Shown: one piece after another, positions 1-61,494 of the stretch | Numbering within the stretch: position 1 is the first letter of the stretch | Layout of the letters: each line of letters begins with the position of its first letter | Program-made: the position numbers and the translations under genes | Notes under the pieces: model-generated | Database searches by the model: none | The model's input: the letters and a program-made list of their open reading frames with translations, nothing else | What the model was told of the DNA's origin: nothing | NCBI GenBank assembly: GCA_038248895.1 | Contig: JBBRWZ010000004.1 | Span: 1 to 61,494, forward strand | Reading direction: 5' to 3' | Length of the DNA: 61,494 nucleotides | From: Candidatus Limnocylindria bacterium | GTDB lineage: Bacteria > Chloroflexota > Limnocylindria > QHBO01

Positions 1-38
1 GCGTGCTGCGCAACGGGGACGAGCTCTTCCTCCGTCAT
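1..38 (-). CDS. possible 5' end of a gene running off the left edge (MTEEELVPVAQH...)
   Basis: ATG at 38 on the minus strand, open to the edge and divergent from the next gene; too short to identify. Confidence 0.3.
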   Translation of the reverse strand, partial: MTEEELVPVAQH

Positions 39-59
39 CGGTTCGGCTAGCATCGGTCC

Positions 60-947
60 ATGCTCGACCTCGGCCAGACCGGTGTCTGGGGCCACCTCGA
101 CACCCTAGCCATCGACGACCTGCGCGACTACGCGCGCCGCGTGGAGGCGCTCGGCTTCGGGACGCTGTGGGTGCCGGAGACCGTTGGTCGTCACCCGTTC
201 ACGCTGCTGGCGCTGCTGGCGGGCGAGACGACGACGCTCAACCTCGGCACCAGCATCGTCAACATCTGGGGCCACGATGCGCAGGCGACGAAGGCCGCCG
301 CCCTCACCCTGGGCGAGGCGACCGGGGGCCGTTTCGTGCTCGGCCTGGGCGTGTCGCACCCCCACCTCGTCACCAAGCTGCGCGGCCACGACTACCAGCG
401 GCCGCTGACGACGATGCGCGCGTACCTCGCCGCCTACCGCACCGCGCCATGGAAGGGGCCGCCCGTCGCGAATGAGCCGCCGATCATGCTGGCCGCGCTG
501 CGCGACCGGATGCTGTCTCTCGCCGCGACCGAGACCGATGGCGCCTTCCCGTACCTCGTGACGCCCGACCGCGTGCGCCACATGCGTGGCGTGATCGACG
601 CCGCCCGGACCGATGGCGCCCGCCCCGTCATGGCGGTGTCATGCCCCGCCGTGCACGAGAGCGATGCGGATGCGGCGCGTGCCGCCGCGCGCGGCTATCT
701 CGCGCCGTACTTGCGCACGCCCGCTTACCAGGCCGCGTGGGAGCTCCAGGGCTTCGACGCCTCGGACTGGGAGCAGCCGGCGAGCGACCGCCTCGTCGAC
801 GCCATGGTGGCGTGGGGCGACGCCGATGCGATTCGCGCGCGGATCGCCGCGCACGTCGACGCCGGGGCCGATCACGTGGCGATCATCCCGCTCACGCCCG
901 AGGGTGTGACGGAGCACCTGCCCCTCCTCGAGGCGCTCGCGCGCTAG
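60..947 (+). CDS. LLM-class (luciferase-like), probably F420-dependent oxidoreductase
   Basis: LGFGTLWVPE, GTSIVNIW, GRFVLGLGVSH and AGADHV motifs; TAGCAT -10 six nt before ATG. Confidence 0.85.
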   Translation: MLDLGQTGVWGHLDTLAIDDLRDYARRVEALGFGTLWVPETVGRHPFTLLALLAGETTTLNLGTSIVNIWGHDAQATKAAALTLGEATGGRFVLGLGVSHPHLVTKLRGHDYQRPLTTMRAYLAAYRTAPWKGPPVANEPPIMLAALRDRMLSLAATETDGAFPYLVTPDRVRHMRGVIDAARTDGARPVMAVSCPAVHESDADAARAAARGYLAPYLRTPAYQAAWELQGFDASDWEQPASDRLVDAMVAWGDADAIRARIAAHVDAGADHVAIIPLTPEGVTEHLPLLEALAR

Positions 948-1045
948 CGCGTCTCGACGGCCGCGGCGCGCTCCTCGCGGGTGATGCCGTAGACGAACAG
1001 CCGCAGGATCAGGCGCGGGGTCTCGATGGTGGGTTGGGGCGGCAT
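944..1045 (-). pseudogene. internally deleted RimJ/RimL-type GNAT remnant (33 aa)
   Basis: translates as MPPQPTIETPRLILRLFVYGITREERAAAVETR*; the family's typical N-terminal (IETPRLILR) and C-terminal (VYGITREE) motifs are directly joined. Confidence 0.6.
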
Positions 1046-1074
1046 GCTCGCATCATGCACGTATCATCAATCGC

Positions 1075-2295
1075 ATGACCACGGCCCTCGGGTGGCGAGC
1101 CGACCTCGCGCTCGTCGCGCGCTACGTCGGCGTGGTGGCGTTCGCCTCCACCGCCTACATCGGTGCGTTCACCGCCGGTGCGCTGGCCGCGCCAGAGCTC
1201 TCCGGCGAGCGTGCCACCTCCGGCCTGCCCAACGCCATCGGGATCGGCGCGACCGCGGTCGCGGCATCGGTGCTCTCGATCGTCATGGCCCGCCGCGGCC
1301 GTCGGGCCGGGCTCGTGAGCGGGTTCGCGCTGGGCGTCATCGGCGCGTTCGTGGCGCTCGTCGCGCTCCTCTCAGGGTCCCTCGCCATTCTCCTCGTCGG
1401 CGCGGCGGCGCTCGGCGTCAGCAACGCCGCCATCCAGCTGACGCGCTACGCCGCCTCGGACGGCATCGTGCCGGAGCGCCGCGCGCGGGTCATTGGCCTC
1501 GTGGTGTGGGGCAGCACGGTGGGTGCCGTGCTCGGCCCGAACCTGCTCGGTCCCGCCGCAGCCATCGCCGGCATGCTGGGACGCGATCGGCTCGAGGGCG
1601 CCTTCGGCCTCACGTTCCTGGCCATGCTCGGCGCGCTGCTCCTCTCGATGACGCTCCCCGCCGGACGCCCGGTGCGTGATGCGGTCGTGGCGGCCACGCC
1701 GGCGGCGTCGCGCTGGCAGCTGCTCGGACAGCGGACGGTGCAGGTCGCGCTGGTGGGCATGGTGGCGAGCCAGGCGGTGATGATGCTGCTCATGACCATG
1801 ACGCCGCTCCACGTCCAGGAGGGCGGCCACGACATCGGTACGGTTGGCCTCGTCATCAGCGCGCATACGCTCGGCATGTTTGCGCTCTCGCCCATATCGG
1901 CGCTGCTCGTCGGGAGGTTCGGGGCGATCCGGATCATGCTCGCCGGCTTTGGCGTGCTGGCCCTCGCCGGTGCGCTGGCCGCAGCCTCGCAGGAGGCGGT
2001 CCCGCTGCTCGCCCTCGCCCTCTTCCTGCTCGGCTGGGGATGGAGCCTCAGCTTCGTGGCCGGCAGCAGCCTCCTGGCGCGGGGCGTCGAGTCCGCGGCA
2101 CGGGTGCGCCTGCAGGGCACGACGGACACGCTCGTCTGGGGTGCCGGGGCGGTGGCGAGCCTCAGCGCCGGGCCGCTGCTCGGCTCGTTCGGCTACGCGT
2201 CGCTCGGTGCGATCGTGGCGGTCGCGATGGTCATCCCGGTCGCGGCCATCATCGTCCTGCGCGGACCGATGTCGGGGGCCACACAGCCGGCCTGA
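1075..2295 (+). CDS. MFS transporter
   Basis: 406 aa, about 12 hydrophobic segments, motif-A-like MARRGRRAG. Confidence 0.85.
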   Translation: MTTALGWRADLALVARYVGVVAFASTAYIGAFTAGALAAPELSGERATSGLPNAIGIGATAVAASVLSIVMARRGRRAGLVSGFALGVIGAFVALVALLSGSLAILLVGAAALGVSNAAIQLTRYAASDGIVPERRARVIGLVVWGSTVGAVLGPNLLGPAAAIAGMLGRDRLEGAFGLTFLAMLGALLLSMTLPAGRPVRDAVVAATPAASRWQLLGQRTVQVALVGMVASQAVMMLLMTMTPLHVQEGGHDIGTVGLVISAHTLGMFALSPISALLVGRFGAIRIMLAGFGVLALAGALAAASQEAVPLLALALFLLGWGWSLSFVAGSSLLARGVESAARVRLQGTTDTLVWGAGAVASLSAGPLLGSFGYASLGAIVAVAMVIPVAAIIVLRGPMSGATQPA

Positions 2296-2303
2296 GCCAC
2301 GCC

Positions 2304-2984
2304 TCAGCCGAGGTGGCGACGCAGGAACTCGACGGTGCGGGCGTAGGCCAACTCGGCGGCATCCGGGTCGTACTCCGGCCGGTCCGACTCGAAGAACCAG
2401 TGCTTCGTGCCGGGATAGACGCGGATCGCCTCGTCGCCGAGGCCGGCGGCGAGCTTCGCCCGCTCGTCGGCGTCGCCGAACTCGTCGTCTTCGGCGAACT
2501 GGGCGAGGTACGGGATGCCATCGGGCGGCGCGAACTCGCCGCCGTAGAAGTTGACGAGGGCGGCGATGTCGTCGTGGTCCTTTGCCACGACATTCGCGTA
2601 CCAGGCGCCGAAGCTGAGGCTGACGATCCCGGCATGCTCGCCGCGCACGTCGGGATGGGCGAGCAGGTGGGCCAGCACGTCCTTCACGCGGCCCTCGATG
2701 CGGTCCGGGCTGAGGCCGCTGCCGTTGTTCTCGGCGCGGCCCTCGATGGCGTCCACCCACGCCCCTGCGTCCTCGCGACGCGTGAAGACGCGGCCGTCGA
2801 AGAGGTCGGGTGCCATGACGGTGAAGCCGTCGCCCGCGAGGCGGTCGGCGAGGGCCCGGATGACGTCGTTGAGGCCCCACCAGGTGTGGAGGAGGAGCAC
2901 CGGCGGCCCCGGTGACGGGCGTGCCGGTGCGAGGTGGGTATCGGTGTCGCCGGCGGCGGACTGGATGCGAAGCGTCTCTCCCAT
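2304..2984 (-). CDS. dienelactone hydrolase family alpha/beta hydrolase
   Basis: LHTWWGLN, APDLFDG, YPGTKHWF motifs; start placed at ATG 2984, 7 nt after a TATGCT -10. Confidence 0.85.
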   Translation of the reverse strand: MGETLRIQSAAGDTDTHLAPARPSPGPPVLLLHTWWGLNDVIRALADRLAGDGFTVMAPDLFDGRVFTRREDAGAWVDAIEGRAENNGSGLSPDRIEGRVKDVLAHLLAHPDVRGEHAGIVSLSFGAWYANVVAKDHDDIAALVNFYGGEFAPPDGIPYLAQFAEDDEFGDADERAKLAAGLGDEAIRVYPGTKHWFFESDRPEYDPDAAELAYARTVEFLRRHLG

Positions 2985-3044
2985 GTGAGGGAGCATACCC
3001 GTGGACGCCTGGCAGTGCCGCCGCTCGCAACGGGCCTTCCCCAA

Positions 3045-3062
3045 ATAGAACGCACGTTCTAT
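3045..3062. promoter_or_regulatory. LexA SOS box (Cheo type GAAC-N4-GTTC) overlapping the dnaE2 -10
   Basis: ATAGAAC-GCAC-GTTCTAT with perfect 7-bp arms, 13 bp upstream of dnaE2; TATCAT -10 at 3060-3065. Confidence 0.9.
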
Positions 3063-3075
3063 CATTCGGCGTCCG

Positions 3076-6000
3076 ATGACCATGACGGACACCTCGTACG
3101 CCTCGTACGCCCCCTACGCCGAGCTCCACGCCCACAGCAACTTCAGCTTCCTCGATGGCGCGTCGCACCCCGAGGAGCTCGTGGCGACCGCGGCGTTGCT
3201 GGGCCTGCCAGCATTGGCGATCACCGACCACGCCGGCATGTACGGCGCCGTGCGGCTCTGGAAGGCGGCGCGCGAGACCAGGACCGATGCGGCTCGCGAG
3301 GCGGGGCTGCGGCCGGTGCGCCCGATCATCGGTCTCGAGGTGGCGATCCCGCGTGACGAGGGGGAGCTCCGCGCCGCGCACCGCGGCCGCAAGCTCAACG
3401 ACCCGCACCGCGGGGAGCGTGCGAGCCGTGGCTGGCCCGGCGAGCTGCATGCCGGACCGATCCCCGGCGATCACCTCGTCCTGCTGGCGCGCGACGCGAC
3501 CGGCTACGCCGCGCTCTCGCGGCTCGCCTCGCGCGGCCACCTCGCCGGGGAGAAGCAGTTCCCCGTCTTCGAACGCGCCCTCGTCGAGGCCACGCTCGAC
3601 GACGCGCGCGGCCATCTCGTCGCGCTCACCGGCTGTCGCAACGGGGAGGTGCCACGGCACCTGCTGGCTGGCGACCCCGCCGCCGCGCGGGCTGCCGCGA
3701 AGCGTTTGGCGCACCACCTGCCCGACGGCGATCTCCTGGTTGAGCTGGGCCACCACCTCGCTCCCGACGACGACTGGCTCGTGGCGCAGCTCGCCGAGCT
3801 GGCGGACGCGACCGGCCTGCCGACGGTCGTCACCAACGAGGTGCACCACGCCACGCGCGACGGGAAGCGGCTCCAGGACGTGCTCGTCTGCATCCGCCAC
3901 GGCGCCACGCTCGATGAGGCGCGCGAGCTCCTGCTTCCCAACGCCGAGCACGTGTTGAAGGATGCCGCCGAGCTGGCGAGCATCGGTCGTGGCCTGCCCG
4001 ACCAGCGCAGCCGCCGCGCGTGGGCGGACGGGATGGCGCGCGCCGGCGACATCGGTCTGGCGTGCGAGCTGGACCTCGACTTCGAGCGTTACCGGTTTCC
4101 CGGGTTCACGGTCCCCGAGGGCGAGACGCCGTTCTCATATCTCTACCAGCTTGCCCACGATGGCTTACGCGTCCGTTATCGGCCCATTACCAAGCGCGCC
4201 CTGAACCAGCTGACGCACGAGCTCGACATCATCGACCGCACCAACCTCTCGGAGTTCTTCCTCATCGTCTGGGACCTGATGGAGTTCGCGCGGCGCGGGA
4301 AGATCATTGGCCAGGGGCGGGGGAGCGCCGGCGACTCGATCGTGGCCTACTGCCTGGGCATCACCAAGGTCGACCCGATCGCCCACAAGCTCCTCTTCGA
4401 GCGCTTCATCAACGAGGCGCGCGCGCTGCCGGACATCGACATCGACGTCGATGTGCACCGCCGCGAGGAGGTGATCCAGTACCTCTACACCCGCTACGGC
4501 GAGGACCACGCCGCCATGGTCTGCACCGTCATCACCTACCGCGCCCGCTCGGCGGTGCGCGAGGTGGCGAAGGCGCTGGGCTTCCCGACCGATGCGGTCG
4601 ACCGCCTGGCGAAGGCGCTCGACACCCGTGATGCGACCGATGTCGCCCGCGACCTCGCCCTCGACGGCTCGTTCGCCTGGCTCTTCGATGAGCTGGGGAT
4701 CGAGATGGGGGAGGCGGCCATTCCGCCGGGTCGAGACGGACGCGCCGATCCGGGGCTGGTGGGGCGCAGCTCCGATTCGTCGTGGAACCATCGGCCGCGG
4801 CCGATGCTCGACCCGGGTGCCGTGGACGGGGCCGCGGCGCGCCCGGTGAGCGAGGGCGGCTGGTACCCGCCGCGCAAGGCGCGCGTGCTCGATGCGTCAT
4901 TCACGACCGTGAAGCACGAGTCGGAGACGACGAAGCGCTACGCGCGCTCCGGAGAGTTGACCGGTGCCGAGCTCACCGGTGCCGAGCTCACCGGTGCCGA
5001 GCTGAGCGGCACCGAATGGAGCGGCGGCGACCTGCGGCTGCCACAGCCGCGCGACAACGGCTCGCCCGGCCCGTCGAGCAGTCGCCCGGCGATCGTCCGC
5101 GTCGACCCGGAGAGCGGAATGCCGATCGAGGAGCGGCGTCGGCCCCGCGTCGTGCCGGAGATGCCGCCGGTTGCCGCACGACTTGATCAGATTGGCGCCA
5201 CGGGACCGCTAAGCCAGGTGCCGGAGGCTCGAATGGGCCGAGCAGGCTCAGAAAGCTATGCAAATCTGCGTATCCAGGGCTTCCCAGCGACCGAGACTGG
5301 TGCTAGCGGTCCCACCACGACCGTTGGACACGAAACGGGTCGGGAAGAGGCGGCGAACCGGAACCAGAACGTGCCACGGAACCAGAACCGATGGCAGTGG
5401 CTCCTCACCCTGTGCGCCGAGATCGACGGCTTTCCACGTCACCTCGGCATCCACGTCGGGGGGATGCTCGTGACGCGGACCCCACTTATCGACCTCGTCC
5501 CGATCGAGCGGGCGACCATGCCCAAGCGGGTCGTGACCCAGTACGACAAGGAGGACATCGAGGCGCTGGGCCTGGTGAAGATCGACCTGCTCAGTCTCCG
5601 CACGCTGGGCGTCGTCAGCGATGCGCTCGACCGGATCGAGCGCGACACGGGACGCAGGATCGACCTCGACGCGCTCGCGCACGACGACCCCGAGGTGTAT
5701 CGGTCCATCCAGTCGGCCGACACGGTGGGCATGTTCCAGATCGAGTCGCGCGCCCAGATGCAGAGCCTCCCCAAGGCGCGGCCGGAGCGCTTCGAGGATC
5801 TCGTCGTCCAGGTCGCGATCATTCGCCCCGGGCCAGTGCAGGGCAACGCCGTCCACCCATACCTGCGACGACGCGCCGGCGAGGAGGAAGTGACCTACGC
5901 GCACCCGAGCCTGCAACCCATCCTGGAGGACACCCTGGGCGTGATCCTCTACCAGGAGCAGGTGATGCAGGTCGCGATCGATGTCTGCGGCTACAGCCCC

Positions 6001-7149
6001 ACCGAGGCGGACATCTTCCGCAAGGCGATGGGCAGCCACCGCTCCCACGCCAAGATGCAGGCGGAGCGTGGCCGTTTCGTGGGCGGGGCCGTGCGCACCG
6101 GGCTCACGGAGGAGGACGCGGAGGCGCTCTTCCAGAAATGCTCCGCCTTCGCCGAGTTTGGCTTCGCCCGCGCCCACGCGGCCGCGTTCGCGAAGATCAC
6201 GTACGACACCGCCTGGCTGAAGCACTACTACCCGGCGCACTACACCGTGGGCGTGCTGAACAACCAGCCGATGGGCTTCTACTCGCCGGCGGTCGTCATC
6301 AACGACGCCAAGCGACACGGCATCCGCGTCCTGCCGATCGACGTCAACGAGTCCGCCTGGGAGCACGACACGCGCCTCGGCAAGCCCGAGCCCGATGCCG
6401 CCACCGCCTGGGTCATCCGCCTCGGGCTGCGCCAGGTGAAGGGGATCGACGAGCGGGCGCGCGAGACGCTCGAGCGTGAACGCGCCATCGGTCCATACGC
6501 GGGCGTCCGCGACTTCGTGGCCCGCACTCAGGTTGGCGAGCAGGTGGTGGAGCGGCTCATCAGCATCGGTGCCTTCGACTGGACCGATGTGCCCCGCCGC
6601 GAGCTCCTCTGGCAGCTGCGCAGCACCCTGCCGGATGCGGATCCGGCGCGTCCCGCGCTGGGCCTGACCGATGACGCCCAGCGCGCGCTGGGCGCCTCAC
6701 TGCCACCGATGAGCGTGGCCGAGCGGGTCGCCGCCGACTACCGCGAGACCGGTGTCAGCCCGCACCTGCATGCCGTCGAGCTGTTCCGCGAGCGCCTCGC
6801 CGAACGCGGCGTCATCACCGTCGCGGCCGCCGCCGAGCTGCGCGACGGGGCCAGGATCCGGATCGCCGGGCTGGGGGTCAGCGTCCAGCACCCGATGACC
6901 GCCAAGAACTTCGTTTTCATCGCGCTCGAGGACGAGTCGGGGATGATCAACGTCACGCTGCGGCCGCAGGTCTACACCGCGCACCGCGCGCTGCTGCATC
7001 GGTCGCCCCTGCTCGTGATCGACGGGAAGCTCCAGGTGGAGGGAGCGGTCCTCAACGTCATCGCGCGGCGGCTGCACACCGTCGACGAGCTGCTCCAGCA
7101 GGAGCCGGGACGCCTCGACCTGGCGAAGCAGCAGCGCATGTTCCGCTGA
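3076..7149 (+). CDS. dnaE2: error-prone DNA polymerase III alpha subunit DnaE2 (ImuC) with large insertion
   Basis: PHP motif ELHAHSNFSFLDG, GRGSAG, catalytic PDIDID, PRHLGIHVGG, GMFQIESRAQM, NNQPMGFYSP, C-terminal OB fold; ends QQRMFR (SRDFR-like); SOS box upstream. Confidence 0.93.
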   Translation: MTMTDTSYASYAPYAELHAHSNFSFLDGASHPEELVATAALLGLPALAITDHAGMYGAVRLWKAARETRTDAAREAGLRPVRPIIGLEVAIPRDEGELRAAHRGRKLNDPHRGERASRGWPGELHAGPIPGDHLVLLARDATGYAALSRLASRGHLAGEKQFPVFERALVEATLDDARGHLVALTGCRNGEVPRHLLAGDPAAARAAAKRLAHHLPDGDLLVELGHHLAPDDDWLVAQLAELADATGLPTVVTNEVHHATRDGKRLQDVLVCIRHGATLDEARELLLPNAEHVLKDAAELASIGRGLPDQRSRRAWADGMARAGDIGLACELDLDFERYRFPGFTVPEGETPFSYLYQLAHDGLRVRYRPITKRALNQLTHELDIIDRTNLSEFFLIVWDLMEFARRGKIIGQGRGSAGDSIVAYCLGITKVDPIAHKLLFERFINEARALPDIDIDVDVHRREEVIQYLYTRYGEDHAAMVCTVITYRARSAVREVAKALGFPTDAVDRLAKALDTRDATDVARDLALDGSFAWLFDELGIEMGEAAIPPGRDGRADPGLVGRSSDSSWNHRPRPMLDPGAVDGAAARPVSEGGWYPPRKARVLDASFTTVKHESETTKRYARSGELTGAELTGAELTGAELSGTEWSGGDLRLPQPRDNGSPGPSSSRPAIVRVDPESGMPIEERRRPRVVPEMPPVAARLDQIGATGPLSQVPEARMGRAGSESYANLRIQGFPATETGASGPTTTVGHETGREEAANRNQNVPRNQNRWQWLLTLCAEIDGFPRHLGIHVGGMLVTRTPLIDLVPIERATMPKRVVTQYDKEDIEALGLVKIDLLSLRTLGVVSDALDRIERDTGRRIDLDALAHDDPEVYRSIQSADTVGMFQIESRAQMQSLPKARPERFEDLVVQVAIIRPGPVQGNAVHPYLRRRAGEEEVTYAHPSLQPILEDTLGVILYQEQVMQVAIDVCGYSPTEADIFRKAMGSHRSHAKMQAERGRFVGGAVRTGLTEEDAEALFQKCSAFAEFGFARAHAAAFAKITYDTAWLKHYYPAHYTVGVLNNQPMGFYSPAVVINDAKRHGIRVLPIDVNESAWEHDTRLGKPEPDAATAWVIRLGLRQVKGIDERARETLERERAIGPYAGVRDFVARTQVGEQVVERLISIGAFDWTDVPRRELLWQLRSTLPDADPARPALGLTDDAQRALGASLPPMSVAERVAADYRETGVSPHLHAVELFRERLAERGVITVAAAAELRDGARIRIAGLGVSVQHPMTAKNFVFIALEDESGMINVTLRPQVYTAHRALLHRSPLLVIDGKLQVEGAVLNVIARRLHTVDELLQQEPGRLDLAKQQRMFR
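4954..5028 (+). repeat. 15-bp tandem repeat x5 (degenerating) encoding ELTGA units inside dnaE2
   Basis: gagttgaccggtgcc/gagctcaccggtgcc/gagctcaccggtgcc/gagctgagcggcacc/gaatggagcggcggc. Confidence 0.9.
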
Positions 7150-7185
7150 CCCACTGACGCTGCGGCGCGGTCTACCATCGGTCGC

Positions 7186-8196
7186 ATGACGACCGACGAG
7201 GAGCCGCGCGGCCGCACCGAGAACGAGCTCCGCGGGCGCACCGAGAACGAGCTCCGCGGGCGCACCGAGCGCTGGCTGCTCGTCGCGCTGGCCGGCTATG
7301 CCGCCGTGGTCGTGGCGCTCATGTTCACGACCGGCCTGCGCATCACGCCCGACGTGCTGGTGGTGGCGCTCGCGCTGGCGGCCGTGCTGATGGGACGGTC
7401 GCGCCTCTTCCTGCGCGACTGGATCCCGTTCGTCGTCATCTTCCTCGCCTATGAGCTGATGCGCGGGATCGCCGACGATGCCGGATTCCCCGTCCACGTG
7501 CAGGACGTCGCGAGCATCGAGCGCGCGCTCTTCGGCGGGACGCTGCCAACCGCCTGGCTGCAGGACCACCTCGCGGCCGCACAGCAGCCGGGGCCGGCCG
7601 CGATCTTCGGGACTGTCCTGTACATGCTCCACTTCGCGCTGCCGGTGGTGACCGGCTTCCTGCTCTGGGTGTGGCGCCGCCCGCGCTACCACGAGTACCT
7701 CGCCGCCTTCGTCCTGCTCAGCTTCGCGGGCTTCCTCACGTTCCTCTTCCTGCCGGTCGCGCCGCCGTGGCTGGCCGCGCAGGAGGGATTCCTGAATGGA
7801 CCGGACGGCAGACCGATCCTCACCTACCTGAAGCCTGACGCCTTCACCGCCATCGCCGAGGCCCTCGGCTACCCGGACGGGCAGGAACTCACCTCGTACG
7901 TCTTCTACGGCGTCAACCCGAACGGCGTCGCGGCGTTCCCGTCGCTCCACGCCGGGTATCCGTTCCTCTCGTTCCTCGTCCTGCGCGGCGCCTTCGGACG
8001 GATCGGCTGGCTCGCGTTGGGGTACGCGATCCTCGTCTGGTGGGCGGTCGTGTTCCTGGGCGATCACTACGTCGTCGATATCGTGGGCGGCGTCGCGTAT
8101 GCCACCGCCGCATATGTCGGCGGGCCGCGGCTTGCCGGGTGGATCGGGGCGGCGTTCCGCTGGCTGCCGTGGCGCCGCGAACGGGCCACAGGTTGA
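7186..8196 (+). CDS. PAP2-superfamily membrane protein (AUR1/IPC-synthase-like, PAP2_3)
   Basis: multiple TM segments, PVAPPW, AAFPSLHAG and DHYVVD motifs. Confidence 0.85.
   Translation: MTTDEEPRGRTENELRGRTENELRGRTERWLLVALAGYAAVVVALMFTTGLRITPDVLVVALALAAVLMGRSRLFLRDWIPFVVIFLAYELMRGIADDAGFPVHVQDVASIERALFGGTLPTAWLQDHLAAAQQPGPAAIFGTVLYMLHFALPVVTGFLLWVWRRPRYHEYLAAFVLLSFAGFLTFLFLPVAPPWLAAQEGFLNGPDGRPILTYLKPDAFTAIAEALGYPDGQELTSYVFYGVNPNGVAAFPSLHAGYPFLSFLVLRGAFGRIGWLALGYAILVWWAVVFLGDHYVVDIVGGVAYATAAYVGGPRLAGWIGAAFRWLPWRRERATG
7207..7269 (+). repeat. 24-bp tandem repeat x2.6 (RGRTENEL) at the PAP2 N-terminus
   Basis: cgcgg(c/g)cgcaccgagaacgagctc repeated. Confidence 0.9.
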
Positions 8197-8205
8197 CGCG
8201 GTCCC

Positions 8206-8377
8206 CGATGAATCGCCGACTTGACGCCAGATGGCGGGCGGGGGCGACGGGTCGCCGATTCATCGGTGTGCCAGGCGCCGGGACGGCCTCCCATGCCCCG
8301 GCAGGCGTCATCCGGACCGATGAATCGAACGGGCGACGCCGGGCGCAGCCACCAGGCGTCAAACCAGCACTTCATCG
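8206..8377. repeat. intergenic four-box palindromic element, copy A
   Basis: CGATGAATCG 8206, CGATTCATCG 8256, CGATGAATCG 8318, CACTTCATCG 8368; two ~60-bp units in inverted orientation. Confidence 0.8.
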
Positions 8378-8407
8378 CGGGGGCGCGCCCGCGCGACACG
8401 GGCAGGC

Positions 8408-8433
8408 GGAACCGAATCGGATAGTGCCGCGTC
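8408..8433 (+). promoter_or_regulatory. putative ECF-sigma promoter
   Basis: GGAACC-N16-CGTC upstream of the DUF2330-like gene. Confidence 0.5.
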
Positions 8434-8488
8434 CGGAACGGTGCTGCGCAGCATCGAATCCAGCATCCCCGAAACGGAGACCGATCCG

Positions 8489-9538
8489 ATGCGACGACTT
8501 CTCGCCCCGCTGCTCGCGGCGGGCACATCCATCCTGGTGCTTGCCGCGCCGGCCGCCGCCTGCGGCGGGCTGATCGGCCCGAACGGCGCCGTCAACCTCC
8601 TGCGCACCACGACCCTCGCCGGCTACCACGCCGGCGTGGAGCACTACGTCACCGCCTTCGCCTTCGCCGGTGGCGGCGGGGTCTTCGGCAGCATCACGCC
8701 GCTGCCCGGCATCCCCACCTCGGTCGAGCGTGGCGGCGACTGGACCCTCCAGCGTCTGGTCCGGGAGGTGACACCGCAGCGACTAGCCTTCGAGGACGCT
8801 GCCCCTTCGGCGGCCGGCGCGGAGGTGCTGCTCCAGACGCGGATCGACGCGCTCGACATCACGATCCTGCGCGGTGGCGGTGATGCCGTGGGGAAGTGGG
8901 CGAAGGACCACGGCTTCCGGCTGCCGCCCGACGCGCCGGAGGTGCTCGACTTCTACGCCAACCGCTCGCCGATCTTCATGGCTGCCGCCTTCGACGCGGA
9001 TGCCGCCGCGGCACGCGGACAGGCGATTGGCGACGGTACGCCGGTGCACCTGACCATCCCCACCGACAACCCGTGGGTGCCGCTCCGCATTCTGGGGCTG
9101 GGCAAGCAGGCCAGCGAACGGGTCGAGGCGGACATCTTCCTCCTCACCGATGCGCGACCGGCGCTCCTCCCGCGGCCGGGGCGGCTCTTCAGCAGCCATG
9201 GCATGCGCCTCGCGCACAGCGCGGCGGCCGGCGACGGGCTGCTCGCCGACCTTCGTACCGACAAGGGCATGGACTGGGTGCCGGATGACGCGTGGCTGAC
9301 GCAGGTCGCGATCGATGCCGCCGTCCCGCAGCTCACCTTCGATCTCGCCGTCGACGCGTCCGGCGCCGGCGCACCATCGGCGGTCGACGCCGGACTGGCG
9401 CCGGTTGCGCCGGACCCCGTTCCCGCATCGCCCGTCCCATACCTGCTGCTGCTGGCGGCGGTGGTGGCGGTGGCCCTGCCGGTCGGCTTTGACCGGCTCG
9501 CGCGGAACGGGGCTGGGGGTCCGCTGCGTCCCGCGTGA
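8489..9538 (+). CDS. secreted, membrane-anchored DUF2330-like protein
   Basis: signal peptide ending AAA-CGG, C-terminal TM helix, GGAG SD before ATG 8489; family assignment by resemblance. Confidence 0.65.
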   Translation: MRRLLAPLLAAGTSILVLAAPAAACGGLIGPNGAVNLLRTTTLAGYHAGVEHYVTAFAFAGGGGVFGSITPLPGIPTSVERGGDWTLQRLVREVTPQRLAFEDAAPSAAGAEVLLQTRIDALDITILRGGGDAVGKWAKDHGFRLPPDAPEVLDFYANRSPIFMAAAFDADAAAARGQAIGDGTPVHLTIPTDNPWVPLRILGLGKQASERVEADIFLLTDARPALLPRPGRLFSSHGMRLAHSAAAGDGLLADLRTDKGMDWVPDDAWLTQVAIDAAVPQLTFDLAVDASGAGAPSAVDAGLAPVAPDPVPASPVPYLLLLAAVVAVALPVGFDRLARNGAGGPLRPA

Positions 9539-9951
9539 TGCGCGTAATGCGACGCTCCACGGCGGCGCTGCTGGTGATGCTGCTCGCGCTGGCCATCGGG
9601 GCCGGTGGGTGCGGCACCGCCGCCGCCGCGGAGCGGATCACGATCACCATCGCCTACACCTCGTTCGCGCCGAAGCTGATCTCCATCTCAGCCGGAGTGC
9701 CGGTGACGTTCGTCCTCGTCAACACCGACCCCATCGACCACGAGTGGATCGTGGGCGACGCGGCGGTCCACGCGGCGCATCGCACCGGCACCGAGATGGT
9801 CCACGACGCGCGCCCGACCGAGGTATCGGTCCCGGCCCTGACCACGGTCGAGACGACGGTGACATTCGACACGCCGGGGCTCTACCCGTACATCTGCCAC
9901 CTCCCCGGCCACGAGGCGTACGGGATGACAGGCCTGCTGACGGTGCGCTAG
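9535..9951 (+). CDS. cupredoxin (plastocyanin/azurin-like) lipoprotein
   Basis: lipobox-like AGGC; type-1 copper ligands HEW...YICHLPGHEAYGM. Confidence 0.88.
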   Translation: MMRVMRRSTAALLVMLLALAIGAGGCGTAAAAERITITIAYTSFAPKLISISAGVPVTFVLVNTDPIDHEWIVGDAAVHAAHRTGTEMVHDARPTEVSVPALTTVETTVTFDTPGLYPYICHLPGHEAYGMTGLLTVR

Positions 9952-9958
9952 GCAGCGC

Positions 9959-10768
9959 TCAGACGGAGATGCCGCCGGCCCCGAGCACGCCCGGCAGAAC
10001 GCTGCCGAAGAAGTAGCCCGCGATGCCCGCGAAGGCACCGATGACGAGGATCTCGAGGCCGGACGACCACCAGGACCGATGCGTCCAGCGGCTCTTCAGA
10101 GCTCCCACGCCGAAGAGGACGGCGAGCGTCGCCAGGGTCGACACGACGACGGCGCCGCTGCCCTCCAGCAGGAGATGGGGGACGATCGGCACCGCGGCGC
10201 CAAGGCCGAACGCGCCTCCCATCACCATTGCACCCTGGAGGGGCGATCCGTCGTCCGGCTCGACGGCGAGTCCTAGCTCCTTCTCGACCATCGTCTTGAG
10301 GAGCACGTCGGGATGCTCGGCCATGGCCCGTGCCACGGCGACCGCCGTCTCGCGTGGCAGGCCGTCCTCGGTCAGCATGTAGGCCATCTCCGCCTCTGCC
10401 TCGCCGGGTCGCTCGTGGACCTCGCGCCGCTCGTCGACAATCTGCGCCTCGAAGATCTCGCGCTGGCTCTTGCTGGAGAGGTACTCGCCGGCGGCCATGC
10501 TGAAGACGCCGGCCAGGGCGGAGGCGATGCCGGCGACGAGCACGCCGAACCGTCCCGCGCTCGCCCCGGCCACGGTGCTGACGACCGCGAGGGTGCTGAC
10601 GAGCCCGTCCTGCGCGCCGAAGATCGCTTCGCGCACCTCGCCCAGCAGGCTGGCCCGGCGCCGCTCTTCCGCAAGGTGGGTGGCGAGAAACTCGTCGCTG
10701 AACTCGTGCGCGGCCATGCCGGCACGGCTGTCTTCGTCATCGAGCAGGTGAACCACGGGATCGCTCAT
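9959..10768 (-). CDS. VIT1/CCC1 family Fe/Mn transporter
   Basis: IFGAQDGLVS and SMAAGEYLS motifs. Confidence 0.92.
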   Translation of the reverse strand: MSDPVVHLLDDEDSRAGMAAHEFSDEFLATHLAEERRRASLLGEVREAIFGAQDGLVSTLAVVSTVAGASAGRFGVLVAGIASALAGVFSMAAGEYLSSKSQREIFEAQIVDERREVHERPGEAEAEMAYMLTEDGLPRETAVAVARAMAEHPDVLLKTMVEKELGLAVEPDDGSPLQGAMVMGGAFGLGAAVPIVPHLLLEGSGAVVVSTLATLAVLFGVGALKSRWTHRSWWSSGLEILVIGAFAGIAGYFFGSVLPGVLGAGGISV

Positions 10769-10864
10769 GCGGTAGTGATGCTAGCCGAGCCGGAACCGTG
10801 TCGCGCGATGATCGACGGACGGAGTCGTGCGCTCCGGCACGGACACGCCCAGGGAGGGAGCACC

Positions 10865-11737
10865 ATGCGCCGTGTCCTCTGCATCGCCATCGTCAGCATC
10901 GGTCTCGTGGCGTGCGCCAGTGGGGGCGCTGCCACGGCCGCACCCAACGACGATCCCGCCCGGGCGGCCGCCAGCGCGGCCGCGGGTGAGCCGGGTGGGG
11001 TCGCTGCAGAGAGCCGGGCTCCGCTGGCGGCACCGGCGGCGCGCAACGTGATCAAGACCGGCGAAGTGGCCCTCGAAGTCGATGACGTTGCCGCTGCGCT
11101 GGCGGCCGTGCGCTCGATCAGCGACGCCGTTGGCGGGTACGTCGGCGGATCGCAGGCGGGGACGCTCGACGATACCGCCACGCTGACGCTCCGGATCCCC
11201 GCCGACCGCTTCGACGAGGTCCTGTCGCGGCTCCATGAGCTTGACGCGAAGGTCCTCAACGAGGCGACCCGGGAGGAGGATGTCACCGCCAATGTCGTGG
11301 ACCTGCGCGCGCGCATCGACAACCTGGACGCCTCGGAGGCGTCGTACCGGACGCTCGCCGCGCAGGCGACGGCGGTGGACGACGTGCTGAAGGTGCAGGC
11401 GCGCCTCGACGAGGTGCGCGGCGAGATCGAGCAGATGCAGGCGCAGCTGGACAACCTGTCCGATCGTGCCGCGCTCTCGACACTGACCGTCACGCTTGTC
11501 CCGGTGGCGGCCCCGGTCGAGACCCAGACAGCGGGCTGGGATGCCGGCGCGCAGGCCGGAGAGGCAGTGGCGGCCCTGCTCGCCATCGGCCAGTGGTTGG
11601 CGGCGGTGGGAATCTGGCTGGCGATCGTGGGGCTGCCGGTCGTCGCCGTCGGCGTGCTGCTGCTCCTGGTGGGCCTGTGGCTGCGCGGCATGATCCGTCG
11701 CGGCGCGGCCGCCGGAGCGGCGCCGCGCGACGGGTGA
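10865..11737 (+). CDS. DUF4349-like lipoprotein
   Basis: lipobox LVAC, LTLRIPA, EDVT..VDL.AR, coiled coil, C-terminal TM; SD gggaggga. Confidence 0.8.
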   Translation: MRRVLCIAIVSIGLVACASGGAATAAPNDDPARAAASAAAGEPGGVAAESRAPLAAPAARNVIKTGEVALEVDDVAAALAAVRSISDAVGGYVGGSQAGTLDDTATLTLRIPADRFDEVLSRLHELDAKVLNEATREEDVTANVVDLRARIDNLDASEASYRTLAAQATAVDDVLKVQARLDEVRGEIEQMQAQLDNLSDRAALSTLTVTLVPVAAPVETQTAGWDAGAQAGEAVAALLAIGQWLAAVGIWLAIVGLPVVAVGVLLLLVGLWLRGMIRRGAAAGAAPRDG

Positions 11738-11741
11738 GAGG

Positions 11742-12344
11742 TTACCCGGCGCGCCGCCCAGCCAGGCGCCAGGCAAGGGGGAGCAGCCCTGCCGCCACGA
11801 CGATCTTCAGGGCGTCCGACCAGAGGAAGGGGAGGGCGCCCTTCTGCACGGCCTCGACCGGCCCGAAGCCGGCGACGAGCGCCAGCACCGGCACGCCGAT
11901 GGCGTAGATGACGAGGTTGCCGAGCACCATCAGGACCGCGGCGCGGGGCACGCTGCGGTCCCAGCCACGCTCCGCCAGCCACCCGACGAGAAGGGCCGCC
12001 ACCACGAATCCGACGAGGTAGCCGCCGGTGACGCCCAGGAGGCGCGCGATGCCGGCGTCACCGTCGCTGTAGATCGGTGCGCCGATGGCGCCGAAGGCAA
12101 GGTAGAGGAGCATGCTGAGCCCGCCGAGCCTCCACCCGAGCGCGGCCCCGGTGAGGAGCACCGCCGCGGTCTGGGCGGTGAATGGGACCGGCGTCCACGG
12201 CACGCTGAAGCTGATCTGCGCGGCCAGGGCGGTGAGCGCCACCCCGGCGGCGACGAGGAGGGCGGCACGCGCCCACGGCGCGACGTTGGGTGCCAGCGCC
12301 TCGCCGAGCGTCGGCGAGCGCTGCGGGATGGCGGTCACGGACAC
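11742..12344 (-). CDS. bioY: biotin transporter BioY
   Basis: PVPFTAQT, GAIGAPIY, TGGYLVGF motifs; TAGAAT -10 overlaps the argF stop. Confidence 0.92.
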   Translation of the reverse strand: MSVTAIPQRSPTLGEALAPNVAPWARAALLVAAGVALTALAAQISFSVPWTPVPFTAQTAAVLLTGAALGWRLGGLSMLLYLAFGAIGAPIYSDGDAGIARLLGVTGGYLVGFVVAALLVGWLAERGWDRSVPRAAVLMVLGNLVIYAIGVPVLALVAGFGPVEAVQKGALPFLWSDALKIVVAAGLLPLAWRLAGRRAG

Positions 12345-12380
12345 GGCTGACTCCTGCTGGGCTGCTGCGAGAGCCCGATT

Positions 12381-13355
12381 CTAGCGATCGGCGACGTCGA
12401 GCAGCTCCACCAGCAGCGCCTGCTGGACGTAGAGCCGGTTCTCGGCCTGGTCGAGCGCCACCGAACGTGGCCCATCGAGCACCTCGGCGCTGATCTCCTC
12501 GCCGCGGTGGGCCGGCAGGCAGTGCATCACGATCGCGTCGGGCGCGCCGGCGAGGAGCTCCTCGTCGACCCGGAAACCGGCGAACCGGCGGCGGCGCTCG
12601 CTCGCCTCCGCCTCCTCGCCCATGCTCGTCCAGACATCGGTGTAGACGGCCTCGGCATCGCGCACCGCCGCCGCCGGGTCGTTGCCGATCTCGATGGTCG
12701 CCCCGGTGCGGCGAGCGACCCACGCGGCGTCGCGCACCAGCGCGGCGTTCAGCTCGTACCCCGGCGGCGTCGCCACCCGGACGTGGATGCCGGCCAGCGC
12801 GGCGGCCCAGATGAATGACTGGCTGACGTTGTTGCCGGCACCGATGAAGCTGACGCGGCGCCCGGCAAGGGAGCCGAAGCGCTGTCGCAACGTGAGCAGG
12901 TCGGCGAGGGCCTGGCACGGGTGCTCCCGATCCGTGAGCGCGTTGACCACCGGGACCGATGCGGTGGCGGCGACCTCGACGAGCGTCGCGTGCGTGAAGG
13001 TGCGCAGGACGATCGCGTCTACCCAGCGCGACAGGTTGGCGCCGATGTCGGAGGCCTTCTCCCGCACCCCGATCCGCACCTCGTCGGGCGAGAGAAAGAC
13101 CGGGTGGCCGCCCAGGGCCGCGATCCCGGCGTCGAACGTGACGCGGGTGCGGAGGCTCGGCTTCTCGAACAGCAGCGCCACCTGGCGACCGGCAAGCGGT
13201 CGTGGCAGCGCGTTGTGGCGGCGGGCTTCGCGCAGCGCCTCGGCGCGGTGCAGAAGCCGTTCGATACCGAGCTCGCCGAGGTCCGCCATGGTCAGGGCAT
13301 GCGGCACCGCCGCGGATGGGGTCCGCGTCCCGACCGTCGCACGCACGCCTGTCAC
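12381..13355 (-). CDS. argF: ornithine carbamoyltransferase
   Basis: FEKPSLRT, HPCQ, DVWTSMG, HCLP; arg operon context. Confidence 0.95.
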   Translation of the reverse strand: MTGVRATVGTRTPSAAVPHALTMADLGELGIERLLHRAEALREARRHNALPRPLAGRQVALLFEKPSLRTRVTFDAGIAALGGHPVFLSPDEVRIGVREKASDIGANLSRWVDAIVLRTFTHATLVEVAATASVPVVNALTDREHPCQALADLLTLRQRFGSLAGRRVSFIGAGNNVSQSFIWAAALAGIHVRVATPPGYELNAALVRDAAWVARRTGATIEIGNDPAAAVRDAEAVYTDVWTSMGEEAEASERRRRFAGFRVDEELLAGAPDAIVMHCLPAHRGEEISAEVLDGPRSVALDQAENRLYVQQALLVELLDVADR

Positions 13356-14554
13356 GCCGCGGCCGCCTGCTCGAGTGCCGGACGCAGCCGCGCCAGCGCC
13401 TCATCGACCTCGTCGGCGCTGATGGTGAGCGGTGGGACCATGCGCAGCGTCGTGTCGCCGGTGGCGTTGATGAGAAGTCCGTGCTCGCGCGCCGCGGTGA
13501 CCGCCGCCTTCGCCCACGGGCCGGCCGTCTCGAGGCCGAGCATGAGGCCGCGCCCGCGAACCTCGGTTCCGAGACCATCGGTGACGAAGGTGCGCAGGCC
13601 GGCGGCGAGCTGGGCCCCGCGCTCGGTGGCCTTGCCGAGCAGCCCCTCGTCGTCGATGACGCGCAGGGTCGCCAGGGCGGCGGCGGCAGCCAGCGGGTTG
13701 CCGCCCAGGGTCGTCCCGTGGTCGCCGACGTGGAAATCGGCTGCCCCGTTGCGGACGAGCAGCGCGCCGATGGGGACGCCACCGCCGAGGCCCTTGGCGA
13801 GGGTGACCGCGTCGGGCACCACCGGCGTCGACTCGAACGCGAAGAACGTCCCGGTGCGACCGATCCCGGTCTGCACCTCGTCGAAGACGAGCAGCGCCCC
13901 CACGGCGTCGCACGTTTCGCGTGCCGCCACGAGGAAGGCATCGTCGAGCGGCCGGATGCCGCCCTCGCCGAGGATCGGCTCGAGCAGGACGGCGCACGTG
14001 CGGTCGGTGACGGCGGCGCGCAGCGCATCGGTATCGTTTGGAGCGACGTGGAGGAAGCCCGCCGGCAGCGGCGCGAACGGCGCCTGGTACTTCGGCTGGC
14101 CCGTCGCGGCCAGCGAACCGAGCGTACGTCCGTGGAACGAGCCGACAAGGCTGACGATCTCGAACGCGCCGCGGTCGTGCCCGTGACGGCGCGCCAGCTT
14201 GATGGCGGCCTCGTTGGCCTCGGTGCCGGAGTTGGTGAAGAAGGCCCGGTCGAACGCCGATCGTGCCGCGAGCGCCTCGGCGAGCTCCACCTGCGGGATG
14301 GTGTAGTAGAGGTTCGAGACCTGGAGCAGCGTCCGCGCCTGGGTCGCGATTGCATCGGCGACGACCGGGTTGGCGTGCCCGAGCACGTTGACGGCGATGC
14401 CCGCCACGAGGTCGAGGTAGCGGTTGTCGTCGTCGTCCCAGACCCAGCTTCCGGCGCCGCGCACGAGGGTGAGCGGCTGCCGGGCATACGTCCCGAGATG
14501 GACCCGCGCCTCGCGCTCGGCGAGGGTCGGCGTGGTGGTCTGCGCCCCGGTCAT
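13352..14554 (-). CDS. argD: acetylornithine aminotransferase
   Basis: NSGTEANEAA, FHGRT, DEVQTG, LAKGLGGG; ATGA overlap with the upstream gene. Confidence 0.93.
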   Translation of the reverse strand: MTGAQTTTPTLAEREARVHLGTYARQPLTLVRGAGSWVWDDDDNRYLDLVAGIAVNVLGHANPVVADAIATQARTLLQVSNLYYTIPQVELAEALAARSAFDRAFFTNSGTEANEAAIKLARRHGHDRGAFEIVSLVGSFHGRTLGSLAATGQPKYQAPFAPLPAGFLHVAPNDTDALRAAVTDRTCAVLLEPILGEGGIRPLDDAFLVAARETCDAVGALLVFDEVQTGIGRTGTFFAFESTPVVPDAVTLAKGLGGGVPIGALLVRNGAADFHVGDHGTTLGGNPLAAAAALATLRVIDDEGLLGKATERGAQLAAGLRTFVTDGLGTEVRGRGLMLGLETAGPWAKAAVTAAREHGLLINATGDTTLRMVPPLTISADEVDEALARLRPALEQAAAA

Positions 14555-15059
14555 GGCGTCAGCACCATGGCGGTGTTCCACTGGCGCTGCGGGTACTCGG
14601 GGCCGCGATCCTTCTCAAGGATGGCAGGCAGCTCGTCCCACGGCACCTCGCGGAAGCCGAAGAGCGCGAAGTAGCCCGGCGACGCGGTGAGGGCGTAGAG
14701 CTCGCGAATGCCGGCGCGCTTCGCGTCGCGGACGACGGAGCGCACCAGCATCTCGCCGAAGCCATGTCCGTGGACCGATGGCTCCACCGACAGCGAGCGC
14801 AGCTCGCCGATGCCGTCGCCGAACTCGCGCAGGGCCGCCAGGCCGACCACCTCGCCATCGAGCTCGGCGACCCGGAACGTGCCGATCTGCTCGGTGACCT
14901 CGTCAATCGGCCGGGGGAGAAGGATTCCCTCTCCGGCGTAGCCCTCGATGATCCGGACGATGGCCGCCGCGTCAGCCGGCCGTGCCCGGCGCGCGAACGA
15001 CGCGCCGGCCGTGAGGGCGGCGATGGTGCCGCCCGGGGTGAGAGGGTGATGCCGCTGCG

Positions 15060-15063
<4 letters not shown>
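14551..15063 (-). CDS. argA: short GNAT-type amino-acid N-acetyltransferase (N-acetylglutamate synthase)
   Basis: ILLPR, ELRSLSV..HGHGFG, YALT...YF...GF; lies within the arg operon with ATGA overlaps. Confidence 0.8.
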
Positions 15064-16372
<1,309 letters not shown>

Positions 16373-16376
<4 letters not shown>

Positions 16377-16888
16377 GTCGGGATCTCCTGGGGTGGGGTG
16401 GGGGACGCGGCGACCGCCTCGACGGTCGCGTCACGGATCGATTCGAGTGCGGCACGCAGGCGCCGCAGGGCCGGCGCTGACCGGCAGGCGACGAAGATCG
16501 TGTCATCGCCGGCCACCGTCCCCACCGCGCCGTCCATGCGCGAGGCGTCGATGGCCGAGGCGATGGCGTTGGCGGCACCGGGCGCGGTGCGCAGGATGAG
16601 CAGCGGCGGCGCGACGTCGATATCGAGCGGCAGGTCGCGCAGCAGCCGGCGCAGCCGGAGCGCCGCCGCACCGTCTTCGCCTCCCACCAGGTCGTCGGGC
16701 AGCAGATAGCGCGGGTGACCGTCGCGCGTTGCCCGCACCACGCCCAGCGTCGCGAGGTCGCGCGACACTGTCGCCTGCGTCACTGCCACGCCCTGCTCCG
16801 CCAGGGCGGCGATGAGATCCGCCTGTGAGCCGATGCGGCCGCCGGCGATCAGGCGCCGGATTGCCTGGCGTCGCTCGCGGCCGCTCAT
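16373..16888 (-). CDS. argR: arginine repressor
   Basis: TQATVSRDL and GTVAGDDTI motifs. Confidence 0.95.
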
Positions 16889-17667
16889 GAGGCACTCCGT
16901 GCGGGGGCTGCGGCCGCGGCCGCCCCGATGCGGGTGCCGGGCGTGCCGCCGGCGAGCGCCTCGGCGATGGCGGCCGGCGAGCGGCCGTCGAGGATGAGCA
17001 CCTCGCACCCGGCGGCGGCTGCGCGCAGCGCGGCGCGCAACTTGGGCCGCATGCCGGCACTCGCCTCGCCGCTGGCGAGCATCGACTCGGCGTCGCGGAC
17101 GGAGAGCTCGGCGATCGGTGCGCCGTCACGCATGACGGCGGCCACGTCGGTCCCGAGGAGGAGCCGACCGCCGCGGGCCGCAGCGATGGCCGCCGCCACG
17201 TCGTCCGCGTTCACGTTTCGCAGCTGGCCCGCGTCGTCGGCCGCGAGCGACGCCACCACCGGCAGGAAGCCGGCGGCGAGCAGGACCTCGAGGAGCGTTG
17301 CATCGGCGGTGCGTGGCACGCCCACCGCGCCGAGCGCCTCGGCGGCGGGGTCGATCCGCAGCAGGCCGGCATCGGCCCCGGTGAGGCCCACGGCGGGGCG
17401 CTTCAGCGTCCCGAGCATCGTCACCAGGCGCGTGTTGACGACGCCGGCGAGCACGGCGGTGACGACCTCGAGCGTCGCGGGGTCGGTGACCCGCAGGCCC
17501 TCGTGCGTGGCTGGCCGCAGGCCCAGCCGTGCCGACCATGCATCCACCTCGCGTCCACCGCCGTGGACGAGGACGCAGGAGGGATGAGCGTGAGCGGCCA
17601 CCACCGCCAGCGCCTCCCGCGCATCCGCCGCGACGCCGCCGAGCTTGATGGTCAGCGCGGCCGTCAC
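16885..17667 (-). CDS. argB: acetylglutamate kinase
   Basis: IKLGG, VHGGG, GLRVTD, NVNAD, GMRPK; GTGA overlap with argJ. Confidence 0.93.
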   Translation of the reverse strand: MTAALTIKLGGVAADAREALAVVAAHAHPSCVLVHGGGREVDAWSARLGLRPATHEGLRVTDPATLEVVTAVLAGVVNTRLVTMLGTLKRPAVGLTGADAGLLRIDPAAEALGAVGVPRTADATLLEVLLAAGFLPVVASLAADDAGQLRNVNADDVAAAIAAARGGRLLLGTDVAAVMRDGAPIAELSVRDAESMLASGEASAGMRPKLRAALRAAAAGCEVLILDGRSPAAIAEALAGGTPGTRIGAAAAAAPARSAS

Positions 17668-18866
17668 GTCGAGTACTCGCTGTTGATGACCACATACTCC
17701 GCGGAGAGGTCGCATCCCCACGCCTCGCCGCTCGCGTCGCCCACGCCGAGATCAACCCGCAGCAGCACTGTCGCGCCGCGCAGGACGCGGCTCGCCGCCT
17801 CCTCGTCGAACGCGACCGGGTCGCCGGCGAAGGTCAGCTCGTCGCCGATCCAGATCCGCAGCGACCACGGGTCGATGGCGACCTCGGCGCGGCCGATGGC
17901 GGCCGCGATGCGGCCCCAGTTGGGATCCGCGCCATGCACCGCCGCCTTGACGAGCTGCGAGCCTGCGACGGTGCGCGCCGCGCGCCGCGCGGCCCGGTTG
18001 TCCTCGGCGCCGGTGACCGTGACGTCGATGCGCCGCGTGGCACCCTCCCCGTCGGCGGCGATCTGCTGGGCGAGCGAGCGTGCGACGGCCTCGAGCGCGG
18101 CGGCGAACGCCGCGCGGTCGTCGGGGCCGTCGAGCGTGACGAGGCCCGCGGCGAGGAGCATCACCGAATCGTTGGTGGAGCCGTCACCGTCGACGGTGAC
18201 CTGGTTGAACGTCCGCTCGACGACATCTCGCAGCAGTGCCTGCAGCCCCACGGCGTCGATCGCCGCATCGGTGGTCAGGAAGGCGAGCATCGTCGCCATC
18301 TGCGGATGGATCATCCCGGATCCCTTGGCGGTGCCGCCGACGGTGAGTGCCGCGCCGCTCGGCAGGGTGACCCGTGCCGCCGCCTGCTTCGGCCTCGTGT
18401 CGGTGGTCATGATCGCCCGCGCCACGGATTCGGCGACGCGCGCGCCGCGCTCGGGGTGGATGCCGGCGAGGCCGGCCTCGATGCCCGCGATGTCGAGCCG
18501 CGAGCCGATGAGACCGGTCGAGGCGACGAGCATCTCCGACTCCGGGCACCCGACGCGTCGGGCCGCGGCGGCGACCATGCGCCGCGCGTCGTCGACGCCG
18601 CCGCTGCCGGTGCCACAGTTGGCACACCCCGCGTTGACGACGATCCCGCGCACCGCAGCGCCGGTCGCCACGGTGGCCGCCGAGATGTCGACCGGCGCCG
18701 CGCGGAAGCGGCTCGTCGTGAATGTCGCGGCCGCGGTCGCCGGGCCGTCGGCCACGATGAGCGCCAGGTCGTCGCCGTCCGCGATCCGCATCCCGACCCG
18801 GGTCGCTGCACCACGGAATCCGGCCGGCGCGAGGATGCCGCCACCGATCATCTCGACCTCGGTCAT
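17664..18866 (-). CDS. argJ: ornithine acetyltransferase ArgJ
   Basis: IMTTDT, KGSGMIHPQMATML, STNDS, DGEGAT, DPNWGR. Confidence 0.96.
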   Translation of the reverse strand: MTEVEMIGGGILAPAGFRGAATRVGMRIADGDDLALIVADGPATAAATFTTSRFRAAPVDISAATVATGAAVRGIVVNAGCANCGTGSGGVDDARRMVAAAARRVGCPESEMLVASTGLIGSRLDIAGIEAGLAGIHPERGARVAESVARAIMTTDTRPKQAAARVTLPSGAALTVGGTAKGSGMIHPQMATMLAFLTTDAAIDAVGLQALLRDVVERTFNQVTVDGDGSTNDSVMLLAAGLVTLDGPDDRAAFAAALEAVARSLAQQIAADGEGATRRIDVTVTGAEDNRAARRAARTVAGSQLVKAAVHGADPNWGRIAAAIGRAEVAIDPWSLRIWIGDELTFAGDPVAFDEEAASRVLRGATVLLRVDLGVGDASGEAWGCDLSAEYVVINSEYST

Positions 18867-19891
18867 GGGAAGACCGCCGTCCCGAGCAGCCCCGTCGTCT
18901 CGGGCAGCCCGCGCGCCACGTTCATGTTCTGGATCGCCTGGCCCGCCGCGCCCTTGCCCATGTTGTCGATGACCGATACCACCACGGCGCGACGTTCATT
19001 GGTGCGGACGGCGTGCACGAACGCGTGATTCGTGCCCCACGCGTGCTTGGTGGCCGGCGGCCGCGCGGTGACGTGGACGAACGGCTCGTCGCCGTAGCGC
19101 TCTTCGTACACCGCGGTGAGCTCGTCGGGGCCGAGGTCGTCCGCCAGCTGCACGTAGCAGGTGGCGAGGATGCCGCGCGCCTGCGGGACGAGGTGGGGGA
19201 CGAATGTGAGTCGCAGGTCGGCTGCCCCCGCAGCGGCCAGGCCCTGGCTGATCTCCGGCGTGTGGCGGTGGCCGCCGATTCCGTAGGCGGCGGTCGCGCC
19301 GACGAGCTCGGTGAAGGCGAAAGCCGGACCGGCCGACTTCCCGGCGCCGCTCACGCCCGACTTCGCGTCCACGATCACCTCGCCGACGAGCAGTCCGGCC
19401 TCCGCGAGCGGGGCGAGCGCCAGGAGCGCGGCGGTGGGGTAGCAGCCCGGATTGGCAATGAGTTCCGCGCCGGCGAGACGATCGCGGGCGAGCTCGGTCA
19501 GGCCGTACACCGAGCGGGCCAGCAGGGCCGGGCGTGGATGCTCGATCCCGTACCAGGCGGGGTAGGCCGCCGGGTCGCGCAGTCGAAGGTCGCTGCCGAT
19601 GTCGATCACCGTCGTGCCGGCCGCCGCGAGCCGTTCGGCCACCGGGGCCGACGCCCCGGACGGCAGGGCGAGGAACGCGACGTCGATGTCGTCGCACGGG
19701 TCCGCGCTGCTCAGCGTCAGCCCCAGCGGAGCGAGTTGCGGCACCTCGTCGCCGAGTGGCATGCCGTCCCGATCGCGCGCGTGGACCGATGCGATCTCCA
19801 CTGATGGATGCGTCGCGAGCAGCCGGATGAGCTCGCCGCCGGCGTAGCCGGTGGCACCGATGACGGCGACGCGGAGCGGAGGATCGGTCAT
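18863..19891 (-). CDS. argC: N-acetyl-gamma-glutamyl-phosphate reductase
   Basis: GATGYAG, ANPGCYPT, SGVSGAG, DNMGKGAAGQA. Confidence 0.96.
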   Translation of the reverse strand: MTDPPLRVAVIGATGYAGGELIRLLATHPSVEIASVHARDRDGMPLGDEVPQLAPLGLTLSSADPCDDIDVAFLALPSGASAPVAERLAAAGTTVIDIGSDLRLRDPAAYPAWYGIEHPRPALLARSVYGLTELARDRLAGAELIANPGCYPTAALLALAPLAEAGLLVGEVIVDAKSGVSGAGKSAGPAFAFTELVGATAAYGIGGHRHTPEISQGLAAAGAADLRLTFVPHLVPQARGILATCYVQLADDLGPDELTAVYEERYGDEPFVHVTARPPATKHAWGTNHAFVHAVRTNERRAVVVSVIDNMGKGAAGQAIQNMNVARGLPETTGLLGTAVFP

Positions 19892-21291
19892 CGCGCGGCG
19901 CCCGTGGCGAGGCGTGCCCGAGCGGCGGCGATGGCCGCCGCGACGCGGGTTGGTGCCGTCCCGCCACCGATGTCCGCCGCCGCGACCGCCTCCTCGAGAG
20001 TGGGCATGATCGTCGTTCGCTCCGCGAGCTCGGGCAATGCCGCCGCCAGCTCCGCCTCCGGCAGCTCTGCGATGTCGATGCCGCGCTCGTCGGCGTGCGC
20101 CACGAGCCGTCCGATCCGCTGATGCGCCGTTCGGAACGGGACGCCGCTGGCGGCGAGCCGCTCGGCCAGCGCGATGGCACGCGTATGCCCGCCGGATGCC
20201 GCTGCCCGCATCGCCTCGCGCCGGAACGTGGTGCCGGCGAGCAGCGCATCGGTCACGCGCAGGCAGAGGCCCAAGCTGTCGGCGACATCGTAGAGGCTGC
20301 GGCGTCCCTCCTGGAGGTCGCGATGATAGGCGAGCGGGAGCCCACGACCCAGCGCGAGCAGGTGCGTCACCGCCGCCTCGCCGCGTGCCGCTCGGGCCCG
20401 CACCAGCTCGGCGGCGTCCGGGTTCCGCTTCTGCGGCAGCAGCGAGCTGCCGGAGCTGAACTCGTCGGGGAGTCGGACGAAGCCGAGGTAGGGCGTCGAC
20501 CATAAGACCAGCTCGCCGGCGAGCCGGGAGAGGTGCATGAGCGCCGTGGCGCACGCCGCGGCGAACTCGACCTCGAAGTCGCGGTCCGCGACGGCATCGA
20601 TGCTGTTCTCGGCGAGCGCACCGTAGCCGAGCGCGGCGGCAATGCGCTCGCGGTCGAGCGCCAGGCTGCTGCCCGCCACCGCCGCGGCCCCGACCGGTGC
20701 CACGTCGGCCCGACGTGCCGCATCGGTGAGCCGGCCGCGGTCCCGCTCCAGCATGACGACATACGCGAGCAGGTGGTGGGCCAGCAGCACCGGTTGCGCC
20801 GGCTGCGTGTGCGTATGTGCCGGGAGAATCGTCGCCAGCTCGCGCTCGGCGTGGTCGACGAGCGTCGTCTCCAGGGTCGCGGCGAGTCGATCCAGTTCGG
20901 CGGCGGCCACCGCCAGCCAGCGCCGCTCGTCGTTGACGACCTCCTCGTTCCGGCTGCGACCGGCCTGCAGATGACCGGCCAGCTCCGCGCCAACGCGATC
21001 CGCGACCCAGGCCTCGACGTTCATGTGCACGTCCTCGTGCTCGTCGCGCCAAGGGAACGATCCGTCGGACAGGGCCGACCCGGCGCTGCGCAGTGCATCG
21101 TCGAGCGCCGCCGCACCGTCCGCGTCGACCAGGCCAAGCCGCGCCAGCTCGGTGACATGCGCCCGCGATGCGGCGACGTCATGCTCGGCGAGGGGACGGT
21201 CCACGTCGGCACTGCTCGACAGCTCGAGCGCCAGATCGGCGGCGGGGCGGTCGAAGCGGCCGCTCCAGAGGGCGGTCGGACTGGTTCGCAT
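19888..21291 (-). CDS. argH: argininosuccinate lyase
   Basis: LWSGRF, GRSRN, SSGSSLLPQKRNPD fumarase-family signature. Confidence 0.95.
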   Translation of the reverse strand: MRTSPTALWSGRFDRPAADLALELSSSADVDRPLAEHDVAASRAHVTELARLGLVDADGAAALDDALRSAGSALSDGSFPWRDEHEDVHMNVEAWVADRVGAELAGHLQAGRSRNEEVVNDERRWLAVAAAELDRLAATLETTLVDHAERELATILPAHTHTQPAQPVLLAHHLLAYVVMLERDRGRLTDAARRADVAPVGAAAVAGSSLALDRERIAAALGYGALAENSIDAVADRDFEVEFAAACATALMHLSRLAGELVLWSTPYLGFVRLPDEFSSGSSLLPQKRNPDAAELVRARAARGEAAVTHLLALGRGLPLAYHRDLQEGRRSLYDVADSLGLCLRVTDALLAGTTFRREAMRAAASGGHTRAIALAERLAASGVPFRTAHQRIGRLVAHADERGIDIAELPEAELAAALPELAERTTIMPTLEEAVAAADIGGGTAPTRVAAAIAAARARLATGAAR

Positions 21292-21326
21292 CGGCTAAAT
21301 ATACGACAAGCCTGTATATTCATGCA
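21292..21326. promoter_or_regulatory. tandem ARG boxes (ArgR operator) between argH and carA
   Basis: TGTATATTCATGCA at 21313-21326 and degenerate CGGCTAAATATACG at 21292-21305, 21 bp apart, overlapping the argH -10 (TATATT). Confidence 0.8.
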
Positions 21327-21433
21327 ATGCGCTTCGTTCGACCGTGCAGCCCGAGGCCGCTCGCCGTGGGCGGTTGCGCTATCCTGCGCTCGACCTTTAA
21401 GCCGGTACCGTGATGCCGGGAAGGAGTTCGAAC

Positions 21434-22633
21434 ATGCACCTTGCCCCGCCCAGCCCGCGATCCGCGCCGCGCTCCATCAGCGACGAGCGCATCGCCGCTC
21501 CGCTGGTTCCCGTCGCCGGCACCGGCCTCGACCTGGCACCCGCGCTCCTGGCCCATGACGATGGTGCGCTGCACGCTGGCACGCTCGCCGGCGCATCGGT
21601 GTCCGTCACCGGTGACCTCGTCTTCACCACGGCGGCGACTGGCTGGGGCGAGATCCTCACCGACCCGTCGTATGCCGGCCAGATCGTGGTGCTGACGCAT
21701 CCGATGGCGGGGAACTACCGCATCGACGTCAATGACCTCGAGTCGTCCCGGGTCCATGCGCGCGGCCTGGTCGTGACACGCCTCGTCGATCCGCCGCCCG
21801 GCCCGGGGATCGCCCTCGACGAGCTGCTGCGCGACGCCGGCATCCCCGCCATCACCGGCATCGACACCCGCGCCCTCACCCTCGCGCTCCGACGAGGAGC
21901 CAGCCGTCGGGCGGCCATCGTCCCCGGCAGCGGCGTCATCGACGGCGAGCGCGCGGTGCGCCGTGCCGAGGCCGCGCCGGCATGGGAAGCGGTCGACTAC
22001 GTCGGTGAGGTGGCGACGCGAGCGCCGTTTCACCTCGCGCCAGACGGAGAGCGGCGCGGGCGCGCGGTCCTGGTCGACTACGGCGTCAAGCGCTCGTTGC
22101 TCCGCGCCCTGACGGCGCGCGGCCTCGAGGTGCTGGGCCTGCCGCCCACGGCGACCGCGGACGCGATCCTGGGTGCCGGTCCCGACCTGGTCGTCCTGTC
22201 GCCCGGGCCGGGCGACCCGGCGCGGATGGCGCAGCAGATCGGTGTGGCGGCGCGGCTCGCGGCCAATGCGATCGACGGCGGCCCGCCGATCCTCGGCATC
22301 TGTCTCGGCCACCAGGTCATCGCGCTCACCGCCGGCGCGCGGACGCGCCGCCTCGGCGTCGGCCACCACGGTGGCAACCACGCCGTGCGCGACCTCGCCA
22401 CCGGGCGCGTCGACATCGGTGCGCACAACCACGAGGTGGAGGTGCTCGATGGCCCGGCGCTGGCCGCGGCCGGGTACCGCGTCAGCCACCGCGACCTCAA
22501 CGACGGCACGGTGGAGGGCCTCGTACACGCGAGCGGTCGTGTCGCATCGGTGCAGTTCCACCCGGAGGGTGCTCCGGGTCCGATCGACGCGTCGCGCGTC
22601 TTCGATCTCGCCGTCGGCAACGCCATCGCATGA
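21434..22633 (+). CDS. carA: carbamoyl-phosphate synthase small subunit
   Basis: LTDPSYAGQI, SPGPGDP, GICLGHQ, QFHPE; AAGGAG SD before ATG 21434. Confidence 0.95.
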   Translation: MHLAPPSPRSAPRSISDERIAAPLVPVAGTGLDLAPALLAHDDGALHAGTLAGASVSVTGDLVFTTAATGWGEILTDPSYAGQIVVLTHPMAGNYRIDVNDLESSRVHARGLVVTRLVDPPPGPGIALDELLRDAGIPAITGIDTRALTLALRRGASRRAAIVPGSGVIDGERAVRRAEAAPAWEAVDYVGEVATRAPFHLAPDGERRGRAVLVDYGVKRSLLRALTARGLEVLGLPPTATADAILGAGPDLVVLSPGPGDPARMAQQIGVAARLAANAIDGGPPILGICLGHQVIALTAGARTRRLGVGHHGGNHAVRDLATGRVDIGAHNHEVEVLDGPALAAAGYRVSHRDLNDGTVEGLVHASGRVASVQFHPEGAPGPIDASRVFDLAVGNAIA

Positions 22634-25419
22634 CCGCGCCGCGGCGGGTCCTCGTCATCGGGTCGGGACCGATCCTCATCGGTCAGGCGGCCGAGTTCGA
22701 CTATGCCGGGGTGCAGGCCTGTCTCGCCCTGCGCAGCGCCGGCGTCGAGACGATCCTCGTCAACTCGAACCCCGCGACCGTCATGACGGACCCCGACGTG
22801 GGCGGGACGGTGATCATCGGTCCGCTGACGCTCGAGCACGTCACGCGGGTCATCGAGGAGCACCGGCCGGACGCGCTGCTGCCGACGCTCGGCGGACAGA
22901 CAGGATTGAACCTGGCGGTGGCGCTGGACGACGCCGGCGTGCTCGATCGCTGCGGCGTGCGCGTCCTCGGCACGCCACTCGACGCCGTCCGGGCAGCCGA
23001 GGATCGTGGCGGCTTTCGCGACCTCGTTACCGGCATTGGCGAGCCGGTGCCGGAGAGCGCGGTCTGTGAGTCGGTCGAGGACGGCATGCGGTTCGTCCAT
23101 GCCCTGGGTGCATCGGTCGTGATCCGGCCCGCCTTCACGCTGGGCGGCGGCGGTGGCGGCTTTGCGCATACGCCGGACGAGGCACGCGTGCGGATCGCCA
23201 CGGGCCTCGGCGCCAGTCCGATCCACCAGGTCCTGGTGGAGCGCTCGCTCCTCGGCTGGTACGAGATCGAGTTCGAGGTGCTGCGCGACGCGGCGGACAC
23301 CACGATCGCGATCTGCGGCATGGAGAACCTCGACCCGATGGGCGTGCACACCGGCGACAGCATCGTGGTGGCGCCCATCCAGACGCTGCCCGACCCGGTC
23401 GTCCAGCGGCTGCGGCGCTGCGCCCTGAAGATCGTCCGCTCCCTGAAGCTCGAGGGTGGTTGCAACGTGCAGCTGGCCGTCACGCCGGACGGCAGCGACT
23501 ACCGCGTCATCGAGGTCAACCCGCGGGTGAGCCGCTCGAGCGCCCTCGCCAGCAAGGCGACCGGCTATCCGATCGCCCGCGTGGCGGCGATGATCGCGCT
23601 CGGCAAGCGCCTCCACGAGCTGCCCAATCCCGCCACCGGCGGCAACTCGGCCGCGTTCGAGCCGGCGGTCGACTACGTGGTCGTCAAGCTGCCGCGCTGG
23701 CCATTCGACAAGTTCCCCGATGCGGATCGCTCGCTCGGCGTGCAGATGAAGGCGACGGGCGAGGCGATGGCCATCGACCGCGAATTCGGGCCGGCGCTGC
23801 TCAAGGCGCTCCGCTCCCTCGAGCCGCGCGGCCGCGGCTGGCTGTGGGAGGACGCGGCGTGGGGCCTGCGCGTCGCCGCGCCCGACGACCTGGCCGCGTT
23901 CCTGGCGCCGACCGACTCGCGCCTGTGGCGGATGGTCGCGCTGCTCCGCCACGGCTGGACCGATGCGGCGGGGATCAGCAGCGTGACCGGCATCGCGCCG
24001 TGGTTCACCGAGCGGGTCGCCGAGCTGGTGCGGGCCGAGCGGGCGCTGGAGGGCGCGCCGCTCGCCGCCGCCAAGCGCGCCGGCTTCGGTGACGCGGAGA
24101 TCGCGGCGATCACCGGCGTGCCGCCGATCGCGGTGCGGCGCGCGCGTGTGCGTGCCGGCATCACCCCGAGCTACCGCCGCGTCGATACATGCGCCGGCGA
24201 GTTCCCCGCCGAGACGCCGTATTTCTATTCGTCGTACGCGCTCCCCGAGGTGCCGCCGCCGTCCGATCGGCGCTCGGTGATCGTCGTGGGCTCCGGCCCG
24301 ATCCGTATCGGTCAGGGGATCGAGTTCGACTACTGCTCGGTACGTGCCGCGTGGGCGATCCGCGAGCTCGGCTACGACGCGGTGGTGATCAACAACAACC
24401 CCGAGACCGTCTCGACCGACTACGACGCCTGCAGCCGCCTCTACTTCGAGCCGCTCGACACGGAGAGCGTGCTCGACGTCATCGACCACGAGCGGGCGCT
24501 GACCGGGGAACCGCCGATCGTGCTCCTCACCTTCGGCGGCCAGACGGCGATCGACCTGGCGCGTGACCTTGCCTACGCCGACGTGCCGGTCGCCGGGCTC
24601 ACCGCCGATGCGATCGAGGTGACCGAAGATCGCGAGCGCTTCGCGACGCTCCTCGACGAGCTCGGCGTCGATGGTCCGCGCGGGCAGCTGGCCGGCGACG
24701 CGGGCGAGCTGCGTGCCTAGGTCGGGGCGCTGGGGCTGCCGGTCATCGTGCGACCCTCGTGGGTGATCGGCGGACGGGGGATCGCGGTGCTGCACGACGA
24801 GGCGGAGATCGCCGCCTATCTTCGGACGGAGGTTGGGTGGCCGCTCCGCGTCGACGAGCTCGTCGCCGGCATCGAGCTCGATGTCGACGTCATCAGCGAC
24901 GGCCGCGACTGGTGCGTGCCGGGCATCCTGGAGCAGCTCGATCCCCCCGGCATCCATTCCGGTGACAGCCGTGCCGTCCTCCCGCCGCAGACGCTCCCGC
25001 GCGTCATCCAGGAGCGGGTCGCCGCGGCGGCGGGACGGATCGCCACGTCCCTCGGCCTGCGCGGCGTGCTCAACGTCCAGATGATCGTGGCGGGGGAGCG
25101 CGTCGTCGTCATCGAGGCCAACCCGCGGGCGAGCCGTACCATCCCGATCGTCGCCAAGGCGACCGGCCGGGACGTGGTGGCGGCAGCGGTGCGCTGCGCG
25201 CTGGGAGGCACGCTCGCCGAGGCGGGCCTTTCGCCGGGGCTGGCAATGGATGGACCGATGGTCGCCGTCAAGGCGCCGATCGGCTCGCTGTGGCGCCTAC
25301 CCGGCGTCGACCCCACGCTGGGCCCCGAGATGCGTTCGACCGGCGAGGTGCTCGGCCTGGCCACGACCTTCGAGGTGGCCAATCGTTCCGCCGACGAGGC
25401 GCTCGCCGCGCACCAATAG
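22630..25419 (+). CDS. carB: carbamoyl-phosphate synthase large subunit, interrupted by in-frame TAG at 24718-24720 and lacking the MGS domain
   Basis: GSGPILIGQAAEFDY, second GSGPIRIGQGIEFDY, EANPRASRT, GPEMRSTGEV; the track ORFs 22630-24720 and 24748-25419 are in the same frame. Confidence 0.92.
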
Positions 25420-25425
25420 GGCAGG

Positions 25426-25477
25426 CGAAAACCGTCGCCGTCCAGTACGGAGGGTGCCGGAGCGACGACGGTTCTCG
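25426..25477. terminator. hairpin after carB, between convergent genes
   Basis: CGAAAACCGTCGCCG / CGACGACGGTTCTCG, 13/15 inverted match. Confidence 0.55.
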
Positions 25478-25649
25478 TTCAGACGACGGCCGAATCCTGC
25501 TCGATGGGTGATGCGGACGCTAGATGCCACCGCTGGCCCGAGCTTCCGTTGATGGCGGCCCGTACCGTCCATCGTTCAGCATCCTGTAGGTCGTGCGCCT
25601 AGGCGAAGGGTGAGAGCAATCTGCGTGCCAGTCTGCTCGCCAGTACAGG

Positions 25650-26309
25650 CTACCGGCGGCGGCCCCGGGGTGACGCTGGTCGCGGCTCGGCCATGCGGCG
25701 TCGGAGGTAGCCGCCGTAGAAGCCGGCAAGGGCGCCGATCGCCACCATGAAGATGCCGGTGACGAACAGCGACACCGCCACCTGGACGAGCGGCAGCTGC
25801 GCCCGCGGGCCGTCGATATCGGTACCGGTCAGCGCCAGGCCGCCGAGCACGGCCGCATATCCGAGCTGGCCGACCACCGCGGCCGCCGCACCGTAGGCCC
25901 ACGGTCGCTGCCAGCCGAACCAGCCCGCGGCGACGAGCGATCCGAAGGTCCCGAGCGATGTCACGACCGCCACGATCGAGTCCTGGTAGAACGTGCTGAC
26001 GATGTAGGAGACCGCCCACAGGACGCCGAGCCCGATCCAGACCAGCGGGCTCCGACCCAGGAGCCAGAGCGTCCGGACGACCGGCCGCAGCGGGCCGTCG
26101 TACGTGAATCCGATGAGTGGGTCCGGCTTGCCGGGCAGCGGTCGCGCCGGCGGGAAGATGCGGCCGAGCATGCCTCCGCTCGGAGTCGCCGCCTCCGCGG
26201 GCGGCTGCTCCTCCACGTTGTCGTCGGTTTCGATGCCCTGCTTGGCGAGGCGTGCTCGGCGGCGTGCGTCGGCGCGGGACGAGGTGGTGCGTCGGCTCTC
26301 GGAAGTCAT
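25650..26309 (-). CDS. hypothetical membrane protein (about 4 TM)
   Basis: 219-aa ORF with hydrophobic helices; TACAAT -10 nine nt before ATG. Confidence 0.75.
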   Translation of the reverse strand: MTSESRRTTSSRADARRRARLAKQGIETDDNVEEQPPAEAATPSGGMLGRIFPPARPLPGKPDPLIGFTYDGPLRPVVRTLWLLGRSPLVWIGLGVLWAVSYIVSTFYQDSIVAVVTSLGTFGSLVAAGWFGWQRPWAYGAAAAVVGQLGYAAVLGGLALTGTDIDGPRAQLPLVQVAVSLFVTGIFMVAIGALAGFYGGYLRRRMAEPRPASPRGRRR

Positions 26310-26344
26310 GGGCGGCCGATTGTACGCGACCGGTGCCGCGCTCT

Positions 26345-26388
26345 GCTAAGCGGCCGCTAACCCGGCGCTAAGCCATTGGCGCCACGAT
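26345..26388 (+). promoter_or_regulatory. three 11-bp-periodic direct repeats (OmpR/PhoB-type site) plus weak -10
   Basis: GCTAA(G/C) at 26345, 26356 and 26367; CACGAT at 26383-26388. Confidence 0.6.
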
Positions 26389-26423
26389 CGGCGACGGCTC
26401 GCCTCCAGCTGGAGGTCCATCGC

Positions 26424-28919
26424 GTGCCCATCCTCTTCCGCGGCGGTCGTCTCGCCGCTCTCCTGACCGCCCTGAGCGCGCTGCTGCTGGCGACGATGCC
26501 CGCGGTCGCGACCCTCACGCCAGCGACCGAGGCGCCGGACGAAACGAGCCCGGCGCACCTCGTCATCTCGGAGATCGAGACCGGCGGCGCCTCGGCGTCC
26601 GACGAGTTCGTCGAGCTGTACAACCCATCCGACGGCGAGCTGCCGCTCGAGGGGTTGGAGCTCGTCTACGTGACCGCCAGCGGGAGCACCGTGACACGCA
26701 AGGCGTCATGGGAGGTGGGCGCCACCGGGGTGGGAGCGCGCTCGCACCTCCTTGTCGTCAACGACGCCGGAACCTACGCCGCCATCGGCGACGAGCGCTA
26801 CGCCGGTGGCGTGGCGGCGACCGGTGGTGCCTGGGCACTCAGGATTCAGGGCGCATCGACCGCCATCGATGCGGTCGGCTGGGGTAGCGCGACGGCGTGG
26901 CTCGAGGGCACGGCGGCGCCCGCGCCGACAGCCGGCTCGAGCCTCGAGCGTCTCCCCGGCGGATCCGCCGGCTCCACCCAGGACACCGATGACAACCTGG
27001 TCGACTTCGCCGGCAACGACGCGCCGGCGCCGCAGAACCGGACCTCCGCGCCGGTGCCCGATCCCGATGCCACGCCGACGCCGGTCCCGACGCCGACGCC
27101 GGTCCCGACGCCCACGGCCGTTGTGACGCCGGCACCGACGCCCGTCGCCACGCCCCTCCCCACGCCGCTCCCGACCCCACCGGGCAGCGAGGCGATCACG
27201 ATCGCGGCTGCGCGGGCGCTCCCGGAGGGCGTGACGGTGACCATCGTCGGCACGGCGGTCACCGGGTCCGCCTTCGGTGATGGCGGTGGGTATGTCGTCG
27301 ATGCGACCGGCGGCATTGCAGTCATCCTCGGCGACGGAGCGTTCGAACGTGGCGATGTCGTGGAGCTCAGCGGCGAGCTCGACGATCGGTACGCTCAGCG
27401 CACGATTCGTCCGGGGACCGATGGGGTGCGCCACCTGGGCACGGCCGCCGAGCCGGCGCCGATCGTCCTTGCCAGCGGCGCGGTGGACGAGGCGGCCGAG
27501 GGCCAGCTCGTCCAGGTCGAAGGATCGCTCCACGGGAGTGCCACCGCGCTGTCGGGCGGCGTCGCCTACGACCTCGACGATGGGTCGGGTGTCGTCCGCG
27601 TCTTCGTCGGCAGTGCCACCGGCATCGACACCAGCGCCTGGGCGTCCGGCGGCCGCCTGGCCGTGGTGGGGGTCGTCGGCCAGCGAGACGCCTCCGGCAC
27701 CGGGACGGCTGGCTACCGCGTGCAGCCCCGTGATCCTATCGATATCGGTTCATACGCCGCCGTCACGCCATCGCCCAGCCCCACGCCCAGCCCCACTCCC
27801 GCAGTGACCGCATCGCCGCTCCCATCGGGCAGCGCCGGGCCGAGCGCGACACCCGGCGGGTCGGACGAGGCGGTTCCGCTGGTCAGCATCGCGACTGCCA
27901 GGGCTGCGAACACGCATACCCGGCTCCGGGTGAGCGGCACCGTCACCGTCCCCAGTGGATTGGTCGATCCGGTGAGCGCGGTGCTCCAGGATGCGTCAGG
28001 CGCCATCGTCGTGCGCATCGGTGACGAGGTCGGCGCGCTCGCGCTCGGAGAGGCGGTGGAGCTGACGGGGACGCGATCGACGAAGTCCGGCATGCTGACC
28101 ATGCGGGTCACCCAGCCCGCGGTCCGGCTCGGGCAGGCGGCGGATCCCAGCGCCCCGCGCGTGGCGACCGGCGCCGTGGGTGAGGAGCGCGAGGCGCAGC
28201 TCGTCATCGTGCGTGGGCAGGTCACCGGACACACCGCCAAGCTCAGTGGTGGCGGTGTCTCGTTCGAGATCGACGACGGCTCCGGTCCGCTCCGCGTCGC
28301 CTTCCTGGCGGCCGCCAGGCTGGGGGGCGCGCCGGCCACCGGAACGTGGATCGAGGTGCGGGCCGCCGTCGGTCAGGAGACGACCGGCTCGCAGCCGCTG
28401 CGCGGCTATCGACTCTGGCCGCGCGGCGCGCCTGACGTCACCGTCGTCGCCGCTTCCACCGCCGCAGGCTTTGTGGGCAGTGCGTCGTCAGGCGCCGATG
28501 GAGGGACGCCGGCCGGACCGGGCGGCAGCGGCGCCAATGGATCCGCTGGGGCGCCAGGTCGCGCGCCGTCGCTCGGCGGCGGTGGCGGCGGTGCCCATGG
28601 GACGGAGACTGGCACGTCGGCGCCGGGGTTGGCCGTCGGTGCCCGCAGCTCTGCGGCGGCGCAGCCGGGAGCGGCGGCGGCCGCGGCGCTCGTGGGCGGC
28701 GCGGCTGGTCGCGGCCTGGGGACCGCCGTGCTCCTGCTCGGCCTCGCCGGGCTCATGGCCGCCGCGGCGGTGAGCTGGCGCACCGGGGCGGCCGGCCGCC
28801 TTCGGGGGTGGCGCGCCTCCGCCACCGCGGACCTCGAACCGTCCGCGACGGCGGACGAGGCGGCTGCGGAGGATGACACGCGGCTGCGGCTCACGGTCAT
28901 CGGCGGGCCCGGCACGTGA
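26424..28919 (+). CDS. secreted lamin-tail-domain protein with about four OB-fold repeats, PT linkers and C-terminal TM anchor
   Basis: signal peptide; LVISEI...DEFVELYNP (LTD); repeated TIAAAR..D.TGGI.V and EGQLV.V.G..DDGSG modules; GGAGG SD before GTG 26424. Confidence 0.8.
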   Translation: MPILFRGGRLAALLTALSALLLATMPAVATLTPATEAPDETSPAHLVISEIETGGASASDEFVELYNPSDGELPLEGLELVYVTASGSTVTRKASWEVGATGVGARSHLLVVNDAGTYAAIGDERYAGGVAATGGAWALRIQGASTAIDAVGWGSATAWLEGTAAPAPTAGSSLERLPGGSAGSTQDTDDNLVDFAGNDAPAPQNRTSAPVPDPDATPTPVPTPTPVPTPTAVVTPAPTPVATPLPTPLPTPPGSEAITIAAARALPEGVTVTIVGTAVTGSAFGDGGGYVVDATGGIAVILGDGAFERGDVVELSGELDDRYAQRTIRPGTDGVRHLGTAAEPAPIVLASGAVDEAAEGQLVQVEGSLHGSATALSGGVAYDLDDGSGVVRVFVGSATGIDTSAWASGGRLAVVGVVGQRDASGTGTAGYRVQPRDPIDIGSYAAVTPSPSPTPSPTPAVTASPLPSGSAGPSATPGGSDEAVPLVSIATARAANTHTRLRVSGTVTVPSGLVDPVSAVLQDASGAIVVRIGDEVGALALGEAVELTGTRSTKSGMLTMRVTQPAVRLGQAADPSAPRVATGAVGEEREAQLVIVRGQVTGHTAKLSGGGVSFEIDDGSGPLRVAFLAAARLGGAPATGTWIEVRAAVGQETTGSQPLRGYRLWPRGAPDVTVVAASTAAGFVGSASSGADGGTPAGPGGSGANGSAGAPGRAPSLGGGGGGAHGTETGTSAPGLAVGARSSAAAQPGAAAAAALVGGAAGRGLGTAVLLLGLAGLMAAAAVSWRTGAAGRLRGWRASATADLEPSATADEAAAEDDTRLRLTVIGGPGT
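27072..27182 (+). repeat. Pro/Thr linker repeat (18-bp unit x2, then degenerate)
   Basis: acgccgacgccggtcccg x2; encodes TPTPVPTPTPVPTPT... Confidence 0.8.
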
Positions 28920-29041
28920 CTCCCCGCGGGGCGGCGAGACCGCCCGGGTGGCGCAGAACGCCACGCTCAGCCTGAGCGTGGCGCGTATACTCCCGCCGTC
29001 TCGGCCGCCGGCCGACCTGCCGCAGCTCGAAACGAGGTCGC

Positions 29042-29914
29042 GTGACCCAGCAGTCGACCGCGGATGCCCCACGGACGGGGGGCCGCCAGTACCACATCGC
29101 CCTCGAGCGGGGAGAGCTCGCGGAGTACGTGCTGCTGGTCGGCGACCCCGGGCGCGTGGCGAAGGTGGCGGCGGACTGGGACGACGTGCGGCTGGAACGC
29201 AGCAATCGCGAGATCACGACGGCGACCGGCAGCTACCGTGGGATGCCCATCAGCTGCATGTCGACCGGCATGGGAACCGACAACGTCGAGATCGTGCTGG
29301 CGGAGGTGATGGAGATCGCCGACGCCCCCACGCTCATCCGCGTCGGATCGTCGGGTGCGCTCCAGCCGGAGATCGCCCTGGGCGACCTCATCATCTCCAT
29401 CGGTGCGGTACGCCTCGAGAACACGACCGACTTCTACGTCCATCCCGGCTACCCGGCGATCGCCCATCGCGACGTCGTCTGGGCGCTGGAGGCGGCCTGT
29501 CGGGAGCTCGGGTATGCGCACCACGTGGGGATCACCGCCACCGCGAGCGGGTTCTACGCTCCGCAGGGACGTGCCATGCGCACGCTCCCGGTTCGCTATC
29601 CTGAGCTCGCCGAGGAGCTGCGGCGCCAGCGCGTCGTGAACCTCGAGATGGAGTCGTCGGCACTGTTCGTGCTGGCGGGCCTGGCAGGGCTCCGGTCGGG
29701 GACCATCTGCGCCGCCTACGCTCAGCGCGTCGACGGCACCTTTTTGGAGGGAGCCGAGAAGGAGGCCGCGGAGGCACGTTGTATCGAGGCCGGACTCTCC
29801 GGCATCCACCTGCTCTGGAAGATCGACACCGAACAGGGGGGCGACTTCCACTCCCGCCGCTCGAGCGAGCGGCAGGGCAGGAGCCAACCACCGCAACCCG
29901 GCGGCGACAACTGA
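29042..29914 (+). CDS. udp: uridine/nucleoside phosphorylase
   Basis: QYHI, GDPGRV, STGMG, IRVGSSG, FYAPQGR, NLEMES. Confidence 0.88.
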   Translation: MTQQSTADAPRTGGRQYHIALERGELAEYVLLVGDPGRVAKVAADWDDVRLERSNREITTATGSYRGMPISCMSTGMGTDNVEIVLAEVMEIADAPTLIRVGSSGALQPEIALGDLIISIGAVRLENTTDFYVHPGYPAIAHRDVVWALEAACRELGYAHHVGITATASGFYAPQGRAMRTLPVRYPELAEELRRQRVVNLEMESSALFVLAGLAGLRSGTICAAYAQRVDGTFLEGAEKEAAEARCIEAGLSGIHLLWKIDTEQGGDFHSRRSSERQGRSQPPQPGGDN

Positions 29915-29944
29915 CCGCAGGGACCCAAGGAGGCAGACTGACCG

Positions 29945-30088
29945 ATGGCGACCAATGCCTACTGTGTCAAGTGCAAGGCGAAGCGTGACATGTCTGACGA
30001 GCAGAAGATCACGATGAAGAACGGCAAGGCCGCCACGCAGGGCAAGTGCCCGGTGTGCGGCACCAAGATGTTCAAGATCGGCGGCTGA
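29945..30088 (+). CDS. 47-aa DUF5679-like basic zinc-ribbon protein (not in ORF track)
   Basis: MATNAYCVKCKAKRDMSDEQKITMKNGKAATQGKCPVCGTKMFKIGG*; strong AAGGAGG SD. Confidence 0.88.
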   Translation: MATNAYCVKCKAKRDMSDEQKITMKNGKAATQGKCPVCGTKMFKIGG

Positions 30089-30109
30089 TCCGCCGTCCTG
30101 ACCAACGGC

Positions 30110-30155
30110 AAACGGCCGCTCGACGACGCCGCACGGCGCCGCGGGCGGCCGTTTT
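30110..30155 (+). terminator. intrinsic terminator
   Basis: AAACGGCCGCTCG...CGGGCGGCCGTTTT. Confidence 0.65.
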
Positions 30156-30187
30156 GCTGCCTCACGGAGGGCGTTCATTGCCGGTGA

Positions 30188-33899
<3,712 letters not shown>

Positions 33900-33906
33900 G
33901 CCAGCG

Positions 33907-34671
33907 GTGGAGCTGACCCCGCACGCGGAGCGTAACCGCGCCTTCTGGAACGACCTCGCCGATAGCTACCAGGCGACCCAGGGGCCGCAGCTCGCCATCC
34001 ATGGTGCCGCGTGGGGCGTCTGGCAGATCCCCGAGGACGAGGTCCGCGCGCTCGGCGAGGTGGCGGGCCGCGACACCATCGAGCTCGGCTGCGGTGCGGC
34101 GCAGTGGTCGATCGCGCTGGCGCGGCGCGGCGCGCGGGCCGTGGCAATCGACATCTCCGAACGCCAGCTCGAGCACGCGCACCGGCTCGTGGACGCGTCG
34201 CGCACGCAGGTGACGCTGCTGCAAGCCAGCGCGGAGGCGGTGCCGCTGCCGGATGCGGCGTTCGACATCGCCTTCTGCGACCACGGCGCGCTGATCTTCA
34301 GCGATCCGGATCGCACGATCCCCGAAGCGGCGCGACTGCTGCGCGACGGTGGCCTCCTCGCATTCAGCATGCACACCCCACTGGCCGAGGTCTGCTGGCC
34401 GGCGACGGAGGACGAGCCGATCGATCGTCTCGCCAACGACTACTTCGGCCTGCGCGTTGTCGACGTTGGCGCGTCGCCCCACGTCGAGTTCCAGCTCACG
34501 TACGGCGACTGGATCCGCTGCTTCGTCCGCAATGGCTTCGAGATCCTGGACCTGGTCGAGCTCCGCCCCGCCGCCGACGCCACGAGCACCTATCGGACCG
34601 ATGTGTCACGCGAGTGGGCTCGCCGCTGGCCACTCGAGCACATCTGGCGCCTGCGCCGTCGTCCCCGCTGA
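33907..34671 (+). CDS. class I SAM-dependent methyltransferase
   Basis: ELGCGAA motif I, DIS, RLLRDGG. Confidence 0.85.
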   Translation: MELTPHAERNRAFWNDLADSYQATQGPQLAIHGAAWGVWQIPEDEVRALGEVAGRDTIELGCGAAQWSIALARRGARAVAIDISERQLEHAHRLVDASRTQVTLLQASAEAVPLPDAAFDIAFCDHGALIFSDPDRTIPEAARLLRDGGLLAFSMHTPLAEVCWPATEDEPIDRLANDYFGLRVVDVGASPHVEFQLTYGDWIRCFVRNGFEILDLVELRPAADATSTYRTDVSREWARRWPLEHIWRLRRRPR

Positions 34672-34675
34672 GCCG

Positions 34676-35161
34676 CTACGCCTCGACCGGCCGGACCTCG
34701 TCACCCTCGCGCACCGTTCCCTCGCGGAGGACGCGGGCGTACCAGCGGGCATCCGCGGGATTGGTCGTGCCGCTGATCCGTGCGATGTGACGGTCCACGA
34801 AGTAGTGGGCGATCGTCTGGCACGGTTGTGCCACCTCGGTGACCTCGATCACCGGTCCCTCGCGACCGATGGCGAGGCGCGTTCCCGGCGCGAGGTCGCC
34901 CATCTCGATCCCGTCCAGGGTGAGGTTCTCGCCGAAGGCACCGGGGAATGCCGTGTGGCCATCGGCGACGACCCGGGCGATCGAAGCGACCGAATAGAGG
35001 CTGACCGCCTTGTCCGGGCCGCCATGTGAGGGAGGAGGCTCGGTGTGGGCGTCATCCCGCAGCCCGAGCGTGCCGATCCACGTCTCGGCGACCGGCACCT
35101 TCGGGACGCCGCCGGCGGAGACGTTGATCGATGCGACGCGTCCGCTGCGGAAGGCTGTCAT
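34676..35161 (-). CDS. MOSC domain protein (YiiM-like)
   Basis: GGVPK, HGGPDKAV, GAFGENLT, PC, YARVLREG. Confidence 0.88.
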   Translation of the reverse strand: MTAFRSGRVASINVSAGGVPKVPVAETWIGTLGLRDDAHTEPPPSHGGPDKAVSLYSVASIARVVADGHTAFPGAFGENLTLDGIEMGDLAPGTRLAIGREGPVIEVTEVAQPCQTIAHYFVDRHIARISGTTNPADARWYARVLREGTVREGDEVRPVEA

Positions 35162-35240
35162 GCGAATGCTCCTGGGTGCGGTTCGACCCCGGCCGATGAG
35201 CCGGGGTCGAATGATGATGCGCTGCGCTGGTCGCGGGCGG

Positions 35241-35759
35241 TCAGCCCTCGCCGTCCTGCTGCTTCCGCCGACGCGCGGCTGCCGACTCGCGCTGCGCGCG
35301 GGTGACGGCAACCTTGGCCTTGCCTGCGGCGGTGCGCGGGCGATCCGTCGCCTTCGCGGCGGCGGCCTTCGACGCCTTCGCGGCCTGGACCTTCTTGCGT
35401 TGCGCGGTCTTGCTCGCCGTCGTCTTCCGCTTCTGCGCGGCGGGCGCCTCGGCAGCGACGCCATCCAGCAGGTGCGCGGCGTTGATCTTCGCCATCAGCC
35501 GGCTCTTGCGGCGCGCCGCATTGTTCGGGTGGATCTGGCCCTTCTCGGCGGCCTTGTCGAGCGCGCTGATCGCCGCGCCGACGGCCGCCGGGGCGTCTCC
35601 GTCGTTGCGTCCCAGGGCGATGTTCGTGGCGCGCTGGACGAGCGTCTTCGCCTCACTTCGCGTGCGCTGGTTGACCGCGCTGCGGCGAAGCTCCTGTCGG
35701 ACGCGCTTGAGGGACTGCGGCGTGCGCGCGCCCTTCCAGGTTCGAGATGTTCTGGCCAC
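35241..35759 (-). CDS. rpsT: 30S ribosomal protein S20 with long basic C-terminal tail
   Basis: SLKRVRQ...LDKAAEKGQIHPNNAARRKSRL; GAGGA SD before GTG 35759. Confidence 0.9.
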   Translation of the reverse strand: MARTSRTWKGARTPQSLKRVRQELRRSAVNQRTRSEAKTLVQRATNIALGRNDGDAPAAVGAAISALDKAAEKGQIHPNNAARRKSRLMAKINAAHLLDGVAAEAPAAQKRKTTASKTAQRKKVQAAKASKAAAAKATDRPRTAAGKAKVAVTRAQRESAAARRRKQQDGEG

Positions 35760-36039
35760 GAAATTCCTCGATCGAGACTCTGTTGCTGCCCGCGAAACGG
35801 CGAGCACGACAACCACGCCACGAGCACGTGACGGGAGTCGCGGAGTATAGCACCGGCGCCCCGAGCGGCCAACCGCGGGCAGGCTCGACATCGCACCCCG
35901 GATGGCCGATACTCCGCTCACGCGATGGCGGCGCGTGCCCTCCTCCGCCACGGTAACGGAACGCCGCCGTGCGGCGTCGCAGGCAGGGAGGAGCTCCGAC
36001 GCTCACGCGTCCGCCACCGGAGCTGGAAATCGCGATCGA

Positions 36040-37917
36040 ATGACCACCACCGCCCTTCGCTCCCCTCGCGCGCTCATCCGCCATGCAGGCGCGCCGCGCA
36101 ACGCTCTCATCGGCTTCCTCGTCACCCTCGGCGTGGGCATTGCCCTGCTCGCGGGCACCGCCACCGCCATCGGCATCACGAGTGCCGGACGCGTGCTGCC
36201 CGGGGTGACCGTCGGGGGCGTCGAGATTGGCGGCCTGGATCGCGCTGCCGCCATCGAGCTGGTGTCATCGCGGCTTCCATCACTCTCCAGCGGCCACGCC
36301 AGCGTCACGATTGACGGCGCGACGACCGTCGTGGCGTACGGCACGCTGGGCCGGAGCTACGAGACCGAGCAGATGGTCGACGCGGCGATGGCCGTCGGCC
36401 GGGACGGCGATCCCCTCACCGTCAGCGGCGAGCGGTTCCGCAGCCTGCTCGGGCCAACCGCGCTGCCGGTGGTGGTCCATCCCTACGACCTCGGCGCCAT
36501 GCAGGATGTATCGGTCCAGCTCGCGCTCCGCTTCGCGCACGCCCCGGTCGATGCGCGCGTGTCCCTGCTGAATGGCTCATACGCGGTGTCGCCGGCCATC
36601 GCCGGGACCCGCCTCGACCCGCGGGCGATCAGCTCGGCGCTCGCTGCCGTCGTCGCCACCTCCGACCCGGCCGACGCATCGATCGCGCTGAGCACCACGA
36701 CGCGGCCCGCGACGGTCAGCACCGAGACGGCCGCCGCTGCTGCCGCCGCCGCGAACGGCATCACGGCCGCCCCGCTCGAGCTCACGCTGGGTGACGACGA
36801 GGAGGCGCTCAGCTTCACCGTCGAGCAGCTCCGCGGGCTGCTCACCTTCGCGACCCACGGCACCGGCTACGACGTCGTCGTCGACCGGGCCGGTGCCGAC
36901 GCGCTCGTCGTGTCGCTCGCCGAGGCGGTGGATCGCGACCCGGTGAGCGCACGCTTCGCCTACGGCGCCGGAGGCCCCAGCGGCGTCATCGCCGGCGTCA
37001 TCGGACGTGAGCTCGACGTCGAGGGCACCGTCGCCGCCGTCCGCGACGCGCTCGCCGGCCGGGCCGCGGGCGCCAGCATCCCGTCGCTGGCAATCGTCAC
37101 CAGCCAGACGGCGCCGGCGCTCACCACCGATGTCGCGCAGAGCGCCCTGGGGAAGATGCAGCGCATCAGCAGCTGGACCACGAAGTACGTGCCGGGCATC
37201 TCGAACTTCTATGGGGCCAACATCAGCATCCCGGCCTGGGACATCGACGGTCGCACGCTGGCGCCGGGCGAGTGGTTCAGCTTCTGGAACAGCATCGGCC
37301 CGGTGACCACGGCGCGCGGGTACGGGGAAGGCGGCGCGATCATCAACGGTCGCAGCCAGCCGACCGGGGCGCTCGCAGGTGGGATCTGCTCCACCTCGAC
37401 CACCATCTTCAACGCCGCCCTGCGGGCCGGCCTCAACATGGGGGAGCGGCAGAACCACTACTACTACATCTCGCGGTACCCGCTCGGCCTCGACGCAACC
37501 GTCTTCCGGACCGATTCGTACGCGATCGACATGACCTTCCAGAACGACACGTCGAGCCCGATCCTGATCCGCTCCTACGCCGCGGCCGGCTACGTGCGCT
37601 TCGACCTGTGGGGCGTGCCCACCGGTCGCACCGTCAGCTTCAGCCAGCCGGTCGTCAGCAACCGACGGGCTGCCAGTGACGTCACCGTGATCGATACGAC
37701 CCTCGCCCCCGGGACGGCGGTGCGTGACGAGACGGCGCACGACGGGATGGACGTCTCGGTCACCCGCTGGGTCTACGACGGGGGTGGAACGCTCATCCAC
37801 CGGGAGACGTACTTCAGCCCGTACAAGGCGGTCACCGGCATCACCCGTGTCGGGCCGGCTCCCGCGCCGCCGCCGCCCGAAGATCCGCCGCCCCCGGACG
37901 ATCCGCCGACGACCTGA
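36040..37917 (+). CDS. VanW-family protein with PG_binding_4-like and G5-like regions
   Basis: N-terminal TM, PGEWFSF, GGICSTSTTIFNAAL, YPLGLDAT. Confidence 0.85.
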   Translation: MTTTALRSPRALIRHAGAPRNALIGFLVTLGVGIALLAGTATAIGITSAGRVLPGVTVGGVEIGGLDRAAAIELVSSRLPSLSSGHASVTIDGATTVVAYGTLGRSYETEQMVDAAMAVGRDGDPLTVSGERFRSLLGPTALPVVVHPYDLGAMQDVSVQLALRFAHAPVDARVSLLNGSYAVSPAIAGTRLDPRAISSALAAVVATSDPADASIALSTTTRPATVSTETAAAAAAAANGITAAPLELTLGDDEEALSFTVEQLRGLLTFATHGTGYDVVVDRAGADALVVSLAEAVDRDPVSARFAYGAGGPSGVIAGVIGRELDVEGTVAAVRDALAGRAAGASIPSLAIVTSQTAPALTTDVAQSALGKMQRISSWTTKYVPGISNFYGANISIPAWDIDGRTLAPGEWFSFWNSIGPVTTARGYGEGGAIINGRSQPTGALAGGICSTSTTIFNAALRAGLNMGERQNHYYYISRYPLGLDATVFRTDSYAIDMTFQNDTSSPILIRSYAAAGYVRFDLWGVPTGRTVSFSQPVVSNRRAASDVTVIDTTLAPGTAVRDETAHDGMDVSVTRWVYDGGGTLIHRETYFSPYKAVTGITRVGPAPAPPPPEDPPPPDDPPTT

Positions 37918-38919
37918 TCAGGTGCGCGGCGGGTCACCGCGCAGCGTCCCGAGCAGCTCGCGCAGCCAGTTCGAGGGCGCGTCGCGCCATTCGGTGACCT
38001 CGTCGCTCGGCATCAGCTCCAGCATTCGCAGCCAGCCGAGCGCCTTCTGCGCTCCGCCGAGGCGCAGCACGCGATCGGCAAGTGGCTCCAGCTCGTCGAT
38101 GGCGGCGATCTCCGACCACGGCGCGAGGTACGCGCGATGGACGCGCCGCACCTCGTCGCTGTCCGGCATCAGCTCGAACCGATTCTCGAGCGCCACGTCG
38201 ACCACCAGCAGCGACATGAACGGGTGCGCCACGGCCGCGTCGCCCCAGTCGAGGACGCGGCCGCCGCCATCCACGTAGACATTCGCGTCGTGGAGGTCTC
38301 CGTGGTCGACCGAGGCGGGGATCGGCCCGGCTTCGACGGCACGCACCGCCTCGTCGAAGGCCGGCAGCAGCGCCACGAGCTCCAGCCGCTCGGCGTCCGT
38401 CAGCGCCTCGTCGCCGCCGGTGAGGCGCTCGGGGGCGGCGAGCAGCGCCTCGAGCGACCCGACGAGCGTCGATGGTCGCGCGTCCGGCACGCCCAGGGCG
38501 AGCATCTGCGGCACGCTGTCCGCCGCCGCGCGCTGGAGTCGCGCGAATCGCGGCAGGACAGTGGTCAGGATGGCCAGCACCTCGTCACGGTCCTCGATGT
38601 CGCGGGCGCGACGGCCGCCGTCGGCGGTGATCGACCAGCCCTGCGCCTCGTCACGGGCGATGAGCCCGGGGAGCAGCGTGTCGTCGAAGCGCAGCAGGTG
38701 GGCCAGCAGCGCGGGCTCGAAGCGCTGCGAGCCGGCGCCCGCCTTGGCGAACCGCACGCCCCGATCCGTCTCCGCGCGCAGCACCACCGACCACGGTCGC
38801 AGGTGGACCTCCTCGAGCGCGCCAACGACCGTCTCCCCAGCCTCGGTCAACGCGTGTGCAACCCATGCCTCGAAGTTCGCGCGCCAGCGCGGATCGGTCC
38901 AGACAGTCAATCCCTGCAT
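37918..38919 (-). CDS. aminoglycoside-phosphotransferase/kinase-like protein
   Basis: HGDLHDAN and LDWGDA Brenner-type motifs. Confidence 0.82.
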
Positions 38920-38957
38920 CCCGCGGATGCTACCGCGGTCGCGTAGACTTCCGCCTC

Positions 38958-40768
<1,811 letters not shown>

Positions 40769-40772
<4 letters not shown>

Positions 40773-41431
40773 GCTTCTTCGAGTCGCTGCGGCTGGCGAT
40801 CGCACTGGGCCTGACGCTGTTCCTGGTGCTGCTCCGCTTCGACTCGGATCGTATCGTCCGCTCCGACTACTTCCGCTACCGATCGAATTGGCTCGGACCG
40901 GCCAGCTACTACGCGCTGGTGCTGATCTTCGCGATCGGCATCGCCTTCATCCTCCCCGACGGACGACGGCAGCTGTTCCTGGCCGGCGGTGACCCGGACC
41001 GTGCGCTGCCGATCATGTTCCTCTTCCTGGCGGTGGCGCTGATCAACGCCGCGGCGCTGGCCTACCTCCGCTACGGGGGCATCCTCCCGCTGCCGTCGGC
41101 ACTCCTGCCGGACCGCATCCTGGGCGCGCTGATGAATGCCGTAGCGGAGGAGATCCAGTTCCGGTCGGTCGTCTTCGGCATGCTCATCTTCGCCGGCCTG
41201 CCGACCGGCCTGGCGCTGATCCTCCAGGCGCTTGTCTACGGCCTGGCGCACCGCCGCCTGTGGCAGGAACGCGACTGGTACTTCCTCGCGGGCTCGGTGA
41301 TCCTCGGCTACGCCGCGGGCCTCGCGACGCTCCACACCGGGTCGGTGATCCCGGCCATCGTCGGCCACTTCGCCGTCAGCATGGCCTTCTTCGCCTTCGC
41401 CGGCGGGCGTCTCCGCCAGCGCCCGATCTAG
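40769..41431 (+). CDS. CPBP (CAAX/Abi) intramembrane metalloprotease
   Basis: EEIQFR, YGLAH, AIVGH motifs; GTGA overlap with lepA. Confidence 0.85.
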
Positions 41432-41487
41432 CGCTTACCCGGCGCCGCATGCCCGCGGCGGTCGCGAACCGATAGGCTGCCTGGCTG

Positions 41488-42666
41488 ATGCCGTCCCATC
41501 ATCTCTACGTCCATGTCCCGTTCTGCCGCCTCGTCTGCGCCTACTGCGACTTCGTCACGGTAGGCGGGCGCGGCGAGGCGATTCCCCGCTACGTGGAGGC
41601 GCTCCTCGCCGAGATCGCGGCGCGTCCCCGGCCCGGGACGCTGCGCACGATCTATTTTGGCGGCGGCACGCCGTCGCTGCTGCCGGCGGACGCCGTCGGG
41701 CGCATCGTGGCGACGGCCGTGGGTGGATGGAGTGGGGCCGCGGTCGAGGAGGTGACGCTCGAGGCGAATCCGAGCCAGCGTGAGCGGCCGGACTGGGCGG
41801 CGCTGCGTTCCGCCGGCGTGACGCGGCTCAGCCTGGGAGTGCAGTCGCTGCGCGACGAGACGCTCGGCACGCTGGCGCGCGGGCACACCGTGGCCGAGGC
41901 GCGCTCGGCCTACGCGGCGGCACGTGCCGCCGGCTTCGATAACGTCAGCATCGACCTCATCTACGGCGTTCCCGGCCAGTCCCTCGCCGCCTGGCGCGAC
42001 GACCTCGGAACGGCACTTGCGCTCGATCCGCCGCCGGACCACCTCAGCCTCTATGCGCTCCAGCTGGCCCTGGCGCCGGACGAGTGGGCCGCACCGCCGC
42101 GCCCCGGCGCGCTGCGCTGGCGCCAGCGGCTCGGGGCGCGGCAGGACGATGACCTCGGGGCGAGGCAGTACCAGCTCGCGGAGGAGCTGCTCGAGGCCGG
42201 CGGCTACGAGCACTACGAGCTCAGCTCGTGGGCGCGGCCCGGGCGTGCGTCGCGGCACAACGGCGCCTACTGGGACCGTCGCGCGTACACCGGCATCGGG
42301 GCCGGCGCGCACTCGTATGACGGGGCGCGCCGCCGATCGTGGAACGAGCGCAACCTCGACGTGTATCTCGCACGCGTCGCGGCGGGGGAGCGACCGCTCG
42401 CCGGTGCGGAGGACCTCGACGACGCGGCGCTCGGTTTCGAGGCCGTCGCGCTCGGGCTGCGGCGCGTGACGGGCATCTCGCGTGCCGGCGTGCGCGCGGA
42501 GCTCGGGGCAGATCGAACGGCAGCGTTCGACGCGGCGCTGACGGTGGGCATCGAACGCGGCCTGCTCACCGCCAGCCACGATCGGATCAGCCTCTCGGCG
42601 GAGGGGCGGCTGCTTGCCAACGAGGCGTTGCTGCCCTTCGCGCCCGAGGCGCCGAGGGTGCGTTGA
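41488..42666 (+). CDS. hemW: radical SAM heme chaperone HemW
   Basis: LYVHVPFCRLVCAYCDF, FGGGTPS, HYELSS, HNGAYW. Confidence 0.9.
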   Translation: MPSHHLYVHVPFCRLVCAYCDFVTVGGRGEAIPRYVEALLAEIAARPRPGTLRTIYFGGGTPSLLPADAVGRIVATAVGGWSGAAVEEVTLEANPSQRERPDWAALRSAGVTRLSLGVQSLRDETLGTLARGHTVAEARSAYAAARAAGFDNVSIDLIYGVPGQSLAAWRDDLGTALALDPPPDHLSLYALQLALAPDEWAAPPRPGALRWRQRLGARQDDDLGARQYQLAEELLEAGGYEHYELSSWARPGRASRHNGAYWDRRAYTGIGAGAHSYDGARRRSWNERNLDVYLARVAAGERPLAGAEDLDDAALGFEAVALGLRRVTGISRAGVRAELGADRTAAFDAALTVGIERGLLTASHDRISLSAEGRLLANEALLPFAPEAPRVR

Positions 42667-42692
42667 CATCGGTCTGACGCGGGCGGTACCAT
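42663..42692 (+). promoter_or_regulatory. sigma-70 promoter of the hrcA operon
   Basis: TTGACA-N18-TACCAT. Confidence 0.8.
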
Positions 42693-42706
42693 CCCCCCAC
42701 CGCATG

Positions 42707-42733
42707 TTGGCACTCTCCGCGATAGAGTGCCAA
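42707..42733. promoter_or_regulatory. CIRCE element
   Basis: TTGGCACTC-N9-GAGTGCCAA before hrcA. Confidence 0.95.
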
Positions 42734-42745
42734 CCGGAGGATTTC

Positions 42746-43831
42746 ATGGTCCAGCGCAGCGAGCGCCACAACGAACATATCGAGCTGACCGAGCGTCAGC
42801 GCAGCGTCCTGCGCGCCGTCGTCGAGGACTATCTGCTGACGGCCGTGCCCGTCGGCTCGAAGGCCCTCGTCGCCCGCTACGGGCTGCCGGTCAGCTCGGC
42901 CACGGTCCGCAGCGCGATGGCCGAGCTGGAGGCGATGGGCCTGCTCTGGCATCCCCACACGAGTGCCGGGCGCGTGCCGTCCGACCTTGGCTACCGGGTC
43001 TACGTCGAGTCGCTCATGCGCGAGACGTCACTCGACCAGGCGGACCAGCTCATGATCCGCCACCAGTTCGCGCAGGTGCAGCTGACCACCGACGAGTGGC
43101 TGCGCCTTGCCGCCTCGATCCTGGCGGCGACGACCCGCTCCGCCGCGGTCGTGACGCCAGCCCGCTCGCGCCGTGCTCGATTCGGCCACGTGCAGCTCGT
43201 CCAGCTCGCCGACGGGGCGCGGCTCGCCGTCCTCGTCCTCGCCGACGGCAAGGTGGCCCAGCGCCGCCTCGACCGCGCGACCATCGACCGCCTCGGCGAC
43301 GAGCGGCCCGGACAGCGCGAGCTCGACGCGGCCGCGATGGTGCTCAACGCGGAGCTGGCCGGCCTGACCGCGCCGCTGGCGCGCCGGCGCCTCCCCAGGC
43401 TCGCGCCGCTCGCCGCCCACGTCGGGGACACCGTCGCCGCGCTGCTCGAGGAGTCGGACGGCGTCGCTCTCGGGGATGTCTTCACCGATGGCGTGATGAA
43501 CGTGCTGGAGCAGCCCGAGTTCGCCCACGGCGGCAAGCTGCGCGCGATCCTCGAGGTGGTCCAGCGCAGCGACTTCCTGGAGCAGCTCTTCCCGCTGATC
43601 ACGCGGCGCGGCGGCGTGCACGTCATCATCGGGCGCGAGAACAGCAACGACGCGATGCACGAGGTGAGCCTCGTCTTCGCGCCCTATGGCGCCACCGACA
43701 GCGCGCTCGGTCTGCTGGGCGTGCTCGGTCCGACGCGGATGCCCTACCCACGGGCGATTCCCACCGTCCGATACCTGTCCACGCTCATGAACGAGCTCGT
43801 GAGCACTCACCCGAACGAGACCCATGACTGA
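42746..43831 (+). CDS. hrcA: heat-inducible transcription repressor HrcA
   Basis: PVGSK, SSATVR, PHTSAGRVPSDLGYR, GPTRM; GGAGG SD. Confidence 0.96.
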   Translation: MVQRSERHNEHIELTERQRSVLRAVVEDYLLTAVPVGSKALVARYGLPVSSATVRSAMAELEAMGLLWHPHTSAGRVPSDLGYRVYVESLMRETSLDQADQLMIRHQFAQVQLTTDEWLRLAASILAATTRSAAVVTPARSRRARFGHVQLVQLADGARLAVLVLADGKVAQRRLDRATIDRLGDERPGQRELDAAAMVLNAELAGLTAPLARRRLPRLAPLAAHVGDTVAALLEESDGVALGDVFTDGVMNVLEQPEFAHGGKLRAILEVVQRSDFLEQLFPLITRRGGVHVIIGRENSNDAMHEVSLVFAPYGATDSALGLLGVLGPTRMPYPRAIPTVRYLSTLMNELVSTHPNETHD

Positions 43832-44408
43832 CGAACCGACAAACGGCGGACCACGCCGCAGCCGCGCCCGGACACGTGCCGAGGAGCGGGCCGACAGCGT
43901 GCCGGTGCCGACGCGGCTCGAGCTGCTGGAGCTGCTGGAGCAGGCGACGCGCGAGCGCGACGAGCACCAGGCGCGGGCCGATGAGGCCACCTACAAGTGG
44001 CAGCGCTCGGCTGCCGATTTCGCGAACTTCAAGCGGCGGACCGACGAGGAGCGCACGGTGATGTCCCAGGTCGGGACGACGCTGCTCGTCGGCAAGCTGC
44101 TGAGCGTGCTCGACGACCTCGATCGCGCCATGGCCAGCGTCCCATCCGATGCCCACGAGGGCTGGGTCGAGGGCGTGCGCCTGGTGGAACGGAAACTGCG
44201 ATCGGTGATCGAGTCGGAGGGCGTGACGCCCATCGACGCGCTCGGCGAGCCGTTCGACCCGAACGTCCACGAGGCGGTCGTCCACGAGCCGACGACCGAG
44301 CATCCGAACAACACGGTGATCGAGGAGCTGCAGCGCGGCTACCGGCTCCACGATCGTGTCCTGCGGCCGTCCATGGTGAAGGTCGCCAACAATCCCGGCC
44401 GCGAGTAG
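43824..44408 (+). CDS. grpE: nucleotide exchange factor GrpE
   Basis: [32 protein letters not shown]. Confidence 0.96.
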
Positions 44409-44464
44409 AACGCAACCAACCAGCTGACGAGGCCCTCCGGGGCGTCGCGAGGAGAACAGGCAGC

Positions 44465-46399
44465 ATGAGCAAGATCATCGGCATCGATCTGGGGACCACC
44501 AACTCGGTGGTCGCCGCCATGGAGGGCGGCGAGCCCCAGGTGATCACCAACGCCGAAGGCGGACGCATCACCCCCTCGGTCGTGGCCGTCGCCAAGAGCG
44601 GCGAGCGGCTGGTTGGGCAGGTGGCCAAGCGGCAGGCAATCACCAACCCGGAGAACACCGTCTTCTCCATCAAGCGCTTCATGGGTCGCCGCTGGGACGA
44701 CCCCGAGGTCCAGCGCAGCAAGGACCTGGTGCCGTACGACGTCGCCAAGGACCCGAAGTCCGACGGCATCATCGTCAAGCTCGCCAACGGCAAGGAGTAC
44801 AGCCCGCCGGAGATCAGCGCCATGATCCTCCAGAAGCTGAAGGCGGATGCGGAGGCGTTCCTCGGCGAGAAGGTCACCGAGGCGGTCATCACCGTCCCTG
44901 CCTACTTTGACGACACGCAGCGGCAGGCGACCAAGGACGCGGGCCGCATCGCCGGTCTCGACGTCAAGCGGATCGTCAACGAGCCGACGGCATCGGCGCT
45001 GGCGTACGGGCTCGACAAGCAGAAGGACGAGAAGATCGCCGTCTACGATCTGGGCGGCGGCACGTTCGACATCAGCATCCTCGAGCTCTCGGAGGGCGTC
45101 TTCGAGGTCCGCAGCACGAATGGTGACACGCGCCTCGGCGGCGACGACTTCGACCAGCGCGTCATGGAATGGCTGATGGAGGAGTTCAAGAAGGACCAGG
45201 GCATCGACCTCTCCAAGGATCGAATCGTCCTGCAGCGCCTCAAGGAGGCCGCCGAGAAGGCGAAGATCGAGCTGTCGAGCACGACCTCGACGGAGGTCAA
45301 CCTGCCGTTCATCAGCGCCGATGCGTCGGGCACGCCCAAGCACCTGGTCATGAATCTGACCCGGGCCAAGCTCGAGGATCTCGTCGCCGACCTCGTGAAG
45401 CGCACCGAGGACCCGGTGCGCAAGGCCCTCGCCGACGCCAACCTGAAGCCCGGTGACATCGACGAGGTGATCCTCGTCGGCGGCATGACGCGCATGCCGA
45501 CCGTCATCGAGGCGGTGAAGAAGATGTTCGGCGGCAAGGAGCCGCACAAGGGCGTCAATCCGGACGAGGTGGTCGCCGTGGGCGCCGCCATCCAGGCCGG
45601 TGTGCTCGGCGGCGAGGTGAAGGACGTCCTCCTCCTCGACGTCACGCCGCTCACCCTGGGGATCGAGACGCTCGGCGGCGTGGCGACCAAGATGATCGCG
45701 CGCAACACGACCATTCCCACTTCCCACACCCAGATCTTCTCGACCGCGTCGGAAAACCAGCCGAGTGTCGACATCGTCGTGCTCCAGGGCGAGCGTGAGA
45801 TGGCATCCGACAACAAGAAGCTGGCGACGTTCCGCCTCGACGGCATTCCCCCGGCTCCCCGTGGCGTGCCGCAGGTCGAGGTGACGTTCGACATCGACGC
45901 GAACGGCATCCTCAACGTGGCGGCCAAGGACAAGGCGACCGGCAAGGAGCAGAAGGTCACGATCACCGCGTCCTCGATGCTCTCCAAGGACGACGTCGAC
46001 CGCATGGTGCGCGAGGCCGCCGAGCACGCGTCGGAGGATTCAGAGAAGCGTCGTCAGGCCGAGTCGCGCAACGAGGCCGATGCGCTCGTCTTCCAGGCCG
46101 AGCGGCTGGTGGCGGACCTCGGTGAGAAGCTCGCCGACGACGAGAAGACCGAGGTCGGGAACAAGACCGATGCGGTCCGCGAGGCCCTCAAGGGAACCGA
46201 TGCGGGCGCCATCGACTCGACGAAGCAGCAGCTCACCGAGGCGCTGCAACGGGTTGGTGCCAAGGCGTACGCCGACGCGGATCCGACCGATGGAGCGGCA
46301 GCGGGCGGGGACAACGGCACCACTCCCGAGGGTGACGCCGCGCCGGATGCCACCGAGGACGAGGGCGAGACGATCGAGGGCGAGTACAAGGAGGTCTGA
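44465..46399 (+). CDS. dnaK: chaperone DnaK
   Basis: [30 protein letters not shown]. Confidence 0.98.
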
Positions 46400-46419
46400 C
46401 CGCCTCCCACCGGCGATCG

Positions 46420-46459
46420 GGCCGGGGCGGGCGCCGTGGTGTGCGGACCCGCTCCGGCC
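46420..46459. terminator. GC-rich hairpin between convergent dnaK and mscL
   Basis: GGCCGGGGCGGG...CCCGCTCCGGCC. Confidence 0.55.
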
Positions 46460-46463
46460 AGCG

Positions 46464-46865
46464 TCAGCCCTGCGGCTGCGTGCACATCGGGCAGCGCCGG
46501 GCCGCAAGCGGGATCTCCGAGGCGCATTCGGTGCACGCCTTCGTCGTGGGCGTCTCCTCGATGCCGCGCTGGCGTCGCGCCTCGAGCGCGTTCATCGGGC
46601 TGACCACGAACACGTAGATGGCGAGGGCAATCAGCACGAAGCTGATGATGGCGTTCAGGAAGATGCCCCAGTTGATGGTCGCGCCCGAGGGCAGCTCCGT
46701 CGTGACGGAGGCGAAGTCGGGCACACCGATGAGGCCGAGCAGCGGCGTCAGGATGTTCTCGACAAACGAGCTGACGAGCGCGCCGAACGCTGCGCCGATG
46801 ACGACCGCCACGGCAAGATCGACAACGTTGCCCTTCATGATGAATTCCTTGAATCCCTGGATCAT
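46464..46865 (-). CDS. mscL: large-conductance mechanosensitive channel with C-terminal CxxC..CxxC
   Basis: FKEFIMKGNVVDLAVAVVIG; tail CTEC...CPMC. Confidence 0.95.
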   Translation of the reverse strand: MIQGFKEFIMKGNVVDLAVAVVIGAAFGALVSSFVENILTPLLGLIGVPDFASVTTELPSGATINWGIFLNAIISFVLIALAIYVFVVSPMNALEARRQRGIEETPTTKACTECASEIPLAARRCPMCTQPQG

Positions 46866-46936
46866 CGAGGACCTCTCCGCGGGCGGGCGTTGGGCGCCGA
46901 GTATAGGGAGCGGTCCCGATCGGTATGGTGGTGGCG

Positions 46937-47722
46937 ATGCGACTCGCGACCTGGAACGTCAACTCGCTGAAGGCCCGGCTCGACCGCGTCCTGGCGTGGA
47001 CGGAGCGGCATGCGCCCGACATCCTCTGCCTGCAGGAGACGAAGCTGGCTGACGACGCCGTCCCGCTGCTCGACTTCAAGGCGCTCGGCTACGACGTCGC
47101 GCACCACGGGCTCGGGCAGTGGAATGGAGTCGCCATCGCATCTCGCCGCGGGCTCGATGACGTGACCGCCGGCCTGCCGGCCACGGATGGCTGGACCGAT
47201 GACGGCGGTCGCTTCCTGGCCGCCACCTGCGGCGGCATCCGCGTGGCCAGCATCTACGTCCCGAACGGCCGTGTCGTGGACTCCGAGTTCTATCTCGCCA
47301 AGCTCGATTGGCTGGCGCACCTCTCGACCTGGCTCGACGGCACCGATCCCGCCACGCAGCTCGCGATCTGTGGCGACTACAACGTCGCGCCGGAGGACAT
47401 CGACGTGTGGGACGCCAACGCGGTGCATGGTGCGACGCACGTCTCGCCCCGCGAGCGCGCCGCGGTGGCGCGCCTTCGCGCGTGGGGGATGGAGGACGTC
47501 ATCCGCCGCTTCCACCCCGAGCCCGGCTTCTTCTCGTGGTGGGACTACCGTGCCGGGCACTTCCACAAGAACTTCGGGATGCGGATCGACCATGTCTACG
47601 CCTCGCCGCCGCTTGCCGCACGGGCGGTGGCCGCGGAACGCGACCGCGACGCGCGCAAGCCGTCGACCTATCCGGGCATCCCCTCGGACCACGCGCCCCT
47701 CGTCGTCGACTTCGCGGACTGA
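46937..47722 (+). CDS. xth: exodeoxyribonuclease III (AP endonuclease)
   Basis: ATWNVNS, LQETK, GDYN, WWDYR, RIDH, SDHAP. Confidence 0.94.
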   Translation: MRLATWNVNSLKARLDRVLAWTERHAPDILCLQETKLADDAVPLLDFKALGYDVAHHGLGQWNGVAIASRRGLDDVTAGLPATDGWTDDGGRFLAATCGGIRVASIYVPNGRVVDSEFYLAKLDWLAHLSTWLDGTDPATQLAICGDYNVAPEDIDVWDANAVHGATHVSPRERAAVARLRAWGMEDVIRRFHPEPGFFSWWDYRAGHFHKNFGMRIDHVYASPPLAARAVAAERDRDARKPSTYPGIPSDHAPLVVDFAD

Positions 47723-47735
47723 CCCGGCGGCAGAT

Positions 47736-48971
47736 TCACCCGAGCCGGCGCACGGCGCCGGCGATCTCGCGTCCGACCCTCGTGCGCGGCCAGGTGACGC
47801 GTCGCCCGCCCACGAAGCGCCGATATGCCTCCACCGCGATCGCCAGGGTGGGAAGGAAATCCGGCTCCTCCATCGGCCTGAAGCCCGCCTCGAACCAGAT
47901 GCCCCGGATCCGGAGGTCGGCGGAGGCACGCTCACGACGTGGTTCGATCCGTCCGACGAGCCGATCCCCGAAGAGGATCGGCAGGGCGTAGTAGCCGAAG
48001 CGTCGTTTGGCGGCCGGGGTATAGATCTCCCAGATGTAGTCGAACTCGAAGAGCGTCCGCATCAAACGCCGATCCCAGATGAGCGGGTCGAGCGGCGCCA
48101 CGAACGTCACGTGCGGCGGCACCGGCTCGCGCTCCGCCGCGGCAAGGATGGGCAGCTCGTCGGCGAGCACGAAGCGGAGCGTCCGCTGGCCCTCCACCTC
48201 CACGGGCACGATCACACCCTGGTCGACGAGCGCAGCGATGTGCGCCGGCCGATCCCTCGCCTCGCCGGTGGCGGAGAAGAGCTCGGCCTGCCCGGTCGCG
48301 CCCATGAGACCGACTCCGCGGAAGCGTGACAGCAGCCGGTGCCGATCCTGCTCCTCCGGCGGCTCACGCTCGGTGAGCAAGGCGGCGGGAACGAGCCGTT
48401 CGATGAGGTCGTAGAAGCGGCGGCTTCCCTCGCGCCGCGCGATCCCGAGCCGTCCGGTCACGAAGAGGGCTTCCATCACGGCGCGCGCTGCCGGCGTCGG
48501 CGCCCACCACCAGTCGATGCTGTGATTGTGCTCACGAAACGCCGACGTCGTGAGCGGCCCGTCGGTCCGGATGCGCTCCACGATCGCATCGGCGACCGCG
48601 CGCTCCTCGGCCAGGAATCGGTCGTTGTACTCGGCCGCCGCGTGCGTCCATGCGGCGGCGTAGTGGGGGAGCTCGCTCATCGGCACGATCGAGAGCATCT
48701 TGTTGTACATCTCGATCAGCCGGCGGTCCGGCCCGTAGAGCCACTGCTCGCACCACTCCCGCCGGTAGTCGGCGATCCGCGCGTGCAGCACCAGGTCGTG
48801 GTTGCGGGCGCCGGGCACCTCGATCGGATCGAACTGGATGCTCCCGAGCCGATCGATGACGGTCAGCACCGACGACGTGTCGGCCGGCAGCGCCCGCGGC
48901 GGAGACAGCAGGTGGCGACGAACGAGGAAGCGGCGGGCGTGACCCGCGGAGATGCGGAGAACGGTGGTCAT
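47736..48971 (-). CDS. YcaQ/AlkZ-family (HTH_42) crosslink-repair DNA glycosylase
   Basis: IQFDPI (QxD catalytic motif), PLDPLIWDR, WEIYTPAAKRRFGYYALPIL. Confidence 0.87.
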   Translation of the reverse strand: MTTVLRISAGHARRFLVRRHLLSPPRALPADTSSVLTVIDRLGSIQFDPIEVPGARNHDLVLHARIADYRREWCEQWLYGPDRRLIEMYNKMLSIVPMSELPHYAAAWTHAAAEYNDRFLAEERAVADAIVERIRTDGPLTTSAFREHNHSIDWWWAPTPAARAVMEALFVTGRLGIARREGSRRFYDLIERLVPAALLTEREPPEEQDRHRLLSRFRGVGLMGATGQAELFSATGEARDRPAHIAALVDQGVIVPVEVEGQRTLRFVLADELPILAAAEREPVPPHVTFVAPLDPLIWDRRLMRTLFEFDYIWEIYTPAAKRRFGYYALPILFGDRLVGRIEPRRERASADLRIRGIWFEAGFRPMEEPDFLPTLAIAVEAYRRFVGGRRVTWPRTRVGREIAGAVRRLG

Positions 48972-49034
48972 CGGCGTGGATGCATGCTGCGGGATGAGCC
49001 TGACAAGCGGCGTCAGTCTTCGGGCCCCCACGCG

Positions 49035-49065
49035 CACAACTGTTCAGGATTCCTGAACAGTTGTG
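49035..49065. repeat. perfect 15-bp inverted repeat with 1-nt spacer
   Basis: CACAACTGTTCAGGA-T-TCCTGAACAGTTGTG. Confidence 0.92.
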
Positions 49066-49092
49066 GATGGCCTCCGGACGGTGTCCACCGGG

Positions 49093-49119
49093 CTGGCACT
49101 CGGAGACAGTGAGTGCCAG
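49093..49119. promoter_or_regulatory. CIRCE element upstream of dnaJ
   Basis: CTGGCACTC-N9-GAGTGCCAG followed by TATAAT at 49124-49129. Confidence 0.9.
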
Positions 49120-49138
49120 CCGCTATAATCGCCGACCG

Positions 49139-50263
49139 ATGGCCATCAAGCGTGACTACTACGAAGTCCTGGGCGTTGCCCGGGGGGCGAGCGACGACGA
49201 CATCAAGCGGGCCTTCCGGCGGCTGGCGCAGCGCCACCACCCCGACGTGGATGGCAGCGACGGCGCCGAGCAACGGTTCAAGGAGGTCAACGAGGCGTAC
49301 CGCATCCTCTCCGATCGCCAGCGGCGAACCGCGTACGACATGTTCGGGCACGCGGGCGTGGACGCCTCGACGGCGGGGGGTGGGTTTGACGGCTTCGGCG
49401 GTGGATTCGGGCCGTTCGGCGACATCTTCGATGCGTTCTTCGGCGGGCAGCCGGGCGCGCGACAGCGGACGCGCGTCGTCGCCGGCTCGGACCTGCGCTA
49501 CGACCTGCGGATCGAGTTCGCCGCGGCGATGGCCGGCGTCATCAGGGAGATCAGCTTCCCGACCCTCGTGACCTGCGCGGTCTGCCATGGCGCCGGCGGG
49601 GCTCCGGGCACCGAGCCGGAGCGGTGTCCCGACTGCAACGGCAGCGGTGAGAAGCGTCGCGTCGCGCAGACGATCCTGGGCCAGATGGTGAACATCGTCG
49701 CTTGTCCGCGCTGTGGCGGCGAGGGGCGTGTCGTCACCGCGCCGTGCGAGCACTGCGCCGGCGAGGGGCGGGTGCGGGAGCAGCGCACGATCGAGGTGGC
49801 CATCCCGGCCGGCATCGACTCCGGCCAGCGCATCGCGCTCGAGGGCGAGGGCGAGGCCGGACCGCGAGGTGGTCCGTCCGGCGACCTCTACGTGGCGGTG
49901 ACCGTCGCCGCCCACCCCGAGCTCGTTCGCCGCGGTACCGAGCTGTACCACGAGGCGGCCCTCACCTTCGTCCAGGCTGCGCTGGGTGCGACCGTGGAGG
50001 TGCCGACCATCGACGGCACTGCCCCGCTCGAGGTTCCGGCCGGCACGCAGAGCGGCACCGAGCTGCGCCTGCGCGGGAAGGGTGTGCCGCGGCTGCGCGG
50101 CGGTGGCGCCGGCGACCTGCACGTCGTCGTCACAGTTGTGGTCCCGAGCAAGGTCGGCCGTCGTGAGCGGGAGCTGCTCGAGGAGCTCGGGGCCGTGAGC
50201 GGGCCGGCGAAGCTGCCGCGCGGCGGCGGCATGTTCGATCGCCTGCGTGACATCTTCCACTGA
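49139..50263 (+). CDS. dnaJ: chaperone DnaJ
   Basis: DYYEVLGV, HPD, G/F region, four CxxCxGxG repeats. Confidence 0.97.
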   Translation: MAIKRDYYEVLGVARGASDDDIKRAFRRLAQRHHPDVDGSDGAEQRFKEVNEAYRILSDRQRRTAYDMFGHAGVDASTAGGGFDGFGGGFGPFGDIFDAFFGGQPGARQRTRVVAGSDLRYDLRIEFAAAMAGVIREISFPTLVTCAVCHGAGGAPGTEPERCPDCNGSGEKRRVAQTILGQMVNIVACPRCGGEGRVVTAPCEHCAGEGRVREQRTIEVAIPAGIDSGQRIALEGEGEAGPRGGPSGDLYVAVTVAAHPELVRRGTELYHEAALTFVQAALGATVEVPTIDGTAPLEVPAGTQSGTELRLRGKGVPRLRGGGAGDLHVVVTVVVPSKVGRRERELLEELGAVSGPAKLPRGGGMFDRLRDIFH

Positions 50264-51182
50264 GGGCCGCTGGCTCCAGCTCGAGGTCGAGGTCGATGCC
50301 GAGGCGGTTGAGCCGGTCAGCGAGATCCTTGGCCGCGTCGCACCGGGCGGTGGCACGGCTGTCCGGCCCACCCGGCTCATTCGCGACCCGCACGACGAGC
50401 TTGCTGTTCGCGAGGACACCGATGCCCCCTTCGTGGTGACCGCCCACGTACCCGATGACGAGGCCGCGCCGGCCGCCATCGAGGCCACCGAGCGTGCCCT
50501 CTGGCACCTCCAGGCGTTCGGTCTGCGGCCGGTGAGCGGACTGAGCGTCACCCGCGTCGACGCCGCCGACTGGACCGATGCCTGGAAGGAGCACTACGTC
50601 ACGCAGCGCATCGGGCGCGTGGTTGTCGTCCCGACCTGGCTCGACGAGCCGCTCCGGCCCGGTGAGGTCGCGATCCGCATGGACCCGGGGATGGCATTCG
50701 GAACGGGGCTGCACCCGACGACGCGCGGCTGTCTGGAGCTGCTCCAGGCGCACGGACCGATGCCCGAGCGCATCCTCGATGTCGGCTGCGGATCGGGCAT
50801 CCTCGCGCTTGCCGCCCTGCAACTCGGCGCCGGCCGGGCCGATGCCTGCGACACCGACCCGCTGGCGGTCACCGCGACACGTGCCAATGCCGCCGCCAAC
50901 GGCCTCGCGGGCCGCCTCGTGGCGTGGGAGGGCACCCTCCCCGCCGTGCCGGCCACCGAGCCGTATCCGCTCGTCCTGGCCAACCTCGTGGCGGCGGTGC
51001 TGGTGCGGCTCGCGCGGCCGCTCGCCGCCCACACCGCCACAGGCGGCGCGCTGCTGGCCAGCGGGATCATCGAGGGACGTGGGGACGAGGTGCGGGCCGC
51101 GCTGGCGGAAGTGGGGTTCATGCCCATCACGGAGCGCCACGCCGGGGAGTGGGTCAGCCTGGCCATGGAGCGAGCCGGATGA
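50247..51182 (+). CDS. prmA: ribosomal protein L11 methyltransferase
   Basis: DPGMAFGTGLHPTT, LDVGCGSGIL. Confidence 0.94.
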   Translation: MTSSTEGRWLQLEVEVDAEAVEPVSEILGRVAPGGGTAVRPTRLIRDPHDELAVREDTDAPFVVTAHVPDDEAAPAAIEATERALWHLQAFGLRPVSGLSVTRVDAADWTDAWKEHYVTQRIGRVVVVPTWLDEPLRPGEVAIRMDPGMAFGTGLHPTTRGCLELLQAHGPMPERILDVGCGSGILALAALQLGAGRADACDTDPLAVTATRANAAANGLAGRLVAWEGTLPAVPATEPYPLVLANLVAAVLVRLARPLAAHTATGGALLASGIIEGRGDEVRAALAEVGFMPITERHAGEWVSLAMERAG

Positions 51183-51883
51183 GCGGCACTGTGCACCGCT
51201 TCTTCGTGGCGCCGGCCACGGTGACGGCGCGCACCAGGCTGGAGCTCCCCGCAGAGCTGGATCACCAGGTGCGCCGCGTCCTGCGGCTGCACGACGGGGC
51301 GGAGGTCGTTCTCCTCGAGGGCGACGGGGACGAACATCGCTGCCGGTTGGACGGGGACGAGCTCGTGGTCATCGGCCGCCGGCCGGCGAGCGGCGAGCCC
51401 CGGCACCGCCTGACCGTGGTGCAGGCACTCCTCAAGGGCGACGGCCTCGAGGAGGCGATTCGGGCCGCGACCGAGGTCGGCGTCGCCGCCTTCCGGCTCG
51501 TCGTCACTGAGCGGACGATCGCGCGCGAGCTCAGCCCGCGAAAGCTGGAGCGACTGCGTGCCGTCGCACGCGAAGCGGCGGAGCAGTCGGAGCGGGGCGT
51601 CATCCCGGCGGTGGCGCCGCCGGAGCCGTTGACCGGCGCGATCGGTCCGGAGAGCGTCGTGCTGTGGGAGAGAGGCGCGCCCGACCAGCCGCGCCTCTCG
51701 GCGGTCGACGCGCCACGCAGCATCGTCATCGGTCCGGAGGGTGGCTTCACCGCCGCCGAGGTTGCCGCCGCCGAACGCGCCGGTGCGACGCTCGACGGAC
51801 TGGGGCCGCGCATCCTGCGTGCGGCTTCGGTCGCTCCCGTCGCCGCTGCCATCGTCCTGTCGCGCAGCGGCGATTTCGCCTAG
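51179..51883 (+). CDS. rsmE: 16S rRNA m3U1498 methyltransferase
   Basis: RVLRL, EAAEQSER, IGPEGGF, LGPRILR. Confidence 0.94.
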   Translation: MSGTVHRFFVAPATVTARTRLELPAELDHQVRRVLRLHDGAEVVLLEGDGDEHRCRLDGDELVVIGRRPASGEPRHRLTVVQALLKGDGLEEAIRAATEVGVAAFRLVVTERTIARELSPRKLERLRAVAREAAEQSERGVIPAVAPPEPLTGAIGPESVVLWERGAPDQPRLSAVDAPRSIVIGPEGGFTAAEVAAAERAGATLDGLGPRILRAASVAPVAAAIVLSRSGDFA

Positions 51884-51892
51884 GCTCCCGGC

Positions 51893-52237
51893 ATGCCCGA
51901 TACCGATTGCCTCTTCTGCCGGATCGTGGACGGCGAGATCCCCGCTGACCGTCTCTTCGAGGACGACGACGTGATCGCCTTCCGCGACATCGCCCCGCGC
52001 GCGCCGACGCACGTCCTCGTCATCCCGCGACGCCACGTGGTGTCCGCGGCCGAGCTCGGCGACGACGATGGGCCGCTGCTGGTCGCCCTCTTCGGTGCGC
52101 TGCGGCGCGTCGCCGCCGATGCCGGTCTCAGCGACTATCGGATCGTCTCGAACGTGGGCCCCGGCGCCGGGCAGAGCGTCTTCCACCTGCATCTCCACCT
52201 GCTCGGCGGCCGTCCGCTGGGCTGGCCGCCGGGCTGA
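51893..52237 (+). CDS. HIT-family nucleotide-binding protein
   Basis: CLFC, GQSVFHLHLH. Confidence 0.94.
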   Translation: MPDTDCLFCRIVDGEIPADRLFEDDDVIAFRDIAPRAPTHVLVIPRRHVVSAAELGDDDGPLLVALFGALRRVAADAGLSDYRIVSNVGPGAGQSVFHLHLHLLGGRPLGWPPG

Positions 52238-52271
52238 AGGCGGCAGGGGGTCGTCGTCGGACCGCGCGCAA

Positions 52272-52300
52272 TTGACCGTCACCCGGCCCGCTGCTACCCT
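52272..52300 (+). promoter_or_regulatory. sigma-70 promoter for rpsU
   Basis: TTGACC-N17-TACCCT with extended TG. Confidence 0.65.
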
Positions 52301-52425
52301 CGGTCGGCTTGCGTGCCCCATCGACGAGCACGCCGGCGGCTTCTGAGCGCCACGATCATGGGCGCGCCGTCGGCGACATCGGTCCATGTGCGGCACAAAT
52401 TCGAAGCGGAAGGGAGGCGAGTTGT

Positions 52426-52602
52426 TTGGCAGAAGTCCGCGTGGGCGAGAACGAGACGTTCGAGAGCGCGCTGCGTCGCTTCAACAAGAAGATCCAGCAG
52501 TCCGGGATCCTGGCTGAGGCGCGACGTCGCGAGCACTACGAGAAGCCCAGCGTGAAGCGGAAGCGAAAGGAAGCCAAGAAGCGCAAGGCTTCCCGCCCCT
52601 AG
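52426..52602 (+). CDS. rpsU: 30S ribosomal protein S21
   Basis: ESALRRF...[16 protein letters not shown]; TTG start after GGGAGG. Confidence 0.95.
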
Positions 52603-52697
52603 GCCAGACGCTCACCCCAACACGGCATTCGAGGCGCGAAGGAGGCAGGACCGATGCACAGGCCCCTCCTCCACGCGCCCTACCCGGCACTCGACCC

Positions 52698-53153
52698 ATG
52701 ACGCTCCTCGAGCGGATCGAGTCGGCGATGCGTGACGCGATGCGCGCGCGCGACGAGCGACGCACGATCACGCTGCGCAGCGCGATGGCGGCTGCCCACA
52801 ATCGGAAGATCGAGCTCGGGCGCGACCTCAGCGACGAGGAGATGCTGGACATCCTCGGCAAGGGGGTGAAGACGCGCCGAGAGAGCATCGCGATCTACCG
52901 CAACGCCGGACGTGAGGATCGCGCCGCGCCCGAGGAGGCGGAGGTCATCGTCCTCACCGAATTCCTGCCGCGACAGCTCACCGCCAATGAGGTCGAGGCG
53001 CTGGCGCGCGCCGCAATCGCCACCAGCGGTGCGAGCGGCCCGGCCGACATGGGACGCGTCATGGGCGCGCTCACGAAGGAGACGCGCGGCCGTGCCGACG
53101 GGCGGATGGTCTCCGACACGGTACGTCGCCTCCTGGCGGAGTCGGCCCCGTGA
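52698..53153 (+). CDS. GatB/YqeY domain protein
   Basis: AMRARD, RRESI..Y..AGR, FLPRQL, DMGRVMG, GRADG. Confidence 0.93.
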   Translation: MTLLERIESAMRDAMRARDERRTITLRSAMAAAHNRKIELGRDLSDEEMLDILGKGVKTRRESIAIYRNAGREDRAAPEEAEVIVLTEFLPRQLTANEVEALARAAIATSGASGPADMGRVMGALTKETRGRADGRMVSDTVRRLLAESAP

Positions 53154-55297
53154 CACGGGGCGGGCGCGCGCGACGCTCGGGTGCCTTCATCCCGCGCACC
53201 CTCGCCGAGCTCGAGGCGGGCGGACCGGGTCGCGCGGCGACGCTGCGCGCCGCGGCAGTGGTGGCGATCCTGGCGCTCGCCACCTTTGCGGTGCTCACCG
53301 TCAGCCTCGGCGGGTCCCAGGTCGACCTGGCCGTCGACGACATCGCCCCGGCCGACATCATCGCCCCCCAGGCGGTCACCTACCAGTCGACCATCCTCAC
53401 CGCTGCGAAGGCGCAGGCGGCCGCTGACGCGGTGGAGACGCAGTACGTCAACATCCGCCCGATTCCGGACATCGCGCAGCAGCAGGGCACCGCGCTCGAC
53501 GACCTGACGGCCGCCATCGGCGCGGTGCTCACCCAGGAGGCGCAGGGAGGCATCGACCCCGAGGAGGTGCCGGCCGCCATCCGTGACGTCGCTCCGCAGC
53601 TGAGCCCCGAGCAGGTCTCGATGATCGCCTCGATGAGCTCGACCCGGTGGCGCGCCATCGCCGGCGCCGCGAGCTCGGCGCTGGCCACCGCCCAGGGAAG
53701 CGCCATCCGGCAGGGTGAGCTGGAGCAGGCGAAGACCGCGGCGCGGGCCAACGTCACGGCCGACCTGTCCGATGCTGACCGGACGCTCGCGGGCGACCTC
53801 GTGGCCATGTACATCGCCGCCAACCAGCGCATCGACGAGATCGCCACGCAGCAGGCGCGCAACGAGGCGAGCAGCGCCGTCGACCCGGTCGTCATCTCGA
53901 TCCTGCCCACGCAGCGCATCATCCAAAAGGGCGACCGCGTCAGCGACACCGATGTCGAGGCGCTCCAGGAGCTTGGTCTCACCCGGCCCACCGTCGCCGC
54001 CGGCACGTTCGCCGGCCAGGGGCTGCTCTCGATCGTGCTGGCCGCGCTGCTCACCGGCTTCCTGTGGCGGTTCGAACCGGAGATCTGGCATCGCAACCGC
54101 TCCCTCCTCCTCTTCGTTCTCGCCTTCCTCGTCAGCGCCATCGCGATCCGCATCTCCGCCGACCGCCAGGTGTGGACCTACGTCGTCCCGACCAGCGCGG
54201 CGGTGCTCCTCATCGGCATCCTCCTCAACGCTTCGTCGGGAGCGGCACTGGCGGTGGGGTTGGCGGCGATGGCCGGCATCGCCAACCAGGACGGGCTCCA
54301 GCCAGCCCTGTACATCCTCGCCAGCGGCGCCGCCGCACTCATCACCATCGTGCGTGCGGAGCGACTCAACGCCTTCGTGCGCACCGGCGCGATGGTCGCC
54401 GTCACCAACGTCGTGGTCCTCGTCGCGTTCAACCTGATCGACCAGCAGGACGTCTCGACCGTCCTCCAGGCGGTGCTGGCGGGGCTCGTCAACGCCGGCT
54501 TGTCGGTCATCCTCGCCGTCGGCTCGTTTGCCACGCTGGGCAACGTGTTCGGCATCATGACCGTCTTCCAGCTGCTCGAGCTGGCGAACCCCTCGAACCG
54601 CCTGCTCCGCCGGCTGCTGCTCGAGACGCCGGGCACCTACCACCACGCCGTGATGGTCGGCAATCTCGCCGAGCGCGCCGCGGAGACCATCGGGGCGGAC
54701 CCGCTGCTGGCACGCGTCGCCGCCTACTACCACGACATCGGCAAGATGCGGAACCCGCTTGCCTTCATCGAGAACCAGGCCGGGGCGCGCAACATCCACG
54801 ACGACCTGGAGGCGGAGACGAGCGCGCGCATCATCGCCAGCCATATCCGGGACGGCATCGACCTCGGCTACGAGCACGGGCTGCCGGTGCAGATCATCGG
54901 CTTCATCCCGCAGCACCACGGGACGAGCAAGATGAGCTACTTCTACGGCAAGGCGCTCCGCGAGGTCGGGGGCAATGAGGAGCTCGTCGACGCGGAGCGG
55001 TTCCGCTATCCGGGCCCGCGGCCGCAGAGTCGCGAGGCGGCGATCCTCATGCTCTCCGACGGCGTGGAGGCATCGGTCCGGTCGCTCGACCGCAAGGACC
55101 CCGAATCGATCCGCGGCATGGTCGACCGTATCGTCGACGAGCGCGTCGCCGACGGCCAGCTCGAGGACGCCGACCTGACGCTCAAGGACATCACCTCCAT
55201 CAAGGAGGCGTTCGTCCAGCAGCTGCTGGGCATGTACCACTCGCGCATCAAGTACCCCGACAACGTCGTGCCGATGGAGCAGCGCGACCGCGCCTGA
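53150..55297 (+). CDS. 7TM-HD phosphohydrolase (PgpH-like c-di-AMP phosphodiesterase)
   Basis: extracellular domain, about 7 TM, PGTYHH, YYHDIGK, QHHGT, FRYPGPRP. Confidence 0.9.
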   Translation: MTRGGRARRSGAFIPRTLAELEAGGPGRAATLRAAAVVAILALATFAVLTVSLGGSQVDLAVDDIAPADIIAPQAVTYQSTILTAAKAQAAADAVETQYVNIRPIPDIAQQQGTALDDLTAAIGAVLTQEAQGGIDPEEVPAAIRDVAPQLSPEQVSMIASMSSTRWRAIAGAASSALATAQGSAIRQGELEQAKTAARANVTADLSDADRTLAGDLVAMYIAANQRIDEIATQQARNEASSAVDPVVISILPTQRIIQKGDRVSDTDVEALQELGLTRPTVAAGTFAGQGLLSIVLAALLTGFLWRFEPEIWHRNRSLLLFVLAFLVSAIAIRISADRQVWTYVVPTSAAVLLIGILLNASSGAALAVGLAAMAGIANQDGLQPALYILASGAAALITIVRAERLNAFVRTGAMVAVTNVVVLVAFNLIDQQDVSTVLQAVLAGLVNAGLSVILAVGSFATLGNVFGIMTVFQLLELANPSNRLLRRLLLETPGTYHHAVMVGNLAERAAETIGADPLLARVAAYYHDIGKMRNPLAFIENQAGARNIHDDLEAETSARIIASHIRDGIDLGYEHGLPVQIIGFIPQHHGTSKMSYFYGKALREVGGNEELVDAERFRYPGPRPQSREAAILMLSDGVEASVRSLDRKDPESIRGMVDRIVDERVADGQLEDADLTLKDITSIKEAFVQQLLGMYHSRIKYPDNVVPMEQRDRA

Positions 55298-55328
55298 TGC
55301 TGGACCGATGCGCCCGCCCTGCGGGCGC

Positions 55329-55876
55329 TCAGGCCGAGCCCAGGTCCGAAAATGGAAGTGGCTCGTCGGGCGGCTCGCCTCGTTCCATGAGGCCCATCCC
55401 GTACCACGCCACGCCGATCCAGCGGCCGGCCTTCCAGCCCACGCGGCGGTAGAGGCCGAGCTCCTCCATCCCGATCGCCCGATGAAGCGCCTCGCTGCCC
55501 GCGTTCGGCAGCGCAATGCCGGCGCACGCGTTGACGAGGCGCAGCCGGCGCAGGAGCGGCAGCAGCGCGGCGTAGAGGCGGCGGCCGATCCCGCGCCGAT
55601 GCCGTCCTGGATCGACGTACACGCTGATGTCGACCGACCAGCGATAGCCGGCGCGTTCACGATGTGGGCCGGCGTAGGCGTACCCGACGACGTCGTGCAT
55701 CTCGTCGATCGCCACCAGCCACGGGTGACGGGCCAGCGTTGCCGCCATCCGTGCGGCCATGGTCCGCGTGGTTGGCGCGGTGGCCTCGAGGGACGCGATC
55801 GTCTCCTCGACCGCGTGACGGTAGATCTCGGCGACACGATGCGCGTCGCGCTGCGGTCGGCGACCTGGACCGCCAC
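55329..55876 (-). CDS. phosphinothricin-acetyltransferase-like GNAT, apparently frameshifted near the 5' end
   Basis: GYAYA, SVYV..RRGIG, PNAGSEALH, GWKAGRW; the conserved N-terminal segment (DAHRVAEIY...SLE) lies upstream of the first in-frame start. Confidence 0.7.
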
Positions 55877-55954
55877 CGCCCGACCGGCGCGGGGCACGGT
55901 TCGGGTGGGCTGCTCACCGCGCCTGGGGGACGAGGTCGCTCCACCGCTCTTGTT

Positions 55955-56128
55955 CGATATATCGCCCGAACTGAGCGGGACCGATCCGGCCCGTCGAGGT
56001 TGATCGATATATCGAACACGGCTGCGCACGAGGCGTGCCGACGGGTACGGCTCACGCTCCCTGCGGACCGATATATCGAACAAACCCATCAGCACGGGGC
56101 CTTCCCGAGCGATCCATTCGATAAATCG
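55955..56128. repeat. intergenic four-box palindromic element, copy B
   Basis: CGATATATCG at 55955, 56005 and 56069; CGATAAATCG at 56119. Confidence 0.85.
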
Positions 56129-56264
56129 AACGGAAGGGGCTCGGCGCATTCCGACGTCCTCGGCGCCCGGCGCGGCTGGTGGTCACTCGGCGGCCGCGGC
56201 CGCGGCCGGTGGGGGTGCCGGACGGTGCGACGATCCAGGCGACGAAGAGTGCGGCGATGACCAT
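56052..56264 (-). CDS. possible small hydrophobic peptide
   Basis: AGGAGA SD then MVIAALFVAWIVAP; the 3' part runs into the repeat element, so the end is uncertain. Confidence 0.3.
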   Translation of the reverse strand: MVIAALFVAWIVAPSGTPTGRGRGRRVTTSRAGRRGRRNAPSPFRSIYRMDRSGRPRADGFVRYIGPQGA

Positions 56265-56437
56265 CGGTCTGTCTCCTGTACGTGGACTATTGGTGTCGAT
56301 CGATGGCAAGAGGGCTCCGTGGTTGGGCGGTGGGGATGTGCAGACAGCCTGAACCCCGAACATCGGTGTGACCAGCCCGAGCGCCGTCGCCGGCGTGTCC
56401 TCCTATGTGCACATGGCACACGGGGTGGCGCGACGTC

Positions 56438-56466
56438 TTGAGCGGGCGTGGTCCGTCGCCTAGGAT
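56438..56466 (+). promoter_or_regulatory. sigma-70 promoter (leaderless) for ybeY
   Basis: TTGAGC-N17-TAGGAT, ATG 8 nt later. Confidence 0.65.
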
Positions 56467-56474
56467 GACTTCCG

Positions 56475-57062
56475 ATGGACTGCAGGGTCACGATCCATGA
56501 TCGGGTCGGCAGCGAGCGACTCGCCTCGGCGGTCGAGCCGCTGACGGCCGACCAGGCTGCCTCGCTGCTCGAGGCGGCTGTTTCAGTCACGGCCCGGACG
56601 GCGCTCGGCGCACGGCCGTCCGAGGTTGAGCTGACCCTCACCGGCGACGCCGAGATGACGCACCTCAACTTCGATCACATGGGGGAGCGCGGACCGACCG
56701 ACGTCCTCTCGTTCCCGCTGCACGAGTGGGTCGTGGAGGGTGGTGCCTCCCATCTCACCGACGACGACGCCGTCCGCCCGCCCGGACCGATCCTCCTCGG
56801 TGACGTCGTCGTCGATCTCGACCAGGCGCTGCGGCAGGCGGCCGAGGGCTCGTGGTCGGTGGTCGAGGAGCTGGTCCTGCTCGCGATTCACGGGACGCTG
56901 CACCTGGTCGGGCACGACCACGCCGACCTCGACGAGGAGGCGGCGATGCGCGCCGTGGAGCACACCGTCCTCGGCACCATGCACCGGCGCCATCACGAGG
57001 TGGCGTGGCAGCCGGGATCACTGTTCGACCGCGCCGGCCATGCCGTGACCGGCGGCGTCTGA
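56475..57062 (+). CDS. ybeY: rRNA maturation RNase YbeY
   Basis: PTDVLSFP, LGDVV, HGTLHLVGHDH. Confidence 0.93.
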   Translation: MDCRVTIHDRVGSERLASAVEPLTADQAASLLEAAVSVTARTALGARPSEVELTLTGDAEMTHLNFDHMGERGPTDVLSFPLHEWVVEGGASHLTDDDAVRPPGPILLGDVVVDLDQALRQAAEGSWSVVEELVLLAIHGTLHLVGHDHADLDEEAAMRAVEHTVLGTMHRRHHEVAWQPGSLFDRAGHAVTGGV

Positions 57063-57071
57063 CCGCGACGC

Positions 57072-58184
57072 TCAGCCGGCGAAGCGTGCGGAGCTCAGGG
57101 GCGGGGGAACGCCGCCGCCGTCGAGCGCCGCATCGACGGCGATCCGTGCCGACGCAGGCCCGGTGCTGATGCCCCACGGACCGTGGCCGGCGCAGATGAC
57201 GAGGCCCTCGGCGCCGGGCAGCGGGCCGATGAACGGGCGTCCGTCGGCCGACTGCGGCCGCGCACAGCGACGCAGCTCGAGCACCCGCGCCGCCGCGACG
57301 CCAGGCAGGAAGCGCGCCCCGCGCTCGAGGATCGACGGCGCCACGGCCGCCGGGTCGGGCGCATCGACCAGGAACGTGGAGCCGAGGGCGCTGCGTCCGC
57401 CGGCCGTGGCGAGGCTGAAGACGACGTGCCCGCGTTCCGGGATGCCGAACCGGAACTCGCCGGCAACCTGCGTCCCCCCGATCTCCTCTTCCTCGAGCAC
57501 GTGCCGGGGCGCATCCGGCAGCTCGAGCTGCAGGGTGACGCCCCAGGTGCGGCGAATCCGCAGCGGCGATGCGAGCTGCGGCGGGAGGAGCTCCGGCGAC
57601 CACGGTCCGGCGGCGAGGAGGACGCGGTCGGCCGGATGTCGCGTCCCGTTCGAGAGCCGGACGCCGCGGCAGCGGCCGGCGTCGATCCACGGCTCGGCGG
57701 CCCGTCCCCGCTCGATCCGCGTGCCGCGACTGGTGGCGAGCGCGGCGTAGGCGGCCACCGCGGCGTGCGGCGGCACCGGGTAGCCGGTGGCGATGCGCAC
57801 CGCGGCGACATCGGTGGCGAGCGCGGGCTCCAGCTCGGCGAGCTCGTCGGCGCGCACGAGGCGGGGCTCGAGCTCAGGTGCGACGGCGCGGAGCGCAGCG
57901 GCATGGTCGGCCAGCGCGTCGAGGTCGGTCGCGAGGAGGAGGATGCCGGCCGGATCCGCGGGCAGCGTGAAGCCGGGCAGCGCGCGGTAGTGACGCAGTG
58001 ATTCGGCGTGCAGCGGCGCCAACACGGCGTCGTACGGATGCTGGATGGCGCCCAGGTTGCGTCCCGATGCCCCGGCCCCGAGATCCGCCGCTTCGTAGAG
58101 CGACACCGATGCGCCGCGCTCCGCTGCCATCGCCGCGGCCGCGCAGCCGATGATGCCGCCGCCGATGATCGCGAGGTCCGTCAT
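57072..58184 (-). CDS. FAD-dependent oxidoreductase (DAO/glycine oxidase family)
   Basis: IIGGGIIG, GASGRNLG, RP.S.DGRPFIG, GHGPWGI. Confidence 0.87.
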   Translation of the reverse strand: MTDLAIIGGGIIGCAAAAMAAERGASVSLYEAADLGAGASGRNLGAIQHPYDAVLAPLHAESLRHYRALPGFTLPADPAGILLLATDLDALADHAAALRAVAPELEPRLVRADELAELEPALATDVAAVRIATGYPVPPHAAVAAYAALATSRGTRIERGRAAEPWIDAGRCRGVRLSNGTRHPADRVLLAAGPWSPELLPPQLASPLRIRRTWGVTLQLELPDAPRHVLEEEEIGGTQVAGEFRFGIPERGHVVFSLATAGGRSALGSTFLVDAPDPAAVAPSILERGARFLPGVAAARVLELRRCARPQSADGRPFIGPLPGAEGLVICAGHGPWGISTGPASARIAVDAALDGGGVPPPLSSARFAG

Positions 58185-58276
58185 GCGGCGGGGCCGCGGC
58201 CGCCGGCGCATGGCTCGTGACGGGGAGGCGCTGGGGACATCCTCGCGAGGATAGCGCGGCAGCTACCATCGGCCGC

Positions 58277-58861
58277 GTGATGCGCGTGGTGTGTGGGCTC
58301 GGCAACCCGGGCGATCGCTTCCGGCTGACCCGCCACAACGTCGGCTTCCGGGTGGTCGACCTGCTCGCCGACCGCTGGTCGTTGACCGGCCAGGGTCGCG
58401 TGCGCGAGGGCGCGGCGGTGCTCGAGGCCCGGCGACCCGACCCGCTCGGACGCGTGCTGCTCGTCAAGCCGATGCGCTTCATGAACGCCTCCGGCGGCCC
58501 CCTGCGCGCTGCACTGCGCCAGACCGACGTCCAGGTCGGGACGGAGCTGCTGGTCGTGTACGACGACGCCGACCTGGAGCTCGGACGCGTCCGACTGCGT
58601 GCCGATGGCTCGGCCGGGGGGCACAACGGAATGCGCGACATCATTGCCGCGCTGGGCACGAACGCCTATCCGCGGCTGCGGATCGGCGTCGGCCGCTCCG
58701 GGCCGCTCGTGGGCCACGTCCTGGCGACATTCCGCGGCAGCGAGCGCGAGCTCGCCGACGAGATGGTCGCCGTCGGTGCCGACGCCGTCGAGACGTGGCT
58801 GCGGGACGGCCTGGAGACGGCGATGAACCGATTCAACGGCATCGACCTGGCAACCGGCTGA
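58277..58861 (+). CDS. pth: peptidyl-tRNA hydrolase
   Basis: GLGNPG, TRHNVGF, FMNASG, GGHNG, RLRIGV. Confidence 0.96.
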   Translation: MMRVVCGLGNPGDRFRLTRHNVGFRVVDLLADRWSLTGQGRVREGAAVLEARRPDPLGRVLLVKPMRFMNASGGPLRAALRQTDVQVGTELLVVYDDADLELGRVRLRADGSAGGHNGMRDIIAALGTNAYPRLRIGVGRSGPLVGHVLATFRGSERELADEMVAVGADAVETWLRDGLETAMNRFNGIDLATG

Positions 58862-58919
58862 GGAGCGGCCGGCCGGCTCCGCGCACCACGCCCCATCCCC
58901 GTACCATGATGCCGCAGCC

Positions 58920-61494
58920 ATGACCTCTCCTCGCGGCGGTGACCGCCGCCTTGCGACGCTCGTCGATGACCTGGTGCCGCACCTGCCGTCGCCGGGCGTG
59001 CTGCGCGTGCCCGCCGCCGCTCGCCCGGCCCATTTCGCGGCGCGTCGCGCCACGCTGCCGCCCGCGACGCCGCTCGTCGTCGTGGCACGCAACGACGACG
59101 AGGCCCACCGGCTCGCCGACGACCTGACGGCGTGGATCGGCGCCGATCATGTCCGAACGCTGGCCGAGCGCGCGGCGCTGCCGCTCGAGCGAGCGCTGCC
59201 CGAGCACGACGAGTCGGCGGATCGGCTCGAGGCGCTGGCCGCGCTGGCCGGGCATCGTCAGCGGATGGTGATCGTGGCGCCGCTCCTGGCGCTCGTTCAG
59301 CGGACCCTGGGCGTGGAGCAGCTGCGCGCCGCCAGGACGGTGGTGACGGTCGGGGCGCGGATCGATCAGCGCGGCCTCCTCACCGCGCTCGTTGACGGCG
59401 GCTACGAGGCGGCCGTGGAGGTCAGCGGGGTCGGGGAGTTCGCAAGCCGGGGCGGGATCGTCGACGTGTGGCCGCCGGGTGCGAGGGAGCCGCTGCGCAT
59501 CGACCTCTTTGGCGACGAGGTTGAGTCCATTCGCGCCTTCGACCCGATGACGCAGGGCAGCCGTCGTCGCGTCACCGAGGTCACCCTGCTGCCGGCGAGT
59601 GAGTTCCTCCCGGCCGGCGGCTGGGCATCGATCGCCAGCTCCGTGCCCGCTCGGACGGAGCAGATCGCGGCGGACCTCGTGCGACTCGAGCAGGGCGACG
59701 TCGCCGAGGCGGCCGAGACCTGGGCGGCGCTGCTCACCGCCGGTCCTGCCGCCGACCATCTGCCGATCGGGGCGTATGTGGTGCTCACCGATCCGGCCGA
59801 GCTGGCGGCGCTCGCCACGGATCTCGATGGGCAGGCGCTGGAGCGGCGCGACGGCCTCGTCAGCGCCGGCGAGCTGCCGGCGGCGTGGCCACTCCCGTAT
59901 GACGCCGCCGCGACCCTTGCGGCGCTCGGTGGGCGCGCCGCCGAGCGGGTCGACGAGCAGGAAGGGGGCGACGCCGGCTACCGAGCCGCGCCCATCCTTC
60001 CCGGCCGCGCCGACCACATCGCGGCGTGGCTGATCGACGAGGTGGGGGCGGACGCGGCGACGGTCATCACCACCGACCAGGCGAGCCGCATCGGCGAGCT
60101 GCTCGAGGCGGCAGGACGAACGGTGGCACCGGCGGCGGAGCTGCGGGAGGCGCCGCCGCGCGGCGCCATCGGTCTCGTCCATGGCTCGCTGACCGGCGGC
60201 CTCAGCCACCCGGCCAGCGGCCTGCTGCTGCTCAGCGATCGCGAGCTGTTCGGTGCCACGCGCATCCGCCGCCTGGCTTCGGCCAAGAAGGTGGTGACGC
60301 GCGATCTCATCGGGAAGCTGGCGCCCGGTGACCTCGTCGTGCATGTCGACCATGGGATTGCGCGCTACGTCGGGATGACGCAGCGCGCGTTCAGCGGCGC
60401 CATCAAGGAGTATCTCCAGCTCGACTTCGACGGCGACGACAAGATCTTTCTGCCGGCGGATCAGATCGGGCGGATCACCCGCTACTCGGGCGGCGCGGGA
60501 CCGGCGCTCTCGAAGCTGGGCGGCGGTGACTGGGAGCGGACGAAGCGGCGCGTGCGGCGTGCCGTCGACGATCTCGCGCGCGAGCTGCTCGCGATCTATG
60601 CGGCGCGCGAGGACGCGCCGGGCTTCGCGTTCAGCGCCGACTCCACCTGGCAGCGCGAGCTGGAGGAGAGCTTCCCGTACACCGAGACGCCCGACCAGGC
60701 ACGCAGTATCGAAGAGGTGAAGGCGGACATGCTGCGCCGGCGGCCGATGGATCGGCTCGTCGTCGGCGATGTTGGCTACGGCAAGACGGAGGTGGCGCTG
60801 CGCGCCGCGTTCAAGGCGGTGCAGGACGGGCGCCAGGTCGCGGTCCTCGTGCCGACCACGGTGCTGGCGCAGCAGCACCTGCACACGTTCCAGCGCCGCC
60901 TCGCCGCATTCCCGGTGCGCGTCGCGATGCTCAGCCGTTTCGTGCCGAAGCGCGAGCAGGAGCGGATCCTCGGCGACGTGGAGGATGGGAGCGTCGACAT
61001 CCTGATCGGGACGCATCGCATGCTCAGCCGCGACATCCGCTTCGCCGACCTGAGGCTGCTCATCGTCGACGAGGAGCAGCGCTTCGGCGTGGCGCACAAG
61101 GAGCGCCTCAAGCAGCTGCGCACCGAGGTCGACGTCCTGACGCTGTCGGCCACGCCCATCCCGCGCACGCTGCACCTGTCGCTGGTGGGCATCCGTGACC
61201 TTTCGGTGATCGAGACGCCGCCCGAGGCGCGCCTCCCCATCCAGACGAGGATCGCGGAGGACGACGACGGCCTGGTGCGGGACGCCATCAACCGCGAGCT
61301 CGACCGCGGCGGCCAGGTCTTCTATGTTCACAACCGGGTCGAGAACATCGAGGCCGCCGCCGAGCGGGTGCGACGCCTGGTGCCGCGGGCGCGCGTCGCC
61401 ATCGGTCATGGCCAGATGGCGGAGGGGATGCTGGAGCGGGTGATGGTCGACTTCAGCGAGGGTTCGACCGATGTCCTGGTGTGCACCACCATCA
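58920..61494 (+). CDS. mfd: transcription-repair coupling factor (runs off the window end)
   Basis: RGGIVDVW, VVHVDHGI (CarD-like), GDVGYGKTEVA, DEEQRFGV, SATPIPRTL; frame open to the edge, absent from the ORF track. Confidence 0.96.
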   Translation, partial: MTSPRGGDRRLATLVDDLVPHLPSPGVLRVPAAARPAHFAARRATLPPATPLVVVARNDDEAHRLADDLTAWIGADHVRTLAERAALPLERALPEHDESADRLEALAALAGHRQRMVIVAPLLALVQRTLGVEQLRAARTVVTVGARIDQRGLLTALVDGGYEAAVEVSGVGEFASRGGIVDVWPPGAREPLRIDLFGDEVESIRAFDPMTQGSRRRVTEVTLLPASEFLPAGGWASIASSVPARTEQIAADLVRLEQGDVAEAAETWAALLTAGPAADHLPIGAYVVLTDPAELAALATDLDGQALERRDGLVSAGELPAAWPLPYDAAATLAALGGRAAERVDEQEGGDAGYRAAPILPGRADHIAAWLIDEVGADAATVITTDQASRIGELLEAAGRTVAPAAELREAPPRGAIGLVHGSLTGGLSHPASGLLLLSDRELFGATRIRRLASAKKVVTRDLIGKLAPGDLVVHVDHGIARYVGMTQRAFSGAIKEYLQLDFDGDDKIFLPADQIGRITRYSGGAGPALSKLGGGDWERTKRRVRRAVDDLARELLAIYAAREDAPGFAFSADSTWQRELEESFPYTETPDQARSIEEVKADMLRRRPMDRLVVGDVGYGKTEVALRAAFKAVQDGRQVAVLVPTTVLAQQHLHTFQRRLAAFPVRVAMLSRFVPKREQERILGDVEDGSVDILIGTHRMLSRDIRFADLRLLIVDEEQRFGVAHKERLKQLRTEVDVLTLSATPIPRTLHLSLVGIRDLSVIETPPEARLPIQTRIAEDDDGLVRDAINRELDRGGQVFYVHNRVENIEAAAERVRRLVPRARVAIGHGQMAEGMLERVMVDFSEGSTDVLVCTTI

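Follow-up and report, generated by a model that had tools for sequence, protein, structure and literature searches.

The window analysed here, 61,494 nucleotides long, carries two copies of a four-box palindromic element, a family present in dozens of intergenic copies in one uncultured Chloroflexota genome. The copy at 8206..8377, called copy A below, is a solo, non-coding member of this lineage-specific family of intergenic elements of ca. 174 bp, each of which comprises four palindromic boxes with the core YGAY-NN-RTCR (usually CGAT-NN-ATCG) spaced by 50, 62-64, and 50 bp. In relatives, the same elements as those found as solo copies bracket genes coding for a protein of ca. 225 amino acids, predicted to be an XRE helix-turn-helix (HTH) domain fused to a PD-(D/E)xK nuclease fold, for which catalytic activity is plausible. 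We consider it rather probable that the repeats and the gene form a partnership of the REPIN/RAYT kind relying on an unrelated enzyme, which would bind, cut, and mobilize the elements. The initial annotation had proposed a dispersed, protein-recognised, REP/BIME-like non-autonomous element, and this proposal is supported by at least 44 copies (69 with the degenerate ones), by their conserved spacing, and by the candidate recogniser encoded in relatives.

Structure and copy number of the elements

The two copies in the window and their neighbouring genes are as follows.

7186..8196, plus strand: PAP2-family gene (context), Pfam PAP2_3 E 5.3e-25, ending 10 bp before copy A
8206..8377, no strand: copy A, four-box element of type A, spacing 50/62/50, boxes 8206-8215, 8256-8265, 8318-8327, and 8368-8377
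8489..9538, plus strand: DUF2330 gene (context), downstream of copy A, Pfam DUF2330 E 1.4e-10
55329..55913, minus strand: GNAT acetyltransferase gene (context), left of the type-B copy
55955..56128, no strand: four-box element of type B, spacing 50/64/50, boxes 55955-55964, 56005-56014, 56069-56078, and 56119-56128
56475..57062, plus strand: ybeY gene (context), right of the type-B copy, Pfam YbeY E 3.5e-27

The boxes of copy A read CGATGAATCG at 8206, CGATTCATCG at 8256, CGATGAATCG at 8318, and CACTTCATCG at 8368, the fourth (8368-8377) with two mismatches, and re-reading of the coordinates bore out both these positions and the 50/62/50 spacing as originally annotated. The fillers contain TTGACGCC and GGCGTCAA motifs, and a type-A profile with the boxes masked matches 8215-8372 (E 3.6e-21). 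The nearest copies in the genome are C85:2173 (81%) and C8:7226 (80%), with unrelated flanks. In the copy at 55955-56128 each box is embedded in a longer palindrome of the TTCGATATATCGAA kind, and the box-masked type-B profile matches 55961-56122 (E 4.4e-21). This copy had been said to repeat the geometry of copy A; it does have four boxes, but their spacing is 50/64/50, not 50/62/50, so it belongs to another subtype. The match of 16/18 between the third boxes of the two copies is correct by direct reading. As to the two units of an element being inverted copies of each other, this holds at the consensus level only, where reverse-complementing unit 1 gives unit 2, and type-A elements average 62% identity to their own reverse complement. 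A comparison, without gaps, between the copies in the window and elements flanking the gene gave them no polarity, because the registers differ.

Exact CGATNNATCG boxes occur nine times in the window, against 3.02 +/- 1.76 in shuffled sequences, of which 1 in 100 reaches nine; the number of boxes within the window alone is thus marginal, and it is their spacing that lies far beyond chance. The assembly containing the window (G000, in which the window is contig C4) comprises 2.31 Mb in 129 contigs, with 70.6% G+C and an estimated completeness of 83%. The distances between pairs no more than 200 bp apart among its 188 exact CGATNNATCG boxes peak at 50, 62-64, 112-114, and 162-164 bp.

50 bp: 31 pairs
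49 / 51 / 52 bp: 3 / 1 / 1 pairs (5 together)
62 / 63 / 64 bp: 9 / 2 / 5 pairs (16 together)
112-114 bp: 28 pairs
162-165 bp: 16 pairs
any other distance up to 200 bp: 5 pairs

A strict search of the genome for four boxes with at most 5 mismatches across the 32 fixed box positions returned 45 rows, one of them an overlapping duplicate, leaving 44 elements; the two-box pattern gave 31 matches and the same pattern read backwards, as a control, none, in agreement with the expectation of further genomic copies above background with conserved spacing. Type A (spacing 50/62-63/50, boxes mostly GAATCG/TTCATCG) comprises 16 of the 44 elements, copy A included, and type B (50/64-65/50, boxes mostly ATATCG within longer palindromes) the other 28, including the copy at 55955. 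Column-wise analyses were confined to gapless copies, 9 of the 16 of type A and 26 of the 28 of type B; when these are stacked, conservation ends ca. 5 bp beyond boxes 1 and 4, and the fillers display weaker motifs, which are TTGACGCC and GGCGTCAA for type-A copies and, for type-B copies, GAGCGTGAG...CTCACGC at the centre.

Since the elements had been defined by their boxes, box-masked profiles were used for a second search. That of type B found the known copies again together with 25 additional loci, and in the 24 usable ones YGAYNNRTCR stands at the exact offset in 51 of the 96 expected box positions. Identity to the consensus in the profile-found loci is 0.66 in box columns and 0.56 in the filler, even though these loci were selected on filler. 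The 44 strict and 25 profile-found loci thus give at least 69 elements in G000, with a box core better given as YGAY-NN-RTCR. A CRISPR array was set aside from the anatomy alone, the spacing being alternating and the repeats palindromic 10-16-mers. Variants of the arrangement also occur: a type-A variant at G000:C8:1029-1226 has a longer central spacer (50/89/49), and between two genes of another genome (G008:C16:121869-122267, i.e., L045 2370-2768) there is an array of eight boxes spaced by 50, 75, 50, 50, 50, 64, and 50 bp, so elements may exceed four boxes.

Age, placement, and distribution

Pairs of G000 copies have a median identity of 0.63-0.64; the highest values are 0.81 (copy A vs. 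C85:2173) and 0.87. To judge from this divergence the copies appear old, and with maxima that low there is no sign of recent movement in G000. Their flanks are unrelated, and therefore they are not segmental duplications; both the median identity and the flanks agree with the earlier opinion that no recent duplication was involved. Crude gene calling from the G+C of third codon positions leaves 43 of the 44 elements unspanned by a gene-like frame; a tally from these calls gives ca. 6 divergent, 7 convergent, and 24 co-directional gene pairs around the elements, which shows no marked preference for promoters or for the ends of genes. Many copies begin within 10-60 bp of a stop codon. No target-site duplication of at least 3 bp was found (lengths of 3-9 bp, all offsets from 0 to 11; at most 6 of the 44 elements agree), and a 2-bp flanking signal present in 13 elements stems from the CG that belongs to the palindrome.

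The element was found at none of 13 orthologous loci in relatives, 8 of them upstream of the DUF2330 gene (in G004, G005, G001, G006, G002, G047, G017, and G044) and 5 upstream of ybeY (in G004, G002, G005, G001, and G003). The gap between the GNAT gene and ybeY measures ca. 206 bp in G005, with no element, vs. 561 bp in G000. Synteny around copy A is partly kept: in G005, G047, and G002 the DUF2330 gene is the next one after dnaE, with neither the PAP2 gene nor the element (149-872 bp separate the end of dnaE from the DUF2330 gene in these genomes), and a tblastn search with the PAP2 protein over ca. 1.2 kb upstream of the DUF2330 orthologue found it absent from the loci of all eight relatives (L002, L005, and L006 included). 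The PAP2 gene and the element, both missing in relatives, therefore together look like an insertion in G000. Alignment of the GNAT-ybeY spacer with that of G005 yielded no empty site with alignable flanks, the flanks being too diverged.

Among 41 related genomes, the two-box pattern occurs in 10, G000 being one of them, and the reversed control in none. Leaving G000 aside, the carriers are 6 of the 7 genomes of the genus and 3 genomes from three other genera (9 of 24 in the family); the pattern is lacking in all 16 genomes that represent other families of the class. Each of five genomes searched for three boxes has matches, 123-125 bp long in total, and favours its own box centre and box flanks.

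Six contigs of G000 (C118, C95, C61, C80, C85, and C35) end in or beside an element, and contigs of one sediment metagenome run (X1) over 6000-11000 cover copy A and break at 8211-8240; these ends and breaks indicate that the repeats fragment short-read assemblies. Such a repeat family may hide genes between two copies, and on the practical side the partner gene can drop out of bins. The X1 contigs over 6000-11000 display no excision or insertion polymorphism: the short sides of their joints are 20-28 letters, and none of the joints removes just the element.

A candidate partner gene flanked by the elements

In the related genome G006 three elements lie within 3 kb, and between two of them there is a gene (L044:2673-3347) coding for a 225-amino-acid protein in which Pfam recognises an HTH_31 domain. 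Elements stand on both sides of its closest homologues in G001, G008, and G002, and on one side in G004 and G005. The coding sequence of this gene, named here the HTH-nuclease gene, begins 60-110 bp beyond the end of the upstream element, and its stop codon falls within the first box of the element downstream (TAG in CGATAGATCG, TGA in CGATGAATCG) or, alternatively, in the TTGACGCC motif of downstream type-A elements. Short words containing TAAGC occur in the interval from the upstream element to the start codon (L051 929-1010, L044 2610-2672, L052 1215-1250, and L046 320-372), those of L051 being tandem GGCGGTAAGCCC-like repeats, and they may represent a conserved leader or promoter feature.

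A profile of 13 flanked proteins was searched against 251 genomes of the class. The family was found in 132 of them, G000 among them, and, with G000 set aside, in 69 of 83 and 62 of 73 genomes of two families of the class, but in none of 94 genomes of three other families; these tallies across genomes include the unpublished genomes G011, G021, and G046. There are usually several paralogues per genome, often clustered and many with one in-frame stop. Clusters within a few kb to tens of kb are exemplified by G047:C15:1875-7910, G094:C2:1395750-1399242, and G049:C2:265296-284144; clustered paralogues with exactly one in-frame stop (TGA or TAG) suggest islands of decaying copies, or possibly recoding.

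Among the best 30 class-wide loci, two or more exact boxes stand on both sides of the gene in 9, on one side in 4, and on neither side in 17. Exact boxes in these 30 loci are distributed as follows.

within ca. 300 bp of the gene: 75 in 17,646 bp
outer flanks: 4 in 63,428 bp
inside genes: 2 in 20,124 bp

When the elements on the two sides of a gene were compared at 8 loci, they proved to be direct and not inverted repeats at 7, with an identity of 0.59-0.76 in direct register; the eighth locus (L068) was out of register.

Box sequences and protein clades

In the sequences compared, the box changes with the clade of the protein. The clade of L058, L059, and L065 (support 100/99) is accompanied by 63-spaced type-A CCGATGAATCGG boxes, and that of L085, L069, and L082 (support 100/97) by ATGAC-N6-GTCAT boxes. 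L077 and L080 have ACCAC/ACCAA-type palindromes, those of L077 being of the ACCACGT type, and L063, from the unpublished genome G011, has ATCGGCTNAGCCGAT boxes. Several of the loci with exact boxes on neither side carry other palindromes with a period of 50-52 bp, L083 having a 51-bp tandem array; other box types were identified for only some of the 17 of 30 loci lacking CGAT boxes. In the second family of the class, palindromic repeats of other sequence flank the gene at three loci, one of which has direct copies of ca. 150 bp, 81-92% identical, on both sides of the gene. The automatic A/B labels on the protein tree are crude and, outside the named clades, not cleanly separated.

Homologues of the gene in G000

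The earlier statement that no cognate enzyme is encoded in the window is true for the window. A tblastn search of the whole G000 assembly with five flanked proteins detected only distant paralogues, on C13 (40-47% identity) and on C69, C37, and C49 (30-35%).

C13:38142-38798, minus strand: closest G000 paralogue of the HTH-nuclease (locus L069, C13:36642-39998)

This gene is flanked on both sides by ACGACC-N4-GGTCGT and ATGAC-N6-GTCAT palindromes with a 52-bp period, and these private boxes have no dispersed copies elsewhere in G000. No gene of the family flanked by CGAT-type boxes is present in the 83%-complete assembly; with no cognate gene for type A or B there, the case for the partnership comes from the relatives. 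Either the cognate gene of types A and B was lost and the elements are relics, which fits the age of the copies, or the ca. 0.7-kb gene, lying between two repeats, fell out of the 83%-complete short-read bin. Searches of two other element-carrying genomes, G003 and G009, gave no match to the HTH-nuclease protein.

The HTH-nuclease protein

The N-terminal part of the 225-amino-acid G006 protein matches Pfam HTH_31 (E 4e-8, 33.9 bits with a cut-off of 27), which places it in the XRE family of HTH proteins. In an AlphaFold2 model built from 73 sequences (pLDDT 94.2, pTM 0.65), residues 9-84 superpose on HipB and restriction-modification controller proteins with Z of 10-11. Residues 93-222 resemble the nuclease domain of NucS (2vld_B; Z 11.0, rmsd 2.8, 102 residues aligned) and, further, XisH-like 2okf_B (Z 9.3), AF1548 1y88_A (Z 9.1), and Can2 nuclease domains; Foldseek additionally lists BstEII and EndoMS. 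The core of this part, consisting of helix 91-104, strands 110-117, 121-128, and 133-139, helix 145-162, and strand 167-174, has in the model the alpha-beta-beta-beta-alpha-beta order of the PD-(D/E)xK fold. Pfam matches for the nuclease domain are sub-threshold only (MmcB-like E 0.022, REase_MTES_1575 E 0.015).

Three residues, E114, D124, and K155, are invariant in the 73 sequences, and E137, D144, Q146, and R150 are nearly so. D124 lies on strand 2 and E137 on strand 3, the usual position of the lysine is taken by E139/R140, and K155 is situated on the next helix. Since the canonical (D/E)xK lysine is displaced, nuclease activity is plausible at most.

A homodimer was modelled with a score of 0.63 (best control 0.01), an interface through residues 7-85, at least 67% of contacts common to the runs, and a partner pLDDT of at least 82; the score mark is attained by 20 of 30 proteins whose structures were solved as pairs, compared with 1 of 23 solved singly. 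The model thus supports a homodimer, a result that may reflect likeness to solved HipB-type dimers. The family is a small one, with 285 of 1.84 billion cluster representatives matching at E <= 1e-10. Its protein atlas clusters are annotated as 'hypothetical protein' with HTH_31 only, Chloroflexota being the commonest phylum, and PADLOC returned for the protein nothing beyond matches to the HTH domain.

Proposed mechanism and alternatives

The four-box family would be the DNA partner of the family of ca. 225-amino-acid proteins with an XRE-HTH domain and a PD-(D/E)xK nuclease fold. A protein dimer would bind each palindromic box via the paired HTH domains, and the fixed spacing would let four dimers assemble per element; the nuclease domains would then cut the DNA, and host repair or recombination would copy or move the element. 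As REPINs depend on RAYTs, so the solo copies would depend on this enzyme as its non-autonomous passengers, but they would be recognised as double-stranded DNA. To our knowledge, a PD-(D/E)xK nuclease alone is no known transposase. In its most complete form the proposal states that a dimeric HTH-PD-(D/E)xK nuclease acting on four phased boxes multiplies passengers of ca. 174 bp by cut-and-repair, and that its paralogues and their boxes co-diversify across two Limnocylindria families, as an undescribed parallel to the REPIN-RAYT system; this complete form is put forward tentatively, as a possibility that we hold with less than even confidence.

A transcribed long hairpin stabilizing or ending mRNAs, as proposed for some REP, BIME, and ERIC sequences, would accord with the folding of most copies as one long hairpin (mean z-score -4.3 for 9 type-A and -4.7 for 26 type-B copies) and with the location of many copies 10-60 bp from a stop codon. 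It is nevertheless very unlikely. There is no compensatory change between the arms, Watson-Crick complementarity within the same element being no higher than between different elements (0.50 vs. 0.52 in 26 type-B copies, 0.60 vs. 0.58 in 9 type-A copies), and in the stacked copies no fixed-register helix extends beyond the boxes, the only complementarity being that of box with box and motif with motif; the complementarity of the arms thus belongs to the consensus and not to compensatory change. Moreover, Rfam gives no match at gathering thresholds in the whole window (a relaxed search of 8100-8500 yields weak chance-level matches, the best of 21.2 bits with a gathering score of 112), there is neither a promoter-like nor an intrinsic-terminator-like site in 8100-8550, and exact spacing is unlike that of RNA loops, which usually tolerate a change in length. 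The lack of compensatory pairing, together with the exact spacing, probably points to recognition as double-stranded DNA. The same lack weighs against classical REP/BIME units moved by a RAYT, an HUH Y1 transposase, since compensatory changes are common in the hairpin arms of REPINs according to the cited part of PMC3116915. Intergenic palindromic doublets with no target-site duplication are the pattern described for REPINs in the cited parts of that literature, and a RAYT/HUH partner had been among the candidates originally named; however, a six-frame search with PF01797 (Y1_Tnp) had no match in G000 (83% complete) and matched 6 of 14 control genomes, and the bracketed gene is that of the HTH-nuclease, which makes a RAYT a highly improbable mover of these elements. 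With no RAYT found, an unrelated enzyme, and no hairpin covariation, the system is a parallel to REPIN-RAYT and not a member of it.

The elements might instead be arrays of operator or nucleoid sites, in which case the HTH protein would be a regulator or nucleoid protein, with the nuclease fold serving for oligomerisation only, and the elements non-mobile binding sites for gene control or chromosome organisation. Palindromic boxes do suit a dimeric XRE repressor and, when upstream of its own gene, autoregulation; the strict spacing suggests a higher-order protein-DNA complex, and the boxes are better conserved than the filler (0.66 vs. 0.56) even in loci found by filler. We regard this account as unlikely, since the positions of the elements are not common to orthologous loci (0/13) or biased towards promoters (ca. 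6 divergent, 7 convergent, and 24 co-directional gene pairs), elements also lie downstream of the gene, overlapping its stop codon, and many paralogues bear in-frame stops, like decaying selfish genes; the invariance of E114, D124, and K155 and near-invariance of E137 would likewise argue for a working active site. The solo copies might also be scars, if the mobile unit were element-gene-element and recombination between direct repeats deleted the gene and left one element, like a solo LTR, the solo copies never moving alone. The flanking elements, being more alike in direct than in inverted orientation in 7 of 8 loci (0.59-0.76), speak for such a history, as does the large excess of solo copies over genes. 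It would require ca. 70 separate cassette insertions in a 2.3-Mb genome, of which no cassette of type A or B is left in the assembly, and it leaves the movement of the cassette itself unexplained, so we give it a low probability, although it is compatible with much of the passenger-and-enzyme explanation preferred here.

Relation to known systems and significance

The BIMEs and ERIC-type sequences of enterobacteria are intergenic mosaics in which palindromic units alternate in orientation and are joined by linker motifs; some are bound by host proteins. The four-box elements differ from them in sequence, phylum, the strict 50/62-64/50 spacing, and the associated nuclease gene. With MITEs, which derive from insertion sequences, they share a short, non-coding, multi-copy character, inverted-repeat ends, and an enzyme thought to be encoded elsewhere; unlike MITEs, they are not flanked, at any of the offsets tested, by a target-site duplication of at least 3 bp.

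The closest resemblance is to the REPIN-RAYT system, as it is presented in the cited parts of PMC3116915 and PMC3337134: short palindromic doublets in tens of intergenic copies with lineage-specific variants, no target-site duplication found, and a low-copy enzyme gene bracketed by its own repeats, with distinct paralogues pairing with distinct repeat types. As to the first of these features, the 44 strict copies, 43 of them outside gene-like frames, are multi-copy intergenic palindromic doublets. The differences lie in the enzyme, which has an XRE-HTH domain and a predicted PD-(D/E)xK fold instead of an HUH Y1 transposase, in the elements, which are ca. 174 bp long with four phased boxes and no compensatory hairpin change, and in the partner paralogues, which are often multi-copy and many of which have in-frame stops.

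The C-terminal domain of the modelled protein superposes (Z 11.0) on the nuclease domain of NucS, which with EndoMS and restriction-type enzymes represents the PD-(D/E)xK nucleases (PDB 2vld, 5gke, 9ibq), and the N-terminal one (Z 10-11) on XRE-type dimeric operator binders, restriction-modification controller proteins and HipB (PDB 2b5a, 1y7y, 4pu7). Sequence identity in the nuclease part is only 12-16%, and likeness of fold does not show common function; the fusion of the two domains and the flanking repeat arrays set the HTH-nuclease apart from these proteins. Text searches of the literature, with supplementary files outside their scope, found no published description of a system of four-box repeats with an HTH-nuclease.

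Elements that break short-read assemblies are of practical consequence in themselves. As to the biology, REPIN-RAYT systems are so far the main known case of repeat populations that persist by vertical descent and are tied to a single enzyme. If the proposed partnership is true, it would constitute a second, mechanistically different case, in an uncultured phylum of soil and freshwater, and would suggest that such partnerships arise repeatedly; the correspondence between box class and HTH clade would then offer natural pairs of protein-DNA specificity, directly testable in vitro.

Follow-up and report, generated by a model that had tools for sequence, protein, structure and literature searches.

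To our knowledge, interspersed palindromic repeats served by a dedicated enzyme are so far represented essentially by just the REP sequences and REPINs with RAYT, a Y1 transposase. REPs bear a conserved GTAG tetranucleotide at their 5′ end, and RAYT genes were reportedly found by Nunvar in 2010 to be flanked by REPs. The BIMEs of enterobacteria, which are linked to RAYT and bound by host IHF and gyrase, are intergenic mosaics in which palindromic units and conserved inter-unit motifs follow one another in a fixed order, and the controller (C) proteins of restriction–modification systems bind to pairs of palindromic boxes that precede the C gene itself. The Limnocylindria are abundant, uncultured bacteria of soils and fresh waters with small genomes. 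In the definitions given in PMC3337134, PMC3116915 and bioRxiv 10.1101/2022.05.22.493013, REPIN–RAYT systems comprise REP doublets and REP-associated tyrosine transposases. Here we describe a repeat family of a Limnocylindria genome together with a repeat-flanked gene of another type, a partnership of a kind that looks undescribed: no such repeat and enzyme pair was found in the literature searched, whose coverage stopped short of subscription journals, and the same search returned no paper on Limnocylindria with palindromic repeats, the decamer string in unrelated papers only and, for enzymes of this type beside repeats, a general survey and a paper on HUH enzymes.

The window, the whole 61,494-nucleotide stretch analysed, belongs to a Limnocylindria (Chloroflexota) draft genome of 2.31 Mb whose assembly is 83% complete (G000). 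The window contains an element, copy B, with the following features.

55950..56133, + strand: solo four-box element, copy B, subfamily I, built as box 1–spacer A–box 2–spacer B–box 3–spacer C–box 4 (nhmmer, alignment)
55955..55964, no strand: box 1 core CGATATATCG
56005..56014, no strand: box 2 core CGATATATCG
56069..56078, no strand: box 3 core CGATATATCG
56119..56128, no strand: box 4 core CGATAAATCG
56015..56068, no strand: central spacer B with the inverted motif of the family, consensus GAGCGTGAG ... CTCACGCTC (consensus and conservation line of 24 aligned copies)
56191..56208, no strand: short G+C tandem repeat, GCGGCC ×3, in the right flank of copy B (TRF)

The sequence-only reading had claimed four boxes whose starts are 50/64/50 nt apart, and the positions proved exact: allowing at most one mismatch, the window holds 4 box matches against 0.81 expected, and four or more occurred in 0 of 100 dinucleotide-preserving shuffles. 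The ungapped match it saw between unit 1 and the reverse complement of unit 2 corresponds to two inverted arms of 34 nt each (55951–55984 and 55985–56018) that are 74% complementary, and each box widens into a palindrome of 16–18 nt, (C)GTTCGAWAWWTCGAAC(G). An nhmmer model built from 24 genome copies detects copy B at E 4.6e-46, with 152 bits on the plus strand versus 114 bits on the minus strand. Copy B is a solo copy of a nested-palindromic intergenic repeat. The junctions around it are supported by a second assembler's contig, which spans 55300–56235 with one difference and probably derives from the source sample, of which this support is not independent. A terminator-like hairpin of doubtful meaning lies at 56098–56085 on the minus strand.

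The exact decamer occurs 36 times in G000, versus 0 for the reversed control, and box offsets of 0/50/114/164 are kept in 29 clusters. Iterated nhmmer searches converge on 84 loci, 74 of them near full length, establishing a family of repeats about 185 bp long in which three semi-conserved spacers join four boxes; the loci fall into three subfamilies, with the box spacing and a CGAT-NN-ATCG core common to all. The spacers are about 62% identical between copies, which we read as the mark of old copies with no recent burst visible. The same iterated model recovers a second element of the window, in agreement with the earlier proposal that copies A and B are one repeated unit.

8198..8387, − strand: likely copy A, a subfamily II member with boxes CGATGAATCG / CGATTCATCG and GACGCC..GGCGTC spacers (iterated nhmmer)

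Copy A shares the architecture of copy B, and none of 7 relatives has it at the orthologous site. The possibility that copy B serves one local regulator as its operator and has nothing to do with copy A, raised at the outset as what would refute the reading, was rejected, as the 84 loci of the family are spread over more than 50 contigs and all kinds of gene context and copy A belongs to the same superfamily.

In organization the family is close to REPIN populations. Both consist of short, non-coding, palindromic intergenic repeats with inverted halves, present in tens of copies and patchy and lineage-specific in their distribution. The differences lie in four boxes at rigid spacing where REPINs have two REPs, in flanks of G+C-rich tandem repeats and in the lack of any sign of hairpin selection. 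The overall inverted symmetry of the element is real, and the fold of copy A is a single long hairpin (−116.5 kcal/mol), but boxes 2 and 3 are direct copies of each other and copy B folds otherwise, so that a REPIN-type hairpin is no more than a possibility; no GTAG was found at the box edges in the consensus of 24 or of 77 copies. BIMEs likewise are mosaics of palindromic units in fixed order between genes, from another lineage and with other sequences, and the candidate binder here is a dedicated, flanked gene. With MITEs derived from DDE insertion sequences the family has in common its size, non-coding nature, terminal symmetry and multi-copy intergenic spread, unlike them showing neither a target-site duplication nor a parent insertion sequence with matching ends, and its associated gene is flanked by two complete elements, not two half-ends. 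That the elements are classical MITEs, internally deleted from a DDE insertion sequence, or REPs or REPINs moved by a Y1 RAYT would fit small, intergenic, multi-copy units symmetric about their centre, yet we find it barely credible. Y1_Tnp (PF01797) was absent from all 31 genomes of the taxonomic family that were searched (0/31; MAGs 55–97% complete), G000 and the element-bearing G002, G003 and G008 included, whereas control genomes were positive in 6 of 14 cases. DDE_Tnp_1, IS110 and TnpB gave 0 matches in G000, and its sole rve genes belong to two IS481-type elements with TGT-type inverted ends unrelated to the boxes.

Single copies fold better than their shuffles, copy B with z −3.9 on either strand and copy A with z −4.6, as would be expected if the elements were structured small RNAs or acted as regulatory hairpins at the RNA level. 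Comparison between copies points the other way and makes such a role very improbable. The RNAalifold consensus is weak, at −6.5 and −8.3 kcal/mol, and incurs a covariation penalty, and compensation between spacers A and C is not copy-specific (0.63 within versus 0.63 between copies). A scan of all alignment columns for pairing, uninformative for the boxes since a box column was missing from the alignment, gave a single helix of 3 bp. An excess of G·T over A·C pairs is absent on both strands, in a wobble test for which 194 of 308 boxes were placed by their core pattern. Rfam searches of 55000–57000 gave no match at E<0.25, the single hit under permissive filters being a chance-level one (E 0.25) outside the element. 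Promoter-like sites numbered 0, and the orientation of elements relative to genes is unbiased (19 versus 25).

Copy B lies between the 7TM-HD and ybeY genes, in an interval that had been called disturbed. The genes and remnants concerned are as follows.

53150..55297, + strand: 7TM-HD gene (Pfam 7TMR-HDED, 7TM-7TMR_HD, HD)
55329..55913, − strand: GNAT acetyltransferase remnant (Pfam Acetyltransf_1/_4/_7 on 55329–55760; translation against the G002 orthologue; ORF list)
55914..55941, − strand: 3′ terminus of the ancestral small ORF, left stranded (aligned pairwise with G002 and G006)
56052..56264, − strand: small ORF as now read, 70 codons (translation; alignments to G002, G006 and G007)
56475..57062, + strand: ybeY (Pfam YbeY, E 3.5e-27)

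HD and ybeY are indeed separated by the element, a GNAT remnant and an interrupted small ORF. In the three same-genus relatives that keep both flanks (G002, G006 and G007), the minus strand of the interval carries amt, a 43-codon ORF and GNAT, with GNAT and the small-ORF head adjacent and no element between them; in relatives, the TGA that closes the small ORF shares bases with the start of GNAT (GTGA). In G000, only the first ~15 residues of the small ORF (MVIAAL...) are homologous to the 43-codon ORF, and the remainder is translated inserted DNA that runs through boxes 4 and 3. The 31 nt around the small-ORF start are 100% identical in G001, and the GCGGCC repeat is part of ~80 nt of extra DNA between copy B and this conserved head. 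The GNAT gene is damaged, as had been claimed: its frame is open, but other sequence stands in place of the native start and the first ~12 residues, the earliest in-frame start codon being the one at 55760. The tiny ORF noted earlier is present on the minus strand, starting at 56264 and not at 56272. The ammonium transporter gene, found between the small ORF and ybeY in G001 and G002 (where tested), is absent from the interval in G000, so that copy B, amt loss and GNAT damage co-occur at one locus.

Alignment of the interval across seven same-genus relatives contradicts the idea that element and GNAT were gained together, since GNAT is present in 5 of the 7 and the small-ORF start is matched in 6 of the 7, whereas no element was found in any of the fetched HD–ybeY loci. 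Copy B is a later insertion into the small ORF, in G000 only. The proposal that the element marks gene gain and loss stands in part: elements of the family are gained and lost between species and sit at synteny breaks, but neither GNAT nor the tiny ORF came in with copy B.

The turnover of the family between species is established by flank mapping. For nine elements of relatives, both flanks could be mapped to G000, where 5 of the sites are empty, 3 filled and 1 rearranged. One empty site lies within the window.

41429..41498, no strand: empty site; a full element stands at the orthologous intergenic spot of G002 (flank mapping, alignment)

At one common site G000 and G005 carry different subfamilies, and the spacers of seemingly orthologous copies are no more alike than those of random copies, so that orthology of the element itself cannot be assumed. 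A two-box pattern is found in 37 of 103 genomes of the taxonomic family (6/6 in genus g1, 23/33 in g2), with up to 40 matches per strand per genome; it stays at chance level in four sister families, and several same-genus genomes more than 90% complete have zero matches. The target-site duplications that the sequence-only reading proposed to look for were not seen: at boundary offsets from −3 to +5, no duplication of 3–9 nt was common to four or more of 24 copies, and only trivial 2-nt matches occurred, a result that also speaks against the MITE and REP readings, although duplications could have been lost from old copies. No clean empty-versus-filled junction was recovered, the intergenic DNA being too diverged; with neither duplication nor junction, the chemistry of transposition is not readable. 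Insertion into pre-existing hairpins was considered and rejected (flank complementarity 6.55 within a copy versus 6.64 between copies). Taken together, the 84 loci, the presence/absence differences between species and the insertion into a small ORF suggest that the family behaves as non-autonomous mobile DNA.

A candidate partner is a gene encoding a protein of ~225 residues that combines an XRE-HTH with a PD-(D/E)xK fold. At 20 top-tier orthologue loci (≥185 bits, six genera), elements flank this gene on both sides in 13 cases, on one side in 5 and on neither in 2 (E<0.01), the loci within genus g1 being syntenic and hence not independent observations; a cut at ≥25 bits and ≤260 nt gives 9, 6 and 5. 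Boxes also stand on both sides of the gene in two further high-copy genomes, and in 6 loci the stop codon of the gene forms the centre of a box (CGA-TAG/TGA/TAA-ATCG), establishing an association between gene and repeat. As with RAYT, this is a low-copy, repeat-flanked gene that is syntenic and apparently vertically inherited, here for a different protein. The G000 assembly holds no cognate top-tier gene, and, with the syntenic region missing and the assembly 83% complete, this indicates neither absence nor presence. Among five other high-copy genomes, two (75% and 80% complete) have no partner match and one has a pseudogene and a fragment only.

The flanked gene could also be read after the manner of solo LTRs, the mobile unit being an element–gene–element cassette of ~1.05 kb whose direct repeats recombine to delete the gene and leave solo elements, so that the element never moves alone. 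Flanking copies are indeed direct where this can be told, and slightly more alike than unrelated copies (similarity 0.71 direct, 0.64 inverted and 0.65 background, with 0.83 in G002, on orientation calls that rest on 0–11 bits); those of G019 are 93% identical over 189 nt. The full four-box build is common to solo and flanking elements, and top-tier gene copies number 1–4 per genome, some broken by stop codons. However, the gene occupies a single syntenic locus in five species of the genus and is not scattered, no orthologous site was seen to alternate between cassette and solo element from genome to genome, and 84 solo elements beside no assembled cognate gene would call for many cassette insertions, each then deleted. 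We therefore regard gene loss from cassettes as an unlikely origin of the solo copies.

The AF2 model of the partner protein (pLDDT 93) divides into two domains with well-established folds. Residues 7–81 match the HTHs of HipB and C proteins with Z 9–10 (VIA-align; HipB best, Z 10.2) and superpose on C.BclI, C.AhdI and HipB. Together with TIGR03070, matched by 22 of 23 members at E up to 0.01, and Pfam HTH_31, matched by one member at E 1.2e-4 (22.7 bits, under the 27-bit cut-off), this identifies the predicted N-terminal domain as an XRE/Cro-C1 five-helix HTH. Residues 91–221 align with NucS (2vld_B) at Z 11.0 and an r.m.s.d. of 2.7 over 100 residues, and Foldseek finds NucS/EndoMS at a probability of 0.99. 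Further matches to AF1548 (Z 9.6), XisH (2okf, Z 9.2), Can2/Card1 (Z 7.3–8.2) and the R2 endonuclease domain agree with a predicted restriction-endonuclease-like α/β core of the PD-(D/E)xK fold. The partner is thereby set apart from the Y1/HUH transposase of REPIN–RAYT. Among the Pfam, NCBIfam and source names that the searches gave, none describes the fusion or its C-terminal domain, the sources giving an XRE/HTH protein only. Across 23 sequences, E112, D123, E136, D143, Q145, Q147, K154 and R155 are invariant, whereas the canonical (D/E)xK lysine is replaced by E138, followed by R, in at least 90%, which leaves catalysis uncertain; K154 and R155 lie on the next helix after the motif, and a relocated catalytic lysine is possible on this model. 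Among the ORFs listed at two loci we noticed neither a methyltransferase nor a toxin partner, and, in contrast to restriction–modification, the putatively recognized motif is enriched in the genome, not avoided.

We propose that the boxes are the DNA sites of these proteins, in a system that follows the logic of REPIN–RAYT with an unrelated enzyme class. An HTH dimer would bind the boxes, the nuclease domain would cut at or near them, and binding and cutting together would spread or maintain the copies. We give this reading, jointly with the mobility of the family, a probability of roughly 0.7. Against it count the lack of a cognate gene in the G000 assembly and the gaps in other high-copy genomes, the replaced lysine, the missing target-site duplications and clean junctions, the age of the copies, the few bits behind the orientation calls and the synteny of the g1 loci. 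A bolder version, possible but tentative, would make the system a new class of mobile DNA, in which the HTH-guided nuclease recognizes four-box modules and cuts their borders, and repair of the breaks copies the modules. The G+C-rich tandem duplications and the C-rich/G-rich skew of the flanks would then be repair scars, protein clades and boxes would co-diverge, and several replicator populations would coexist in one small genome.

The genomic context of the elements bears on a further reading, in which the protein, its nuclease dead, serves as a regulator or nucleoid protein and the modules are its binding arrays, kept by selection on the host; at gene ends, for instance, they might act as barriers to transcription from both directions. 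On crude GC3-based ORF calls with 73% coverage, which make context counts approximate, all 84 loci are intergenic except 7 that overlap doubtful ORFs, and no recurrent neighbour gene was found among 142 flanking ORFs. The median distance from an element is 84 nt to a 3′ end, against 166 nt to a 5′ end, with 15 convergent versus 7 divergent contexts, and on either side the strand read in the direction of the element is rich in C. Binding arrays of this kind would also account for boxes and spacing that are conserved while the spacer middles drift, for the replaced lysine of the nuclease motif and for an extra box just upstream of the partner gene in four genomes, reminiscent of an autoregulatory operator. 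Against them stand the very patchy distribution, the frequent presence/absence differences at orthologous sites, the insertion of copy B into an ORF and the unbiased orientation, and we consider a host function improbable.

If the partnership of repeat and nuclease-fold protein is real, a second, unrelated enzyme class in another phylum would have its own repeats, implying that this lifestyle arose more than once, and a 225-residue protein with a 10-bp box would offer a tractable test case. Such repeats can disrupt genes, as in the amt–small ORF–GNAT operon of G000. They also break MAG assemblies, 11 of the 84 elements being no more than 300 nt from a contig end where about 4% would be expected, and hide the partner gene in short contigs. 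Database relatives of the protein form at least 493 clusters, mostly on contigs of 1–2 kb, as expected of a gene between repeats.

Lower-tier homologues of the partner gene match the element model at 0 of 10 loci, and all three lower-tier paralogues examined adjoin palindromic boxes of their own: in G000 (contig C13) and G019 the boxes flank the gene on both sides, 50–53 nt apart, and in G125 they are confined to its upstream side. The G000 paralogue (C13:38148–38801) is 42% identical to the top-tier protein, and the genome holds weaker or broken copies besides; its boxes recur in only 1–2 solo copies elsewhere.

The four-box array at copy B is as the sequence-only reading described it, with CGATATATCG at 55955, 56005 and 56069, CGATAAATCG at 56119 and a spacing of 50/64/50. 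The whole 61.5-kb window holds exactly these four matches to the box with at most one mismatch, against 0.81 expected, and four were reached in 0 of 100 shuffles of the window. Taken in full, each box is a palindrome of 16-18 nt, (C)GTTCGAWAWWTCGAAC(G). The proposed inversion of one unit relative to the other was also recovered: the array's left half is self-complementary about 55984/55985, with 34-nt arms that are 74% complementary. The stretch 55300-56235 is also covered, with one difference, by a contig that a second assembler built, probably from the same sample.

Copy B is a solo member of a dispersed repeat family. There are 36 exact copies of the decamer in this draft genome (2.31 Mb in 129 contigs, 70.6% G+C, 83% complete) versus 0 of the reversed control, and the offsets 0/50/114/164 are kept in 29 clusters when one mismatch is allowed. 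A profile search returned 31 strong copies, and its iteration converged at 84 loci, of which 74 are close to full length; we rejected a local, single-site role for the boxes on account of this dispersal. Alignment of 24 complete copies, among which a single-base difference is the only length variation, showed conserved boxes and conserved ends of all three spacers, with variable spacer middles. Boxes 2 and 3 both read GACCGAWAWWTCGAAC in this alignment and are direct copies, not mirror images, so the element is polar. Three subfamilies have this architecture and a CGAT-NN-ATCG core in common:

Subfamily I: boxes TTCGATATATCGAA
Subfamily II: boxes CCGATGAATCGG / TTCGATTCATCGG, spacers GACGCC..GGCGTC
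Subfamily III: boxes GGTGATGGATCACC-like

The iterated search assigns the window's other member, 8198-8387 (-), presumably the copy A of the sequence-only reading, to subfamily II, which places copies A and B in one family as that reading held. Elements also occur as adjacent pairs or longer arrays (L084 / L022, at G008 C16:121869-122267; L088; contigs C58, C48, C39 and C64 of the draft genome), one array having box spacings of 50, 75, 50, 50, 50, 64 and 50.

The surroundings of copy B are laid out as follows:

53150-55297 (+), 7TM-HD gene
55760 (-), next in-frame start of the GNAT remnant, which lacks its native start and first ~12 residues
55914-55941 (-), stranded last codons of the small ORF
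55950-56133, the element (copy B)
56264 (-), start of the small ORF, with its ribosome-binding site and first ~15 codons kept
56273-56474, the only ~200 nt left where relatives carry amt
56475-57062 (+), ybeY

In same-genus relatives, the interval between 7TM-HD and ybeY is occupied by a minus-strand operon of amt, a 43-codon ORF and a GNAT gene. In the two relatives tested, G001 and G002, amt encodes a 424-residue ammonium transporter (PF00909, E 5.8e-126) and lies between the small ORF and ybeY (L029 2689-3963; L025 4-621). The relatives' 43-codon ORF starts MVIAAL, and its TGA overlaps the GTG start of the GNAT gene (GTGA). The GNAT was matched in five of seven relatives and the small-ORF start in six of seven; no element was detected in this interval in the loci fetched from all seven same-genus relatives. 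The GNAT and the small-ORF head adjoin without an element in the three genomes that keep both (G002, G006 and G007). In the draft genome, amt is missing from the interval and ~270 nt, including the element and ~80 nt with (GCGGCC)3, separate the head of the small ORF from its stranded end, so that the present small ORF runs for 70 codons into the element. Set against the element-free operon of the relatives, this arrangement makes the element a late insertion into an interval whose GNAT and small ORF are ancestral. The stretch is thus disturbed, as the sequence-only reading proposed, but neither the GNAT nor the tiny ORF was gained with the element. The 31 nt at 56247-56277 (-), which include the small ORF's ribosome-binding site and initial codons, are 94-100% identical across species (L024-L032), unlike the remainder of this hydrophobic ORF, which drifts; it may encode a small membrane protein or an amt-operon leader.

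Gain and loss of elements between species is apparent at other sites. The orthologous site of copy A lacks an element in seven relatives. Nine elements of relatives could be mapped to the draft genome with both flanks, the others mapping to contig ends; five of these sites are empty (one at window 41429-41498), three are filled and one is rearranged. One filled site holds a subfamily III element in the draft genome and a subfamily I element in relative G005. At a site on contig C13 the boxes agree across species and the spacers are no closer than those of random copies, so the same sites may have been hit repeatedly, or copies replaced. Separately, the element and flanks at C34:11750-12050 are identical to G005 (L133) at 274 of 305 positions, with 94% identity over 699 nt of left flank, versus about 77-81% in other compared regions; recent exchange, or strong conservation of the locus, may account for this likeness.

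Conventional mobilisers offered no match. No target-site duplication of at least 3 nt, the hallmark that the sequence-only reading had suggested looking for, is common to four or more of the 24 copies. DDE_Tnp_1, IS110 and TnpB gave no matches in the draft genome, and Y1_Tnp gave none there or in any of the 31 genomes searched in the taxonomic family, a set that includes it. The only two rve genes are both IS481-type, with transposases 30% identical to each other:

C62:6587-7575 (L125 1261-2279), IS481-family insertion sequence 1
C66 (L124 1266-2334), IS481-family insertion sequence 2

Both were rejected as mobilisers, having their own 22-31 nt TGT-type inverted ends, unrelated to the boxes. 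From the accessible descriptions of it, the REPIN-RAYT system follows the closest known logic; its defining enzyme is the Y1 protein that is not present here.

The elements are instead associated with a gene for a ~225-residue protein. The two elements detected in G001 flank a 228-codon ORF, whose family numbers 2-9 members in each genome of the genus, some with disrupting stop codons, and was detected in 65 of 111 taxonomic-family genomes (E<=1e-25; the tally takes in the unpublished genome G011). Among the best 20 partner loci (>=185 bits, six genera), 13 have an element on both sides, five on one side and two on neither (E<0.01). A stricter cut (>=25 bits, <=260 nt, own ORF limits) gives 9, 6 and 5, one locus being dropped solely because its read-through ORF was drawn too long. 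Of five further high-copy genomes, two have intact genes with boxes on both sides and one has a pseudogene together with a fragment cut by the contig end; in the remaining two (75% and 80% complete) no partner gene was found. In most loci a gap of 17-73 nt separates the upstream element from the start codon, and in 7-8 loci the downstream element starts at the stop codon. Six loci have the stop codon itself as a box centre (CGA-TAG/TGA/TAA-ATCG). Flanking pairs are slightly more alike in direct (0.71) than in inverted (0.64) comparison, against a background of 0.65. Four genomes (L143 1431, L144 141, L156, L160) have one more box, CGACTAATCG, which departs slightly from the others and is placed after the upstream element and ahead of the start codon; it could be an autoregulatory operator. 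Five species of the genus have the gene at a syntenic position, and G002 has additional flanked copies elsewhere; both the top-tier gene and the syntenic region are missing from the 83% complete draft assembly.

The element model matched none of 10 lower-tier loci (146-158 bits). A lower-tier paralogue in the draft genome (within C13:37900-39100; L146 1289-2418) has boxes of its own, TACGACC-N4-GGTCGTA and CATGAC-N6-GTCATG, spaced 51-53 nt and forming mirror arrays of three on both sides, adjoined by a (GCAACGACCACT)4 tandem repeat; just 1-2 solo copies of these boxes occur elsewhere in the genome. Another, in G019, also has its own boxes on both sides, in 189-nt direct repeats that are 93% identical and have a 50-nt internal period, and one in G125 has ACCACGT..ACGTGGT boxes on its upstream side only.

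The partner protein was modelled with confidence by AF2 (pLDDT 93). Residues 7-81 are predicted to form a HipB / C-protein-type HTH (Z 9-10) and residues 91-221 a restriction-endonuclease-like fold, with the NucS nuclease domain as the top match (Z 11.0, rmsd 2.7, 100 residues aligned), ahead of AF1548, XisH, Can2/Card1 and the R2 endonuclease domain. Pfam returned a weak HTH_31 only and NCBIfam HTH families only. An alignment of 23 sequences has 15 invariant columns, including D89, E112, D123, E136, D143, Q145, Q147, K154 and R155. The (D/E)xK lysine is glutamate in nearly all members, so nuclease activity is putative. A large protein database holds at least 493 clusters of the family; their names go no further than XRE/HTH regulator, and most lie on contigs of 1-2 kb. 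The boxes are most likely binding sites of this flanked HTH-nuclease-fold protein; the data establish the association and the architecture, and we infer that the protein would bind, cut and mobilise the elements. A solo-LTR-like origin and a host function of the elements are less likely alternatives. The literature searched gave no description of such a repeat-gene system.

A structured RNA was considered and, as far as can be seen, does not account for the array. Single copies fold more stably than shuffles (z -3.9 to -4.6); the consensus fold of the alignment, which incurs a covariation penalty, reaches only -6.5 and -8.3 kcal/mol. Complementarity between spacers A and C is not copy-specific (0.63 within a copy versus 0.63-0.65 with other copies), neither strand has an excess of G.T over A.C mismatches, and an Rfam search gave no match. 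The symmetry of the array therefore resides in conserved sequence motifs, as expected of sites read by a protein.

By crude GC3-based ORF picking, which covers 73% of the genome, all 84 loci are intergenic except seven that overlap doubtful ORFs. Of the 84, 30 lie in ++ and 20 in -- contexts, 15 between convergent and 7 between divergent genes, and 12 at a contig edge; the 15:7 ratio compares with a background of about 1:1. The median distance from an element is 84 nt for 3' gene ends and 166 nt for 5' ends, and orientation relative to co-directional genes is the same in 19 cases, opposite in 25 and ambiguous in six. A contig end lies within 300 nt of 11 of the 84 elements, versus about 4.4% of the genome. 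Short, G+C-rich tandem repeats of period 6-28 adjoin the elements: at TRF score >=40 they occur in 27 of 144 flanks versus 16 of 600 control intergenic windows (odds ratio 8.4, p 1e-10), and at score 24 in 51 of 144 versus 90 of 600. The right flank of copy B (56134-56215) holds one at 56191-56208. GC skew is -0.115 (C-rich) in the 30 nt to the left and +0.095 (G-rich) in the 30 nt to the right (paired test, p 3e-7). Read towards the element, it is -0.130 by 3' gene ends and -0.081 by 5' ends, versus about 0 in element-free intergenic DNA; the mirror skew belongs to the element, not to gene ends. No copy-specific complementarity between the two flanks was found. These flank features could be repair scars of repeated cutting, reflect a target preference or represent rut-like C-rich approaches.

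Of 103 other genomes in the taxonomic family, 37 contain the two-box pattern GATNNATC-N42-GATNNATC, including 6/6 of genus g1 and 23/33 of g2, with 0 to 40 matches per strand and genome (tallies take in the unpublished genomes G304 and G248); four sister families are at chance level, with 1-2 hits per genome. Elements with 50/64/50 or 50/63 spacing were also seen on MAG contigs of 65-72% G+C labelled Gemmatimonadales and Steroidobacteraceae (L040, L046, L047, L086, L096), which could be mis-binned Limnocylindria or reflect horizontal spread.
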